Below, in pieces: positions 1 to 64,000 of a stretch of 64,000 nucleotides of DNA. This DNA is from Polymyxa betae A26-41 (Eukaryota > Protista > Endomyxa: Phytomyxea), in the NCBI GenBank assembly GCA_003693705.1, contig RBZT01000753.1:1-64000 (forward strand), given 5' to 3'. The first letter of the stretch is position 1. The number at the start of each line of letters is the position of its first letter. The notes below the pieces were generated by a model. It ran no database searches and had not been told where the DNA came from. It was given only the letters and a program-made list of their open reading frames with translations. A program made the position numbers and the translations under genes.

Positions 1-2323
1 GTGGGATGGGATAAATTATGGAGGGAAAAGTGGGACGATTTTCCATACGCAAAACTATTCTACTAACGTTGTGGAAAGGGACCCTGAAGATCGACTGTAT
101 GATTGAGTGGTGGCAAAATCGTTCGAATTTAGCCTCTGCTTCCACAAAGAGAGCACAGCACAGACCTCGGATCTTTGAACGGGGCGCGCAGTGACATAAT
201 TGCTGTATAGTCTTGGACTGTCATGAAAGCGCGCTTGCGCCACCAAGTACTTTGTTGAACAGTCCAAGAGGTCAACACCTTGGACTTGTAGGAGGTAAAA
301 GCCCGAGTTCCAAATTTCGCTTGTAGCTCAAAAGCTATCCAGGATCTATGATCAACTTTACTGCATCTAAGGGATTGTTGAGATTTAGCAACCATTCTAA
401 AAAAGCAGTACCATTCTCTGCATGTATCCTCGCTTTCGCCAATGCATGCTCGCGGCATAACAGACGGTTTCAAGAGTTGCTGATCTGTTAAAGCATCGTA
501 TCGCCGATATTTGTTGCCGAAAACCGCAGAAAGATGCCGTGCCAAACGGGGAAACCGGTTGTGCTCTGTGAGGTGATCATCGTTCGAGCGAAGAGATGAG
601 CGGTAAGGAACACACGCTTGCCGAAACGTAATTAAGATAGAAACAGAACAAAGGGGCAACGTCACCAGGCACACAATCACATGGTACAGCAGTAACAGGA
701 CACGATCAGAATCAGGATCGAGGACGCCGGCCTCGGGTACGTCGCGCACGACCGGGGTTTTCTGGGTTTAGAGTTTTAGGGTTGTCGAGTGATACGACAC
801 TCTGATCGCCGTTTTTGCAGTATTTCTAAAACGAAAAGTTCACGTGCAATCCAGCTGGTTTCAGCTAATGGCGGAGCTCTTGATGCAATAAATGCGGCAG
901 GTTTCTTGACAGCGACAAAAGTCGAAGTCTTCTGAGGCTGTGTAAGTGACGTGCTTTCCGGCAGCTTGATATCAGAATCTGCAAGACCGGGATTCCCGAC
1001 AAACGCGACAGTTTGTGCGCGAGTGAAGTAACATTAGCCTACAATAGGAATTAGGTTTGCAAATTGACATTTAGTTGGACTTAACCTGTAAGGGAAGTTC
1101 TTCGCTTTCATTTGCAGCCATGAACAAATCGCAATTGTGGGACCTCCCATATCTTTGTCGGACGGGGAAGGAACAGGACTCCAGCCAATGTGATCGACGA
1201 TGTTTGGTTCAGGAGCTGCATTGGTGGTCGGAAAGTAGATCTCTTTTGGCACGGAACTTTCCCGTTTGCGACGATCAATGTCTGATCATTCACAGCTTGT
1301 TTAGTATCCTGTCGCAGAACATCTTCAGGAACTATAACCGGGTCATTGGAATGGGAATAGCTGAGTTCAACCATATCATACGGTATAGAAATTTAAGACA
1401 ATGAGATGAGTTTGCTGAAAAAAATCACTCACAGCAAGAGCATACCTTCAGACGAATCTGTAGGATGTGACTGAAACTGAAAGCTGCACGTCCGTTGCAG
1501 TAGAGCTGCACTATTGGAGGTCGCGCATTCATGACAAGAATGTTCGGCCCTCTATCGGCCCCAAAATTAGCAATACCACAATAGGAATCACCAAATCTTA
1601 CGTATTTCCATCATCATTGCGTGTTTTTGAAACAGCTCTTCGGTTCAATCCAATTCCAGGACCACAATCTCTTTCTGTCCGTAGACAGCAAAAATCCAAG
1701 CTTGTACGCCGGCCAGTTCTCTGGCTCTTATCAAAGATTCAGCAGCTGTATATCATTCCTTAGCTGTCAAACACATTTGCGGCTGTTTGCTTTCACAGAG
1801 CTTCAACTTTGCTGGTCCATATCTCAAATTGTGTCTAAGCTCAGCAACCAAGGCCTCGTTGGTCTTGTTAACGTGGTGTCACAACTTCCACGAATTATAA
1901 AGCGCGAATCATTGCACAATCTATCAACTTCACTGCAATGCCTGCTAACTATGATTCCGTTCACCACTTCATCGTTTAGTGCCTTATCATAAATCTTTTG
2001 TTCATGAATCGCTTAAATTCGTCATGCTCGAACATCATCAACGTCCATAGTTCTGATTCTTCGTAAATCCCTTAGATCTGCACGGGTGGTTCAGATCAGA
2101 ACATTGGCAAATTTCGATGTTCAGGATCGATATTTGGAGCAAGCCTTTGTGTTGTAGAGCAAAGGAGCCGAATACCATCCTAGAACTTGTACTCCTTCAG
2201 ATTAATTCCAAGCAAATGATAATTTGATCGAGATCAAAATTCTGTTGGCTATACCGTTCATCTTCGTATTCCAAATCTTCAACTGAGCTCCATCGGAAGC
2301 TTGGAGAATCAAAGCTCGCAATG

Positions 2324-2416
2324 TAGGTCTCCGATCGGGTTTGGGAACAACCCGAAAACCCGAGTTCGGGTTGGGTCGGGTTCGGGTTCGAGTTGAAGGC
2401 TGTACCCGACCCAAAA
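2324..2416 (+). mobile_element. Probable hAT-type DNA transposon end with subterminal CGGG/ACCCG repeats
   Basis: TAG-initiated end (TAGGTCTCCGATCGGGTTTGGG) followed by clustered TCGGGT/ACCCGA motifs in both orientations, typical of hAT subterminal regions; partner end not identified. Confidence 0.4.
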
Positions 2417-3776
2417 ATTAATAAGCGCTTTGAGAAGTCCGTACGAAAGTGGCTCTCCTCAACGATATCAAGGATGAGGGTAACAAATATCTTGGTTTAC
2501 AATGTGAGGATTCAACAGTTAATCCTCTTGATTACTGGATGTCCCAGGAAAAACAGTTTTAAAATATTACTGCAGCCGCCAGAGACATCTCCTTTCTATA
2601 CAGCCGTGAATGGTGCGTGATTTACGACCCGGCGCAATCGGACGAAAATCGCCCGGTCGAAGAATTTACAATCACTGTCAATCGCATTGCTTGGTTACTA
2701 TGATGATGATGTAGCAGCTTGTCTTACCACATTGTTCATCCATTACCAAGCATTGAGATTGAGAATGAATGCAGACTGTTCGACCGGGGTATGATCACGA
2801 GCGGTGTTGAGCTCGCTGAGAATCTCAATAAATGACAAACGATTTGTAATAACGAAATCGAAGTGTTTTATTATGTTAGGGGAAGATAAAGGAGATAAAG
2901 TTGCGCGACCGCGCGACAACCAACACCAAACTGCAATACTGCATACTCTTAAACTGGCATTATAAGATTACAGAAACAGTAATAAAAATTAGCCAGATTA
3001 ATCGAGGCTACACGGGGCGATAGCCGCGGAATGCATCAGAGACAACGCGACCGAAGATGCTGATCTCTCGATAACCAGAAATCATGGTGGACGATTATCC
3101 CGAATGACTAGACTCTGAGGCAACACAAAGTCCCATGCTGGGCGATGTATTCAACATCTCTAGGACTAGAAGAGCTGTGACCTCCGAATATACAGATGTC
3201 AGCGAGCTAGATTCGTAGCTAAAATGAAATCACTGGCTTTGGAACCCGGCGCCTATCAACGTTTTCAAGCTATCTCATACGAGTAATCAAATGGACTCGA
3301 CACCACTCTGGACGAGGCATTTTGAAAGCCTTTTGTGCTTGTGTCTGGCCAGCAGGAACGTACTTTCGTCATCTTGTCTATAAACACGACTTAATTGAAT
3401 TTGTTTCTTTATATGATGTAACTTATTATTCGGCAATTTCCAATCTGAAGATACATTTGATTGACGGGTGGGTTCACAGCTCGGCGCATCAATCGCCGTT
3501 AAGGACTTGCAGCCCGCAGTAAACCACGAGTCCACGACCGAACTCGGGCCAGGATCGTGCTATCGATCATCTGAACTTGGACTTCCTCTGATCGCGATCA
3601 TAAATTCATAACACGAAAAGAAGGGCTTTGGGGCGCGGCCACCTCTCTGACGCACTGACACTGCAGGGTCTCGGGTCGGTATTTCACGGCTTAAACCTCC
3701 TTCCCATATCTATTGAACTGTCCAGAGCGATTCGTCGCTGTTAGCGTCGGCGGCATCGGCGTGCCGATCTGAGCCG

Positions 3777-5049
3777 ATGACAAAATGGCCAGATTTAAAG
3801 GAGTTGGCGAATCGGGCGTTACAGCCTGGGATGCCATCCAGGACTAAGACGCGCGTTTGGTCGCGTTTGGAGTTGGCATTGGGTGAGGCCAGCGCGAACG
3901 AAGTGAAGGAGATCCTCGAGCTTCAGGAAGCTCTCGATCTTAGGAAGCATTCTCAGAATACTGCTGGACTATTAGAAGCACTCTGGGTTGCTTTTAAGCT
4001 GTTAGTGTGTCTAATTACAGTTCTAGTGCTTGCTCCAATAGAGATAATTGGTATTTATATGAGGTAAATTCTATTATGGTTTAATCAAATATATAGTGTC
4101 GCCTATCGCGTATTTCAATCCACTCTGGAAGAAGCTCGGTTTAAAAAATAACACCCTTCCTACTGAGATGCTGCAGTTATTAACATTTCGTTGGGCTTGC
4201 TGTTGTCTTGGTTTACAAGTAATCTGATTCTGATTGTCTCCTCAAAATCTGCCTAAATTATTGCTAGATTTGTACCGAAGGCGAGGAGCAGTTGCCAGAT
4301 ACGCCAATGATTTTCATGTATTCTCACGCTTCCAACCTGGATCCGATTGCCATCGGTGCTGTCACTCCTTTTCCGCTCAAGTTCATCGCCAAACGCATTA
4401 TATTTTATTTCCCGGTCTTGGGATGGTTATTCAAAGCTTATGGTCATATACCTATTGACCGCGCTAATCGCGAATCGGCCATTGAGTCGCTTAAATTCGC
4501 TGCAAGAAACGTGTGTCGCTCCAATGTTTCGATCGCAATTAGCCCAGAAGGTTTGCTGATTCTCGCGATTTATCTGGTCCCTCATCCAACTTCGAACATT
4601 CTTCGCCATCTTCGTTTTGCTAATGTTTAAGAATTTAATGCAGCCAAATGATGAGTTTCTTAGGCACGAGAAGCGTTTCGGGACACCTACAATCCTTCAA
4701 GAAAGGTCCATTTTATCTGTCGAGTCGATCACGACTACCGATCGCTCCAGTCGTGATTCTTAATGGATACGACAGGATGCCACCTGTTGGATATCAAGTT
4801 CCCCGCCCTGGCCGGATTACTATCCGCTACATGAAACCGATAACCGCCCACTTGGATGACCCCAATCTCGAAGTCGATGAATTATCCCGAATCGTTCGCG
4901 AGACGATGCTTCGCGGATTGGCTCAGGATGACGACGAGTCATTGCCAAGGAAAGTGTACAATTTCTATGAACCACTGTTTACCATACTTCCAGCAGCTCT
5001 CATTGTTATATATCTCTTTATACATCTCTACCTAAACAGATATTTCTGA
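3777..5049 (+). CDS. 1-acyl-sn-glycerol-3-phosphate acyltransferase (LPAAT/PlsC family), multi-exon
   Basis: HxxxxD motif (YSHASNLD), FIAK, PIDR, SPEG|TRS split by an intron, FKKGPF and PIAPV; N- and C-terminal hydrophobic helices; short GT-AG introns join the ORFs. Confidence 0.9.
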
Positions 5050-5082
5050 TAGTTACACAATGAGGATTATCCATGAATTTTA

Positions 5083-8000
5083 TTAATCTTCGTCGCTTTC
5101 GGTTTCTTCATCATCGGATTCTTTCAAATATTCGATTAATTCAGAGGCCGATTGAACAAATTGTTGATCGCTATCCTCTAGGTCAGCCCACTCTAGAATA
5201 GCTTCCCCTGAAATTGCATCCAGTTGATATAACGCCTTCAGGGCGAAGGGGAATAGCAATCTATGGAGTGAATCAAAAGCAATTCGACATGAAGCGAAGC
5301 AGGCATACCGGTATGGTTTATCTTCGCATTCACATGCCTTAACAAGCCCACGAATGAAGAGAATGTGGTTTTCGTCGGAGCCTTGGCCGTATTTCTCTAG
5401 CAAAAAATTGTACTCACGAAGCAACCTGCTCAACGACTTTAGAACCGCAGTAGAAGGTTTCTGTGATTGAACAGGCGCTGGCTCGATCAAGTCAAAAACT
5501 GTTAGAAGAATGCAGGAGGCGTAAGTCGTCAGGCTGGCGTTGTCAGCGATCTTCAAATTCGCAACCTAAGAAAGGAGTTGATTCGTAAGCAGAAAATTAA
5601 CAATCAAAAGAACTGGCAAAAACAAGGCCTACTTCCAGAAGAATGTCGCTTTTATCAGCGATGTCTTGCTCTCGACATCGCTCAATGGTGGCTTTGATTT
5701 CGCGATAAAGGACGCTGGCGTTGTAGCCTTCTTCATCCCAGGCTGAGTCATCAACACCTTCCACATCGCTAACTTCACACTCGTCATCGCTGCCGAATGT
5801 CATCAGCGAGTCGTTATCGTCATTCTCGTCGCATTCCAACTCCGCAATCCTTTCGTCCTATTCCAACATCAGCAGCGGAAAATGGATTATTGGTTAACGA
5901 ACCCTGAACGCAATGGCGTCCTTATCAGGCGCCAACGAATTGCATGATATTCGGGCCAGCCTTAATCGGTCGATATCGCTCTGTGGTAGATCCTCCTCTT
6001 CCTCATCTAACATTTCCTCCACAGCATCGTCTTCATCGCCGGTATATAAACAGCCCGTGCCTACGTAAAGGATTATGGAAACAGCAATAAAAAGAGAAAT
6101 GCAACAATAACATGAAACGAAGTCAATTTCGAGTTAAACCAACGTAATCAGAGAAAACACAGGAATACAACAAATTGATTACCACCAAGTCCAAGGTCAA
6201 AAGGTGTAATATTGGGATCTTTGCCATCATCAGCCGAGTCAGTATGCCCAATACGAAGACGATCCAGTCCCATATCATCGATACCGAATTCGTGTGCAGG
6301 TCGTCTCTGGATGGGAACCCAGAGCTTTGTATAAGGCGGAATCTGAACGCCTCTTCCAATCTGAACACCTTCACCGACAATCGTCCCGCGACCGATATTT
6401 ACATCGCTGCCGATCTGGACATTTCGGGCGATAATGGCGCGATCGATAACTGTCCTATCCCCAACGGTGCTACCCGACCATATATAGCTACCTATAGACG
6501 ATTTAATCAAAGGCATCTTTGCATGTGAACCTTTTGATTCAAATGTCAACAGATCACAAATAAACCAAAAACGAATAAATAGAAGGAGAAGCACATAGGT
6601 AATGGTCCAGCATTACCAGTGCAGTAGACATCATCGCCAAGAGTAACGTTCCTATCGATAACGGTATCTTCGATGTAGGTTCGGGTCCCGATCTGGCAAC
6701 CACCGCCGATCACAGTATTACGCTTGATAACGGCCGACTGTGCGATTCGGGGCGTCGTCGTACTGGTCGAACCGATCTCCTTGTAAATGTGCAGCCTTTG
6801 GGTCGAATAGGCCGGTCTGGGGCCTAAACCATCGACCGAGAACCTTGATCCATTGCAATTCAGCAAACTATAAATTAAAAATTTTGGGAAACTTTAAACA
6901 ATCATCAGAGTGAAAAAAAAAGCTCTGAAAGCTTTCGGGAAATAAAACAGACATATTCAAGTAGATCCATACCCGAAAGCCCAACGTTCAATAATGTCTC
7001 GACTAACAGAATCGTATGTCTTCAGACAATCGACACGAGCGGCGTATTCATCATGTAGCAAATGAGCATAGACAGACGTGCTCATGATAGACGATCCCAA
7101 AACCTAATTGAGATGAAATCATTTTTTAATCGTTGAGGGAAGTATCCGAATGGGGCGAATTTGTCTGTCAAATTCTCGGCAGAAAAAAAGCGGACCTGTG
7201 AGAAAAAATCGGTCTCGATGTTCTGCAGGTCGAACTGGTCATTGAACAGGGTCAGTACGGCGGGCGAGCACACATAGATGCATGTGTTAAGCAGATCTTT
7301 GTGAAAAGTGACAATCGGGTTGTCGATCATGATATCAACATCGGCAACCAGACGCGATCGGCTCGATAACGGATTCTGATAGCCCAAGACTTTCTGGGAA
7401 GGCGATGCCAATGCCACCATCAGATTATCGCCATCTGCAGATGAAGAATTTAAAAGAAACCTATAGAAAAGAAGAAAGCAGATGAACAGCGTTAAAGGAA
7501 GAATAAAGGCAAGATAAAAGGCAAATGTCGTTCGCCACAATGACAAAAGAAACCTAGAGCATTGCCTGAGATTTGCTTTGAACAAAGATTGAGCGAATAG
7601 AAAGCGCGATTTGGAACTTAGCGATACAATAATAATAACAGAGAGAATTCATAAAATAATTGTTGACTTGAGCGAATTCGATGTTTAGGGGCAGCACGCT
7701 TTAAGACAACCGTCATGATGGCTTCAGGATCGTCAGCCGCACGTTTCTGATGGGCGGTGATGATATGATCCATATCGAGATCGGCGATGGTATCGGCACC
7801 CATGTAGATGAAGAAATCAGAGCGAATGATCTCAAGCTGATGGATGTGGCGAAAGACGTCACCGATGCTGGTGCAATTTTCGTTCACCATCAGGACGGTC
7901 ATTCGCATTGACGACAATGACGACCGAAGTGATTGGCAATATTCGCGAATCACAGCTGGGAACGCACGAACCACGATAAAGCATTCCTGGACGCCAGCCT

Positions 8001-8304
8001 TATGCAAAAAATACCTGAATATTTTTCAAAAAAAAACGGAAATAGGATGTAATTGAATCGGAGGAGAACTGAGCAAAAACTTTTGCTTCAAAGACGTTGA
8101 AATTCCGAAAAAGGATTACAGAGAATAGGTGATTAGCGGCAGGTTGACCAGAGGCAGAAGCGCCTTCGGCTGCGTCTGGGTCAAGGGCGAGAATTGTCGT
8201 TCAAAGCTGTCAGCGAGAAGCAGGGCCTGCAGGGGGACCTCGGCCTTCAGATCGGATCGGGACGTCGCCCGCGAAGACGCCGAGTCCTTCCTTCTAGCGC
8301 TCAT
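5083..8304 (-). CDS. EIF2B5: Translation initiation factor eIF2B epsilon subunit, multi-exon
   Basis: LQALLLADSF..F.PLT...PKALLPLVN N-terminus, left-handed beta-helix hexapeptide repeats, acidic linker, and C-terminal W2 domain (LKALYQLDAISGEAILEW...LKESDDEE). Confidence 0.93.
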
Positions 8305-8566
8305 GGCGAAAATGCCAGAAGTTTATGGAATTCGCAGAACGAAACCTCATCTGCGCAAACGGCGCAATTCTTAATTCTGTTCAATGAAAAGAAATCTTGT
8401 TCGGAGATTCAATTGTGGTTTTCACGAAAGCGGGAACTCAGGATCGTCAGATCATGAAAGATTGAGGACCGAATCTCGTAAATGAAACCGGATTCTACAC
8501 GGACAGAAATAATCAAGCCAGAACGGCTCTTGCGAGCAAATAGTTTATTCAGGAAGATTCGAACAA

Positions 8567-10568
8567 TTAATGAAGATGGAAGGGCAATTTGAAGGTTTTT
8601 CCCTTGACGCGTTCAGCGAGATTCTCGCCGTTATACGAAATCAGGGGCGAAATCTCACAAAGCGCTTTCAAATCGTCAGTTTTTTCAAACGACCCACCGG
8701 CCGCTTTAATCATTGCAATATGGAGTTGTGAGACGGCCTGTCGAGCGGTCTCGGGAGAATCCGGTAGACCTTGGTTTGGTCCATTTTTGACAGCTGCAAA
8801 ATTGGCTTCACGATTCACCATGAACGCACATGGATTTTTAGCCAGAGCTAAACCGTCCTGAATTTCCTATTAGCCCAGAACGCTACAAACGTTCGATTCT
8901 TACGAAAATGAACTTTTCCAGTTTGCAGCCGTTGTTTTTCTGTGGCTTCACGACTTTACCATCACTATCAACAAACGGAATCTTTTTGTGGGCAACATGA
9001 TACCTGGACAAACATCAAATATGGTTTCGGAAATCCCAATCGTTTACGGAATGTCGAGGGCGATGGCGGTTTCTACGAAGCTCAAGGACAGGCAATGGAT
9101 GGCGATATTGGCGGCCCGATACACGAGCGACCCATCAGAGTTCTTGGCTTCCACTAACTGTTTCGGCAATTCGCTGTATTCAACTACAGCCGCTTTTCCA
9201 TCTTTCATGGCCAGCACGCCGACGCTTTCAGCTGGGTCGGTTTTCTCCAAAACCTTGTTCCCGAAATCAACATTGTTCATGGCACCTGCATTGAAGTCAG
9301 ATTTGAAAACTTTAAATATTCAACGAGCACCTAAAACATTAACTTTCAGAATTGCAAAACTAAAATGGTTTTACAGACAATATCCAATAAATTCAGGGTC
9401 TGCAACTTGCACAAGAACGTTATCGACTGAATAGATAAAGATGTGAGAGATTCCTCGACTTCTCATGTCTTGCGAGACGCCCGAATCGGCCATTGCCGAA
9501 TAGATGCCACCGTTCCCATTCGGGCTGCGGCTTGGCGTCGTAAACGATTCCATGACTGAATCATAGTTAAGCACGTTTCCGCCGAACTGACCAAGCGACT
9601 TAACTGATTTTCCCATCGGTTGTTAGGCAAGGCAAGGTTGCCTGCTGGAAGAAGAATACGTATTCTTGCGGGTATCCGAAAAAGTCTTTCGATTGAAAGA
9701 AATCGATTGTTGGCTGATGGGTTGCTGGAGATGTCATGATGTACCTAACACGACATTAAAAGACGTCTCCATTTCTTCGGAACCCATCAACCATGGAATA
9801 TATTCCCGAGAGCAATCTAAATCATAAAATTAACATGCAGAAAGACAGCATTCTCAGAGCGTTACCAAGGTCGTACACAGACGACGAGCCTTCACAGCCT
9901 TTCGCTGCGATGCTACGTAATGTTTGCAGGCGTTCCGCTTGCAGCTGAAACAGGCTCTTTCCAGAGGGCAGCCCGATATCGTACTGGCCTTTTGGCAGAT
10001 CCGAACCCAGACGAGTTCCCTAATAAATTCAAAAGAAAAAAGTTAACACACTGTGTGTTGAAGGGGAATGAAAAGGGAACTTGTTTGGAAGAGAAAGTAT
10101 AAAATTGCAAGGAAGTTGACCAAGTCTTGATCTTACCTGGCCGCCAGCCATCAGCAAAGCTGCCACCTTTCCTTCGGCTATGAGACCTAAGCCTGCTTTT
10201 GTCCATTTCGATCTGGTAGAGGCGTCCGCTTTCTCAGCAGACACCAAATTTTGAAATGGTTCGATTTTCGAAACAGCAGCGGAGACCTCACCTGCGACAA
10301 GTTCAACCTTTGCTTAATAATATTTTCGACAGCCTCCAGTCCAACCTTTGAGATTGGCTTCGATTACGTTGTATAGTTCATCGACAACTTTCAAGTCTAT
10401 CGCCTGTATGAAAACGTTAAGAAATGGCTGTTAAAAACCGGATCAAGAGTAGCGAACATTTAGGTTGGCGACCAGCTCAGCTTTCTGAGCATCATTCATT
10501 TTGCCCAATCCCAGAAAGACATGGCTCTGGTTAGAAAATTTCTGCTGCAAAGATGACAGGACGACCAT
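8567..10568 (-). CDS. UAP1: UDP-N-acetylglucosamine pyrophosphorylase, multi-exon
   Basis: LMAGGQ|[58 protein letters not shown] and [14 protein letters not shown]; ATG at 10568. Confidence 0.93.
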
Positions 10569-11201
10569 GATGGCTTGTTGGTGACTAGACGATATCTCTA
10601 TTGAGAATCCGATGGTCCAGATAATATCTTTTATCTCTCAGTTGTCTCTCTCTGAAGATATCTTCTTGTATGTCTCTATCTTTAGGGGTCCGCGTTAATC
10701 GCCATTCTTTGAGTAACGAAACTTCAACCTGGCATGGCTTGTCTATAAAGCAACACTATAGATACATTACTCGTATTTTATCGGCTCGTGACAATCTATC
10801 CCGTTTATTGAGGTGTTGCCGTGAAAGCAACAAATTCCAACTTTGAATTTGTTGTTGCTTCGATCAATCTGGCTGGCGTAGCTTTAGCTGGAATCAAACA
10901 CCACTATCTGTATCAATATTCCTACATAAACACAAATCTTCAGTTGAAATTGGATAAGATTAATACGATGTAGTTGATACTGAATGCACGGTAGTCGAGA
11001 TTCATTTCTGGTTAGCCGCACGTTTGTATGGGCCCTGTATAGTTGAGAGATGAGTACAGTATCATACATTAGACTGGTCACTGGTCACTGTAATGAGGGT
11101 CCCTTTTACTTATTATACGTAACCTGAGGGTAGCTCCATATCGTCCTCTCCTGCTCTGCTCCTTCGTCTCATCCTTCATTTCCATTCATTGCTAGTATAT
11201 C

Positions 11202-14200
11202 ATGGTCCAGGAAACACAGGCCGAGCGATTTCGCGATTTCCTCGCCGAAACTTTGCAAACGGGCCCCCAGGCTGTCCTCGACCGTGCCTGGAGACGAGGC
11301 TGGGATCCCAGTGATGATCCCGTGTTTGATATAATAACACCAAATGACACGAAGGAAGGCTTCAGCGTTCATTCGGATATGTTCCGAAAATCGCTCAAAA
11401 AGGTTTTATTATCCGACCCAGATACGGAGGAGAAAGATCTGGCTTGGAAAGAATCCGAACAGATTCAAGCTGATATGGGCAAATTGTTAGCGGCATTCAG
11501 GCAAAAAGAAGACGACTATGGCGAGCCTGTTTTTGCTGATCAGCGAGAGTTGCCTTCTGAAAATCATAGTCGGGCAGAAGTTGAAAATGACTTGGAAGAA
11601 GGCGCCGATAATGATCTACGATGCGACCTGCCCGGCTCAGATTTAACAGAACCCGAGACACACATCGTAGGCGAGCTTTTATGCGATTGGAATCAGTCAG
11701 CGATTCTATGTGATCATGTCAATGTTTGTACAGCCAACGCTTTGGCCAAGCAGAAACGTCGTCTGATGCTTCTTACCGATTACCGAATTTCATTCTGTCG
11801 TAGCACTTCGAAGATAAATCGTCCAACTGTTGCGGCGACGATTTTTCTACTCGATGTGATTCGCCTTGAGATTGATGATCAATTTAACATTATTCGCGTT
11901 ATAGCGAGAGACGACGATTTCTATATTTTCGCTCGATCGTCTACCCAGCTTAAAGCCATCATGGAGGCGTTTGCCAAGCAGCTCAGCTTGATTTTAGTCG
12001 GGTATCCAAGCTCAGAGCTGGTTCAGATGCCAACACCCTATTCTCTCAACCATAATCCGAACTTTAGTCAATATGACGCCATTAAAAGAACGTTTGAAGC
12101 GCTGGTTGATCGCAGTGGCGTAATTCTTAACGACTTCCTTCGTTGCATTCAAAGCAGCCTCGAGTATGGTAAAAAAGTCCTCAATCTCAAAGTATGTAAC
12201 TCTCGCTTGGGAAAGGTATTTTGGAAAACTCAATTGACATTCTTTCAGGAAATAACTGGGCCACAACCTGACCAACGAGCCTCATATGCCGCTTTGCTGG
12301 TTGCCTGTCAAGCGCTTCGATACAACTGCACCGAGTTCGACGAACTGATTGCATCGTATATGCCATTTGGAGACACAGGGATGCATGCTGTAGCAAAACT
12401 GTTTACGGCCTCCACTGCTTTCGCCTCAATCGATATTTCCAATACAGCTTGCGCACAGAAGTCTATGCAGATACTTGGAGAAGCACTTAAGAGACCATCC
12501 ACTCCCCATTTACGATGCTTAAATATCTCTGAAAACCTAATTGGCAATGCTGGACTTGCATCGCTGCTGAAGGCGCTTCAATGGGCAAATATTCGCCTGG
12601 AGGTTCTAGCTTGCAGGAAATGCGGACTCTCTGAAAAAGGTTTCGAAGTTCTAGGTTAGTCAGAGGCTATTCATGTTTGTAAGAAATCGAACTAAAACGA
12701 GTTACAGCGGCGTACATGAAAGAAGTACAATCACTAAAAGTTATCGATTTCTCCTCAAACCTGCCTGGCAAGTCAGGTCTGGATCATTTGTTTGAAAGTT
12801 TGATGTTGTGTCCAAATATCGAACGAATTTATCTCGCGAACTGTGGCCCTAACGCCAGGGTTGCTGCGGTTCTACAGTCATTGGTTCAAAACAACCCTCC
12901 AAAGCTCAAATCCTTAGGTAATACTGTGTATCTTTTTTGGTGCCTTTACTCGCTAACCGATCACCAGACCTTTCAAATAACCGCCTATCGTTGGAAGATG
13001 CCGTCCAATTGGCGAACTTGATGAAAGAATCAGAAACACTCAATCAAATTGCTCTTTCACATTGCAAGTTAACACAACAGCAGTCGAATTATATTGTCGA
13101 TGCTATTGTTTCGAATCAAGTTCCTCATTTGCAGTTTGTGGTTGATTTCTCACGAAATACGAATCAAGAAGGTTCTATTTGGCCCGATGCTTTTCAAGCT
13201 TTGATATTTCCGAACGGCTGCCGGAACTTATATGCATTGAACCTTAGCGAATGCAAATTAAGCCCTGATGAATTTGTATCGGTTAGTTTGAAGATTCGAC
13301 CTGGTTGCAGTAATTAACCAGATGTTAGATATGCGAGCATTTGAAAGCTGTCAATCCGCTGACTGTCCTTTCTTTGAATGGAAGCGTCAAAACAGGATTA
13401 TTTAACCGGGAGGCTTGTACAAGGGCAGGCTTAGCTGTCGCGGAATTGATCAATGCTAAAAGCAGTTTGAAAATTCTGTCGCTCGCTGGAGCAAAAAAGA
13501 GCATGCTTGGCCCCGCTGGCGTTAACCTGGTTTTAGAGGCGCTAGTTAAGAACACCTCTTTAAATTGTCTGATTATTTCAAACAACAGTTTAAGCAAATC
13601 TTCCTATGTACGTTTGAATGCTGCCTCACTCTTTATACTGATTTCCACTAGAATATCTTGAGAAGAATGCTTGGTGTTAATACATCATTGCAATATCTAT
13701 CCGTTGATTATAACCGACCGTCGTTACCATCTCTTTGGCAACTCACTAGAGGGTAAGAATGATGCTGCTGCTTGCGATGTCCGATTTTTAATGAATGAAT
13801 TCAGTTTAGTTGCTTCAACAAATCTGTGCTCTAACATACCTCGTAATGATTTCATCAACTGCATCGTCAGCGAGAGATCTCGTGATTTGGTCGAAATCTT
13901 CTCCTCTGCAATTATAAGAAGATTTGAACGCAATGTTCGGCGAAATCTGATGTCTTTCCTTAATTTGGAATCCCTTATCTCTTCTTTATCATGGATCCCG
14001 CGACCGAAACTATTTGGCAGCCATTTAACCAAGACTAATGTCGATTCCATCATTGACGACCTTGAGTTCCCTTCCACTTATCATGAGTTTATCCAGATCC
14101 ATCTATATGAGTGTGGGATTCCATTTATATTGACATGGCTAGGCGATCGTGCTCGATCAAAGAACGGGCTTCGCACCAAGAATATTTTCGGAATCAGCGA

Positions 14201-14618
14201 GCACTCGCTCAAATATAAGCGGGCTTTGGATGCATTCTATGCTGGTCGTCTGGAGTCGGTCAATGATGCTCAATGCTGTGCTCAATTAATCGTCGAATAC
14301 CTGAGGCATCGTGATCCGTTGATCTTATCAAGCTTGACTTGCGAACAGATGAACGCTGCTTTAAGTTCAGGAACTACATTATTGTTGCTGGAAAGCGAAG
14401 TGCATGCTCAAGAACGATCAATTCTTTTCTGGCTTTGTGACTTGCTAAGCGACATTTTAAGTTCTTCCGATTACAACGGAGCGGATGTACATTCTGTAAC
14501 AATTCTTCTCACTACTTGTCTCTATCCTATCGAATCCTGGCTTGATAATGACTTTGACAAGTGTACATTTACTGTTCCCTTGTTTATTGAAAGTTGCATC
14601 AAACTGAGATTAAAATAA
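11202..14618 (+). CDS. CARMIL-like PH + RNI-type LRR protein with C-terminal RhoGAP-like domain, multi-exon
   Basis: KQKRRLMLLTDYRI PH-like segment, repeated LxxLxLSxNxI RNI-type LRRs, then LFG..L / IPFIL / GLRTKNIF..S / N..D..SV.ILL RhoGAP-fold signatures. Confidence 0.7.
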
Positions 14619-14684
14619 ATCGACACTATCCAATAGCATTGTCGTGCTAGGAAGCCTACCGCAACCTTCTATATACTCTACCAA

Positions 14685-17600
14685 TTAATTATCCTTTTGC
14701 AAATTGCTTGAACACGCGACAGGATCGTCACTGTCCATCAGCCGACAGAGATCAGGATTGTCGAGACGTTCAAGAATTGCTTTAAAATTAGGACGACGGT
14801 CTGGTAGCTGATGCCAGCAATCGGTCAAAAGCGAATACAATGGATGCGCCCGAAGCTCATCAGTGACATGCGGTCTGAGACCGTTGTTCACAACTTCCAA
14901 AACGATCTGCATCATCTCTTTATCTTGATACGGCTCCTCCCGCGTTAAAATCTCCCACATTATGATCCCGAAAGCATACACATCAGCTGATTCAATTGAG
15001 TCAAACAACGACTACATAAACTGCAGCCGAGTACCTTTCTCAGTGTATTGCTCACCAGAGCAAACTTCAGGACTCATCCAGATTGGGGTTCCAACCTGAG
15101 TCATTTTCTTCTTATCGTCCATGAACCGGGTAAGGCCGAAATCGGCGACTTTGACGTTCCAATTTCGGTCAACTAACAGATTGTCGCTCTGGTTCGTGTG
15201 TTTACAAACCATTAAACACGATGTGTTTCTGAGAATACCTTAAGGTCGCGATGTAAAATCACAGGATTACTTGTATGCAGGTAATGCATCCCGCAAGCGA
15301 TGTCCTTAATGAACTTGAGAATGATGCGGTTTGAGGTCACAAAAGTTCGATCAGCAAGCAGCTGAGCCAATGAGCCACGAGCACAGAATTCAATGATGAT
15401 GCAAAGATCGGGAGGTTGAGTAATGGCTCCTTTAAACTCGATCACGTTTGGATGCTTCAGCTGGCACATCAACGAGGCCTCCGAGCAGAATGCGTCGATC
15501 TGCTCTCCCTTCAGGGTTTTGATAAAAATCTTCTTGACAGCGACGATCTCTCCCCGAGCCTTTGCTAGCCAAACCTCTCCATAGGATCCTATGCCAATTC
15601 TGCGGCTCATATGGATCTCGTTCACATTATACGCATATCGATCGATCTCATGACCTCCTAATTGCATGCCTCGGTCCCTCTGAAGGTATTCAGCTGTAAT
15701 CTCGTCCTGTTTACATGTGGCATCATCCATCACTCGAATGAACTTGCGAGAATTGGAAAGAGCAACAGCAGCTTGGGCGCAGAAAACGGCAAGCAGAGTC
15801 TCTTCTTCTTTTCCAAATCCTCCCTTGTCAGTTTCGTCTTGCACTGATATTAGACCAAATACCTGATTCTCACCAGTTATTTCATCCTGTGCAACAATCG
15901 GCATGCAAATAATGCTGAAGAAACTTAGCGAGTTCTCATCCCAGACGGCTAATTGGACATACCTCTCGCAAGGTGCTCCGTTCGAGTCGATTATCGACTC
16001 GTACCTGTCATCTTCTTGAGCGCAGCTCTGGATTTTAACAGCTTGTGCTGTGCGAGCAACCCAACTACCATAGATAGGTCTAAGCTCTCTATGACAGAAA
16101 AGCTACAATATATCTAACCCGCTTATGCCATAATCCAGACTGAGACGATCCGATTCACTCCCGTTCTCTAACCTGTACATATATCCCTTCTCTGCTTCCA
16201 CCACCTGAAACAATTCAAGAGAAGAACATTTGGCTTGTGTGACATACAAAAAAGAAACAGTGATTCGCTTTCAAGAGATCACTGAGCTGGGACTGCATCT
16301 GGAACATCAGGCTTGAAGTTTGTAGCTCACTCGACAGATTCTTCGTGACATTTAGCATGAATTTCAAATTTCGAACTTGACGTAGGGTTTGATTTAGTGC
16401 CCTCTCAGTCTCTTGATATAAACGGCTATTGTTGATGGCTACAGCTGCTTGAGCTGAAAACGCACCCAGCTGCTTGACGTCATCGTCGCCAAAACTTAAA
16501 CCATGACGTTTGTTGATGACTTGAACGACGCCCACGATCTCGTTTTTGTGATCTTGAATCGACATGCACAAAATATTCCGAGTTCGGTATCCGGTTTCGA
16601 TATCCATTTTTCGAGAGAATCTTGAATCTGCGTATGCATCTGGAATGATGAGGGTCTGTCCAGTCATAGCAACATGTCCAGCAATGCCTCGATCCATTGG
16701 AATCCGAATAATGTCTTCGGTTTCGTTATTGATAGGTAATCTGAGGCCGTCACCATACGACATCGACGATCTTGTGTATAGTTCATTTCGGGAATGATCA
16801 CAGATAAACACTGTGCATCGTTCGACATTGAGCAATTTCTCAACCTGAAGCAGTATGTCAGAGATGATCGAAAACAGGAAGAGTCGTACTTTCTCCACAA
16901 TGATTTGTACCAAAGGGACCAATTGGAGTTCGCGAGAAAGAGCTTTCGTAACTTCCAGGATCGCATCGCTTTGCGCTAGAGATTTCTTAACATCAGTTAG
17001 CAACCTCGAATTCTCAACTGCTATGGCCGCATGAGCAGCGAATGTCTCCAGCAGATCTTCGTCCGCTTCTGTAAAAGTCCCAAATCTCGGGTCCTTGTTA
17101 ATAGCTTGAATAGCACCGACGATGATTCCTTCGCTAGTCTTCATGGGCATGCAGACGATATCGCGGCTTTTGAATCCGGTCAAACGATCCATTTCAGGAT
17201 TGAATCTCGGGTCTGAATGAGCGTCCAGAACTTTTAGCTTATCACCACTGGTCACAACGTATCCTGCTATTCCTTTATCCATTGGCATGCGAATCTCATT
17301 CATGTTAGATTGGAAAGGCAAGTCTGGAGCAGGACGTTTCCCTCGGACCCAGTCAAGAAAGCTCAGTTTGATTCCATGGCTGGCTTCTTTCCAGACAATA
17401 AGCTCGTTAGTGGCGCGATCGACCAGAAACATTGTGCAACGTTCAGCTCGAAGAAGAACCTGAACTTTGTGGGTCACCAACGAAACAATCCCTTGTATTG
17501 TGGTCTGCGATGATAACGCACGAGCCACTTCTAAAAGCGCCATGGACTGGTTATGCTGCTCAATCCCAGTCGCAGCTAATCTTGTAGTAGACTCCAATTG

Positions 17601-18167
17601 CTTGCTTATGGCCAGAATATGACAGATACATTCTGCTAATAGAAGCAATGATTCAGCATGGTCTTGGGAAAAGCTTCCAGAATTGTTATTTATCGCCCTA
17701 ATTACAGCAAGTACCGGGAAGTTATCGCTGCCTGAATGTAAAACAGGAACGCATAGAGCAGATGCTAAATTGGCTCCATCAATATCTTTGGCATAGGCTT
17801 CATGGAATTCAATCTCGCTTCTAGAATTCAGAATTAGAGGTCTTCCATTAGCAAACACGTGCCCAACGATTCCATGACAATTTTCAGGCACATTGCCGTT
17901 GTGCCGAACAAAAATTTGTGCCGATTCACAGCTAACAAGAGAGGCGATTTCGGAATTCAGCACAGTTGCCATGCGCTCAATATCCCATCCAGAACATTGT
18001 AGTAACTGTTGTGTCAAAGTCATGACACGACGAATGGCGCTAGAATCCTGAATCCGATTGACATTAACGGGAACGTGTTTTTCTGCATTCGATGATGAGT
18101 TTCTGAAAATTAGATTCGATATTGAGCTGGCCCGTCTAGATCTAGCCATCTTGAATTCAGATAACAT
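14685..18167 (-). CDS. Four tandem GAF domains fused to a TKL/Raf-like protein kinase, multi-exon
   Basis: PDE-type GAF repeats (GIAGYV/GIAGHV, DAH/YxDxRF, QAINK...F...DE) followed by a kinase with IGIGSYGEV, VAVK, HRDLK|SDN, DFG, GTPIWMSPE and DVYAFGIIMWE. Confidence 0.9.
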
Positions 18168-18539
18168 GCTCTACAGCATGTCAATGGCTACTCAGAGAGA
18201 ATTTCTGCCAGTAATGATAAGCTGAAATTGACCGTACTGCATGCACTATATTAAGATATCACAGGTTCGATCGGCAGAGCACGTGAATTGGATGAATCTC
18301 CAAGGGCCACATTTCTAACACTTCAACCACGCTTCGTTAATTATCATTTGCAGGCGCTAGATGGGACTGCAAACAGCATCAGGCAATCTTAGCCGACACA
18401 GCATTTCAATCCATTCGGAAGATACGACGAAGTCAGCAAACCACAGACACGATCGTGGTAATCACAAAAGAAACAGTGACAGTCGGATGGACACGAAGTA
18501 TCACAATGAAGAGAAGAAGCGTTAGGAGGTGGCCATTCC

Positions 18540-18608
18540 CTCGGATCTAACGTAATGTGTCCACTCGGATCTAAGTAACGTGTCGACTCGGATCTATGTA
18601 TCGCGTCT
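18540..18608. repeat. Imperfect tandem repeat, ~3 x 23-24 bp (CTCGGATCTAnGTAnnGTGTCnA)
   Basis: Three CTCGGATCTA cores at ~23-24 bp spacing in the divergent intergenic region. Confidence 0.75.
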
Positions 18609-18811
18609 AAGCGGAACTTTCATAGCCCCCAATGAACAGTCAGGTGATCGTTGGCTATCTTCAACAATGAAGGTGGAAGGCATTGAGGCAATTCCTAAAA
18701 CCTACTAAAGTGAATCTTCAGTCATGGAATATTTATTATACTTGATGTGTCTGAGACTTTCAAAGGTCATTGGGGGTTCATTGCGCAATCAGACCTTGAA
18801 ATCAATCCGTC

Positions 18812-19219
18812 ATGGCGCACGTGCTGTCGACCAGCTCGGCTCAGGATCTATCCGCTTTGATGCGAAAGCTACGAAAGCACACGAAGACTGTCGTCCAGGA
18901 GAACACTATCGCCAAACGAACCATCAGCAAATTGCGGCGGAAGAACGCCAAGCTGAAGCTCAAAATCGAGCAACTGCAGCAGCACCGAGCGGTTAGCGAT
19001 GGTGAAACTGCTATCCAGGCGAGGATGTGCAGAAATTGCAAAGAAATTGTTGCTCCAGAATCGTCCTGCATCTACCATCCTGGAAAGTTCTACGATATTG
19101 ACGACGGACAGCGAGAGCTTGATTCTGAGAGCGAGACGTTCGGTCTATGGAGTTGCTGCGACGCTGAGCAGAAAGACGCCATCGGCTGTGAACGTGGCAG
19201 TCACCGATTTTCCAGGTGA
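18812..19219 (+). CDS. Small coiled-coil protein with C-terminal Btk-type zinc finger
   Basis: Heptad-rich N-terminus, then CxxC, CIYHPGKF...WSCC...AIGC...H. Confidence 0.7.
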   Translation: MAHVLSTSSAQDLSALMRKLRKHTKTVVQENTIAKRTISKLRRKNAKLKLKIEQLQQHRAVSDGETAIQARMCRNCKEIVAPESSCIYHPGKFYDIDDGQRELDSESETFGLWSCCDAEQKDAIGCERGSHRFSR

Positions 19220-19678
19220 ACTGGTATGAAGCTTTAAATGCCTAATTTCATTGTTAAAATGGAATCATGGTTCGTCTCATGGCATCTTCATTAAGTTCAT
19301 CTGATGGATAATAAAGTGATGTTATCAGATTTATCTATTTCAAGGCGAATCTCTCCATACAGAGTAGAACACGCCTATCTGCCTTCGTCTGCATGGCAAA
19401 TAGCAAGTCAGGCGACTATCACAATAGATGGTCCTTCAGATCTCATGGTGTCGGGTTGTCGCCAGCTTGGACGTCAACAACACCATCGTGCAGGTCGAAC
19501 AACCCGTTTAACATCGTTTTCGACGAACAATCTGCAATATGCGTTAGTAAAGATAGCGACACCCTCGGCTGTGAACATGCTCGTCTTCGATTCTCATTGC
19601 TAGCATGAACTATAACGAGGTGGTTGGAAATTCCAGGTTGCTTTATTGGAAATTGGGCTTTATGGCTGCGCTTTAGTT

Positions 19679-20050
19679 TTATGAATAACCTGCGATAGAT
19701 GCATTTATGGCCGAACGTAGCTCGGCGATTCTTCGACGCCCATTATCTAGAGCAACTTCGTCGTCGAATTCCATTATTTTAACAGCAGACTGTTCACATC
19801 GGTCCAACGCTTGTAAGAGCTTGTTATAACCTTCTTGACGTTGAGCATGCGAAGACATTCGTTGTACAAGAACGAGAAGCTTCTTGAATTGGATCAGATG
19901 CAGACCAAGGCGCTTGCCGAGATGTTCCGCTTTGGAACTGCTACTCTCGCAAATCACTGGAGCCGAGCGGGTGAATGTTTTTGATAACGACGACCTTCGC
20001 GATAGCGTGCTGACAGTTTCGCCCTCGTCTTTAAACGATGAAATTGTCAT
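19679..20050 (-). CDS. Hypothetical alpha-helical protein
   Basis: 123-aa ATG-initiated ORF sitting in a gene-sized gap; no motif recognised. Confidence 0.4.
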   Translation of the reverse strand: MTISSFKDEGETVSTLSRRSSLSKTFTRSAPVICESSSSKAEHLGKRLGLHLIQFKKLLVLVQRMSSHAQRQEGYNKLLQALDRCEQSAVKIMEFDDEVALDNGRRRIAELRSAINASIAGYS

Positions 20051-20190
20051 CGTACAAACAGCCGAGCCGTTATAGATCTGTTGAGCACGACTGGTGTGGT
20101 ACTGCTATGCGATCTAACAGCATATGAATCTAGAGGAGGACTTTCTCAAAAATCTTTGCTCGAAGCTTGAAAACTGTTCTTACGATAAGT

Positions 20191-20999
20191 TTATTCAAAT
20201 AGCCAGCTTCTTGAGCCTCTCAGTGATGCTGGTACGAACGGGGTTCTGCAGAAAGTCAACGTCACAACAATCATGCCCAATCCTAATAATCCACAGCCAA
20301 AAACTGGAATCAGAAGAAACTGGATAGGAACAACGGTTGGGCCCGCTAAAGTTCGTAGCCAGAAAAGAACGATTGAACAGAACGCAGAACTACACCCAGC
20401 GAAGAGCAAAATCTGCGACCATGAGCTTGGGATATCGAGCTTATAAACTAACAGAATCCCCAGACAGAAGACGACCCACATTGATCTGAAAGCAACGTTC
20501 AGTAGCAAACCGTGATGATGAGGCAAAGTAGATACAAGAGTGCTAAGGAATGCCAACCCAGCAAAATTTGACTATTCCATAAATTCATGACGACGTTGCC
20601 GAATAAGAAAGTTAACAGGCCGCATAGGCCAATCAGGCGAAGGAAGCTGAGATTTGAGTGAGTGGGGGAAAGAGGTAAAGAACGTCTCCGATCGCGGGTC
20701 TGAGCGATTTCGACCCACGATCGTTTCCACCAATGATGGCGAAACAGAAGCCTCCAATGAGTATTGCTTGTCTTGGGAACTGTTAGCGGTAAGGCAAACT
20801 GATCCTTATACACGTTTTGCCATAAATTTGATGAACTACGGGTTGATATCAAATTCCAACGACGACAAGTGCATTCGATGCGAGCGATGTCGCAACCGTT
20901 CAGATGAGCGAATATTATGCTGATGATATCATCAGGAAGCGATTCCAAATTATAAGGTGGCTCAATTTGAAGGGGGATTTCAAACGACCCGTTGTACAT
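20191..20999 (-). CDS. F-box protein with C-terminal transmembrane helices (frame break near 20560-20600)
   Basis: LESLPDDIISIIFAHL...IARIECTCRRW F-box; the downstream hydrophobic segment is in a different frame and needs an intron or a frameshift. Confidence 0.7.
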
Positions 21000-22072
21000 C
21001 TAAGAATGACAATTGGGCCTCGTGCCCCAAAAAGGATGGTACTAATATCTTACGTAAAAAGACGACATGACACAGAATTCAGAACAGGTTAAACTGTTAC
21101 TTCAATGCAGGTTGTGTAGATTGCTTATGTAATTTTTGTGGTGATCGCCAGATGTCAGATGGGAATGATTTCCTCAAAAGGTTTTGTCGGTCACGATCGA
21201 TGGTGACACCACAGGACCTTAAGACTCCAGGGACAGCAACATGCGGTTTATTAACCGTCACGATTGTGTTCTTGACCGTTGGATAATTATCCAGTACGAC
21301 GGTTGCAACTGGCAAGTTTGTCAGCTTATGCGGCCAATCGAAGAACTACAAACAAACTCTCATTGGCAACCGTTTCCACCAGATTGAGGGGTCGGCCCTC
21401 TACAACATCCCGGACCTAGATTTATTGATCAGATGGCTTTAGACACAAAAACTGACAATATGAGACCTTTAGATAAACCTCTGCATAGTTTACTGCATCA
21501 GAAATGGAATCAGTCTGCGCAGCAGGTCGAGAATCAACAGTCATCTTCAGGTCCACGACGAATTTCTACCTCGATTATCAATAATTTTAGAGAAACAAAC
21601 CAATCAGCACCGGAGAGAAAACAGACCTGGCCCAAGTCACGTTCGCTTTGATAAACGCCTGGACTTTACATAAGATGGCAAACATACGCTTGTAGTGGAC
21701 CATTACCATGACGCGCATGGAACACCATCCCACATAGAGTAATGACATCATTACAGACGTTTCCGCTTTGTGTCTGGATCCAGCGGCTGCTGGGTGATCG
21801 CAGGTGCTTCAACAACATGGTTTGAAATCGAAAATGAATGAAAACGGCTGGAACAAAATCATGCGCAGCCTGTCTATTGGTGAACGACATGGTGAAATCA
21901 ACCTGATACGACTCTCTGCATTCAGCAAATTTTCGAAAAAAACATGGTGATGAAATATCCAATTTTGTCTTAATAAGAATTCGATAGATAGATTTAAGTT
22001 TGTTGACGATTCGCCAAAAAACTCTCATTAGAATATTGGAATATTTAATTTGAATTTGACTGTAGGTCCTTG

Positions 22073-24016
22073 TCATACTTGACAGGAAATTGATGGGGAT
22101 GTGTCATCCTTCGCTCTTCTAATTGCTTGTTCGAGGGCAGCCTGATGCGATAAATAGCTGTGACTTGAGAGCATTGTTGGCGTGATTAAGATCCCGTCAG
22201 TGATGCCTATATCATCCTCCTCGATATTTTCTCGAATTGGCCGGAGGGGCACCTTTCTTCCAGGGACATAGAGCTGTATGTGCTTATCTTTGTTGCTAAT
22301 CAGCCTAAAGTGGTGTTCGATTTCGTCCTCGATGGCATCGATATCTAACGAATCAAAGAAATCGAACAACTTCTTGTGAACCTTCGATTCATAATCGCAT
22401 GCCCAGCGCCTTGGCATTCGCTTATGCCATGAGGAAGAGCAAATGGCATTTGTCAACACTGACATCTCTGACACCAAACATTTGATGCTTCTCAGATTCA
22501 GTTGAGTGATGAAATCGTCAACAAGGGCAACCTGAGTTACACCGGGCAGGTTTAGAGGAACGCTGAATATAGGCGGGCAACCGAACCCAATAACCCGGAT
22601 CGCTCGGTCTTCGCATGCCGGCAGTGGCTCGTTTTTCAGAAGTACAACCACGGCGGCGGCGGCAGCCGCTCCAAGTGAATGTCCAGTCATTATAAGCTCG
22701 TATTCGGGGTGCTCGATAAGGAATGTTTTCAACTGATCCGACTGAAGTAATTGCTTATGGAGATTGACAGCTGACTTCCAGATACCAGCATGAGCATACA
22801 TCGGCTCGAATCCGTCTACATTCACAGGACTTGGATGGGCATGCAAATCGGTTAGCAAGTCGTGAATGCTAGAGCTGCCGCTTAAAGCTATCCATATTTG
22901 ACGATTATCGTGGTCTGCAAAAATCACGTATGATGGCAAGAACAATGATGGCTCGAAACAGTCGACGATAATATCCTCTTCTTTGACGTCGCATACGATC
23001 ATGAAACCTGAAATGACATTAGCTTGCAGTGCTTAATGATGACGAAGCCAGTTACCTTTCTTTCGACGGTGCTCTTCACGACCTAGAAAATACCGAAAAA
23101 AGCGTCGAGGATTCTGTGTAAATGTAGCATATAGTCCATAGATTCCAATTGCGTATTTGACAGTGCGAGCATAAAATTCGAGATCTTCCAGAGGATGCAT
23201 ATCGAGCTCGTTAACCGCAACACCGCTTTCAATTTCTTGGACTTTTGCAACACGCACCTTACGGTAGCGTTGGAATGCTCGTGTCAGCTTTAAAGCATCG
23301 AGGATGATACTAATCTCCGAAGCATTGCATATATCTTCGAAAATCTCCTTTGCTGTTTGCTCGACATCATCAAACTCACCAACATTACGATGCAGCTCGA
23401 TTTGGTTGTTTACAATACCGAAGAAGTGTCGTTTCAGGAATTTATAGGCTGACTTTGAGATCAACGTGTTAATCATAAAATGATAGATGATGAAAAGCCA
23501 ACTGCATCCAAGATATGCTCCGATTTCGATTTCATCAGGAAGATAGCTCAGTGACCACCAGCCAGTACAAGCAAGATTTAAGAACGTTAGCAGCCATAAG
23601 CACACTTCATTAAACTGCATCATGCAAAGGAATCGATCTGGCGCTTCTTGTATAAAGCGCACAGATAGTCGCAGCAGATGAGAGCATGCCATTGCTCCAA
23701 TCGAAAGGCCTTGAATGATGCATTGGAAGGTGAATAAAGGGGCCCAGTGCAAAAGCGTCACTTCTTTCCGGTCAGCATTTTTAGGGATTTTGAAAGTTAG
23801 AATATAAATGGACCAGATCATTAACATCAGCTGCGAACAAAGCAAAACCGTCATCAAGAAAATCATGAATATTGGCCGGCTATATCCTAGGGCGACACAT
23901 CCTACCAAATTATCAACGACAAGTCGCTTACAAATTGCGAAACGAGACCAACCCGATGTCATCTGGGATGAGAACCGCTTCCTGCAGAGCTTCTTCTTGG
24001 TGCCACGTACTGCCAT
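22073..24016 (-). CDS. Class 3 lipase (diacylglycerol-lipase-like) with N-terminal transmembrane helices
   Basis: DLLTDL, AHAGI, TGHSLG nucleophile elbow and FGCPP; ~4 TM helices in exon 1; one short intron near 23008-23055. Confidence 0.85.
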
Positions 24017-24318
24017 ATGTTTGGATGTTGATGATTAATTGCTGCACTGGAGGCAGAAGGCAGCTGTCGCTCCATACAATGTGGGCTCCGTCGTGGAAAG
24101 AGCGCTGATTGATTCACCCTATCAATCGATCCCCCTGAAGTTCCGTTTCGTTACTCCATTTACCCATCCATAACCCTATGGCACTTGGGAGCCGCCCCCC
24201 CTAATCCCATAGGTTTGAAAGGACGTAATCCCTAACCAGCAGTCTATAAGCTGTCGTATAATAGTCATTGGAAGTTATACAAGGAAAGATTTAAAGAACG
24301 ATTATAAAAAAATAAGTC

Positions 24319-26020
24319 TTATTGTTGATTACCAACTTGGATTTCAACTTGGATTCTTCTTGTTCTTGCCAAACTTAATTGAATATTACGTAAAGTTCAG
24401 GATAATGGAGTCCAATTTATCCACGCTGATAAACAAGCGCTTAAGAAGCTTGCAGGGAAGCGGGACTACAGCAATTTCACAGTGCCTTTGACTCTGAAGA
24501 ATTGAAAACCAGCTCTAAGCCAATGGTTTCAATATGGTAGCTCTCCACGGTTAATTCCATCTTCTTTGAGCTCTAAATACAGATTACCAAAGCAGGTTAC
24601 GTACAATTGAATCGGCTTGCCGCTGCTGTCAATTCGGGCATAAACAACTGCGACGTCCATGGTGCTGGGACAACATTCTGCAAATTCATTTAGTGGTATT
24701 TTCAACAAAGAAACAGTTACGCTCTGACATGGCATTCAGCTTCAGCAATACTCTTCAGACTTTCTCGACCTAGATTGAGACGGTCAGAATGCGCTGGCAC
24801 ATGGTGAGAAATCATACGGTTCTTAATCCTTTCATATGGTTTCAGCTGAATTTCTGAGGAGTCGATCTTTAACGTTATTGTATGACGAGACTGATTCTCG
24901 AAAGACACCGTGGTTCCATTTAAAGATATCTTTGGGATTAACGACCTAAAAAAATATCGCTCATGAGCGCGCTATTAGGAACTTCAAATCACAGTAATAC
25001 GATGCCAATGCATTTTTGTCAAACGACGAACTGAGTAGAGCGCTGCTTGGCTGATGAAAACCGTAAGCAGAACAACATTCAGGATATACAGCGAGTACCT
25101 TGATCAGAAATCGTCCGCAAACAGAACAACGAGCTGAGGTCCGAGGCATTAAGCACTGTCGGTTTGGAATCATTTCACTAAATAAAAAATTAAACCAGAA
25201 AAATTCTTATGAATGCATTGTACTGAATCGCTTGGTATGGATCGAATGGAGTCATCCATCGGCCTAATGTCCCCAACTGCAAAATCGCAGGCGTTTCCCA
25301 ACGTTCCGCAACCAATTCTCTGTTTTACCGTTATAACGAAGTTTAACCACAGAACCCTAATACCTGTCGTTGGAGACTTGATCTGAGCGGATGTTCTCTT
25401 CGCCTTCCTCAGACTGAAATTTTGAAACCAGGTTGTCCAGGTGGAGGCGCTGGTTTTCCAAAGCGGTTTCTATTGCGTTATGACAAGACCCTGAAATTCT
25501 TCCATTAGTCATTCACTCATAGAGTGCATCCCTGTACTTTGAAGCTCCTCTTCGGACGAGCACCGCTGCGCCCATGTCCAATAGCAGAACACACAGCGAA
25601 AAGTGTACAGACCAGAATCGCAATAAACCTTCAATTGACATTTACACAGCGGACACGCCAGACACTGTGAAGACTTGAATTTACGATGAGCAGAAATCAT
25701 TAATGGATACTCTCAGGCAAGAATAACGTTGTTTATGGGCTATAGCTGGAGATATTGAATCTGAGCACGTATAGCATAGATAGGCATCGACTCTGTGGGT
25801 TGAAAATCAAAAAGCCGACTTTAACTGGAGTAAGCAAGAATAAGTTTGCTCATGAATTGCGTCTGATGATTTAAAAATCGAAAAAATATCCATACTGGGT
25901 GCAGGCACAATTTTGACATTGCAGACGGCAATGTGACTCGCCCTGGGCAGTGCAGAGCAATAACTGCTCAAGGCTGTTCGCCTTGTGGCACCTTTGGCAG
26001 ACAATGGAAACCTTCGCCAT
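24319..26020 (-). CDS. DCTN4: Dynactin subunit 4 (p62), multi-exon
   Basis: Reconstructed MAKVSIVCQRC..., VDAYLCYTC, CLACPLCKCQL, FRCVFCYW and LMPRTSARCSVCGRFLIK match the p62 zinc-binding pattern. Confidence 0.75.
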
Positions 26021-26594
26021 CGCTGATAGACGGGAATGCCAAACCTACAATGAGCTACGGCCTAAACCTGGATTTGCCCTCCTTTATTGGAGGCAACAAC
26101 AGCAATTGAAGCAATTCGACAACTCCAGGCGCATTTTATTTCAGTTTATTCCAAGCTGGGATGACATTGAAAGTGGCTATGTTAATCAAGGGCCATACTT
26201 GTAAACCTGAGAACTACAAAACAGATGCCATTTTAATTAGAAAACACAGAGTATATCCGCTATTTCGATTTTTCAAATGGAACGCGACGATCTGCGCTTT
26301 AATCAGCATTCATTCTTGCCAAAAATCAAGGGCGAAATTTCATTGTTCGAGTTTTCAGGCCTTTTGTAATCTGAAGCAAGATGATACATAACCATACCTG
26401 TTCAAGGTCTGTCACAAGTAATCAACCAAAGCAAAGCTAAAAATCGCTTTCAAATTGAAAAATGCAGTCAGCGCGCCAAAAAAAAGCAGAAATATCTGAA
26501 ACGGCTCTGTGACGAAACTGCGTCAAGAAACAATTTGGGCCGCCGAATCTGCCCTGGCTCTGGTTTAAATTGGCCAGGCGCCGTCGGCTTGGCG

Positions 26595-28510
26595 ATGTTC
26601 TTCTCATCGGTCTTGTTCACCAAGCGAGGAAATCTGGCTAAAGTTTGGCTCGCTGCCCACCATCAGGATAAACGTCTAACGAAGGCAATTGTTGTCTCCA
26701 CCAACATTGAAGGTTGACACACTCCCATCAATGACAGTTACGAGAGTTGAATGAGACTTGTAGAATGCTCTCATGAATTAGCAGAACCGACAGTTCCATT
26801 ATCGCTTCGAATATCCGGCCAACTATTACTTGGCGTCGTTCGGATCTATCAACGGAAAGTTAAATACCTTCAAGAAGACACTCAGGTGAATTTTTTGCAA
26901 TTTGCCAATCGAACTTTGAGTTTTTTGGAGATAATTGTTAGTACGATTTACTCATGTTCTTTAGGAAGCTTTAACTAAGGTCAGGATGACTTCTCGACCA
27001 GGATTAGGAGCCCTTGAATTACATCCTTCAAATGCTACTGCTGCATCTGCACAAATTACTTTTATAGATGGAGCTGATCACGACTTCTTCGATTTCGCTA
27101 TCCCCGATATTCCGTTGAATCGTCTGGATGAGATGTGCGAGAATGATTTCGCACAGCAAGAGCTGGCTCGAGATGCTGATATCACTCTCGAAGAGGATGA
27201 TCGGTTTTCCTACAACCTCAGCGTAAATCATGGAGCTAAACAATTTGAAGACGTGGATGATGTGTTAGGAGTTGGCGAAGAAGAAGATATCATCCAGATT
27301 GAACCTTTTGAGGATGCTGGCGATAAAATCGACCAATCTATCGAAATCGCGCGTGACGCTCAAGACTTTGGAATCGAAGATACGCTACCTCTCATTGATG
27401 TATGTTAAGCTCGTGTTTCATTTTTCTGGCAGTTTTTAATGTTCTCTGACTTTAAGCGCTTTCATTGACTCTCGTTCTCAGATTGATATCATTGAAGACG
27501 CTGTCAAGAATGGCGAAATGGACTCTGTTGCTCCTGTAGAGGATGTTGATATGCTTGAAGAACCAATTCCTTTACTTGATCATCATGATACTATCAGCAA
27601 CGTCGAAAACGACCGATCAATAATGGGATCTGTGGACGTTGCACCTGAGCTCGATTGCGAGATTAATATTGCTGTGAAAAAGTCGCGAAAGCGCAAACGC
27701 GCGAAACACGACCGGTCTACCCAGATGACATCTGCCGAAGTAATGGATCAGGATACCAGCAAACTGGTGATGGAAAAGGCAGAATTATTAACTGAGCCCG
27801 AGCCGGAGCTTCTGGCATCCACTTTTGGAGATATTCCTGATTTCCTTATCACGCCATCCGTTACGATTGGGCCTCTTGCCGAAGAGCTCACCGCATTTCT
27901 CGCGGACAGCTTCCGAAAAGGAACGTCGGAAGCCGTCATTGAGATTGCCGATCATCCTGTTGTCCAAGAGGACGAAACTGTGCCTCATTCGACTGAGGCG
28001 CATGCTGATGGACAGGAACATGTAATGGAAGCTGATTTCAACTGCGACCCTGATGATCCAGCCCCTTTCTTTGACGACGAAATTCCAGTTGTCCAGCACG
28101 ATGAACAGCCCGCAGTGGACGACGACGTTCAGCGCCAGTTCGAAGAAGGTTTCATCAGCGCTGATCGTTTGGACGAGCCTCTTCCTGATATTGTCGACCA
28201 AGAGGAGCAGAAGGAAGGCGACGCTCCACAATCAAGCGCGTTCTCTACATGGAGCGACCGCACCAAAAAGATGTGTGTGCTTCTCTCAGAAAGGCTTGAC
28301 AAATCCGAGTCCGAAATTAGGCTTCAATCTCTAATTGAAGGCAAACCGCGATCAACGGCTGCTGTCATCTTTCTCGAAGCTCTGATCCTGAAAACGTACG
28401 ATTTCATCGACCTGGATCAGCCGCAACCCTATGGCGAGATTGAAATTAAGCGAGCATCACGATTCCGCAGTGGTGCTGCCATGGCCGACATGATTGCTAT
28501 AACAGGCTGA
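26595..28510 (+). CDS. RAD21: Cohesin kleisin subunit Rad21/Rec8 family, multi-exon
   Basis: MFFS..LFTKRGNLAKVWLAAH, LSLRISGQLLLGVVRIYQRKVKYL, acidic middle, and C-terminal winged helix (RSTAAVIFLEALILK...Q.QPYGEIEI). Confidence 0.93.
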
Positions 28511-28843
28511 GATTATTCTTATCTGAGCCACTTAGTAGGCCGACGTCCGTTTTTAGAGACGTCGACTGTGCTTCACTCTGTTTAATAAACAATAAACCTT
28601 TTTATGTAGAGTTTTTATTTTCCATTCACCATGCAAGCTAGGACTATCGTAAATGGATATCTTTCATTGCGAATATGATGCTGGTCGATGCGACATCTGA
28701 TCATTCGTTTACCGAAGCCCAATAGGCTGTGTGAACTCTTCGACGGTAACATTACAGCCTCGCAAGGTGACCGTAGTTGGGCCTGGTCTGGGGTCTTAGT
28801 CACCCTATCAGACTGGGCTCTTGGGGTCTGTCTAGAACCTATC

Positions 28844-30478
28844 ATGGGGTTTTACGTCACCGACGAGACTCGTGATTCATTGCTTAATTATCGATACCAT
28901 GGCGAGGTTCGAACCTGGCGTCTTGGCCACGCTGCTTGTTTCATGATTCTCGCTAGGATCGCTCGCTGCTGTATAAGTATGTGCTCAGTCCGATGGCGGT
29001 ACGCCTAGTAGAGTTTATTCCATTATGGGTTGCTCCCAATGTCATTGTAAGCACATCCAGTTCTTCATAATCGTGCATAATCATTAACACTGATCTTCAG
29101 AGCGTTTTCGGTCTAAGCTTGTTAGTTATTGCTTCTGCCGTGACGTATCTGCACAGTCCTGGTCTAAATTGCGCTTTGCCTGACTCTGTTTATAAGCTTT
29201 GTGCATTGTCTATATTCCTTTACCAGACCTTGTATGAAATGATGTGGTTTCATTTCCCAAACTGACAAGTTTCTAGAGATAATCTTGATGGCAAACAGGC
29301 GAGGAGGATTGGGAATTCGACGCCTTTTGGGTTATTAATCGACCATGGTGTCGATGCTCTAGCAGTCACCATAACGACTCTGATTGTAATTTGTTCAACC
29401 TTCTCTTTTAGTATGATCGATTGACAAGGAAAAGATGGGTGCTGTTTTTCAAACTGGACCTGGTATCCCCCTATTGACGTTATGGCTAATGGGCATGATC
29501 CCTTTTACGTTTGCAACTTGGGAGGAGTCAGTAGCATTCTTGTACCATCTTTCGTAGGGCTTATAATCTTATCCCTAGGTATCACACCGGCAGTCTCGTT
29601 CTGGGGATTCTAAATGGTGCAAGGTATTCCGCAGGCAATCTCTTTTTTACAATATTCTGAATGATCCAAAGTGATGGGTTAGCACTCGCGGTGCTTTGCT
29701 GTCTCCTGCCTGTATTCTTTGGTGACAAAGTCGTTATTTTACAGAGATCTGTCCTGACGTCGTTTTAGGAGCTGAGTTTTGGATAACTCCAATACTCAGT
29801 CCAGAAGCACTCTCGTCCGATTGGGCTTGGATTGGTGCGCTTCATCGCAACAAGATTGTGATTCTGCTGTTAATTATTGGTCTCATTCCAACCGTGATAA
29901 TGAATATGAACAACGTAATCCGCTCTCGAAGAGCGAATTCAAAATCTGTTCTTGGGCCATTCAAAACACTGGGGCCTTTCGTTATTTTGGTCTCGGCGTC
30001 ATTTGTGTGGTTCTTTTATTCACCCAGCAAAGTTCAGACGACAAATCCACGATGGTGCCTTTTTACTATCGGATTCGTCTTTGGAAACATTGCTTGTAAG
30101 AAGCATTTCTGCTCCCAATACTATTTTATTCGCTTCGTGCTTACTTCCAAGTGTTCTCATTTTTTTACTATCGTTTGAGTTATGTTTTGAAGAGTGGATC
30201 TCGGTCAGATTTTTTGACGACATCGTCTAGGCAAATTAATGCTGGCTCATGTGGGAAATCATAATTACCGTGTGAAGCGGTACTCGTTGTTTCCTGTTGT
30301 TGTGGCCGCTATCAACTCGCTGCTTGGAGCTCCAATCAATGAGGTTGCAATCACGATTGTCACATTGGTCACTGCGGTTGCTTGCTGGCTTCATTTTGTT
30401 GTTATCGCTGGATGGGAGATGACTGAAATACTTGGCATTCGGGTGTTTTTTGTTAAACCACTAGCGAAAGCTTGCTGA
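28844..30478 (+). CDS. Choline/ethanolamine phosphotransferase (CDP-alcohol phosphatidyltransferase), multi-exon
   Basis: YRYHGE|DRSLLYKY, PLWVAPNVI, and CDP-alcohol motif DNLDGKQARRIGNSTPFGLLIDHGVD; many TM helices. Confidence 0.9.
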
Positions 30479-30741
30479 AGATAAATCCTGCAGCATCTCA
30501 CTTGTAAAAATACACAATTTAGTAAACCCTGCAAACATGTAAAAGCCTCCCCAACGAGGAGAATAGGGCCTGCAGCGCTTATTTTGTTCGTTAATGGGGA
30601 GCGATGTCTGCAAGCTACTCTCTAGAAAAGATAATCTCAGCAACCACTATTCGATTTAACAGGTTATGTTACATCCTGCTCATTGTGTAAATCAAACATG
30701 CCAAAGGGATTATCATGATAGCTGCAATGTACAATAATTTT

Positions 30742-32789
30742 TTATCGGGATTTCCGAGCCTTTTTCGTGGCGCTGGCTAAAACCGAGGCGTTATCGAAAC
30801 TGGCTTGAAGGCCGGTCATTGATTTTGATTGTGCCTCAGATCTGGGTGTCCTCAAACGCGATGTTCGTTGTGGCATTGATTGGACGGCATGCTTCGGTGC
30901 CGGCGTATCATCGGCTAATGATAGAAACGCCTTATTACGCGATCGTGTCGTCGTTTTCGCATTTGAGATTGTCTTAATAGCGCTAGCTGATGATGATGAG
31001 GAGGACGACGACGATGACACCGCTTGTGATGCCGCCGTCTTCGTTGCCGAATGCTTCAGCGCTTGTCGTTGTCGTCCAGTCGCTAACGAGGTCAACAGCT
31101 CCGGTTGCCGTTTCGAGGAAACGACCTCGCGAAATTTCGTGAATTCAACGGGCGCCGACGCCGCTTCCGAATCTGACGACGACGATACCACACTGGATTC
31201 GTCATCGTCATCGCTCGATGATACAACGCTTGACTCGATATCGTCCGCGACCTTTGACTTTTCCGTTGGAGTTTTGGACTGTTCTTTGGCGACTTCAAAT
31301 TCATCAGCTGCATTGTTCTCATTGCTCAAAGAAGACGCTTTCGTCGTATCAGCTTCAGTTTTTTGATTTGCCTCTTCGACTTCATCCTCATCGCTGGAAA
31401 GCACCACGCTCGATATGACGTCATCTTCTTCTTCAGCTAAGGCGATATTCGGAGGTGTGTCCTTTCCGACTTCACTCTGTTCATCTCCATCATCATTGCT
31501 TGACGAGGCGACGCTCGGAACATCATCATCGTCATCATCTTTTACTGAGGCTTCTGCAGGAGCTTTCTGAAGTGTGTTTTGGACAACCTCATTCTGTTCG
31601 TCACCATCGTCATCATCGTCGCTCGAGGACGATACAACACTCGACTCGGCGTCGGATTCAGCAGACTGCTCACAATCTTCAGTTTTGTCAACTTGCTCTT
31701 GTTCATCATCAGATGACGACCAATCGCTTGCAGACGAAGGAACGCGATCCGGCGCCGGAACGTTATCAATAGCAGCGTCGTTTGCCTTTTCCAAAGCAGC
31801 ATCGCCTTTCGTAGCTTTGGCATCCTGAACGCTGGTTGACTCCTCTTCGTTATTATCAGACGAGCTGCTGACCAAGCAGGATTCATCGGAAGAAGAGCTG
31901 CCGTCGTTAGATTCTTGATGCGGCGGCGCAGCTTGAGCTGTAGCAGTTGGCTGAGCAGCATCCATTGGCGCCTGTTCTATCGCCTTAATGGGCGCCGGGT
32001 CGGCATCGGGCTCATTTCTGATAGTAGCGCCATCGGCGGCCCGATTGGAGCCGTTCTCGCCATTGATGCCATCGGAGCTGCGTTCAATGAGTACTGCCGA
32101 AGAGATCGCGGCATCAGCACGGTTGGTCTCATCGACAGACGGCTCGGCAGTGATTCGAGCGGCGATCGATGACGACAGATCGGTGGTGGGGCGTGTGACA
32201 GGATCGAGCGCGCTCTCAACAACTGCAAAACAAACGATCAGTTTCGCTCCAAATCCATTGAAAACCCGTTCTAACACAGAAAAGCCAAACGTGAAAAGAA
32301 AGAGACAGCGAGAGGTCGGTCGTCCCATCGCCGCCATAATATAGAGAGCCTATAATCGCCCTAATCAATGAGACTATGGCTAAAACTGAATCATGTTGAA
32401 AAACGCCCGTTTGAGGCGGCCAGAAACAAAACCCTTTTGTTTACGTTACCATGGCGGCCATTCCCATCGCTGATTGCATGACGAGGTCTCTTCGGTGGTT
32501 GCAGCGGTACGAGCGGCGATGGGCGCCCGTTCTGGATCGAGCGCGATTGCACGTAGCAGCGGTCGCGATCGTCGAACACCTCGAGGATGAAATCGTCCGG
32601 GTCGATATCGTACCCGTACTGGTCGCGCAGGGAGCGGACGACGGGCGGCCCTTCGTTGTAGAGGACGCTGGCCTTGGTGGCGATAGCCCAGGCGAGATCA
32701 GCGACACGGTCGCCATCGCGTGCGATCTGCAGGAACTTGCGACCCGAAGGCAGATGGACTTGAATCCGACGCCTGGAACCTTCGGCCAT
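30742..32789 (-). CDS. Net1/Tof2/Dnt1-like N-terminal domain protein with long Ser/Asp/Glu-rich tail (probable nucleolar)
   Basis: RKFLQI...LY...SLRDQYGYDIDPDDFILEVFD resembles the Cdc14-binding N-terminal domain; SSSSDD-type repeats; basic C-terminus KKARKSR; intron ~32225-32448. Confidence 0.6.
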
Positions 32790-33104
32790 CGCTCTTATTC
32801 GTATTTATTAACGGAAATGTCCCGGAAGACAATTCAAAATGTGTGCAGTATCCGCACTGATCAATCGATGTTTATTGATCAATAGAAACCCTAAACCCTA
32901 GATCTTAGATTCTAAGTAACGCTCTTCATTTTTGCTTCAAAGACGCGGGCTTCATGTGAACTATCTTCTGAATTCGTCGAAAAACAATCAAACGCATTTG
33001 TGCTCTGTTTGTATTTATAAACCGGCTTCAGCCTGATAACAGGTTGAAAAATTTGAGATTTTGAAACAGGGTTTGGTGGCCATAAGATCTTATCCAATTC
33101 GTAT

Positions 33105-33872
33105 TCAGAAGATGACACCAGCACGAACCATTTCGCAAGCGAACTGCAAAAAAGTTGACGATTTGAGCTCAAGAGCAGACGATTTCGATTACGTACCTTG
33201 GTCTCTGGGCAGGTGATGTTCGGCTTGCGTTTGACGACCTCATCGGGTCCCGGCTTGTGCCAACCCGTCTGCTGGGACGTCAGAATCGGGGCCCGGAATC
33301 TGTGCTGCGGTGCGAATCGTGGCCGACGGTTACGATAGCGATCTGCAGCCAGCGCTTTCTGGCTCTGATATTCGACCTGGATAACCATCAAATAATCATC
33401 AGATAACAAAAATAACTGTCGCTTTGCGAAACAGAAAATATGGATGGTGATACGCTTATTAAATTGTACGAGACTAACCAATGAAGACTCGGCTATCTGT
33501 CTTGCCTGGCCTTGAACATGCTCGACAGCTGCCTCCCAATCGTTACTGTCAATATCGGCCTGCAACAGATCGCTCGGTCAGGTTGGAGAACGAACAAAGG
33601 AGGTATGAACAGCGTACGCTGCCGTGGAGATGCTGCAAGAGGAGATCGATCTCAGCTGGAGATGGCTCCAGGCCATAGACAATGCACAACAGACGCCGGA
33701 TCGCGTCGTAATTGACCGGCAGACGACCATCAACAGAGAGCCGGTACGATCGGCGCACGGCGTCGAATGCCGGACGGAGACGGTCTGCGGGGACCTGGGC
33801 CAGGTTGACGGCCCGCAGGCTCTGCGACTGAAATGGGTTCTGCGGTCCCAGGCAGGTCAGCCCGAAAAACAT
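33105..33872 (-). CDS. TEX49/SPMIP11-like axonemal microtubule inner protein, multi-exon
   Basis: N-terminal MFFGLTCLGPQNPF and C-terminal PQHRFRAPILTSQQTGW...CPETK|FASEM resemble the TEX49/SPMIP11 family, recognised from memory. Confidence 0.6.
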
Positions 33873-34067
33873 CGCTGTTCGCTGCAGTACTGGCCCAGCA
33901 CACCGGGAGCCGCACCTTCGTCGAATGTCGAACAGCCTGACCGTACCGGCCCGATCTGGTAGCATCCAGGGGCAGAATCTGCCCCGGGCCCAGCTTCATG
34001 ATTTCCGGAGACCGTTCGAGGTCCCTGGTGGGCGTACCGGCCCCCGCCAGCCTTCACGGATATCCAC

Positions 34068-34811
34068 ATGATGAGGATCCGCAGCGGTCTGAGACTGTCG
34101 AGGAGAGCGGGGTCGACGGCAACGCCGGTCCGATATGGAGCCTGCGACCCATTCCAGCAAGGAGGACGGCCGCTGCCTCGGCTTCAGGTCCAGCGTCTGG
34201 CCGCGACGTTGCCGTGCTGGACCGTCGCCGCTGATGATCGATGTCTCTGGCGCCGGCTTGTGCTATCAACGGCGCCGCAGACGCAGGAGTTCCTTCGTAA
34301 AGTTTTCAACATCTGCGAGAATGGTCGTGCTGTGTTTGTTTTGACTTTTGATATGTTGTCCTCTGATATGTCATTGCATGATTTCGAACTTCGTACGTTA
34401 CCTTCAGTTTCACCTGCTGATTTCAAGTGTGCTTATTGAACGTTGTCGTTGACGCATTCTGTGTCTTCAGATGGGCACCCGGTAGCTTCCATGGAGGTGT
34501 TTTCTGCCGATAATGCTGTCGAAATCACGCTGCGAACCGAGGCGCTACAAGGGCTTAGCGTTCGTATTTCGATTTGTTCCCTATCTGGATCACTAAGATG
34601 GCTTACAGTGGAACGATTTCCAGCTGGGCATGAAGATCGATGGCCTGTTGGTGGGCCAGCTCGACAATCGCGGCTGAAGTTTTTTCCCACTTTTCTGTTA
34701 AAGTCATCGTTGTTTATCATCACGAAACATTCAGCATTACATTTGACAGTAATTTTGATAGATTTTGAGATATTCGAAGTTGGATTAGAATGGATTGATA
34801 TATCGAGCTAA
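34068..34811 (+). CDS. Pterin-4a-carbinolamine dehydratase-like protein with probable mitochondrial transit peptide, multi-exon (3' end uncertain)
   Basis: Arg-rich N-terminus; C.P...G.PL...LPCW...L.R...EFLRKV..ICEN|DGHP...VEITLRTE..QGL..NDFQLGMKID follows the PCD/PhhB pattern. Confidence 0.6.
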
Positions 34812-36630
34812 GGCGATCTGCCATCGGAAACACATGGGCCATGATCGCTGCATAACTTCTGGCGGCGACTCGTTCCGAACTATGGCGATAAATTCCTGCA
34901 GAAACGGGTCGTATCCAGCCATGGAATCTTCCAGGATGAGATCTGTGTGCGTTTTGCCTTTGTAGATCCGCAACCTGACATCGACGACGACTCTTTTTAA
35001 GGCACTGCAAAACTCCAAACTGGATGAGACAGGCACTGTTCGATCAGCATCTCCTGAAATTAGTGAAGTTAGGAGAATCAGATCTTAAAGTTGTTTGAAA
35101 TACACACTGCTTCGATGAAACAATCCAGATTAAACACGTCAATTTGTAAACATAAAAAATGTCAATCGAAGTCAGATTGAAAGCAATGAAATAACAAACG
35201 TTGACAACCATGAAAGAGGATAACCTCTGGGAATTCCCCCAGAGGCGTCTTCTGATGATCGTGGTCATTTAAGGCGCAGGTCGGTGACCACATGACCAGA
35301 TTCCGGCCCATTATTTTTCGCAAGACACGTTTATATAGACCTCGTCCATGCAAATGCTGACAGACGGCTTCCAGGTCGTACGGGCCCGCTATCCCTGCAC
35401 AGCACTCAGTAATGACCCGCTCAACCGAACTATTTTCCAGAAGAACAGAAGAAGGTACTTGGAGAGGTCGAGATTAAAGTTATAGTGATAATCAGAGCGA
35501 ACGAAAATGACGACAAATACCAATAAAGCGTCTAAGCTGGGACGGTCTCCAGGCAACTCTGGGCTCGGCCCTTTCCCATTTACATTGCTGAACGAGAGCG
35601 ACAGCGGCAATATGTGCTCCGGCCGACTATGTTCTCATCAGCATTCGAGGCATCGTTCTCGGTACAGACACAACTATACCTGCCCACAAAGCGTGATGTT
35701 GGTCGTGTCGCCATCATACGAGGCGATGTTGTCGAAGACGAAGGAGATGGCATTATCGGCATCGACCAGCATGTCAATGATTCGACCTGGCAGAGGTTAG
35801 CACACTTAGGCCAACAACATCGTCGGATGAAGACCTTGCGGAAAGTTCCTATTCAAGCAAATTTTGAACGCTGCCAGACAGAAAACAGAGATCGGACCTG
35901 TAATCAATCGAGACGAACACAATGCCCTTGCGTGCCATCTCCCAGCCCATAATACTGGCCCACGCTCGATGTCCGATGATCCAGGCACCACCTACAACGA
36001 GCTGTTGGGGCGTGCTCGGCCCAGGCAGAGCGAAAGGATCAGTATACCGGGGAAAAAGACGACGACGGGCCATCCCGCCTCTGGCCTCAGGGTCGTATCG
36101 GTCGGCAGGTAGATATCGAGAAAGCTTCGAGCATGAATTCCATAACGAATCCCGCGCCTGATATTTGGAGCCATGAGATATCTGCCGAACATGATGGTGA
36201 AGGCTGGTAATAGGAGGATTACGAAGACCACCAATCGGAAGGTGCCCATCATCCCTATAGAAGCGCCATTTAGAAACGAATTCGGAACGCGCACCCTGCG
36301 CTAACATTTCCAGCCGAAACCGAATAGTCGCAGAAGGATCACCGTCAGACGCGTAATCAGGACAGCGTCGTCGGCGAAGATCTCCGTGAATGTCTTGCTT
36401 GGACGTACCAGTCCATCGCGTTCCAGGGCCGCCTGGTCGCTGTAAACGATGTCGTCATCTGGCGACCACGGCGACTCCATTTTTTGGGCGGCCTGCACCC
36501 GGACAAACCGAGAAAACTGGCCGAATTGATCACCGATGGCCCGCACCCAGCGACTTCGCCTGCTGGGACGGTACGATCGGCCCGCAGCGGCCAGACGCGT
36601 CAGCAGTGCATTGGGTGAGGAAGAGGGCAT
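34785..36630 (-). CDS. Isoprenylcysteine alpha-carbonyl methylesterase (ICME)-like alpha/beta hydrolase, multi-exon
   Basis: LDIYLP, PVVVFF.|GGAWIIGHRAW, IDYR|NFPQG, FVGQ|SAGAH, HGRGLY and YKGKTHTDLILED. Confidence 0.88.
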
Positions 36631-37361
36631 GCCGGCACAGGAGAAATATTGTATGAATTGCCGCCCCCGATTGGCGAATAGCATGGCGTCGGACGTTCAG
36701 GAATGTGATGTATTAGGTAGATGTTGTTCCAGCAGGAAGGCAATGTTGGTTGAAATAGCGGTGATGTGAGCGAGAATCAAGATGAGAATGATCAGATCGA
36801 GATCGGAGCTGAAATTGCTTTATAATATGGCGTTTGCGAAGTGGCTTATGACGATTTCTATGCGATGAAGATGCTGATTTGATTCTGAAAGAATAAATCG
36901 AGGGTTCACGCTCGGCTCCGGTATTCTCTATTAGTTTAAGGGTGTCGGGCGAAGGAATACCGTAATGAAATCTAGCGAACTTTCTTCGAGAACAAAATGT
37001 CAACGATGAAATTATCGTACGATAAGAAAGGAATCTTATAATATACAAGCGAGGCACAACTGGCGGCGCCTAATGCGACGACATCACTGTTTGTTCTCGA
37101 CGGAGCAACTGAAAACCATCGTGCAATGAATAGGTATGTAGGTGATGCCAAAAAATCGAATTGCGACGATGACGGCATGGGACCATGCTTCATCTTGTAA
37201 TGACGCCATCATCATGATGCAATCGTTTATGGAGTAATGTGTTATAATGTAAAATGAAATCAGGTCAATGGTATAATGTTACCAACCCACTTAAAGGAGG
37301 GTCGCGCCACACCTTCAAACGAAGATTGAAGATTCACGTCTTCTTTCTTGTTATTCCAGCA

Positions 37362-39587
<2,226 letters not shown>

Positions 39588-42500
39588 GCATCGCCCTCGT
39601 TATTTAAATATATTTTATCCACACAATTTACTCAACATCGTTGGGGTATTCTCACCTTTACGGTATTGCGTTAACGTGGTCGCCGTTTAGAATTTATCAT
39701 GTGGTAGCTAGTGGTTGATGAGGGCAGCGTCCCGAAGAGACGATCTGAGCAACCATATCTCAATTGCTGATTTGTGATAATTGAATTTTAAAGTACATTT
39801 GAGCATCGTCGCTCACTCTGTCCCCTGCTGCAATGTTGGAGAGTTTGCGCCATCAGTTTTTCAAAACTTTGTTGCGACTGTATTCGGGAAAATTTTCTAG
39901 ACGCGACGCGTCCAGAGGCTGCTCCAAACGCGCGAAAAAATTTCCGCTAATCTACCTACGGGTATATACGGTATATCCGCAGGCCTCCTTAACCCTGATC
40001 CGAAAAATAAATTTTCACCATCCGTAAATAATTCTTTCATTAGGTTCTTCATTGAAATATTCTTCTTCTTCTTCACTGACATGTATTATAGTGTATAATA
40101 TACACTTTTACGGAGTTCGCAATTTTTGCCCCCAAATCGTTAAAGTTTATATTTTGCGGATATCTCACCCTTCCCACTATGGGTCCCCCGACCTGACGAC
40201 CCAGTCTATTGGCGACCTTGCTGAAATATCCGTAAACACAAGTAAGAAAGTGCGTTTCCAAAATTTGTTGCGATCTGAGTTAGTTTGCGAGTTTTTGCGG
40301 AAGGTTTGCGATTTGCTGTTAGGTTCCTATCTCTTTGTCTGGCAGTGACAGTGGACCATGTCCAGAACTGTCGCTAACCGACAATTCTCTCGCGAGCCTC
40401 ATGGCCCAAGTTCGTCAAATGTGAGAATCGATTCTCCGAACCCACCTTCGTGCAAACGAAATCAGACATCGAAATCGTACAAGTTGAATTCAAGCAATGG
40501 TGTATTGATTATTTATTGCATTAATAAAGCATCATCTCACTAGCAATAAATTATATTCAATCGAAAGCTAACATTAGAAATGCTAACAGAAAAAGCCTTG
40601 AAAAATATAATGGGCAAATTTTCGATGAAACCTTGTTACCGAAACCGGTGTGGCAGGCCTCGCAAGAGACATGAGGATGCTGCTGGCTTTGATATCGCGA
40701 TGCATAATGTGAATTTGTTGCAGCTAGATGAGATAGAAAAGCGTCCATAAGAGATGAATGTGAAGCCGACAGGATGGCGAAAATTCGAAATCGATTAGGG
40801 TGATTGATGAGAGAGTTTGCAGTCGAACTATTGGGTGAAAGCGATCCAACAATGAATACTGTCCATTAAGCACCTAAGCAAACTGAATATATAATTCCAA
40901 CAACTTCAGAGCCGTTAGTTTGGGTCTCGCTGAGAATGAGCATTTCGCTCGCCTGTCTGCCTATGCACTTCATCATTGTACGATCGATGCTGTCCATTGC
41001 TGCAAACTCTGGTGCCGTTATGGTTTGCTGACTCAGTTCCAGCTCCATTTTAAAAAGAAAAAACCATGCACTACTGTATTAAAAAAGTATTCGCAAGTTG
41101 CCGATAGCCAAACCGCTCGCCGAATTTGGCCGTATGGTTTAGATATACGTATATTGATATGGGTGGCGACCTGCGCTGTACATATGTTGACATATTTACG
41201 GGCTGAGCCTATAAATATGCGCACATATTTGGGTCGCAGGTCGCAGGTCCTCACAGTGCCACGGAAAAAGAATGGCGACCTGGACCGTTTATATTATACA
41301 CAGGAAAATTGTCAACTTTGATAAATTCTATAAATTCAACTATTAATCTAGAGTCGATGAAATTTTGCAACCATATCCGGAATGACCCAAACCCTAGCCC
41401 GCAAAAAAGTTTGCGTGAAATTCGTATTCTGGACCTCGTCATTGCTTGCTGCCTTTCCTGACTGTTTTAATGGCGTCCCTGGAAGAGTTTTTCGATACAT
41501 ACGATGATACATCGTTCAATAATGGAAAGGCGATACTGAGGATGATCCCATACAGTGGAATCACGCTCAGCTGCTCAAATAGGCCAATTTTTTGTCTTAA
41601 CGAAGTCGCTGGATGGATGTTTTACGACGACGCTGTTCGTGATTTTCCAGCCGTTTCAGCAATGCCGAGGTTTACCTTTGATTTTATTGTGAACTGTTTT
41701 TTACTTGCTAACCTGTTTAATGCCGTTCGAGAGAGGTTACCATCAAGTAACGTTACCAGCCCTAAACCTTAAACCCCAAAAATGACATGAGGCTATTTAC
41801 GGAGCGATCGCTTGCGCCTCAAAGTGAGCGAACACGACGGCAGCGAAACAGTCCAGAACAGGACTCTTCTGCACAATCGCAGTCTCGAACTCGATGTCAA
41901 AGAGCTCATTAAACACTGTTCTCTTATAGTGTATATTATGCACTATAAGGCATTTCCCCTGTTGTTGCGTGGCCCCACAAACCCTAAACCCTACCCCACG
42001 ATTGCGAAGGCTCCCTTTGAGCTATCATAAAAATTTTTACATAGACATGTAGATAATTACAGGAGCAGCATCAATATAGTATTGATTGGGGTTCATGAGC
42101 TTCCTCAGAGGTTTCACAAATCGTTGAAAACGAAAAGTGGATTTTTCCTTATATAATCAGGCCACTTTAAATAGTGTCCTTGTATGGGACGCTCACTAAA
42201 TAACACTAAATAAATTTTGTGGCGAGCGCTAAATAAGCGCAGCCCAGTCCGTGGCGCAGATAGGTTTTGCGTGTGTTTCCCTTTCCTTTTCGACGTTTTG
42301 GGTGGGGAAATCATCATCTTTCGGATATCAGATTCAGATATGGGTGGTTACAAGCAGGGCCCTGCTTTCAGCAAGGATCATTGCACTGAATTCGGTCTGA
42401 AAATCACTGCCAGAGATCCTGAAAGCCAGCGTGTTATTTCTGTTCGCTGTGAATTTTGTGTTTATTCTGGGAGGGAAGAAAATGTTGGTGGGAAACGCAA

Positions 42501-43013
42501 GCGGACCACCAACGTCAAGTACTTTGAAAAGTTTCGGCCGCAATACTATAAACAGCATCTCATGCTACAACATCAATCTGATTGGGAACAGTATCAGCTA
42601 TGTTCTGTTGAGGAGAAGCGACAATATTTCGAGGGCAAACAGAATCTTCAGAATACCCTTCTTCGACATTTCGAAAATGAAGATACGCTACGGTTCCATG
42701 TAAACTGTGATATCGTTGATGTTATCATCGGAGATCTCTTTAATCCTGACGATGATGAAGTTGCTATGTCTAGAGAAAGAGCTTTAACTTTCTTCAAACG
42801 ATCTGATTCCCAAGATCATCAGCATTCTCAAGATCAGAGTTATACGGTCGAGATTAAATCGACGAAGTTATTTCGACTATCTATTCGATTTGTGGCTTCT
42901 GGAGCGACCTTTCGAATGGCTTCCCGTTTGATTTCTGACACCAAAGACGAAACTGGCTTGAGCTTCCTTGCTGGCTGCAACGAAGGCCGTATTTCCCAAT
43001 TCGTTAAAGTTGT

Positions 43014-43557
43014 AGTTGAAAACCAGAGTGTCATTTTCAGAACTCAAACCAAAAAATGACACATTATAGGGTCTTATAACGTGTCAATTTAGAATTTATT
43101 CTCAAAAATGACGCATTAAAAGACCTTTTAATAATGTGTCATTTTTTGGTTTGAGTTCTGAAAATGACACTCTGGTTTTCTACTCTGGGGCGTGATTTTT
43201 GAGTTCAATTTTCAAAAATGACAACAGATTAATCCGTCCAGTCTCATAGATTAATCCCTCGTTGAAATCAGATTTAAAAAATGACAATATATTACTATGA
43301 TATTTATTTATAATAATCCTTATATTTTCGTGCCAGGCAAGCGTGCCAGGCAAACCCCCTTTCGTGCCAGGCAACCCCCCTAAAATGCCAGGCAAGAATT
43401 CCGAAAATCGGCGAAAAATGCCATTTTCCCATACAAAAATGACCTCGTGCCAGGCAAAGCGCTCGTGCCAGGCAAAATCAGCGAAATCGCACAGAATAAA
43501 AAAATTTTATATCACTTCCACGTATTCATCAAAATATTAATCAAAATAAACCCACCG
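43014..43557 (+). repeat. Left terminal inverted repeat (171-bp terminal hairpin 43014-43184; ~9 AAAATGAC motifs; 6 TGCCAGGCAA motifs)
   Basis: Reverse complement of 45369-45931 with scattered substitutions and one ~20-bp indel near 43260. Confidence 0.93.
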
Positions 43558-43617
43558 CGACATAGATATTATTACGTTATTTGAGGAAAATGTTGAAAAT
43601 GATAAAATGATTAAAAT

Positions 43618-43917
43618 ATGTCTATTAATATAACTGAATATGAGGATATGATATCAAATCATAATTGGATTAGCAGTATAAAAGTAATACATCCAGATGG
43701 GCACATTATAAAAGAAATAAAACCACGATTGGATTTCGATGAAGAATATATAAAAGAACGTGATAAAAAACTTGTTTCAAAGTATATCAAAAAATTAGAA
43801 TATTTCAGTAATCAAAGTTTAGATTTAGATTTATATAATATTCAGATATGTAATTCATTTAGAAAAACATTAATCAAAAATATAATAAACTTACGAATAG
43901 TTATAAATGGGAGTTAA
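43618..43917 (+). CDS. Virus-like hypothetical protein (99 aa), element cargo
   Basis: Intron-less, AT-rich, Ile/Lys/Asn-rich ORF preceded by TTACGTTATT at 43572. Confidence 0.55.
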   Translation: MSINITEYEDMISNHNWISSIKVIHPDGHIIKEIKPRLDFDEEYIKERDKKLVSKYIKKLEYFSNQSLDLDLYNIQICNSFRKTLIKNIINLRIVINGS

Positions 43918-43919
43918 AT

Positions 43920-44099
43920 ATGTACCAAGACACAAGAAAAGAACTTATAGATGAATTACAAAAATTTATAAGAGTTATTAATGAAATTAGAAAAGAAAAT
44001 TATTTAAATGTTCACAAACAAAAATATCAAAATAAGGAAAATGTTAAATTATTAAATTTAAATAATGATATAACAAATTTAATTAAATCATTCTTCTAA
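43920..44099 (+). CDS. Virus-like small protein (59 aa) ending LNNDITNLIKSFF; may be the frameshifted C-terminus of the previous ORF
   Basis: Translated by hand: MYQDTRKELIDELQKFIRVINEIRKENYLNVHKQKYQNKENVKLLNLNNDITNLIKSFF*. Confidence 0.5.
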   Translation: MYQDTRKELIDELQKFIRVINEIRKENYLNVHKQKYQNKENVKLLNLNNDITNLIKSFF

Positions 44100-44250
44100 A
44101 TAAGGAAAACGATGTTTTCAAAAATACAAAAAAACTGAATTTTTGAAAAAATCTTTAAATAAATAAATAGATTATATTACGTTATTCTACATATAGAAAT
44201 AAAACGGGGGGAAATATTTAAAATAAAAAAATACTTCAAAATAATAATTA

Positions 44251-44472
44251 ATGTTTAATAACAAAATTGCTCTTATTTTTGATGTTGGGGTAAATTTCTT
44301 TTTAGTAACCCGAAAGAATGAAGATTATGAAATTTCTGAAACGAGAAATCAGAAAAGACAAATCACACATTCAATTGATAAATCATTAAAAAAATTCTTC
44401 AAACAAGTAGGAGGGGAAATTGAAATTAATGATATTAATAATGCTTGTGATGATATATATATATATTATTAA
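44251..44472 (+). CDS. Virus-like hypothetical protein (73 aa), element cargo
   Basis: ATG ORF preceded by TTACGTTATT at 44177; followed immediately by a 35-aa ORF at 44475-44582. Confidence 0.45.
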   Translation: MFNNKIALIFDVGVNFFLVTRKNEDYEISETRNQKRQITHSIDKSLKKFFKQVGGEIEINDINNACDDIYIYY

Positions 44473-44717
44473 AAATGGGTGATAAGCGTGTAAAAGAAGT
44501 AAAAGATTTTAAATTTGATAATATTCTGATGCCGAAGAGAATACATGTAGCATTACTCCAATTAAAAGAATTCAGTGTTTAGCGAAAAACAAGGAAAAAT
44601 ATATTAATTCTAAAACCTTAATTTTACGTTATTTACGGAAAATATTTAATTGAAAATATTGTGTCATATTTTTGAAAAAATTAATATTGTTAGAAATAAA
44701 AATATTGTATTATTATT

Positions 44718-44788
44718 GTGATTGTAGTTAAATGGTATAATATTGGTTTGTGGCGCCAATGTTCTGGGTTCAATTCCCAGCAATCACA
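44718..44788 (+). tRNA. tRNA-His (anticodon GUG) inside the TIR element
   Basis: Acceptor GTGATTG/CAATCAC, D-stem GTTA/TAAT with TGG loop, anticodon stem TTGGT/GCCAA with loop TT-GTG-GC (44750-44752), T-arm CTGGG-TTCAATT-CCCAG, discriminator A, then TTTT. Confidence 0.92.
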
Positions 44789-44868
44789 TTTTAAATAATT
44801 TTTAGGGAGGTTGTGGTGATTATTGTTATTGTTATTTTGAATTAAATTTGAGTTGAAATAAAATTTTC

Positions 44869-45207
44869 TCAAATTTGTAACATACATATAATTTCATTTT
44901 TAATATCATTAGGCAAATTCATATTTTTCATCTGTTTAGAATAATATTTTTTCTTAAATTGTTTCTGTATTTTGATTATGGAATTCAAGGTGTTATCATA
45001 TATTTTTTGTGTAATTTTATGTTTATGTTTCCAATATGTTATTTTAAAGTTTCGAATGCCAAGATAATCCTCCCATAATCCACCTGCTATACCAAACCAA
45101 TAGTAATCAAATACATAACTCATTATTCGTTTTTCAATACAATTATCTATATCACAATCATCGGGAAAAGACCTTGATTTATGTTTTTGACAAAGATAGA
45201 ACGCCAT
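44869..45207 (-). CDS. Virus-like protein (112 aa) with IQ-like segment and C-terminal LPNDIKNEIICML motif
   Basis: Intron-less ATG ORF; IIKIQKQFKKKYY is IQ-like; the terminal LPxDIxxxI motif is F-box/cullin-box-like. Confidence 0.6.
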   Translation of the reverse strand: MAFYLCQKHKSRSFPDDCDIDNCIEKRIMSYVFDYYWFGIAGGLWEDYLGIRNFKITYWKHKHKITQKIYDNTLNSIIKIQKQFKKKYYSKQMKNMNLPNDIKNEIICMLQI

Positions 45208-45368
45208 TTAATGTAAGTATCTATTTATATTTTAAATATTTAAATTAAAATAATGTATTATAGTAATTATGATAATGAATAAATTAAATACAAATACATA
45301 TATCCTTGAATGACGCCATGGGTTCAATTCTGGGTCCATGAACATTATCCATTTAATTCATGGTGTGT

Positions 45369-45931
45369 CGGTGGGTTTATTTTGATTGATATTTTGATGA
45401 ATACGTGGAAGTGATATAAAATTTTTTTATTCTGTGCGATTTCGCTGATTTTGCCTGGCACGAGCGCTTGCCTGGCACGAGGTCATTTTTGTATGGGAAA
45501 ATGGCATTTTTCGCCGATTTTCGGAATTCTTGCCTGGCATTATAGGGGGGTTGCCTGGCACGAAAGGGGGTTTGCCTGGCACGCTTGCCTGGCACGAAAA
45601 TATAAGGATTATTATAAATAAATATCATAGTAATATATTGTCATTTTTTAAATCTGATTTCAAAAATTACAAATGACGGATTGAGAGGGATTAATCTATG
45701 AGACTGGACGGATTAATCTGTTGTCATTTTTGAAAATTGAATTCAAAAATCACGCCCAGAGTAGAAAACCAGAGTGTCATTTCCAGAACTCAAACCAAAA
45801 AATGACACATTATTAAAAGGTCTTTTAATGCGTCATTTTTGAGAACAAATTCTAAAAATGACACGTTATATGACCCTATAATGTGTCATTTTTTGGTTTG
45901 AGTTCTGAAAATGACACTCTGGTTTTGTACT
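45369..45931 (-). repeat. Right terminal inverted repeat (terminal hairpin 45760-45931)
   Basis: Mirror copy of 43014-43557; the ORF track gives near-identical peptides on opposite strands (43343-43540 + and 45377-45628 -). Confidence 0.93.
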
Positions 45932-47155
45932 AGTTGTTGTTGCTGTCAATCATCAGAAGCTCTACGAAATTCTAAAAAGACAATGGGCATTCTCGATTGC
46001 TCTTGACGCCGGAAATAGCAGCTGGAGCAATTATTTCGACATCCGCATAAGATTCTACGAGCAGAACCAGCTCTTCAACATGCACTTTTTGGCACTCCCG
46101 ATGCACGCAAGGAAGACGACAGAAAATTTGTTTGAAGTGTCCTCAAAGGCATTAGACGTTGTTGCGCCTGAATGGCGAAAGAAGTTGATTGGTATAAGCA
46201 CAGATGGGGAAAATACCATGACTGGACGTTTTCGAGGCGTTGCGACTCGATTTCAGAATGCTGTGGAAGGGAACGATATCTGGCGAGTTTGGTGTGCTCT
46301 CCATCAAGTGGATTTAGTCGTTCAAGAACAATACAAGTGTCTTCTAGATGGAAACTTCTTGGACGTTTTAATCAGTTTAATCGGCTACCTCCGACGACAG
46401 CAAAATCTGATTGCGGAAATGGGTACAACATGCCCAAAACTGATGCTGACCCGCTGGGCGCACATGCATCGATCCACTTAATGGTTTGTTGATCATCGCA
46501 TCTCGGTGCTAGATTATCTAGCTCTAAAAAAGTCTGCATGCACGCCCAGTAATTCATGGTAAATCGATCCCTTTACCGATACAATTTTTTAAATTTCTTT
46601 AGGTGGATTGTTTTGCACGCCTTGAATCGTGTTACAAAAGTTGTTCTCGCGACTGTTACCCGCCTTCAAGGCATGGCGACTTTGATATTACAGCAAAGTC
46701 GACAGATTCAGGAGCTAGGTGTGAAGGTCTGTGAATTGTGCCCAGTGGAAGGCCCTCTTTCTTTTCAAGAAGCTTTGGAAACATCTCAGCATGATTGCGG
46801 TTTTGTTATTGTGGGAGCACACCGTGTGGATGTTAAAGATTCGCAGGCGTTTGTTGAAGACCTTGGCTCTCACGTGATGGAATCCATGCGCCAGTTGCCT
46901 TCTAACGAGGTCCAAGTAATTGCATTGTCCGTTGCCAGATTATTCGCTGGTGTCGTCGATGGTGTGGCTAATGTTGTCTCCGAAAGAGACGCTGCAAATG
47001 ATCCTTCACATCAGAAACTACCACCAGTCACCCCGCCTGAGCTCGTTAAGCTACGAGGATCAGAATTCGGAAATATCATTATCCAAATGAAACCGCGCTT
47101 GAGGCGGAACGGAATGTCTGATGTTGATATCCAGAGGCGGAGGTGACGGTTTTCC

Positions 47156-47944
47156 TCACTCCGGACATAGAGGCGATCTGTCCGGAGTGAGAAAAACCGT
47201 CACCGCGTCAAAATCGATGTCCCTCGTCGAAAGGTATTGTCGAATGCGGTCTATGTCGCCTTGAGAGAATCCGTTCTCGCGCAACAACTTCTCGTTCAAT
47301 TCAATAACGTACAGGTTTATAGGATGTGAATCGCATAACGTCTCCGTGCCCATAAACTCCTCCTGCCTTAACTCGAAGGAATCCTCTTCCAATGCGGCAT
47401 TGGTGTGCTCTTTGTCGAGTAATGTGAGAAGGAGATTCACATTGCGAGTTTCGAGTAAGCACATGACGCTAGGTAACTAGTCGAGTGGAACGTAATCCAG
47501 GAGGAACTTTAGCAGGTGAGTTAGTTGTAATATGGTCACGAGCTTTAGCAGCACATTTGTTCTGATGCAGAAGCGCCAATCAATGATCAAAGTGAGAGTG
47601 TCACCGGATAGGACGGACTTGAGGCAGCGCCTGAGCGCGTTGGAACAGGGTTCCCTAAGGTTAGACGATGAAAGCGCCTGTTCTGCCGAAACCGCTATGG
47701 ACAGGACCTCCTCCACGGACGGGTCCGATTTGTCCCCATTCCATTTCCAGAAATCATCTCGGATTTCAGTCAGGATGGGATTGTCACAGGCCCTTTCGAA
47801 GTCACGCGGTCCATATATAACAGCACCATATGGCGTATCGAAGATAAGAGCAGATCCAACCGCACTCATATCTATAATCCCACCCTGGGTCACTTCACCA
47901 CCAAATCCCAATTCATCCCACTCACACTGTCACACACCGTCCAT
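47156..47944 (-). pseudogene. Intron-less unknown ORF with two in-frame stops
   Basis: ATG at 47944, a TGA four codons later and a TAG at 47477-47479; ORFs 47477-47911 and 47156-47464 share one frame; the 3' end runs into a fold-back hairpin. Confidence 0.5.
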
Positions 47945-48379
47945 CCAAAAGCGATAACGCAAATATCTATATTGCGCAACTAAAAAGATTGCGCAAGTGC
48001 GCAACTTTTCTGAAACATTTTTATCGTGTCTAAATACGGTATATTATTACGTAATTACATGCTAAATTAAAGTTCCCGCTACTGGAAGACAAAATAAACT
48101 GGATACCGCTCTCACTGTTGTAAGGGCAATTGCTCGAAGCAACCTGATCGCCACAGACTTTGATGCCTGGGTCCTCCATAGTCCATATTGGAGGTGAAAG
48201 TGGGACCCCTTTTGGATTAGCACGACAAGCTCTCGACGAATGGATTCCAGATCATTTTGAAGGCGTTCACCCCGAAATCAAGGTTGATCACTATACATTA
48301 GAAGGTTTGAGTAAGTTCGTTTTTCTTCTTGACGATCGCATAACAGCAATGGTGAAGCTTAAAAAGGGGAAATTGATTG

Positions 48380-49270
48380 TCAATGCGCAAGGAATATCCA
48401 TTTGGACAGATGGCAGTTTGCAAAACGAAGACGATGAAGTCTGGCAGGAGCAGCCGCCATTTCAGCTGGCAAATTCCTGCCCACCAGGCCTATACAGAGA
48501 ATTTTATCGGGTGCGTCTCACAGCCAGTAAAACGCTAGACTCGACCCTAAACCCTAACACGACCATATCAGATATTACCCTCTCTGAAGAGCCGACAGAT
48601 GGCCACTATCATTTCCAGTTATAGTGGAAGATACACCTGTCCACAGACTCTCTGTCTTGTATACAGCAGCTCGCTTGCCTACTCTATAAAGTTAGATATG
48701 TTAACGATACAGTGGCAGATTGCGAAGAAAAACTGGCCATACTGGCCCAGAGCAACGAGGTTGAAGTACACTTCGTGTCAAGCCACACTAAACCTCCCAT
48801 TCCAGAAAGTGAACGAATCGACGGGGTTCTCGAAATCCGCAGCATAGAATGGCACCCCATTAAACCACGACCCTTTTGTTCGCCCGTACCGACTCCATTT
48901 CAATAAAGAAGCAAGAGAGAACTTACAATCTCACCTGAACATAACCATCACAACAAGCCACTGTAGAAACTACACTGATCGAAAGCCGTTTATAGATGAT
49001 AGATATTCCGAGAAGATCGGAAACAAGACAAATTCGATTGGACCATGACAACCCCCACCTCAATATGGCCAGAACCGGAATGCAGGGCCAACCTAAGCAG
49101 ATGAGCACTGAGACAGAAAGCGAATGCAGATTTTGTAATCGGAAAAAGAAATTCTCAAACACCTCCTTATGAATTGTTCCCATCTCGAGACATCGTTGTC
49201 ACGCCACCGATCCGCCTACAGAATCCGCAGCAAAACAGACTTTAATACAGCACTATGGAAACAGCCGGCA
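48380..49270 (+). mobile_element. Non-LTR retrotransposon 3' remnant (RNase H + C-terminal zinc knuckle)
   Basis: IWTDGSL...KIHLSTDSLSCIQQL...VEVHFVSSHT...ESERID (RNase H, in frame across a TAG), then RTG...CRFC...E.LKHLLMNC. Confidence 0.75.
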
Positions 49271-49710
49271 CACTCGCCAAATTCTCCCAAGGGTGTAGGC
49301 GTCCGAAATATGATTTGTAGGAGAGCCACGGACTTCGGTCTGGTGGCGCCCACCTTGCCGAATGGCACCATAACTAGTACAATCCAAACCAATCCAATCC
49401 AAGTACGGACAGAAAATAATGCCGATATCTGCTCTAGGTTTGTTCGAGAGCGGGAGCGGTGTCTATTTAATCAGCTCTCGTTGTGAATCGGTTTTCCGCA
49501 TTCGAAGCAGACAGCTCTAAGGTTGTTTTACCTCATGCAGGCGCTCAATGTGGCTTTTGAGATTGTATGGTGTCGCGAACGTCAGACCACACGATTTGAT
49601 GGGGTAGCTCGTCGTGGTTATGATTTCAAACATAGACTATCTGAGGATTCCGTGGCATAATATGTACAAAACGTGAACCTTAGACTCACTAATAATTGAT
49701 TCTCTTATAG

Positions 49711-49875
49711 CTAATTCTCGCTTATAATTTTAATAGGGGAAGCGTCCACCGACCTGGGTTCTATGAATTATAACTAATGTCGCTTATAATTAACACAAAA
49801 CCCGTCCACCGACTCTAAAATTGTATATTCTAACTGATACACGCTTACGATTGATACAAAACCCCTCCACCGACC
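49711..49875. repeat. Three diverged ~41-bp repeats (CTAAT..CGCTTA...TCCACCGAC) at ~60-bp period
   Basis: CGCTTA and TCCACCGAC cores each recur three times, separated by ~20-bp variable segments. Confidence 0.75.
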
Positions 49876-50011
49876 GTATTAATTGTAAGAGAGTACTGTA
49901 TTACCCCTATTATTGTATCAAAAATTGGTATGTCTATCAGAGGCGCAGAATTTTGTTCGCTCAGCTCTGGAGAAATTGCGCACCGCGATTAGGAGAGACG
50001 ACGGGACCCAA

Positions 50012-50191
50012 TAGGGATGGGCGCGGTTCCGGTTTCGGCAGGCCGGCTTGAAAATCAGAACCAGCCGGCTAGCCGGCTAGCCGATTAAAAACCGGCTAAT
50101 GCCGACTAGCCGGTTAGGGTTTTTACGTCCTGGGACCGAGACTTGAGAATCACGGACCGGACCGAACCGGACCGGACCGTGCCCAGGTCTA
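50012..50191. mobile_element. hAT-type MITE or paired ends with CCGG-rich subterminal repeats
   Basis: TAGGGATGGGCGCGGTTCCGG ... CCGGACCGTGCCCAGGTCTA form an imperfect TIR (Ac-like TAGGGATG); AGCCGG/ACCGG arrays; no matching 8-bp TSD. Confidence 0.6.
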
Positions 50192-53100
50192 TTGTAGGTC
50201 TGATCCGGTTGCCGGATCTGCACAACACAGCAGGAACATTGACGTAAAAAAGAACCAGCTTCTGGGACACGCTGCGTTGGTGCGCCATTGAGTAAGTTTC
50301 CCATTTTCAGATAGAACGGTCATTTGGCCAATGCAATGCCGATGGATTCGACGCCGAGATGCCCAGATGCTCAGACCTAGAGCGTTTTACTTCCATATGC
50401 GTGTGACAATGCAGGGATAGAGACCAGAGCAGGAATACTGGCTCCTGGAGAGATCGGGTCTGCCTGTTTCAGTTTGTATTGAATATGCAGGTAATTCCAT
50501 CATATGAATTAGAAGCTATAATGGAACATGAACATAATCGCAATTCTGATAGACTAGGTGTTGGCACTGACCGATGAAGTCGGTGAGCGTGTTGAAGAGA
50601 GCGGATCGGAGCGAACTCGTGACACATGCTGAGGAAGGTGCAAAGAGCACCAGCCGCTTTATCTCGTTTAGCTCATGATCGAATCGGTGTTAGGATCGTC
50701 ATAGATGTCGTGGAAGACGGCGAGCTCACAGCTGGATTCGTCCATGATTTCAGCCATCTCTCTTTACAAGAAGACATCTTAAAAAATGCAACGAAACCGA
50801 TAGCAGAGATCCGTAAAGTGACGGTAGCGAAGAGAGGGAAATTTCTAAGCTGTTATAAGAGCCATAACAGCAGACGATGACTAAACGAAGATGGCCTGGA
50901 TATCCTGCTAAATAGGCAATTAAATCTACATAAGGATTGCAAATAAAGCAACATTTGAAAAGGAGATGAAAATGTGAAAAAATCCGAGCAGAAGCATTAC
51001 AAAACGAAGATAGAAACAAAAACGGGCAAACAAAAGCATAGCAAGGCAAAGGTCACGATTCCAAGCAGCGAGGGTCGGCTTAGGGGAATGCAAAGGCGAA
51101 TCGAGCAACGTTCCCGCCATTTTGTTGCCCAAGACAGAAGAATAGAGCGCTAATGAGCAAAATGGCACAACCGCGTCGATGAAAGCTAAATTGCTTGGCG
51201 TGCGGACATGCAGATCAACTAGTAGAGAACCTTCCCATTGCAAGTATTTAATCACAGTTTCAAATGACGTAACAAGCTAAAGAACAAACTTCTTAAGAAA
51301 CGAGAAAGAGGATCAGAACTGAGAAATCTGAAGCGGATTTTGCAGAAAACAAAAAAATGGTTTCGATACAAGCTTGGCAATACAGCTAATTAAGCTGATG
51401 GAAGAACTTTTAATCAGTGATTGTGATCGGAGTTTAGCAATTCAATGTCGCTCCAGCCCTCTCCACAATATCAGCAATCCTGTTCCCGTCCCATCGATCA
51501 CCATCTGCAGATGATTCTGGCTCGGAGCCCATAACAGCTGAGCTCACGCTCAAAAGACCTGCAGAACTTCCCGTTGCTCTATCAATGTATTACTCGACAT
51601 CTACAAGAACACATTCAATAAACACAAAAAGGTCTCCGGCTATGTGACGCGTCTCAGACCTCGTCCAAGGCGGCTGTCGTCCACACATCCTTTGTGCTTC
51701 TGGCCGAGGATTGCGATTCCTTTGAATTGAAACGCTGATGACGATGTAGGTCGTTGCGAATGTTGATGATGCGCTGGCCGTCCATAATCTGGGAGATGCG
51801 CACGAGATCGTCCACCTTCGAAATTCAGGCCTGCATTTGAAAACAGATAGAATCGCTGTCAGAGCGTCATGGTAATGTAACTTTGGAATAAAAACGGCTT
51901 CCGGAACCCTAAAATTATCGACATTAATAAGGAGCTCTCTATCAAACAACAAACAGAAGGCGCTCTGTTCACAAAACCAAATAAGACTTGTATGACAAAA
52001 ACAAGCTCTCAATACAGAAACAATAGAAGATTCTGAAAAAACAAAGATATGACCATTGTTAGAGATGCAATAGAATGGTCTTTAAGGATGCTACTGAAAA
52101 AGATTTCGAAAAAGTTTATAAAACCCCCTATAGAAAAGAAATCTTTTGTATGGATTATAGAAGTGACGGGAGCTTTGCAGATTGGGCTTTTACAAATTTC
52201 TGCAGCTCTTGAATACATGATTGACGGAACACGAGCCCAAACCAAATGTTGGACGTCAGGGCATGCTGGAAACAGTGGACACGTTGCCAAGGATTTGATC
52301 GCGGCTCGATGACCAGGCCTGGACTCGGAATAGCCATAGTCGTAGAAACAGCGACGAGAACATCCATGATAGAGCATTGCAGAGGCTCTGACCAATTACA
52401 ATGGGACTTATGAGCCAGATGAATACCACCAGAAACGTCACCAATGATCCCAGAAACACAGAAAGAGAAGCAAATTTAAGCGATGTATGATGGCAGAAGC
52501 GCCTTGCGAGGATCCATTCCACAGCGGACGTGATATCACGAAGAGCAGAATAAACCCGATCGCATTCAATCCCAAAACGATGTGCTCGATGGCGTTGTAG
52601 CATCGCGTCAGCTGATATTTGGACACCCAGCCTGCCAATGTATCGTCGGGCTTAGCTCGTAATTGGTCGTTGGTCAGCATCCAATTCCATGCGATCCATC
52701 CAACGTTCACGATGATGCCCTGTAGTACAACGACCCAAGCCAAGCGCTTCAAGCCTGTGAAACTCGGTCTCTCGACCAATCTGGTCGCCGTGTTTGCCAT
52801 GACCGCTTCAGCTTGTGAAATCAAGTCCGAGAGCCCGAGGGTCGTAGCGCAATTCTCGCAGCAGCACCATTAGCTCCGATGGCTCTTGACTGCTCCCAAT
52901 TGCTCCGCTTTAAGTATCCTTGGCCCTAGTTGGGCCCTCTTTATTACGACAAATCGCTTCAACAATGAATGCATCGTGAGACAGGAGAAGTTCGGATACA
53001 CAATCAAGGCCTGTTTAGCATCAGGGGACAATATGACAGTCAAGTGATGGAGCCAATCGTAATGGGCACTCTGCTGGCTATTGTGGTTCTAGGTGCTATT

Positions 53101-53812
53101 GCGACTGTAGGCCCAGCAGGTGTCGGCGCAGCAGCCAAATGGTTTTGCTAGATTAATACAGCTTGCGAATATGGCCATTATTGTAATGGCGCCACGATTC
53201 AGTGCATCGCTAACAGCATTGACAAGCGTTGAGGTCCGTCGCGTTTATTCTGATGGTTCTACTTGGATACGTCTACAGTCTTATTGTAAAGATTCAATAG
53301 GTAGTTGAAAGGGGTGCTCGTGCAATATTTCTTGCTGATAGTGGATGGAGACAATAAATGTTTTCGCGTTTTGTCTGGCTAAACAGGTTCAGCTTCTGAT
53401 GCAGGAGTTTTCAACAACGCGCGATTGCAACAATAAATGAAGTCCGGGTGACAGATTGTGGCTATATAATGTCCCAAGGAGTTGTTCCTTATCAAGGGAA
53501 GAGATCTCAATCATAGCAATGAGCTGGCAACGCCTGCTGGTCAGTTCCCAGTACGGTCGGTTTCCGAGAATATTTTGATTTCGGTATCTACGAGCATGAC
53601 CCAAACTACAGGGACTCTGGTTGCCGTTGGTAGCAAGCCCAGAGCTTGATCAACGCCACTGGTCAATCTATGCGAGGCCTTCTGTGAGAACCACACTGAC
53701 CAATCACCAAATACGACGTGGTTTGCTATAAATAGCCCCATGCGGACGTTTTTCCGAAGTTTGTAACGAGAGAGACGCAGCCCCTGTGTAGGGTCGGAAG
53801 ACGGTAATCAGG

Positions 53813-53860
53813 CCCCATGACCCCGCCGCCCCATGACCCCGCCACCCCATGACCCCGCCG
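53813..53860. repeat. Tandem repeat 3 x 16 bp CCCCATGACCCCGCC(G/A)
   Basis: Three near-perfect copies ending 35 bp upstream of the putative OAT start. Confidence 0.85.
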
Positions 53861-53895
53861 CATCCCACCTGATTCCTCATTAGTCGCTATATACA

Positions 53896-56694
53896 ATGGC
53901 GACCGCGATCTTGTCGCTTGCGCTTCTCGGGGTGACGTCGGCCATTGGTATTATTGGTCTCGGCACGACGCTGCCGCTGTCGCCTTGCTCGATGCTGGCA
54001 CCGGCGTCGATGGGGCGCCGTGGCCTTGAGCTAAGCTCTGTCTCCCTGCACAACCGGCCTATGCCGAAGCTGCTTCGAATGGTCCCTCAACACCTATCTA
54101 TGACGAAAATGCATCGAATTCAGGCCATGGCACATTGCGTATACAATCGCTGATATCTCCTCTTTCGTTTTTGTGATATATTTTGTCATAGAACGTTGAA
54201 GAAAGCAAAGACAATCTGCTTAAGATTAGTATTATTCAGGTCACATTTTTCTGCCTTTTTTCTTAGTCTCTTTTATTGCATTGTTTTCTTAGAGAGCACG
54301 CTCACAGATTTTAAGCGAATTGTTTTCAAAATCATCGACGTTCTAAGATCGCTGTTTTCCTGCGTTTCCTGCAATTTTGTTTCCTATTTCCTTTCTCGCT
54401 CATCTCGCGTTTGGATTGGTATTGAATCTTGTTACTGCAGGCGTCGAGCAAGCGAATTCCTTCACAGGAGGAGGCGGCGAACACCGCCTCCATCATCGAG
54501 CACGGTAGACACTGAGCTCTATCGCCGTCGCCCGCAATTCCATTAACATCGGCCGATAGAAAACCGATTCGTGGCTCAGAACTACGCGCCGCTGCCGATT
54601 GTGTTCTCGCGCGGCTCCAGTGTCTGGCTCTGGGACGTCAATGAGCGCCAGTACCTGGACTTGCTCGGCGCCTATAGCGTTGTCAGCCAGGGTCATAGCC
54701 ACCCTCGTATCCTCTACGCTCTCGTTAATCAGGCTCTTCGACTGGCAACATGCAGCCGCGCTATTCATAACGACCAACTTTCCGGGTGAGAATCGTCATT
54801 TTTTGTTGTTTGAATTTTTCGGACTCGTTTCTTATATTTTTCTCTGCTCTTGGTCTCATACGCCTTCATCCAGGTTTGCGGAATATATCACGAGTCTTCT
54901 TGGTTATGATCGGGTCTTAGTAATGAACACCGGAGCGGAAGCGTTCGATACGGGTAATGTTATCCATCTTCATGACAGGGAGGATTTCCTCACGAGCTTT
55001 GTTCAGCGCTGAAACTGTCGCGCCGTTGGGGATATGCTGTTAAAGGTGTTGAGCAGGATCATGCAAAAGTCGTCGTCCTCCAAGGCAACTTTCACGGACG
55101 TACACTGGGGGCGATCGCGGCGTCGGATGCGTCAAGCAGCGATGGGTTCGGACCTCACCTTCCCGGATTCATTAAGGTTCCTTTCAACGACGTAGACGCC
55201 CTCGAAGATGCCTTCAAAGATAAGTCCGTCGTCGCTTTCATCTTCGAACCAATTCAGGTCTGTCGTCTTGCCATTCCCTCTTCTCCTCCGCTTTGCTCTT
55301 TTCTTCATATTCGAACTTGGTTGTCCATCTTGAAGAACTACACGTTTGCTGTTGTAACATTACCGATACAATAGATGCTGAAAACAAAATATTTTTCCTT
55401 TTATCGTTCGCTCGTCTTTTCATCATCTTTTTTGTTAGCGCAATGATTTTCCACAATGAACCATTTGCCAAGTTGCTTGATTTTGCACGGAAATTTGACA
55501 TTACGTTTGGAGGACAATTTCATTTCAGTTCGTATCATTTGCGTCCCCGTCCTGCTTTATAACGCATTCTAATTTTGGTCTTTGAGCTGCAACCGCGCCA
55601 TTTTCCCTGACTTGTGTCAATGTAGGGCGAAGCTGGAGTTCGCATTCCTTCCGACGGATACCTTCAAACAGTTCGTCAACTTTGCAACAAGTACAATGTC
55701 CTGTTTGTTGCCGATGAAGTAAGGCAGACCGTTGCTGTTTTTCGCCGATTGTTGCTTTGAGGCGATCGCTCGACCCCCGAAAATCCATTGCAAATCTGTG
55801 TACTGACTGTGTCTTCATTCAGGTCCAGACGGGTCTAGGCCGAACCGGTCGCATGTTGGCCTGCGATCACGAAGGCGTTCGTCCCGACGTTGTTATGCTT
55901 GGTGATGGCGCTGGCTCCCGATCCGCACAAACTCTGACCTGTTCGCAGCCAAAGCGCTCTCCGGCGGCATGATGCCGATCAGCGCCGTCCTGGCCGACGA
56001 CGACATCATGCTCAACATCAAGCCTGGCCAGCACGGATCGACGTTCGGCGGCAATGGGATTGCGTCGGCCGTGGCGCTCGAATCTCTCAAAGTGATCGTC
56101 GAAGAAGATTTGGTGTCACGATCTGCCAAATTGGGAGAAGTTCGTACAGATTTCTTCCAATCGCGTTCCCCTCTGAATCGGCTGTTTGTTGATCTACTTG
56201 TTCGCCCTACGGACCTTGTTGTCTTAGGCAAATTCACGACGATCTGATTTTATTGGGGACATGGTCTTGAATCGACCTTCTCCTGGGTTTCTTTTTTCAG
56301 AACATGTTTCTGAGTTTTGATGAGCTTTTGGCGTCTCTTAAATCCAGATTTATCTTAAGTCGTTTCGGATCCCTCTCTATTTTCGCTTCTTCATTCACTC
56401 TTCTCTAACTCGGGCTCTCTTTCGCAGTTCTTCCTGGAAGGCCTTCGCAAGATCAACTCGCCGTACATCAAGAACATTCGCGGCCGCGGCCTGTTCCTCG
56501 CCTTCGATGTTGAGCCGAAAGGCAACCGTTCCGCAAGGAACATCGTGATGTCTGCCCTTGAACGTGGCGTCTTGTTCAAGGAAACGCACAGTCATACAAT
56601 TCGCTTGGCACCGCCTTTCATCATCACTGAAGACGAGATTCGTTTCGCCCTTGATGTCATTCAACAAGCAATTGACGAATATGGGTCTGATTGA
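53896..56694 (+). CDS. OAT: Ornithine aminotransferase (class III PLP enzyme), multi-exon; 5' exons inferred
   Basis: [40 protein letters not shown]|GEAG, DE|[10 protein letters not shown]|AKALSGG (PLP Lys), HGSTFGGN and IRLAPP. Confidence 0.93.
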
Positions 56695-57059
56695 TCTCAT
56701 GTCGTTTAATCTGCGAGAAGCTGAGTAATGATATTAATAAACCTGCTGCCTATCGGGGTGCCAACCAATGCCACAGAATAATTCCATACTGCATTACATA
56801 AAGATCTCAGTCGAACCATGTTGCAGCTGCTGTGCTCGCTGACCAGTCTCTTTAGGCGGTATTCCGAGCCCCTGCACGAACAGCTTGAGATTTCACCTCG
56901 TACATGTGTGCGCCACCTCTCCGGCCTCTCCTCGTACTGTCTTTCCAAGTTCTCGATGTTATCTACCATGGACTTGTGGTCTTACACTAGACGATTCCCG
57001 ACCTAATACAGATGAGGAAATTCTACAGGCCTTTCACGTATGGTGAGGAATTGTGGCTC

Positions 57060-57560
57060 ATGGGGTGCTTGATGAGATTTTTTCCTGCGACCGTTAATTG
57101 TCTTCATTGGGACGCGTCGCATGTCCCATTATTTGGCGAGATGAGCGCGGCGCCGAATTCGAACTCGACGAGAACGGCGTTGATCTGGGCCCACAAGGAA
57201 ACCATATGACGCAGAGCAGTGTTGATAACTGTCCCGGTCCTCTTAAATAACTCCATCCATCTTGGTAAAGACTTTCACAGCGACCCTCTTTATATCCTCA
57301 GACGGAAAAATGCTTCCTCCTCATGTTCTGTTTTTGAAACTGAAAATGAAACCTCCGGTTGCGGATGGGATTATTTGGGATGTGAATACTACAGGTATGA
57401 TCAATGATGTGATTTTGAGAAATTCATCAAAGAGACTGTGTTGAAGCGAACGTCTATTTTACTGTGGAGGGAGCCTAAACTATATTCAATCGACTCGTAT
57501 ATGGGGTGCATGTGACCGTTGGCTCAGTAAAAAAGAGCTTGAGAAAATGAATGTGTTTGT
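57060..57560 (+). mobile_element. pogo/Tigger-type DDE_1 transposase remnant
   Basis: KTFTATLFISSDGKMLPPHVLF...WDVNTTGM and a downstream IDSY; broken by stops and frameshifts. Confidence 0.65.
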
Positions 57561-57629
57561 CAGTTTATTCCAAGCGAAAACTCTTTCCAGGATTTCTCAC
57601 AAGCTTTGAGCCAATCACCTGCATTTTGC

Positions 57630-58335
57630 TGAAGTGACGAACGCTTACCCTGAATTGAGCGAAATTCTGGGCAAGGATTACATTGCAGGAATGGTACAAG
57701 TCTCTACTGCTCCAGCCCTCCCCAAGCCAAAACCGGGAGAATATCGCCCGATCAGCCTGCTTTCGAATCACCGAGTTCATAATACAAACTCGAATCCGAG
57801 ACATAATCAACAAAAAACTGCCACGAAACCAGTTCGAATGCCGTACAGGACACTCAACCTCACACGCTCTCATACGCCTAATACACTACTGCGGTACAAG
57901 CGCGGCCAAAAATGAACAATTCGGATGCATATTTCACGATTTCACAAAAGCGTATGACAGAGTTCCTAAACACATATTAGTCAAAAAAATGATAAAATTT
58001 GGCATCCCACCTCAACTAATACTGATAATTTATGACTGGTTATGCTAAAGAACTTTCAAGGTAATACATAAAAACGCCCTATCTCAAATCCGAGAACAAA
58101 AAAACGGCGTCCCTCAAGGATCCAGCCTCAGTGGTCTACTATGGCTAATATTCGTATACGATATGCCGCTCCCAGCAACCAATTCGAATATTTACGTAGA
58201 CGACACAGTTGGCTGGGTTTCTGCGCCCACAAAAGACGAAGTTACAGAAGGTTTAACACCACAACTCCTAGATATGGAAGCATGGTGTCTACAGAACAAA
58301 ATCAACACCGATAAAACTTGCGTAATGTTTCAACG
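57630..58335 (+). mobile_element. Non-LTR retrotransposon reverse transcriptase remnant
   Basis: YRPISLLS, DFTKAYDRV, GVPQGSSLS and YVDD, with frameshifts and stops. Confidence 0.9.
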
Positions 58336-58599
58336 AAAGTCATCCATCCGATCAGATCCGTACTAGACGAGGGACCATTAAAACAATGCCCTCCATTAAA
58401 TAATGCTCCAGCCCAGCTTGAATTTTTCAGCGTCATTGTCGCTCTGTCTGTGAGTATTACAGGATTGCGCACGCGCTCCCGAGTCAGATCTAAACCTGAA
58501 GTTTTTGCTTCGGAAAGCGAGCCGAATTGACCAACAAGCTCAATTGGCGATCGACATCCTACAAGGACGCGATGGAATCTGACGGACCTCAATACAGGC

Positions 58600-59600
58600 A
58601 GAAAACTATGCAAAAAGAATACCATTCTCTACTGCGTAACGGAACATGGACTTTATGACAACTACCTGAATGCCGCACTGCTATCAAATCAAAGTGAATC
58701 TTCAAACTTAAGACCAATGAGGACGGCAGCGTGCTGCGCTACAAAGCTCGACTTGTAGCACAAGGTTTTTCCCAGCGCTAAGGCAACGATTACGACGACA
58801 CTTTTTTTCTTCTGTTGCTTCATTAACAACAATTCGAAGATCGATCAGTTTGAAGGCGGTGGGATATATCGTTCATCATGCTGACGTCGACACTGCGCAT
58901 CTCAACGCGGACTTGGACACAGAGATCTTTGTCACTCAGCCTCTCGGATTCGAATCTCAGAATCTTGAAGGTGCCCAACTTGTTTGACGGACTTAAGCAG
59001 GCGGGCTTTGCTTGGTACCGTCATCTTTGCAAAATTCTAGTCTCGACCCAGGTCTGGTGACCTGGGTCCCGATCACGCTTCACTTCCGATTGCTCTTGTA
59101 CAAGACAATGCAGCAATATCATATCAATGATCGATGCCATCGAGCCTGGCGCCGTCGTCGCCGAAAAGCCGATTGTGGACGTGATTGGCAGCAACGCTAT
59201 CGCAGAGCTGCATGAACATCCTTGGCAGAAGGTCCAGATGGCCTTCGTGCCAGGGATAAAATGGTTTCAGCATGAGACATGCTTATTCGGCTCTGGGCCA
59301 GTGGAATTCAAAGTCGACATCGATTGGTGGAAGCTTGGTTATCAGCCAGAGCCACATCATAGCCTTTTCAACTTCGTTAAGCGTGAGATTGACGTCGATA
59401 TCAAAGTGTTTCTTAGGGCACCACTTGTGGCCAAGTCTTGCGTGACAGCAATCACGGCGGTGGTGACGTTAGACGCCTCTCTTCACTAGCAGGAATCAAG
59501 TATCGTGAAGCAATCGGCTGTTTACTTTGTATCGCCAACAGTACTCGTCCTGACGTTGCACAAGCTGTTCACTATGCTGCTCGATTTGTTCGAGGTTTTC
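58600..59600 (+). mobile_element. Ty1/Copia reverse transcriptase remnant
   Basis: RYKARLVAQGFSQR, DVDTAHLNADL, GLKQAG and KYREAIGCLLCIANSTRPDVAQAV. Confidence 0.88.
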
Positions 59601-59699
59601 TTGAATCCCGAAGTTTGAACTACCTAGGACTGGCTGTAATTCTGGAGGAGCCCCCATCACTTCAGGATTTAGTTACCTGTATAAACGAATAAACAGTCG

Positions 59700-60394
59700 C
59701 GTCCGCAACCTTAGCATTCTCCTTCTTCTTATGAGGATTCATTTCCGATTGTTTCTTCCAGCACTTATCCTCCACATGCCCGCGTCAGCGACAATGATTG
59801 CATGTAGGAACGTTCGCTCCTGCTTTCAGGCAGAACCCGACTCTGAAGCGTACCAAGAGTTAAGCTCGGTTGTGAATGAAGAACAGCAATAATCTCGGGA
59901 AACCGATGAGCAGTATTAGCCATAATGGTGTCAATAAGATAATCATCGTCAAGTTTCTTTTCGGTTGATGAAACCATCTCAATCAAACGCTTCTTTTCGA
60001 GAACAAAAGCATCAATTGATTTTGAATGAGATATTTAACACCCCAAAATGCTGTTTTGGCTTCAGCAGCTCTCAAACGAGACGGTTTTCCATAACGTTCG
60101 GCAAGAGCACTTATGAGATTGTGGCAGAGATCGATATCAGCGAATTGGGAGCAAACTGTGGGCTCCATTGTCAGCAAAAGGATCGCCGCTAGCTGTTTTG
60201 ACGTCTCCGTTTCTGAAGTGCCGTTACTGGACGACGATGAAGGAGCTGTGGTCAGAAACGTCTTAATTCTATTCGACTATGCGTGTAGCTGGATTGCGGA
60301 CAGCCACTCATGGTAGTTGCTATCATCTCGCAAATGGGGTTTGACGTGCCCGGCGATCTTGACCGGGTCTGGAAGCTTCACTGGGCCCATAACC
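59700..60394 (-). mobile_element. Ty1/Copia 5' remnant: primer-binding site plus gag
   Basis: GGTTATGGGCCCAG (60381-60394, minus strand) is the copia-type PBS for a tRNA-iMet fragment; degenerate gag-like ORFs follow at 59765-60177. Confidence 0.65.
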
Positions 60395-60756
60395 AATTCG
60401 AAGGTTAAGGGACGATTAAAGAAGACAACCTTTCAATTAAGAGTATTTTATTTTTGCGTGATGCCGGCAAAACAACGGCCGGCCTTGTTGCCAACACAAG
60501 GGAAGTTGGTGTTGATTATATAATAAGTTGATTGGGATATTTTGATGGCTTAAAGACTGGAACAATTTTTTTGTTCGTAAGATCAGAATGTCGAGTGAAT
60601 CCAGCGCTTCACTCGAACGATTTGATGACAATTGTGGTGCTGGCCCTATCGTTCCTGTATGAGGTATCCTCAGCTAGGAAATTCATGTGCAGAATCGTGG
60701 ATATTCAAGTGGAAATTTGCATTCGCTCAATAGTTCGAGAATGTTAGACTCAATAA

Positions 60757-61050
60757 GGGCCCGTACCTAAGCTCAGTATTCCAGAATCAAAAGTGACGGC
60801 TGGAATTCACATTCGAATTCTTGCTGGAATACAAACAGAATTCTCGCTGGAATTTAAATCGTTTCAAGGATACTGGAATTCTGGCGGCAATGCCCACTCA
60901 GAAGTCCTGAATCAGAGCTGTAGCTGGAATTCCAGTAATTGAATTAATAAGAATTATGACTCGAATTCCAGTAATAGAATACTAGCTGGAGTACCATATA
61001 CTATACGAATACTGGAATTCTGGTCGCGCTTTCATTCCGAAATCCAGTAT
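60757..61050. repeat. Cluster of ~9-10 CTGGAAT/ATTCCAG motifs; probable DNA-transposon subterminal region (Harbinger-like TAA|GGGCCC start)
   Basis: The motif recurs in both orientations, partly at 24-26 bp spacing. Confidence 0.55.
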
Positions 61051-61819
61051 CAGAAGGCGAAGGAAAGTGACGAAATGTGAAGAATGGCGAAGGGAGGCGC
61101 AATTCCTGGCCCACGCCATCATAGTACACTAGAGCAGTCATCCATATAATCGCGAGCTCAAGACGATTTTACAGGAAACGTTTTTCGTGGAGTCGTCGCT
61201 GATCTTGAGGTGCGCTATTCTGAGGGTTGGAAGATAGCTAAGCTGCAAAGATGAAACTCACGGATTAGGTTATGATCTTTCCAATGATGCATAATTCTAT
61301 ATAGATATAGAGTCAATTTATCAGACCACCCAAAGGTATCAACCCCAATACCAATACTTGATGCAATCTCGAGATTCCTTCGTGAGCTGATAAAATTATC
61401 ACCAATTCTACACTGACAGTATTACAAGTTAGAGCGCAGGGAAATGTATTGGGAGATAATAATTCGAAAGGGAACAAAGCAGGAGTAGCTTTCTCTAATT
61501 TTGCAAGGAAAAAGNNAAATTTTGAAGTTCAACAAAAAACATTTGAAGATCTCTAATTTTTAGTAACTAAACGGACCTGGGTTTACTTAATAATAGGACA
61601 GGCAGGACAGGTGGAAAGGTGATTTAGGGCGACGATAACTGCCGAGGGTTTGGCAGCAGATTCAGGTCGCAGGGACACGACAAGAACAGGTGCGCTTCTG
61701 GATGTCGCGGCAACTTTGCTTTGACGTCGCGGCCGACGGGACGACAATGTCAAGTAGACAGATGAACTTCTTTTGGTAAAGCCAGACACGTCTTACAAGA
61801 AAAAGCGAAACGGTGTAGG

Positions 61820-62252
61820 ATTCATCCTGGTTATGGCGGAAACAATCGTCATGGAGCTGTATGCCGGCATGTAGTTGCTGCGGCAAGAAGAATACGACTG
61901 CTTTGATGACATTTTAATGAAACACAGCGAGCGTCTATAATCTCTTTTCAAGAAAAAAAAAGTATAACAAGATGCATTATTGTGGCAGTAATTAGAACAA
62001 ATTATCTCGATTGTATATTGTTACAAAAGATAAATCATGCAACAGCGTATGAACAGCAAATCAGCATTGAACAGAGAGCAACGACTTCGTCCTCAATCCC
62101 CTCATAGTGAAGACGAAAAAGGTCGTCCAAAGCAGAAACGGACCCGCGAGAAAAACGTTGCAGAACTTCTGCCGAAGATCAAAACACGAAAATATGCAGG
62201 GCCTGGTCCAGTACAACAAAGCCATAATCAGGCGGTTAGCAGCCTTGAATAA
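61820..62252 (+). mobile_element. MULE/Mutator transposase 3' remnant
   Basis: SWIM-like VCRHVVAA near 61860 and a basic KGRPKQKR...TRK tail; heavily decayed. Confidence 0.5.
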
Positions 62253-63054
62253 TTTACACATCAATTCTTTTGGCAAAATGGCGTGATTATTCAAATCTGA
62301 ATATGGCAGCTCGATTAGCAACCTCGAAAAAATTGATTCTTATGAATATAGTTAGCGGCCTCGTATTACAAATTCAAGTTTCGCAATCGTGCAAATCATC
62401 CATTTTTAAAGAAACACCAAATCTCAATCACTGAGCAGAACATTCTGTCTATGACGGCTGTGTCATGATGGTGTGATGCACGGGGGTGAAAGGGTTCACA
62501 GCACGGTCGTTCAATTGTAATAAATTTCATACTGAGCAACTCTCAGTTATCAACTATAAAATTCAAGAATTGGTCACTGGTTACGAACAGGCATAATATC
62601 TGTTCGTTCTCCATTGAAGAGCCTGACAGAAAAGACGAATGTGCGGACGTAGAACGAAACAATAAATTTCGAGCTTTTGTATCATCAGATTTGGATCTGG
62701 TTTCAGGAGAATATCGAAATATGGAAATATCTGCAAAACTCTGTATTACTGAATAGATTATATCAAATAAGAAGGGATTGGGCGCAGATATGATGATAAG
62801 TCAGTACGACATGTCGGACAGGTGCCAGAATTATCACGGATCCACGTCAGCAGGCAGATAGCGTGATATCTCTGTTTGCATTTACACTTAGGTATGGCAT
62901 CTTGTGAGGTCATCGGCTCCAGACAGATAGGACAGTCCTCACCCTATCAGCAGATCGTGTTATTAGAGCAAGACGGATTCAAAACTGAAAAAATCGAGTT
63001 GAACCGTCGTTGATGAAAACAAGGTGCCAAGTTGAATCAATGACAGTTATGAGA

Positions 63055-63912
63055 TTATGAAGCGATGTAACATAACAATTTCAAGGATGTCTGAAATGAT
63101 AAAAAAAAGTGTAACATTACAGTATCAGGTGAGGTCTCATCCAAAGCAGCATCAACACATTCCAAGTGCTCTGAAGTCCACTGCAGAAATTTACGTAAAT
63201 TGTCTTGGTTCGGACTGAATAGAGACTGCATTTTTTCCAAATAATTCCTTGGTTTTAAAGAGCGCAGCCCGTTCAGTAAGCTGCTCATTTCATCGGACAA
63301 ATCCTCGCTATCCCAATGCTGCTCTATAATTCCGTATTCAGAGATACAAACCGAACAAATCGGATTCGCAGACCTTCGATAGCACCCAGATCGGGTAACG
63401 GCATAAAAACCGACAGAAATCGGCCTGCGGTCCAGTACGTCAGCGCCTGAACGACGCTGGGTGCGGTGCGGAACAAGGCTCGGGCAATGCTACAGGCTAC
63501 GAGAGACGCGCGTTGGTTGCCGGACTTGACAATTTCGAAGACGTTGCCGCAATTAATAAACATGAGAATGGCCAGATGATTGGTGTTGCGAATGCCGAAT
63601 TGTTTCGGATTGTTTCCGATGGCTTCTCCGAAGTAAGGCACGTCCTCGAAACTTCGTCAATGGCGTGGGCGGAGAATTGGTTAAAGCGAAATAATCATCG
63701 ACGATCTGGAATATTCCATCGAGCGATAACGAGCTGCTGCGGACTAAATGAGCGATGAAATTGGCTGCCAGATTGATGCGAAGAGCAGTATGAAGTTGAT
63801 CGGAAAGTGGCAGCAGACAAAAATCGATCAATTTTCGATCATCGATCTGTTTCGTTGTTATGACGTTGAGATCAAATAAGTATCTGTCACATAAAATAAG
63901 CCGAATAGCCAT
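63055..63912 (-). CDS. Unknown protein, probably multi-exon or decayed and extending beyond the window
   Basis: Successive same-strand ORFs with helical composition; no motif recognised. Confidence 0.3.
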
Positions 63913-64000
63913 AATATAACTGAAAACTGCATGAAGATATTGAAGCGGATCAAACGAAAGATAATTTCAAAGAATTATAAAACACAGAGGACGGACTGTC

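Follow-up and report, generated by a model that had tools for sequence, protein, structure and literature searches.

The window, a 64,000-nt stretch of Polymyxa betae A26-41 contig RBZT01000753.1, carries a 2,918-bp insert at positions 43014-45931. The insert is flanked by a target duplication, AGTTGT, with plus-strand copies at 43008-43013 and 45932-45937; when the two flanks were compared at lengths of 2 to 11, they matched at 6 only. Recomputed coordinates agree with the original prediction of a 2,918-bp insert that has AGTTGT on both sides and AG...CT termini, all of which fit the letters. An alternative boundary fits the same letters, with TAG...CTA ends (43013-45932), a 4-bp GTTG duplication (left copy at 43009-43012) and an identical empty site. 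The mirror boundary of the terminal palindrome described below falls exactly at AG, and G, not T, precedes both inner arms. This speaks for a 6-bp duplication with AG...CT ends, although the length comes from one copy and is ambiguous between 6 and 4 bp.

Empty-site copies, which the original prediction had proposed to look for, are present in read runs X1 and X2 from two studies, with one contig in each. These contigs hold a single AGTTGT and skip exactly 2,924 bases, with six letters that fit either side. None of the contigs listed from the read runs spans the filled junction, so it is the assembly that documents the filled allele. The 2.9-kb insertion is real and polymorphic, its boundaries defined to within one base; their predicted firmness holds for the exact empty allele and the restored frame, and is tempered by the 4-bp/TAG...CTA reading. 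The interrupted host gene is transposase-like, with its 5' part at 42340-43013 and its continuation at 45938-46481, both on the plus strand, and the flanking frame reopens once the element and one AGTTGT are removed. Excision had been predicted to restore a hAT frame. The frame is restored as claimed, but neither part has a Pfam or PDB match and neither comparison finds hAT transposase domains; the features that would fit a hAT gene are limited to a CxxH motif and some candidate aspartates of a catalytic site. A comparison of this frame with plasmid sequences gave no match.

Inverted-repeat alignment defines a left terminal inverted repeat (TIR) of 549 bp (43014-43562, plus strand) and a right TIR of 568 bp (45364-45931, minus strand), which is 20 nt longer internally; the predicted length was about 550 bp. 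The pair is 94.5% identical over 560 columns, 23 of them gap columns, with mismatches at eight of 537 aligned bases. Each TIR opens, directly abutting the duplication, with a 171-bp palindrome, which on the left (43014-43184, plus strand) consists of 54-bp arms that are 98% complementary around a 63-bp spacer; the right TIR has its own at 45760-45931. Folded as DNA, 43014-43290 has a z-score of -15.3, and none of 200 shuffles was equally stable. Rfam microRNA matches here were all under the gathering score and reflect the hairpin. Four palindromic units of the form TGTCATTTT-N12-16-AAAATGAC, about 54 bp apart and the fourth degenerate, lie at 43029-43222 (plus strand) and are mirrored in the right TIR. 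The pattern has eight matches, counting both strands, all of them in the TIRs, against a shuffle mean of 0, and the units are candidate protein-binding sites. The inner left TIR holds six copies of TGCCAGGCA (43331-43474, plus strand), with six mirrored at 45452-45594. The element ends in AGTTGA and AGTACA, with AGTAGA as the inner mirrors.

Between the TIRs lies a 1,801-bp core of 22.3% GC, compared with 42% and 46% in the flanks, and it is the only region below 33% GC in the window (scanned in 400-bp steps of width). The core is intron-less and 72% coding or tRNA. Its ORFs of 112, 99, 73 and 59 aa have third-position GC of 0.12-0.22 vs 0.42-0.50 in five host frames, and none of 1000 dinucleotide shuffles produced two ORFs of at least 99 aa or four of at least 59 aa. 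An AT-rich 1.8-kb core with small intron-less ORFs, as predicted, is present, and its ORFs exceed shuffle expectation. On the plus strand, ORF prediction gave three orphans: ORF1 (99 aa, 43618-43917), ORF2 (59 aa, 43920-44099, in a frame open from 43863) and ORF3 (73 aa, 44251-44472). Contigs from X1 and X2 have one-base insertions at 43873-43875, in the ORF1 region, and ORF1 and ORF2 probably form one gene of about 160 aa in other copies. Nine of 12 ORF1 differences (from 40 of 163 rows) fall at codon positions 1-2, so purifying selection is not visible. ORF5 (44475-44653, plus strand) is split across two frames in the assembled copy; X1 and X2 contigs carry one extra base near 44523, with which it would be a single frame of about 59 aa.

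ORF4 (112 aa, 44869-45207, minus strand) is mostly helical and is missing from some copies. It alone was subjected to an exhaustive HMMER search, which found three metagenomic relatives at 48-53% identity; a fourth match (P0003), a repeat protein, was dropped as spurious. These relatives come without genomic context or names. A profile of the family retrieved only its own three members, its alignment had no accepted match in viral and metagenome contigs, and ORF4 had no match among phage sequences. A weak 39-aa match in a Gracilibacteria contig (L003) was attributed to chance, lying in an unrelated frame without TIRs or tRNA. Word-indexed searches, run for ORF4 and ORF1, found no homologs, and no ORF1, ORF3 or ORF4 loci were found in viral contigs. 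Every one of the Atlas clusters nearest to ORF4 is viral, with Nucleocytoviricota in the majority (scores 0.82-0.84), and this viral affinity is a lead only; ORF1 had no usable match there. Predicted folds, uninformative at pLDDT 47 and 48, had no match in BFVD at E<=0.001.

A shared upstream motif precedes three of the genes and the tRNA. It reads TTACGTTATT at 43572-43581 (about 45 nt before ORF1), 44177-44186 (about 73 nt before ORF3) and 44624-44633 (about 92 nt before the tRNA), all on the plus strand, and occurs with one mismatch as TACATTATT at 45249-45257 on the minus strand, about 50 nt before ORF4. Of 5000 shuffles, 11 had a 9-mer containing two or more G/C upstream of at least three of the six starts; the 10-mer repeat alone is weak, being reached in 191 of 2000. 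None of the six starts has the mimivirus early motif in the 100 nt upstream of it, and the late motif is found upstream of ORF4 only, with one mismatch and in AT-rich DNA. Hairpins at gene ends were not significant (22 of 200 shuffles). The predicted tRNA-His is supported by both ARAGORN (44717-44789) and Rfam (RF00005, 66.9 bits vs a gathering score of 29). This tRNA-His(GUG), at 44718-44792 on the plus strand and 38% GC, is followed by TTTT (44789-44792), matches the A and B boxes and has A73 and no encoded G-1 or CCA, features that bear on its identity. A search of phage sequences by blastn returned no match to it. Two phage-like contigs were discarded as relatives, sharing the D-loop and anticodon arm only, with no matches to a tighter pattern. 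There is no second tRNA, the one candidate that appeared when the score was relaxed being an intron-bearing artefact.

As originally predicted, no transposase, integrase, polymerase or capsid gene was seen: the element frames scanned had no Pfam match at E<=0.001, with none to a helicase either, and rve, pPolB and capsid matches were absent from all 117 window frames. No ORF is long enough for a major capsid protein or packaging ATPase, for which Pfam gave nothing and the PHROG matches were all weak (E>=0.0018). In the read data the element belongs to a variable multi-copy family with ORF4-less, divergent, rearranged and ~240-bp forms; no RNA dataset was listed as containing it. The ORF4-less variants join 44849/44851 to 45235, divergent contigs carrying ORF4 show 40-41 differences, other contigs join opposite strands close to the inner edge of the TIR, and palindromic mini forms of ~240 bp occur near 43132/45812. 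Run X1, which shows the empty site, also contains an identical 537-bp contig (44777-45313) from the tRNA end across ORF4, and a contig of X6 covers 44296-44735. Between ORF2 and ORF3 (44109-44186), X2 and X3 show a cluster of loose ends as long as 255 letters. Depth in X1 reaches 8776 and 4692 in the terminal bins vs ~260 over the empty-site flank, values that are not a copy number.

We favour, at somewhat better than even confidence, the view that the element is a non-autonomous mini-derivative of a hairpin-ended endogenous virophage or Polinton-like virus (PLV), integrated in trans by a retrovirus-type (rve) integrase. The palindromic units and TGCCAGGCA repeats would be binding sites for helper proteins, the 171-bp end palindrome might fold back and prime copying, as in a Halocafeteria virophage model that is itself proposed rather than shown, and a helper integrase would produce the 6-bp duplication. 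The shared TTACGTTATT motif would drive reading of the genes, which would be gained and lost like cassettes between fixed ends. RNA polymerase III would read the tRNA, which might serve as a source of tRNA-His when a helper or giant virus infects. The predicted satellite nature gains from the terminal palindromes, the PLV-typical tRNA-His, the shared motif, a conserved orphan gene and a variable family with an empty allele; the helper itself was not found. Neither a helper virus nor a long copy appeared in public viral or metagenome contigs or among the window frames, and TIR patterns had no matches in the viral and metagenome contigs searched.

A full-length virophage or PLV could instead have integrated itself and later lost its middle, leaving a one-off short form, with the variant contigs being the ends of long elements. 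The genes do point inward from both TIRs, the loose ends in X2 and X3 lie where longer versions could hold more genes, two frameshifts in the assembled copy suggest decay, and truncated forms are on record as EMALE type 8 and as fragments in Halocafeteria. This history is nevertheless unlikely, since eight TIR mismatches and a polymorphic site leave little time for deletion in place, and the X1 and X6 contigs, with 44099-44251 outside both, imply that much of the short gene order exists elsewhere. A further possibility, to which we give only a small chance, is a non-autonomous cut-and-paste transposon, Academ-like (TAG...CTA with a 4-bp duplication) or foldback-type, that captured viral DNA in a Pack-like manner and was moved by a host transposase. 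Academ elements have TAG...CTA ends and a 3-4-bp TSD, and the letters of the assembled copy suit the 4-bp/TAG reading equally, but the inner mirror of the end motif begins at AG with G before it. Foldback-type cut-and-paste transposons typically have internally repetitive TIRs and mini forms; the TIRs here are arrays of short repeats, and high terminal depth in X1 (which is not copy number) with ~240-bp palindromic mini forms recalls MITE families. Against such an origin, the cargo comprises a tRNA and complete genes that have a motif of their own, capture of full genes by Pack-type elements is reported to be exceptionally rare, and the palindrome-plus-TSD anatomy has viral precedent.

It is very improbable that host repair inserted a linear episome (an organellar plasmid, a cryptic VLE or something transpoviron-like) or that the assembly is chimeric here. 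As in transpovirons and cryptic yeast VLEs, the element is rich in AT and bounded by TIRs and would depend on a helper, and no listed contig spans the filled junction; however, the clean duplication, two intact ends and exact empty allele indicate an integrase, genes for a helicase or polymerase are absent, the tRNA belongs to the nuclear type, and the TGA stop of ORF4 near its relatives' ends argues against an organellar code.

If the mini-derivative reading is extended, the element could tentatively represent a persistent family of 0.2-3-kb integrating satellites of hairpin-ended virophages or PLVs, without capsid, integrase or polymerase genes, in which fixed ends enclose exchangeable cassettes (tRNA-His and giant-virus-like small genes) under one promoter motif. 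Such a family, which we think possible rather than probable, would be a chromosomal counterpart of transpovirons and a fourth layer in host/giant virus/virophage systems. Searches for endogenous virophages and PLVs that start from capsid genes, one of them with a 6-80-kb filter, would miss a 2.9-kb unit without such genes by design. The element points to an undescribed virophage or PLV, perhaps also a giant virus, in the host. Were the helper found, the ends alone would be shown to suffice for integration, the element would be a natural minimal substrate for the hairpin-priming model left open by the Halocafeteria preprint, and the recurring PLV tRNA-His would be isolated as cargo kept when all else was lost. 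A cut-and-paste element with captured viral DNA would be a moderately interesting curiosity.

Non-autonomous TIR transposons (Pack-MULE, foldback, Academ) lack a mobility gene and have repeat-rich TIRs, variable cores and MITE-sized derivatives. The present element differs in carrying a tRNA and complete virus-like genes instead of fragments of host genes, and no partner transposase was seen in the sequence analysed. At 2,918 bp vs 15-20 kb, and with no PolB, rve integrase, capsid or ATPase, the element falls outside Polintons and PLVs. It shares with Polintons/Mavericks intron-less genes and TIR length (~400-580 bp; 549 and 568 bp here) and, on the AGTTGT reading, would share the 6-bp TSD and AG(T)...(A)CT ends (4 bp with TAG...CTA also fits), but is one-sixth their size, has no pPolB, integrase, ATPase, protease or capsid gene, and has hairpin rather than protein-priming-type ends (PMC8097293, PMC3014272). 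Of the end hallmarks that had been attributed to Polintons, the long TIRs are present, and AGTTGT and GTTG fit the letters equally; the ends have neither the (AGT)2 nor the (AG)3 repeat of vertebrate Mavericks (PMC8097293, PMC3014272). Like the transpovirons of Mimiviridae, the element is small, AT-rich, TIR-bounded, capsid-less and, as proposed here, helper-dependent (PMC11464507, PMC7031253). Transpovirons are 7-kb episomes in virions and carry a helicase (PMC5499653), whereas the element is chromosomal with a TSD, 2.9 kb long and has neither a helicase nor the mimivirus early motif before its genes.

Closer parallels come from endogenous virophages and PLVs. In Halocafeteria seosinensis, virophage subtypes 1, 2, 5 and 6 and PLV subtype 4 have a TIR palindrome beside the TSD that is linked to RVE integrase, PLVs exceed the host in AT content and have TIRs of 485 bp on average, and fragmented copies keep TIRs and TSDs and, without core genes, may depend on complete ones (bioRxiv 10.64898/2026.07.28.741278). 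The element shares the palindrome at the TSD, TIRs of ~0.5-0.8 kb and GC below the host; the complete Halocafeteria elements measure 23-25 kb and encode capsid, replication and integrase functions, their palindrome is 52 nt vs 171 nt here, and their fragments were detected via structural genes, with tRNA absent from the main text. Complete EMALEs of Cafeteria burkhardae, of mavirus descent, span 5.5-21.5 kb; the truncated type 8 is likewise TIR-bounded without morphogenesis genes, but the present element is 2.9 kb, tRNA-bearing and has no recognisable virophage gene (PMC8547959). The prediction that no described family has this layout stands insofar as no gene-free, tRNA-bearing mini-element of 2.9 kb was found in the literature searched (most subscription papers, Repbase and the Halocafeteria supplements lay outside its scope), but truncated virophage/PLV forms with TIRs and TSDs are known already, the shortest complete EMALE being 5.5 kb. 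In cryptophyte PLVs, His is the commonest tRNA (eight of 10 by ARAGORN), and all seven tRNA-His of R. lacustris PLVs fall in cluster C3; of its 305 elements, 260 carry rve-INT and 179 show TSDs (PMC12220804). With this cluster (GKS1), known from a survey restricted to 6-80-kb elements, the element shares the type of tRNA cargo (tRNA-His), long TIRs and GC offset from the host and, on the AGTTGT reading, would share a 6-bp TSD; unlike it, C3 PLVs are ~22 kb with MCP and mostly rve-INT (PMC12220804). As in PLVs and virophages generally, it is an AT-rich, gene-dense, intron-less unit between TIRs (22% GC, 72% coding or tRNA).

The insert spans 2,918 bp (43014 to 45931), is flanked on both sides by AGTTGT and has AG...CT ends. 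Its TIRs of 549 and 568 bp differ at 8 of 537 aligned bases, with 23 gap columns besides, and enclose a core of 1,801 bp with 22% GC, compared with 42-46% in the flanks. These recomputed values agree with the original prediction on insert size, target duplication, ends, repeats of ~550 bp and AT-rich core. No other region of the window is similarly AT-rich, and no second copy of the insert was found within these 64 kb. When the insert and one AGTTGT are removed the flanking frame is open again, as had been predicted, and the empty-site copies that the original prediction proposed to look for are present in two studies, with one contig each in sequencing runs X1 and X2 skipping 2,924 bases while 6 letters fit both sides. 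Because the frame reopens and these contigs cross the empty site, the insertion is real and polymorphic, though none of the contigs listed crosses the filled junction.

The boundaries, described earlier as firm, are exact as to the empty site, yet since A and T are the first and last bases of the duplication, the identical letters of this one copy are also compatible with TAG...CTA ends and a 4-bp duplication, GTTG. Each TIR contains, 171 bp inward, a mirror of the end motif that begins exactly at AG with a G before AG on both sides, and this favours the 6-bp duplication over the 4-bp one. In one contig (X1 and X2) the terminal 8 bases (43014-43021) are replaced by 8 other letters, which reflect either a variant form of the end or truncation of the copy.

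Each TIR opens with a 171-bp palindrome that has 54-bp arms and whose fold (z=-15.3) was matched by none of 200 shuffles. It is composed of TGTCATTTT-N-AAAATGAC units spaced about 54 bp apart and confined to the TIRs (8 matches over both strands; shuffles mean 0), after which come six TGCCAGGCA repeats. This copy shows no flip-flop of the palindromes, as both spacers share the same orientation. A stable hairpin (45310-45365) where the right TIR meets the core contains a second B-box-like word (45321), and no tRNA was called there; an X1 contig carries 32 additional letters, with a T run, at 45334-45336.

The core encodes ORF1 (43618..43917), ORF2 (43920..44099), ORF3 (44251..44472) and ORF5 (44475..44653) on the plus strand and ORF4 (44869..45207) on the minus strand; together with the tRNA they occupy 72% of it, and the lengths of four frames (112, 99, 73 and 59 aa) are beyond what chance gives, with 0 of 1000 shuffles reaching them. 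Contigs of X1 and X2 have one extra base at 43873-43875 and another near 44523, so by frame arithmetic ORF1 and ORF2 would be fused into a single gene of about 160 aa, and ORF5 would read as a gene of about 59 aa; the copy in the window is therefore either decaying or carrying two assembly errors. The motif TTACGTTATT is found at only three places in the window, upstream of ORF1 (45 nt), ORF3 (73 nt) and the tRNA (92 nt); ORF4 is preceded at 50 nt by a version with one mismatch. Of 5000 shuffles, 11 produced a similar placement, though the repetition by itself is weak, arising in 191 of 2000. The tRNA-His(GUG), which we take to be of nuclear type by the rules on tRNA-His features, has a full fold, A- and B-box matches, A73 and a TTTT tail, with neither G-1 nor CCA encoded. 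For ORF4 there are three relatives, 48-53% identical and all singletons, on ENA contigs of 5.3, 10.8 and 0.9 kb; a fourth match was set aside because it is a repeat protein. The Atlas clusters closest to ORF4 are viral and mostly from Nucleocytoviricota (0.82-0.84), which we treat as a lead only; in two of the three, some members, fewer than half, carry IQ motifs. No relatives of ORF1 or ORF3 turned up in the sequence collections searched. For ORF1, 9 of 12 differences fall on codon positions 1-2 among those listed (40 of 163 rows), a pattern that neutral change would give and that counts against function.

All 30 element bins are covered in X1, the run with the empty site, at depths that do not equal copy number: 236-1134 in core bins, 8776 and 4692 in the terminal bins and about 260 in the empty-site flank. 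Contigs include ORF4-less joints, ORF4 versions with 40-41 differences per about 305-320 bases, and opposite-strand joints connecting 44203 or 44803 to the inner TIR edge; further joints, near 43132/45812, imply palindromic mini forms of ~240 bp. Loose ends gather at 44109-44186, and nearly identical pieces occur at low depth in X3 and X6 (organism B). The element is thus one among several variants with common ends.

The surrounding window is eukaryotic host DNA, with eIF2B-epsilon, RhoGAP, GAF kinase, Rad21, lipase and aldehyde dehydrogenase among 117 frames. It also includes a reverse transcriptase fragment (57659-58045; PF00078, E 4e-10) and a weak, below cut-off match to sperm microtubule inner proteins (32915-33577; PF22593), hinting at a flagellated host. 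Neither Pfam nor PDB returned a match to support the name hAT for the interrupted gene, whose motifs may be those of a hAT transposase. Its 5' part (42000-42667) is multi-copy in X1 and X2 (X1 depth 736-2095, about 260 around the insertion site) and has loose ends at positions 42139, 42193 and 42238; we read this as a family of transposons some of whose members carry internal deletions. X1 and X2 contigs have another base at the stop of the reopened frame (46479), so the gene may be less damaged in the empty allele. At the end of the host's transposase-like frame (47146), an inverted repeat of 26 bp (96%; spacer 11 bp; 47142-47204) may be the trace of a further insertion or of a small hairpin element. 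Short repeats, inverted and direct, that lie upstream of the gene (41166-41244; 40078-40118/41924-41956) are possibly the ends of other small transposons.

Because the element carries nothing able to move itself, a helper is required. In Halocafeteria, four subtypes of virophage and one of PLV have TIR palindromes that adjoin the TSD; these are linked to RVE integrases and to replication that does not use pPolB, and a hairpin-priming model has been proposed (10.64898/2026.07.28.741278). In cryptophyte PLVs, rve-INT accompanies 6-bp TSDs, and His accounts for 8 of 10 tRNAs (PMC12220804). On these grounds we lean slightly towards a non-autonomous mini-derivative, integrated in trans by a hairpin-ended virophage/PLV-type virus. 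Helper proteins would bind the element ends, hairpin priming would occur at the palindromic ends and a helper integrase would insert the element; the cargo may be expressed and the tRNA may play a role.

A remnant of in-place deletion is a less likely alternative. So, to the same degree, is a cut-and-paste element with captured viral DNA, for which the TAG...CTA fit speaks and against which the inner mirror does. An episome or chimera is very unlikely given the empty-site contigs, even with the filled junction spanned by none of the contigs listed. The preferred mini-derivative could belong to a lasting family of integrating cassette satellites, a doubtful extension.

Since the element fails the tests for the genes that define Polintons, PLVs, virophages and transpovirons, we file it in none of these groups; it behaves like their non-autonomous ends. 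Truncated virophage/PLV forms are known: EMALE type 8 is one, the shortest complete EMALE measuring 5.5 kb (PMC8547959), and Halocafeteria fragments retain TIRs and TSDs (10.64898/2026.07.28.741278). For Anolis, an absence of non-autonomous Polintons has been reported. No gene-free, tRNA-bearing mini-element appears in the literature searched, which leaves aside most subscription papers and Repbase, and supplements may contain one; the comparison drew on available portions of PMC10120064, PMC10045372, PMC11464507, PMC13348850, PMC3014272, PMC8097293, PMC6431247, PMC11071193 and PMC5753468, and of the preprints 10.1101/2024.01.15.575659, 10.1101/2025.10.09.676808 and 10.1101/2022.07.28.501842. 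Within these sources, the element resembles cryptophyte PLVs in carrying a tRNA-His (PMC12220804), and its nearest published anatomy is that of the Halocafeteria virophages and PLV, with a palindrome in the TIR beside the TSD.
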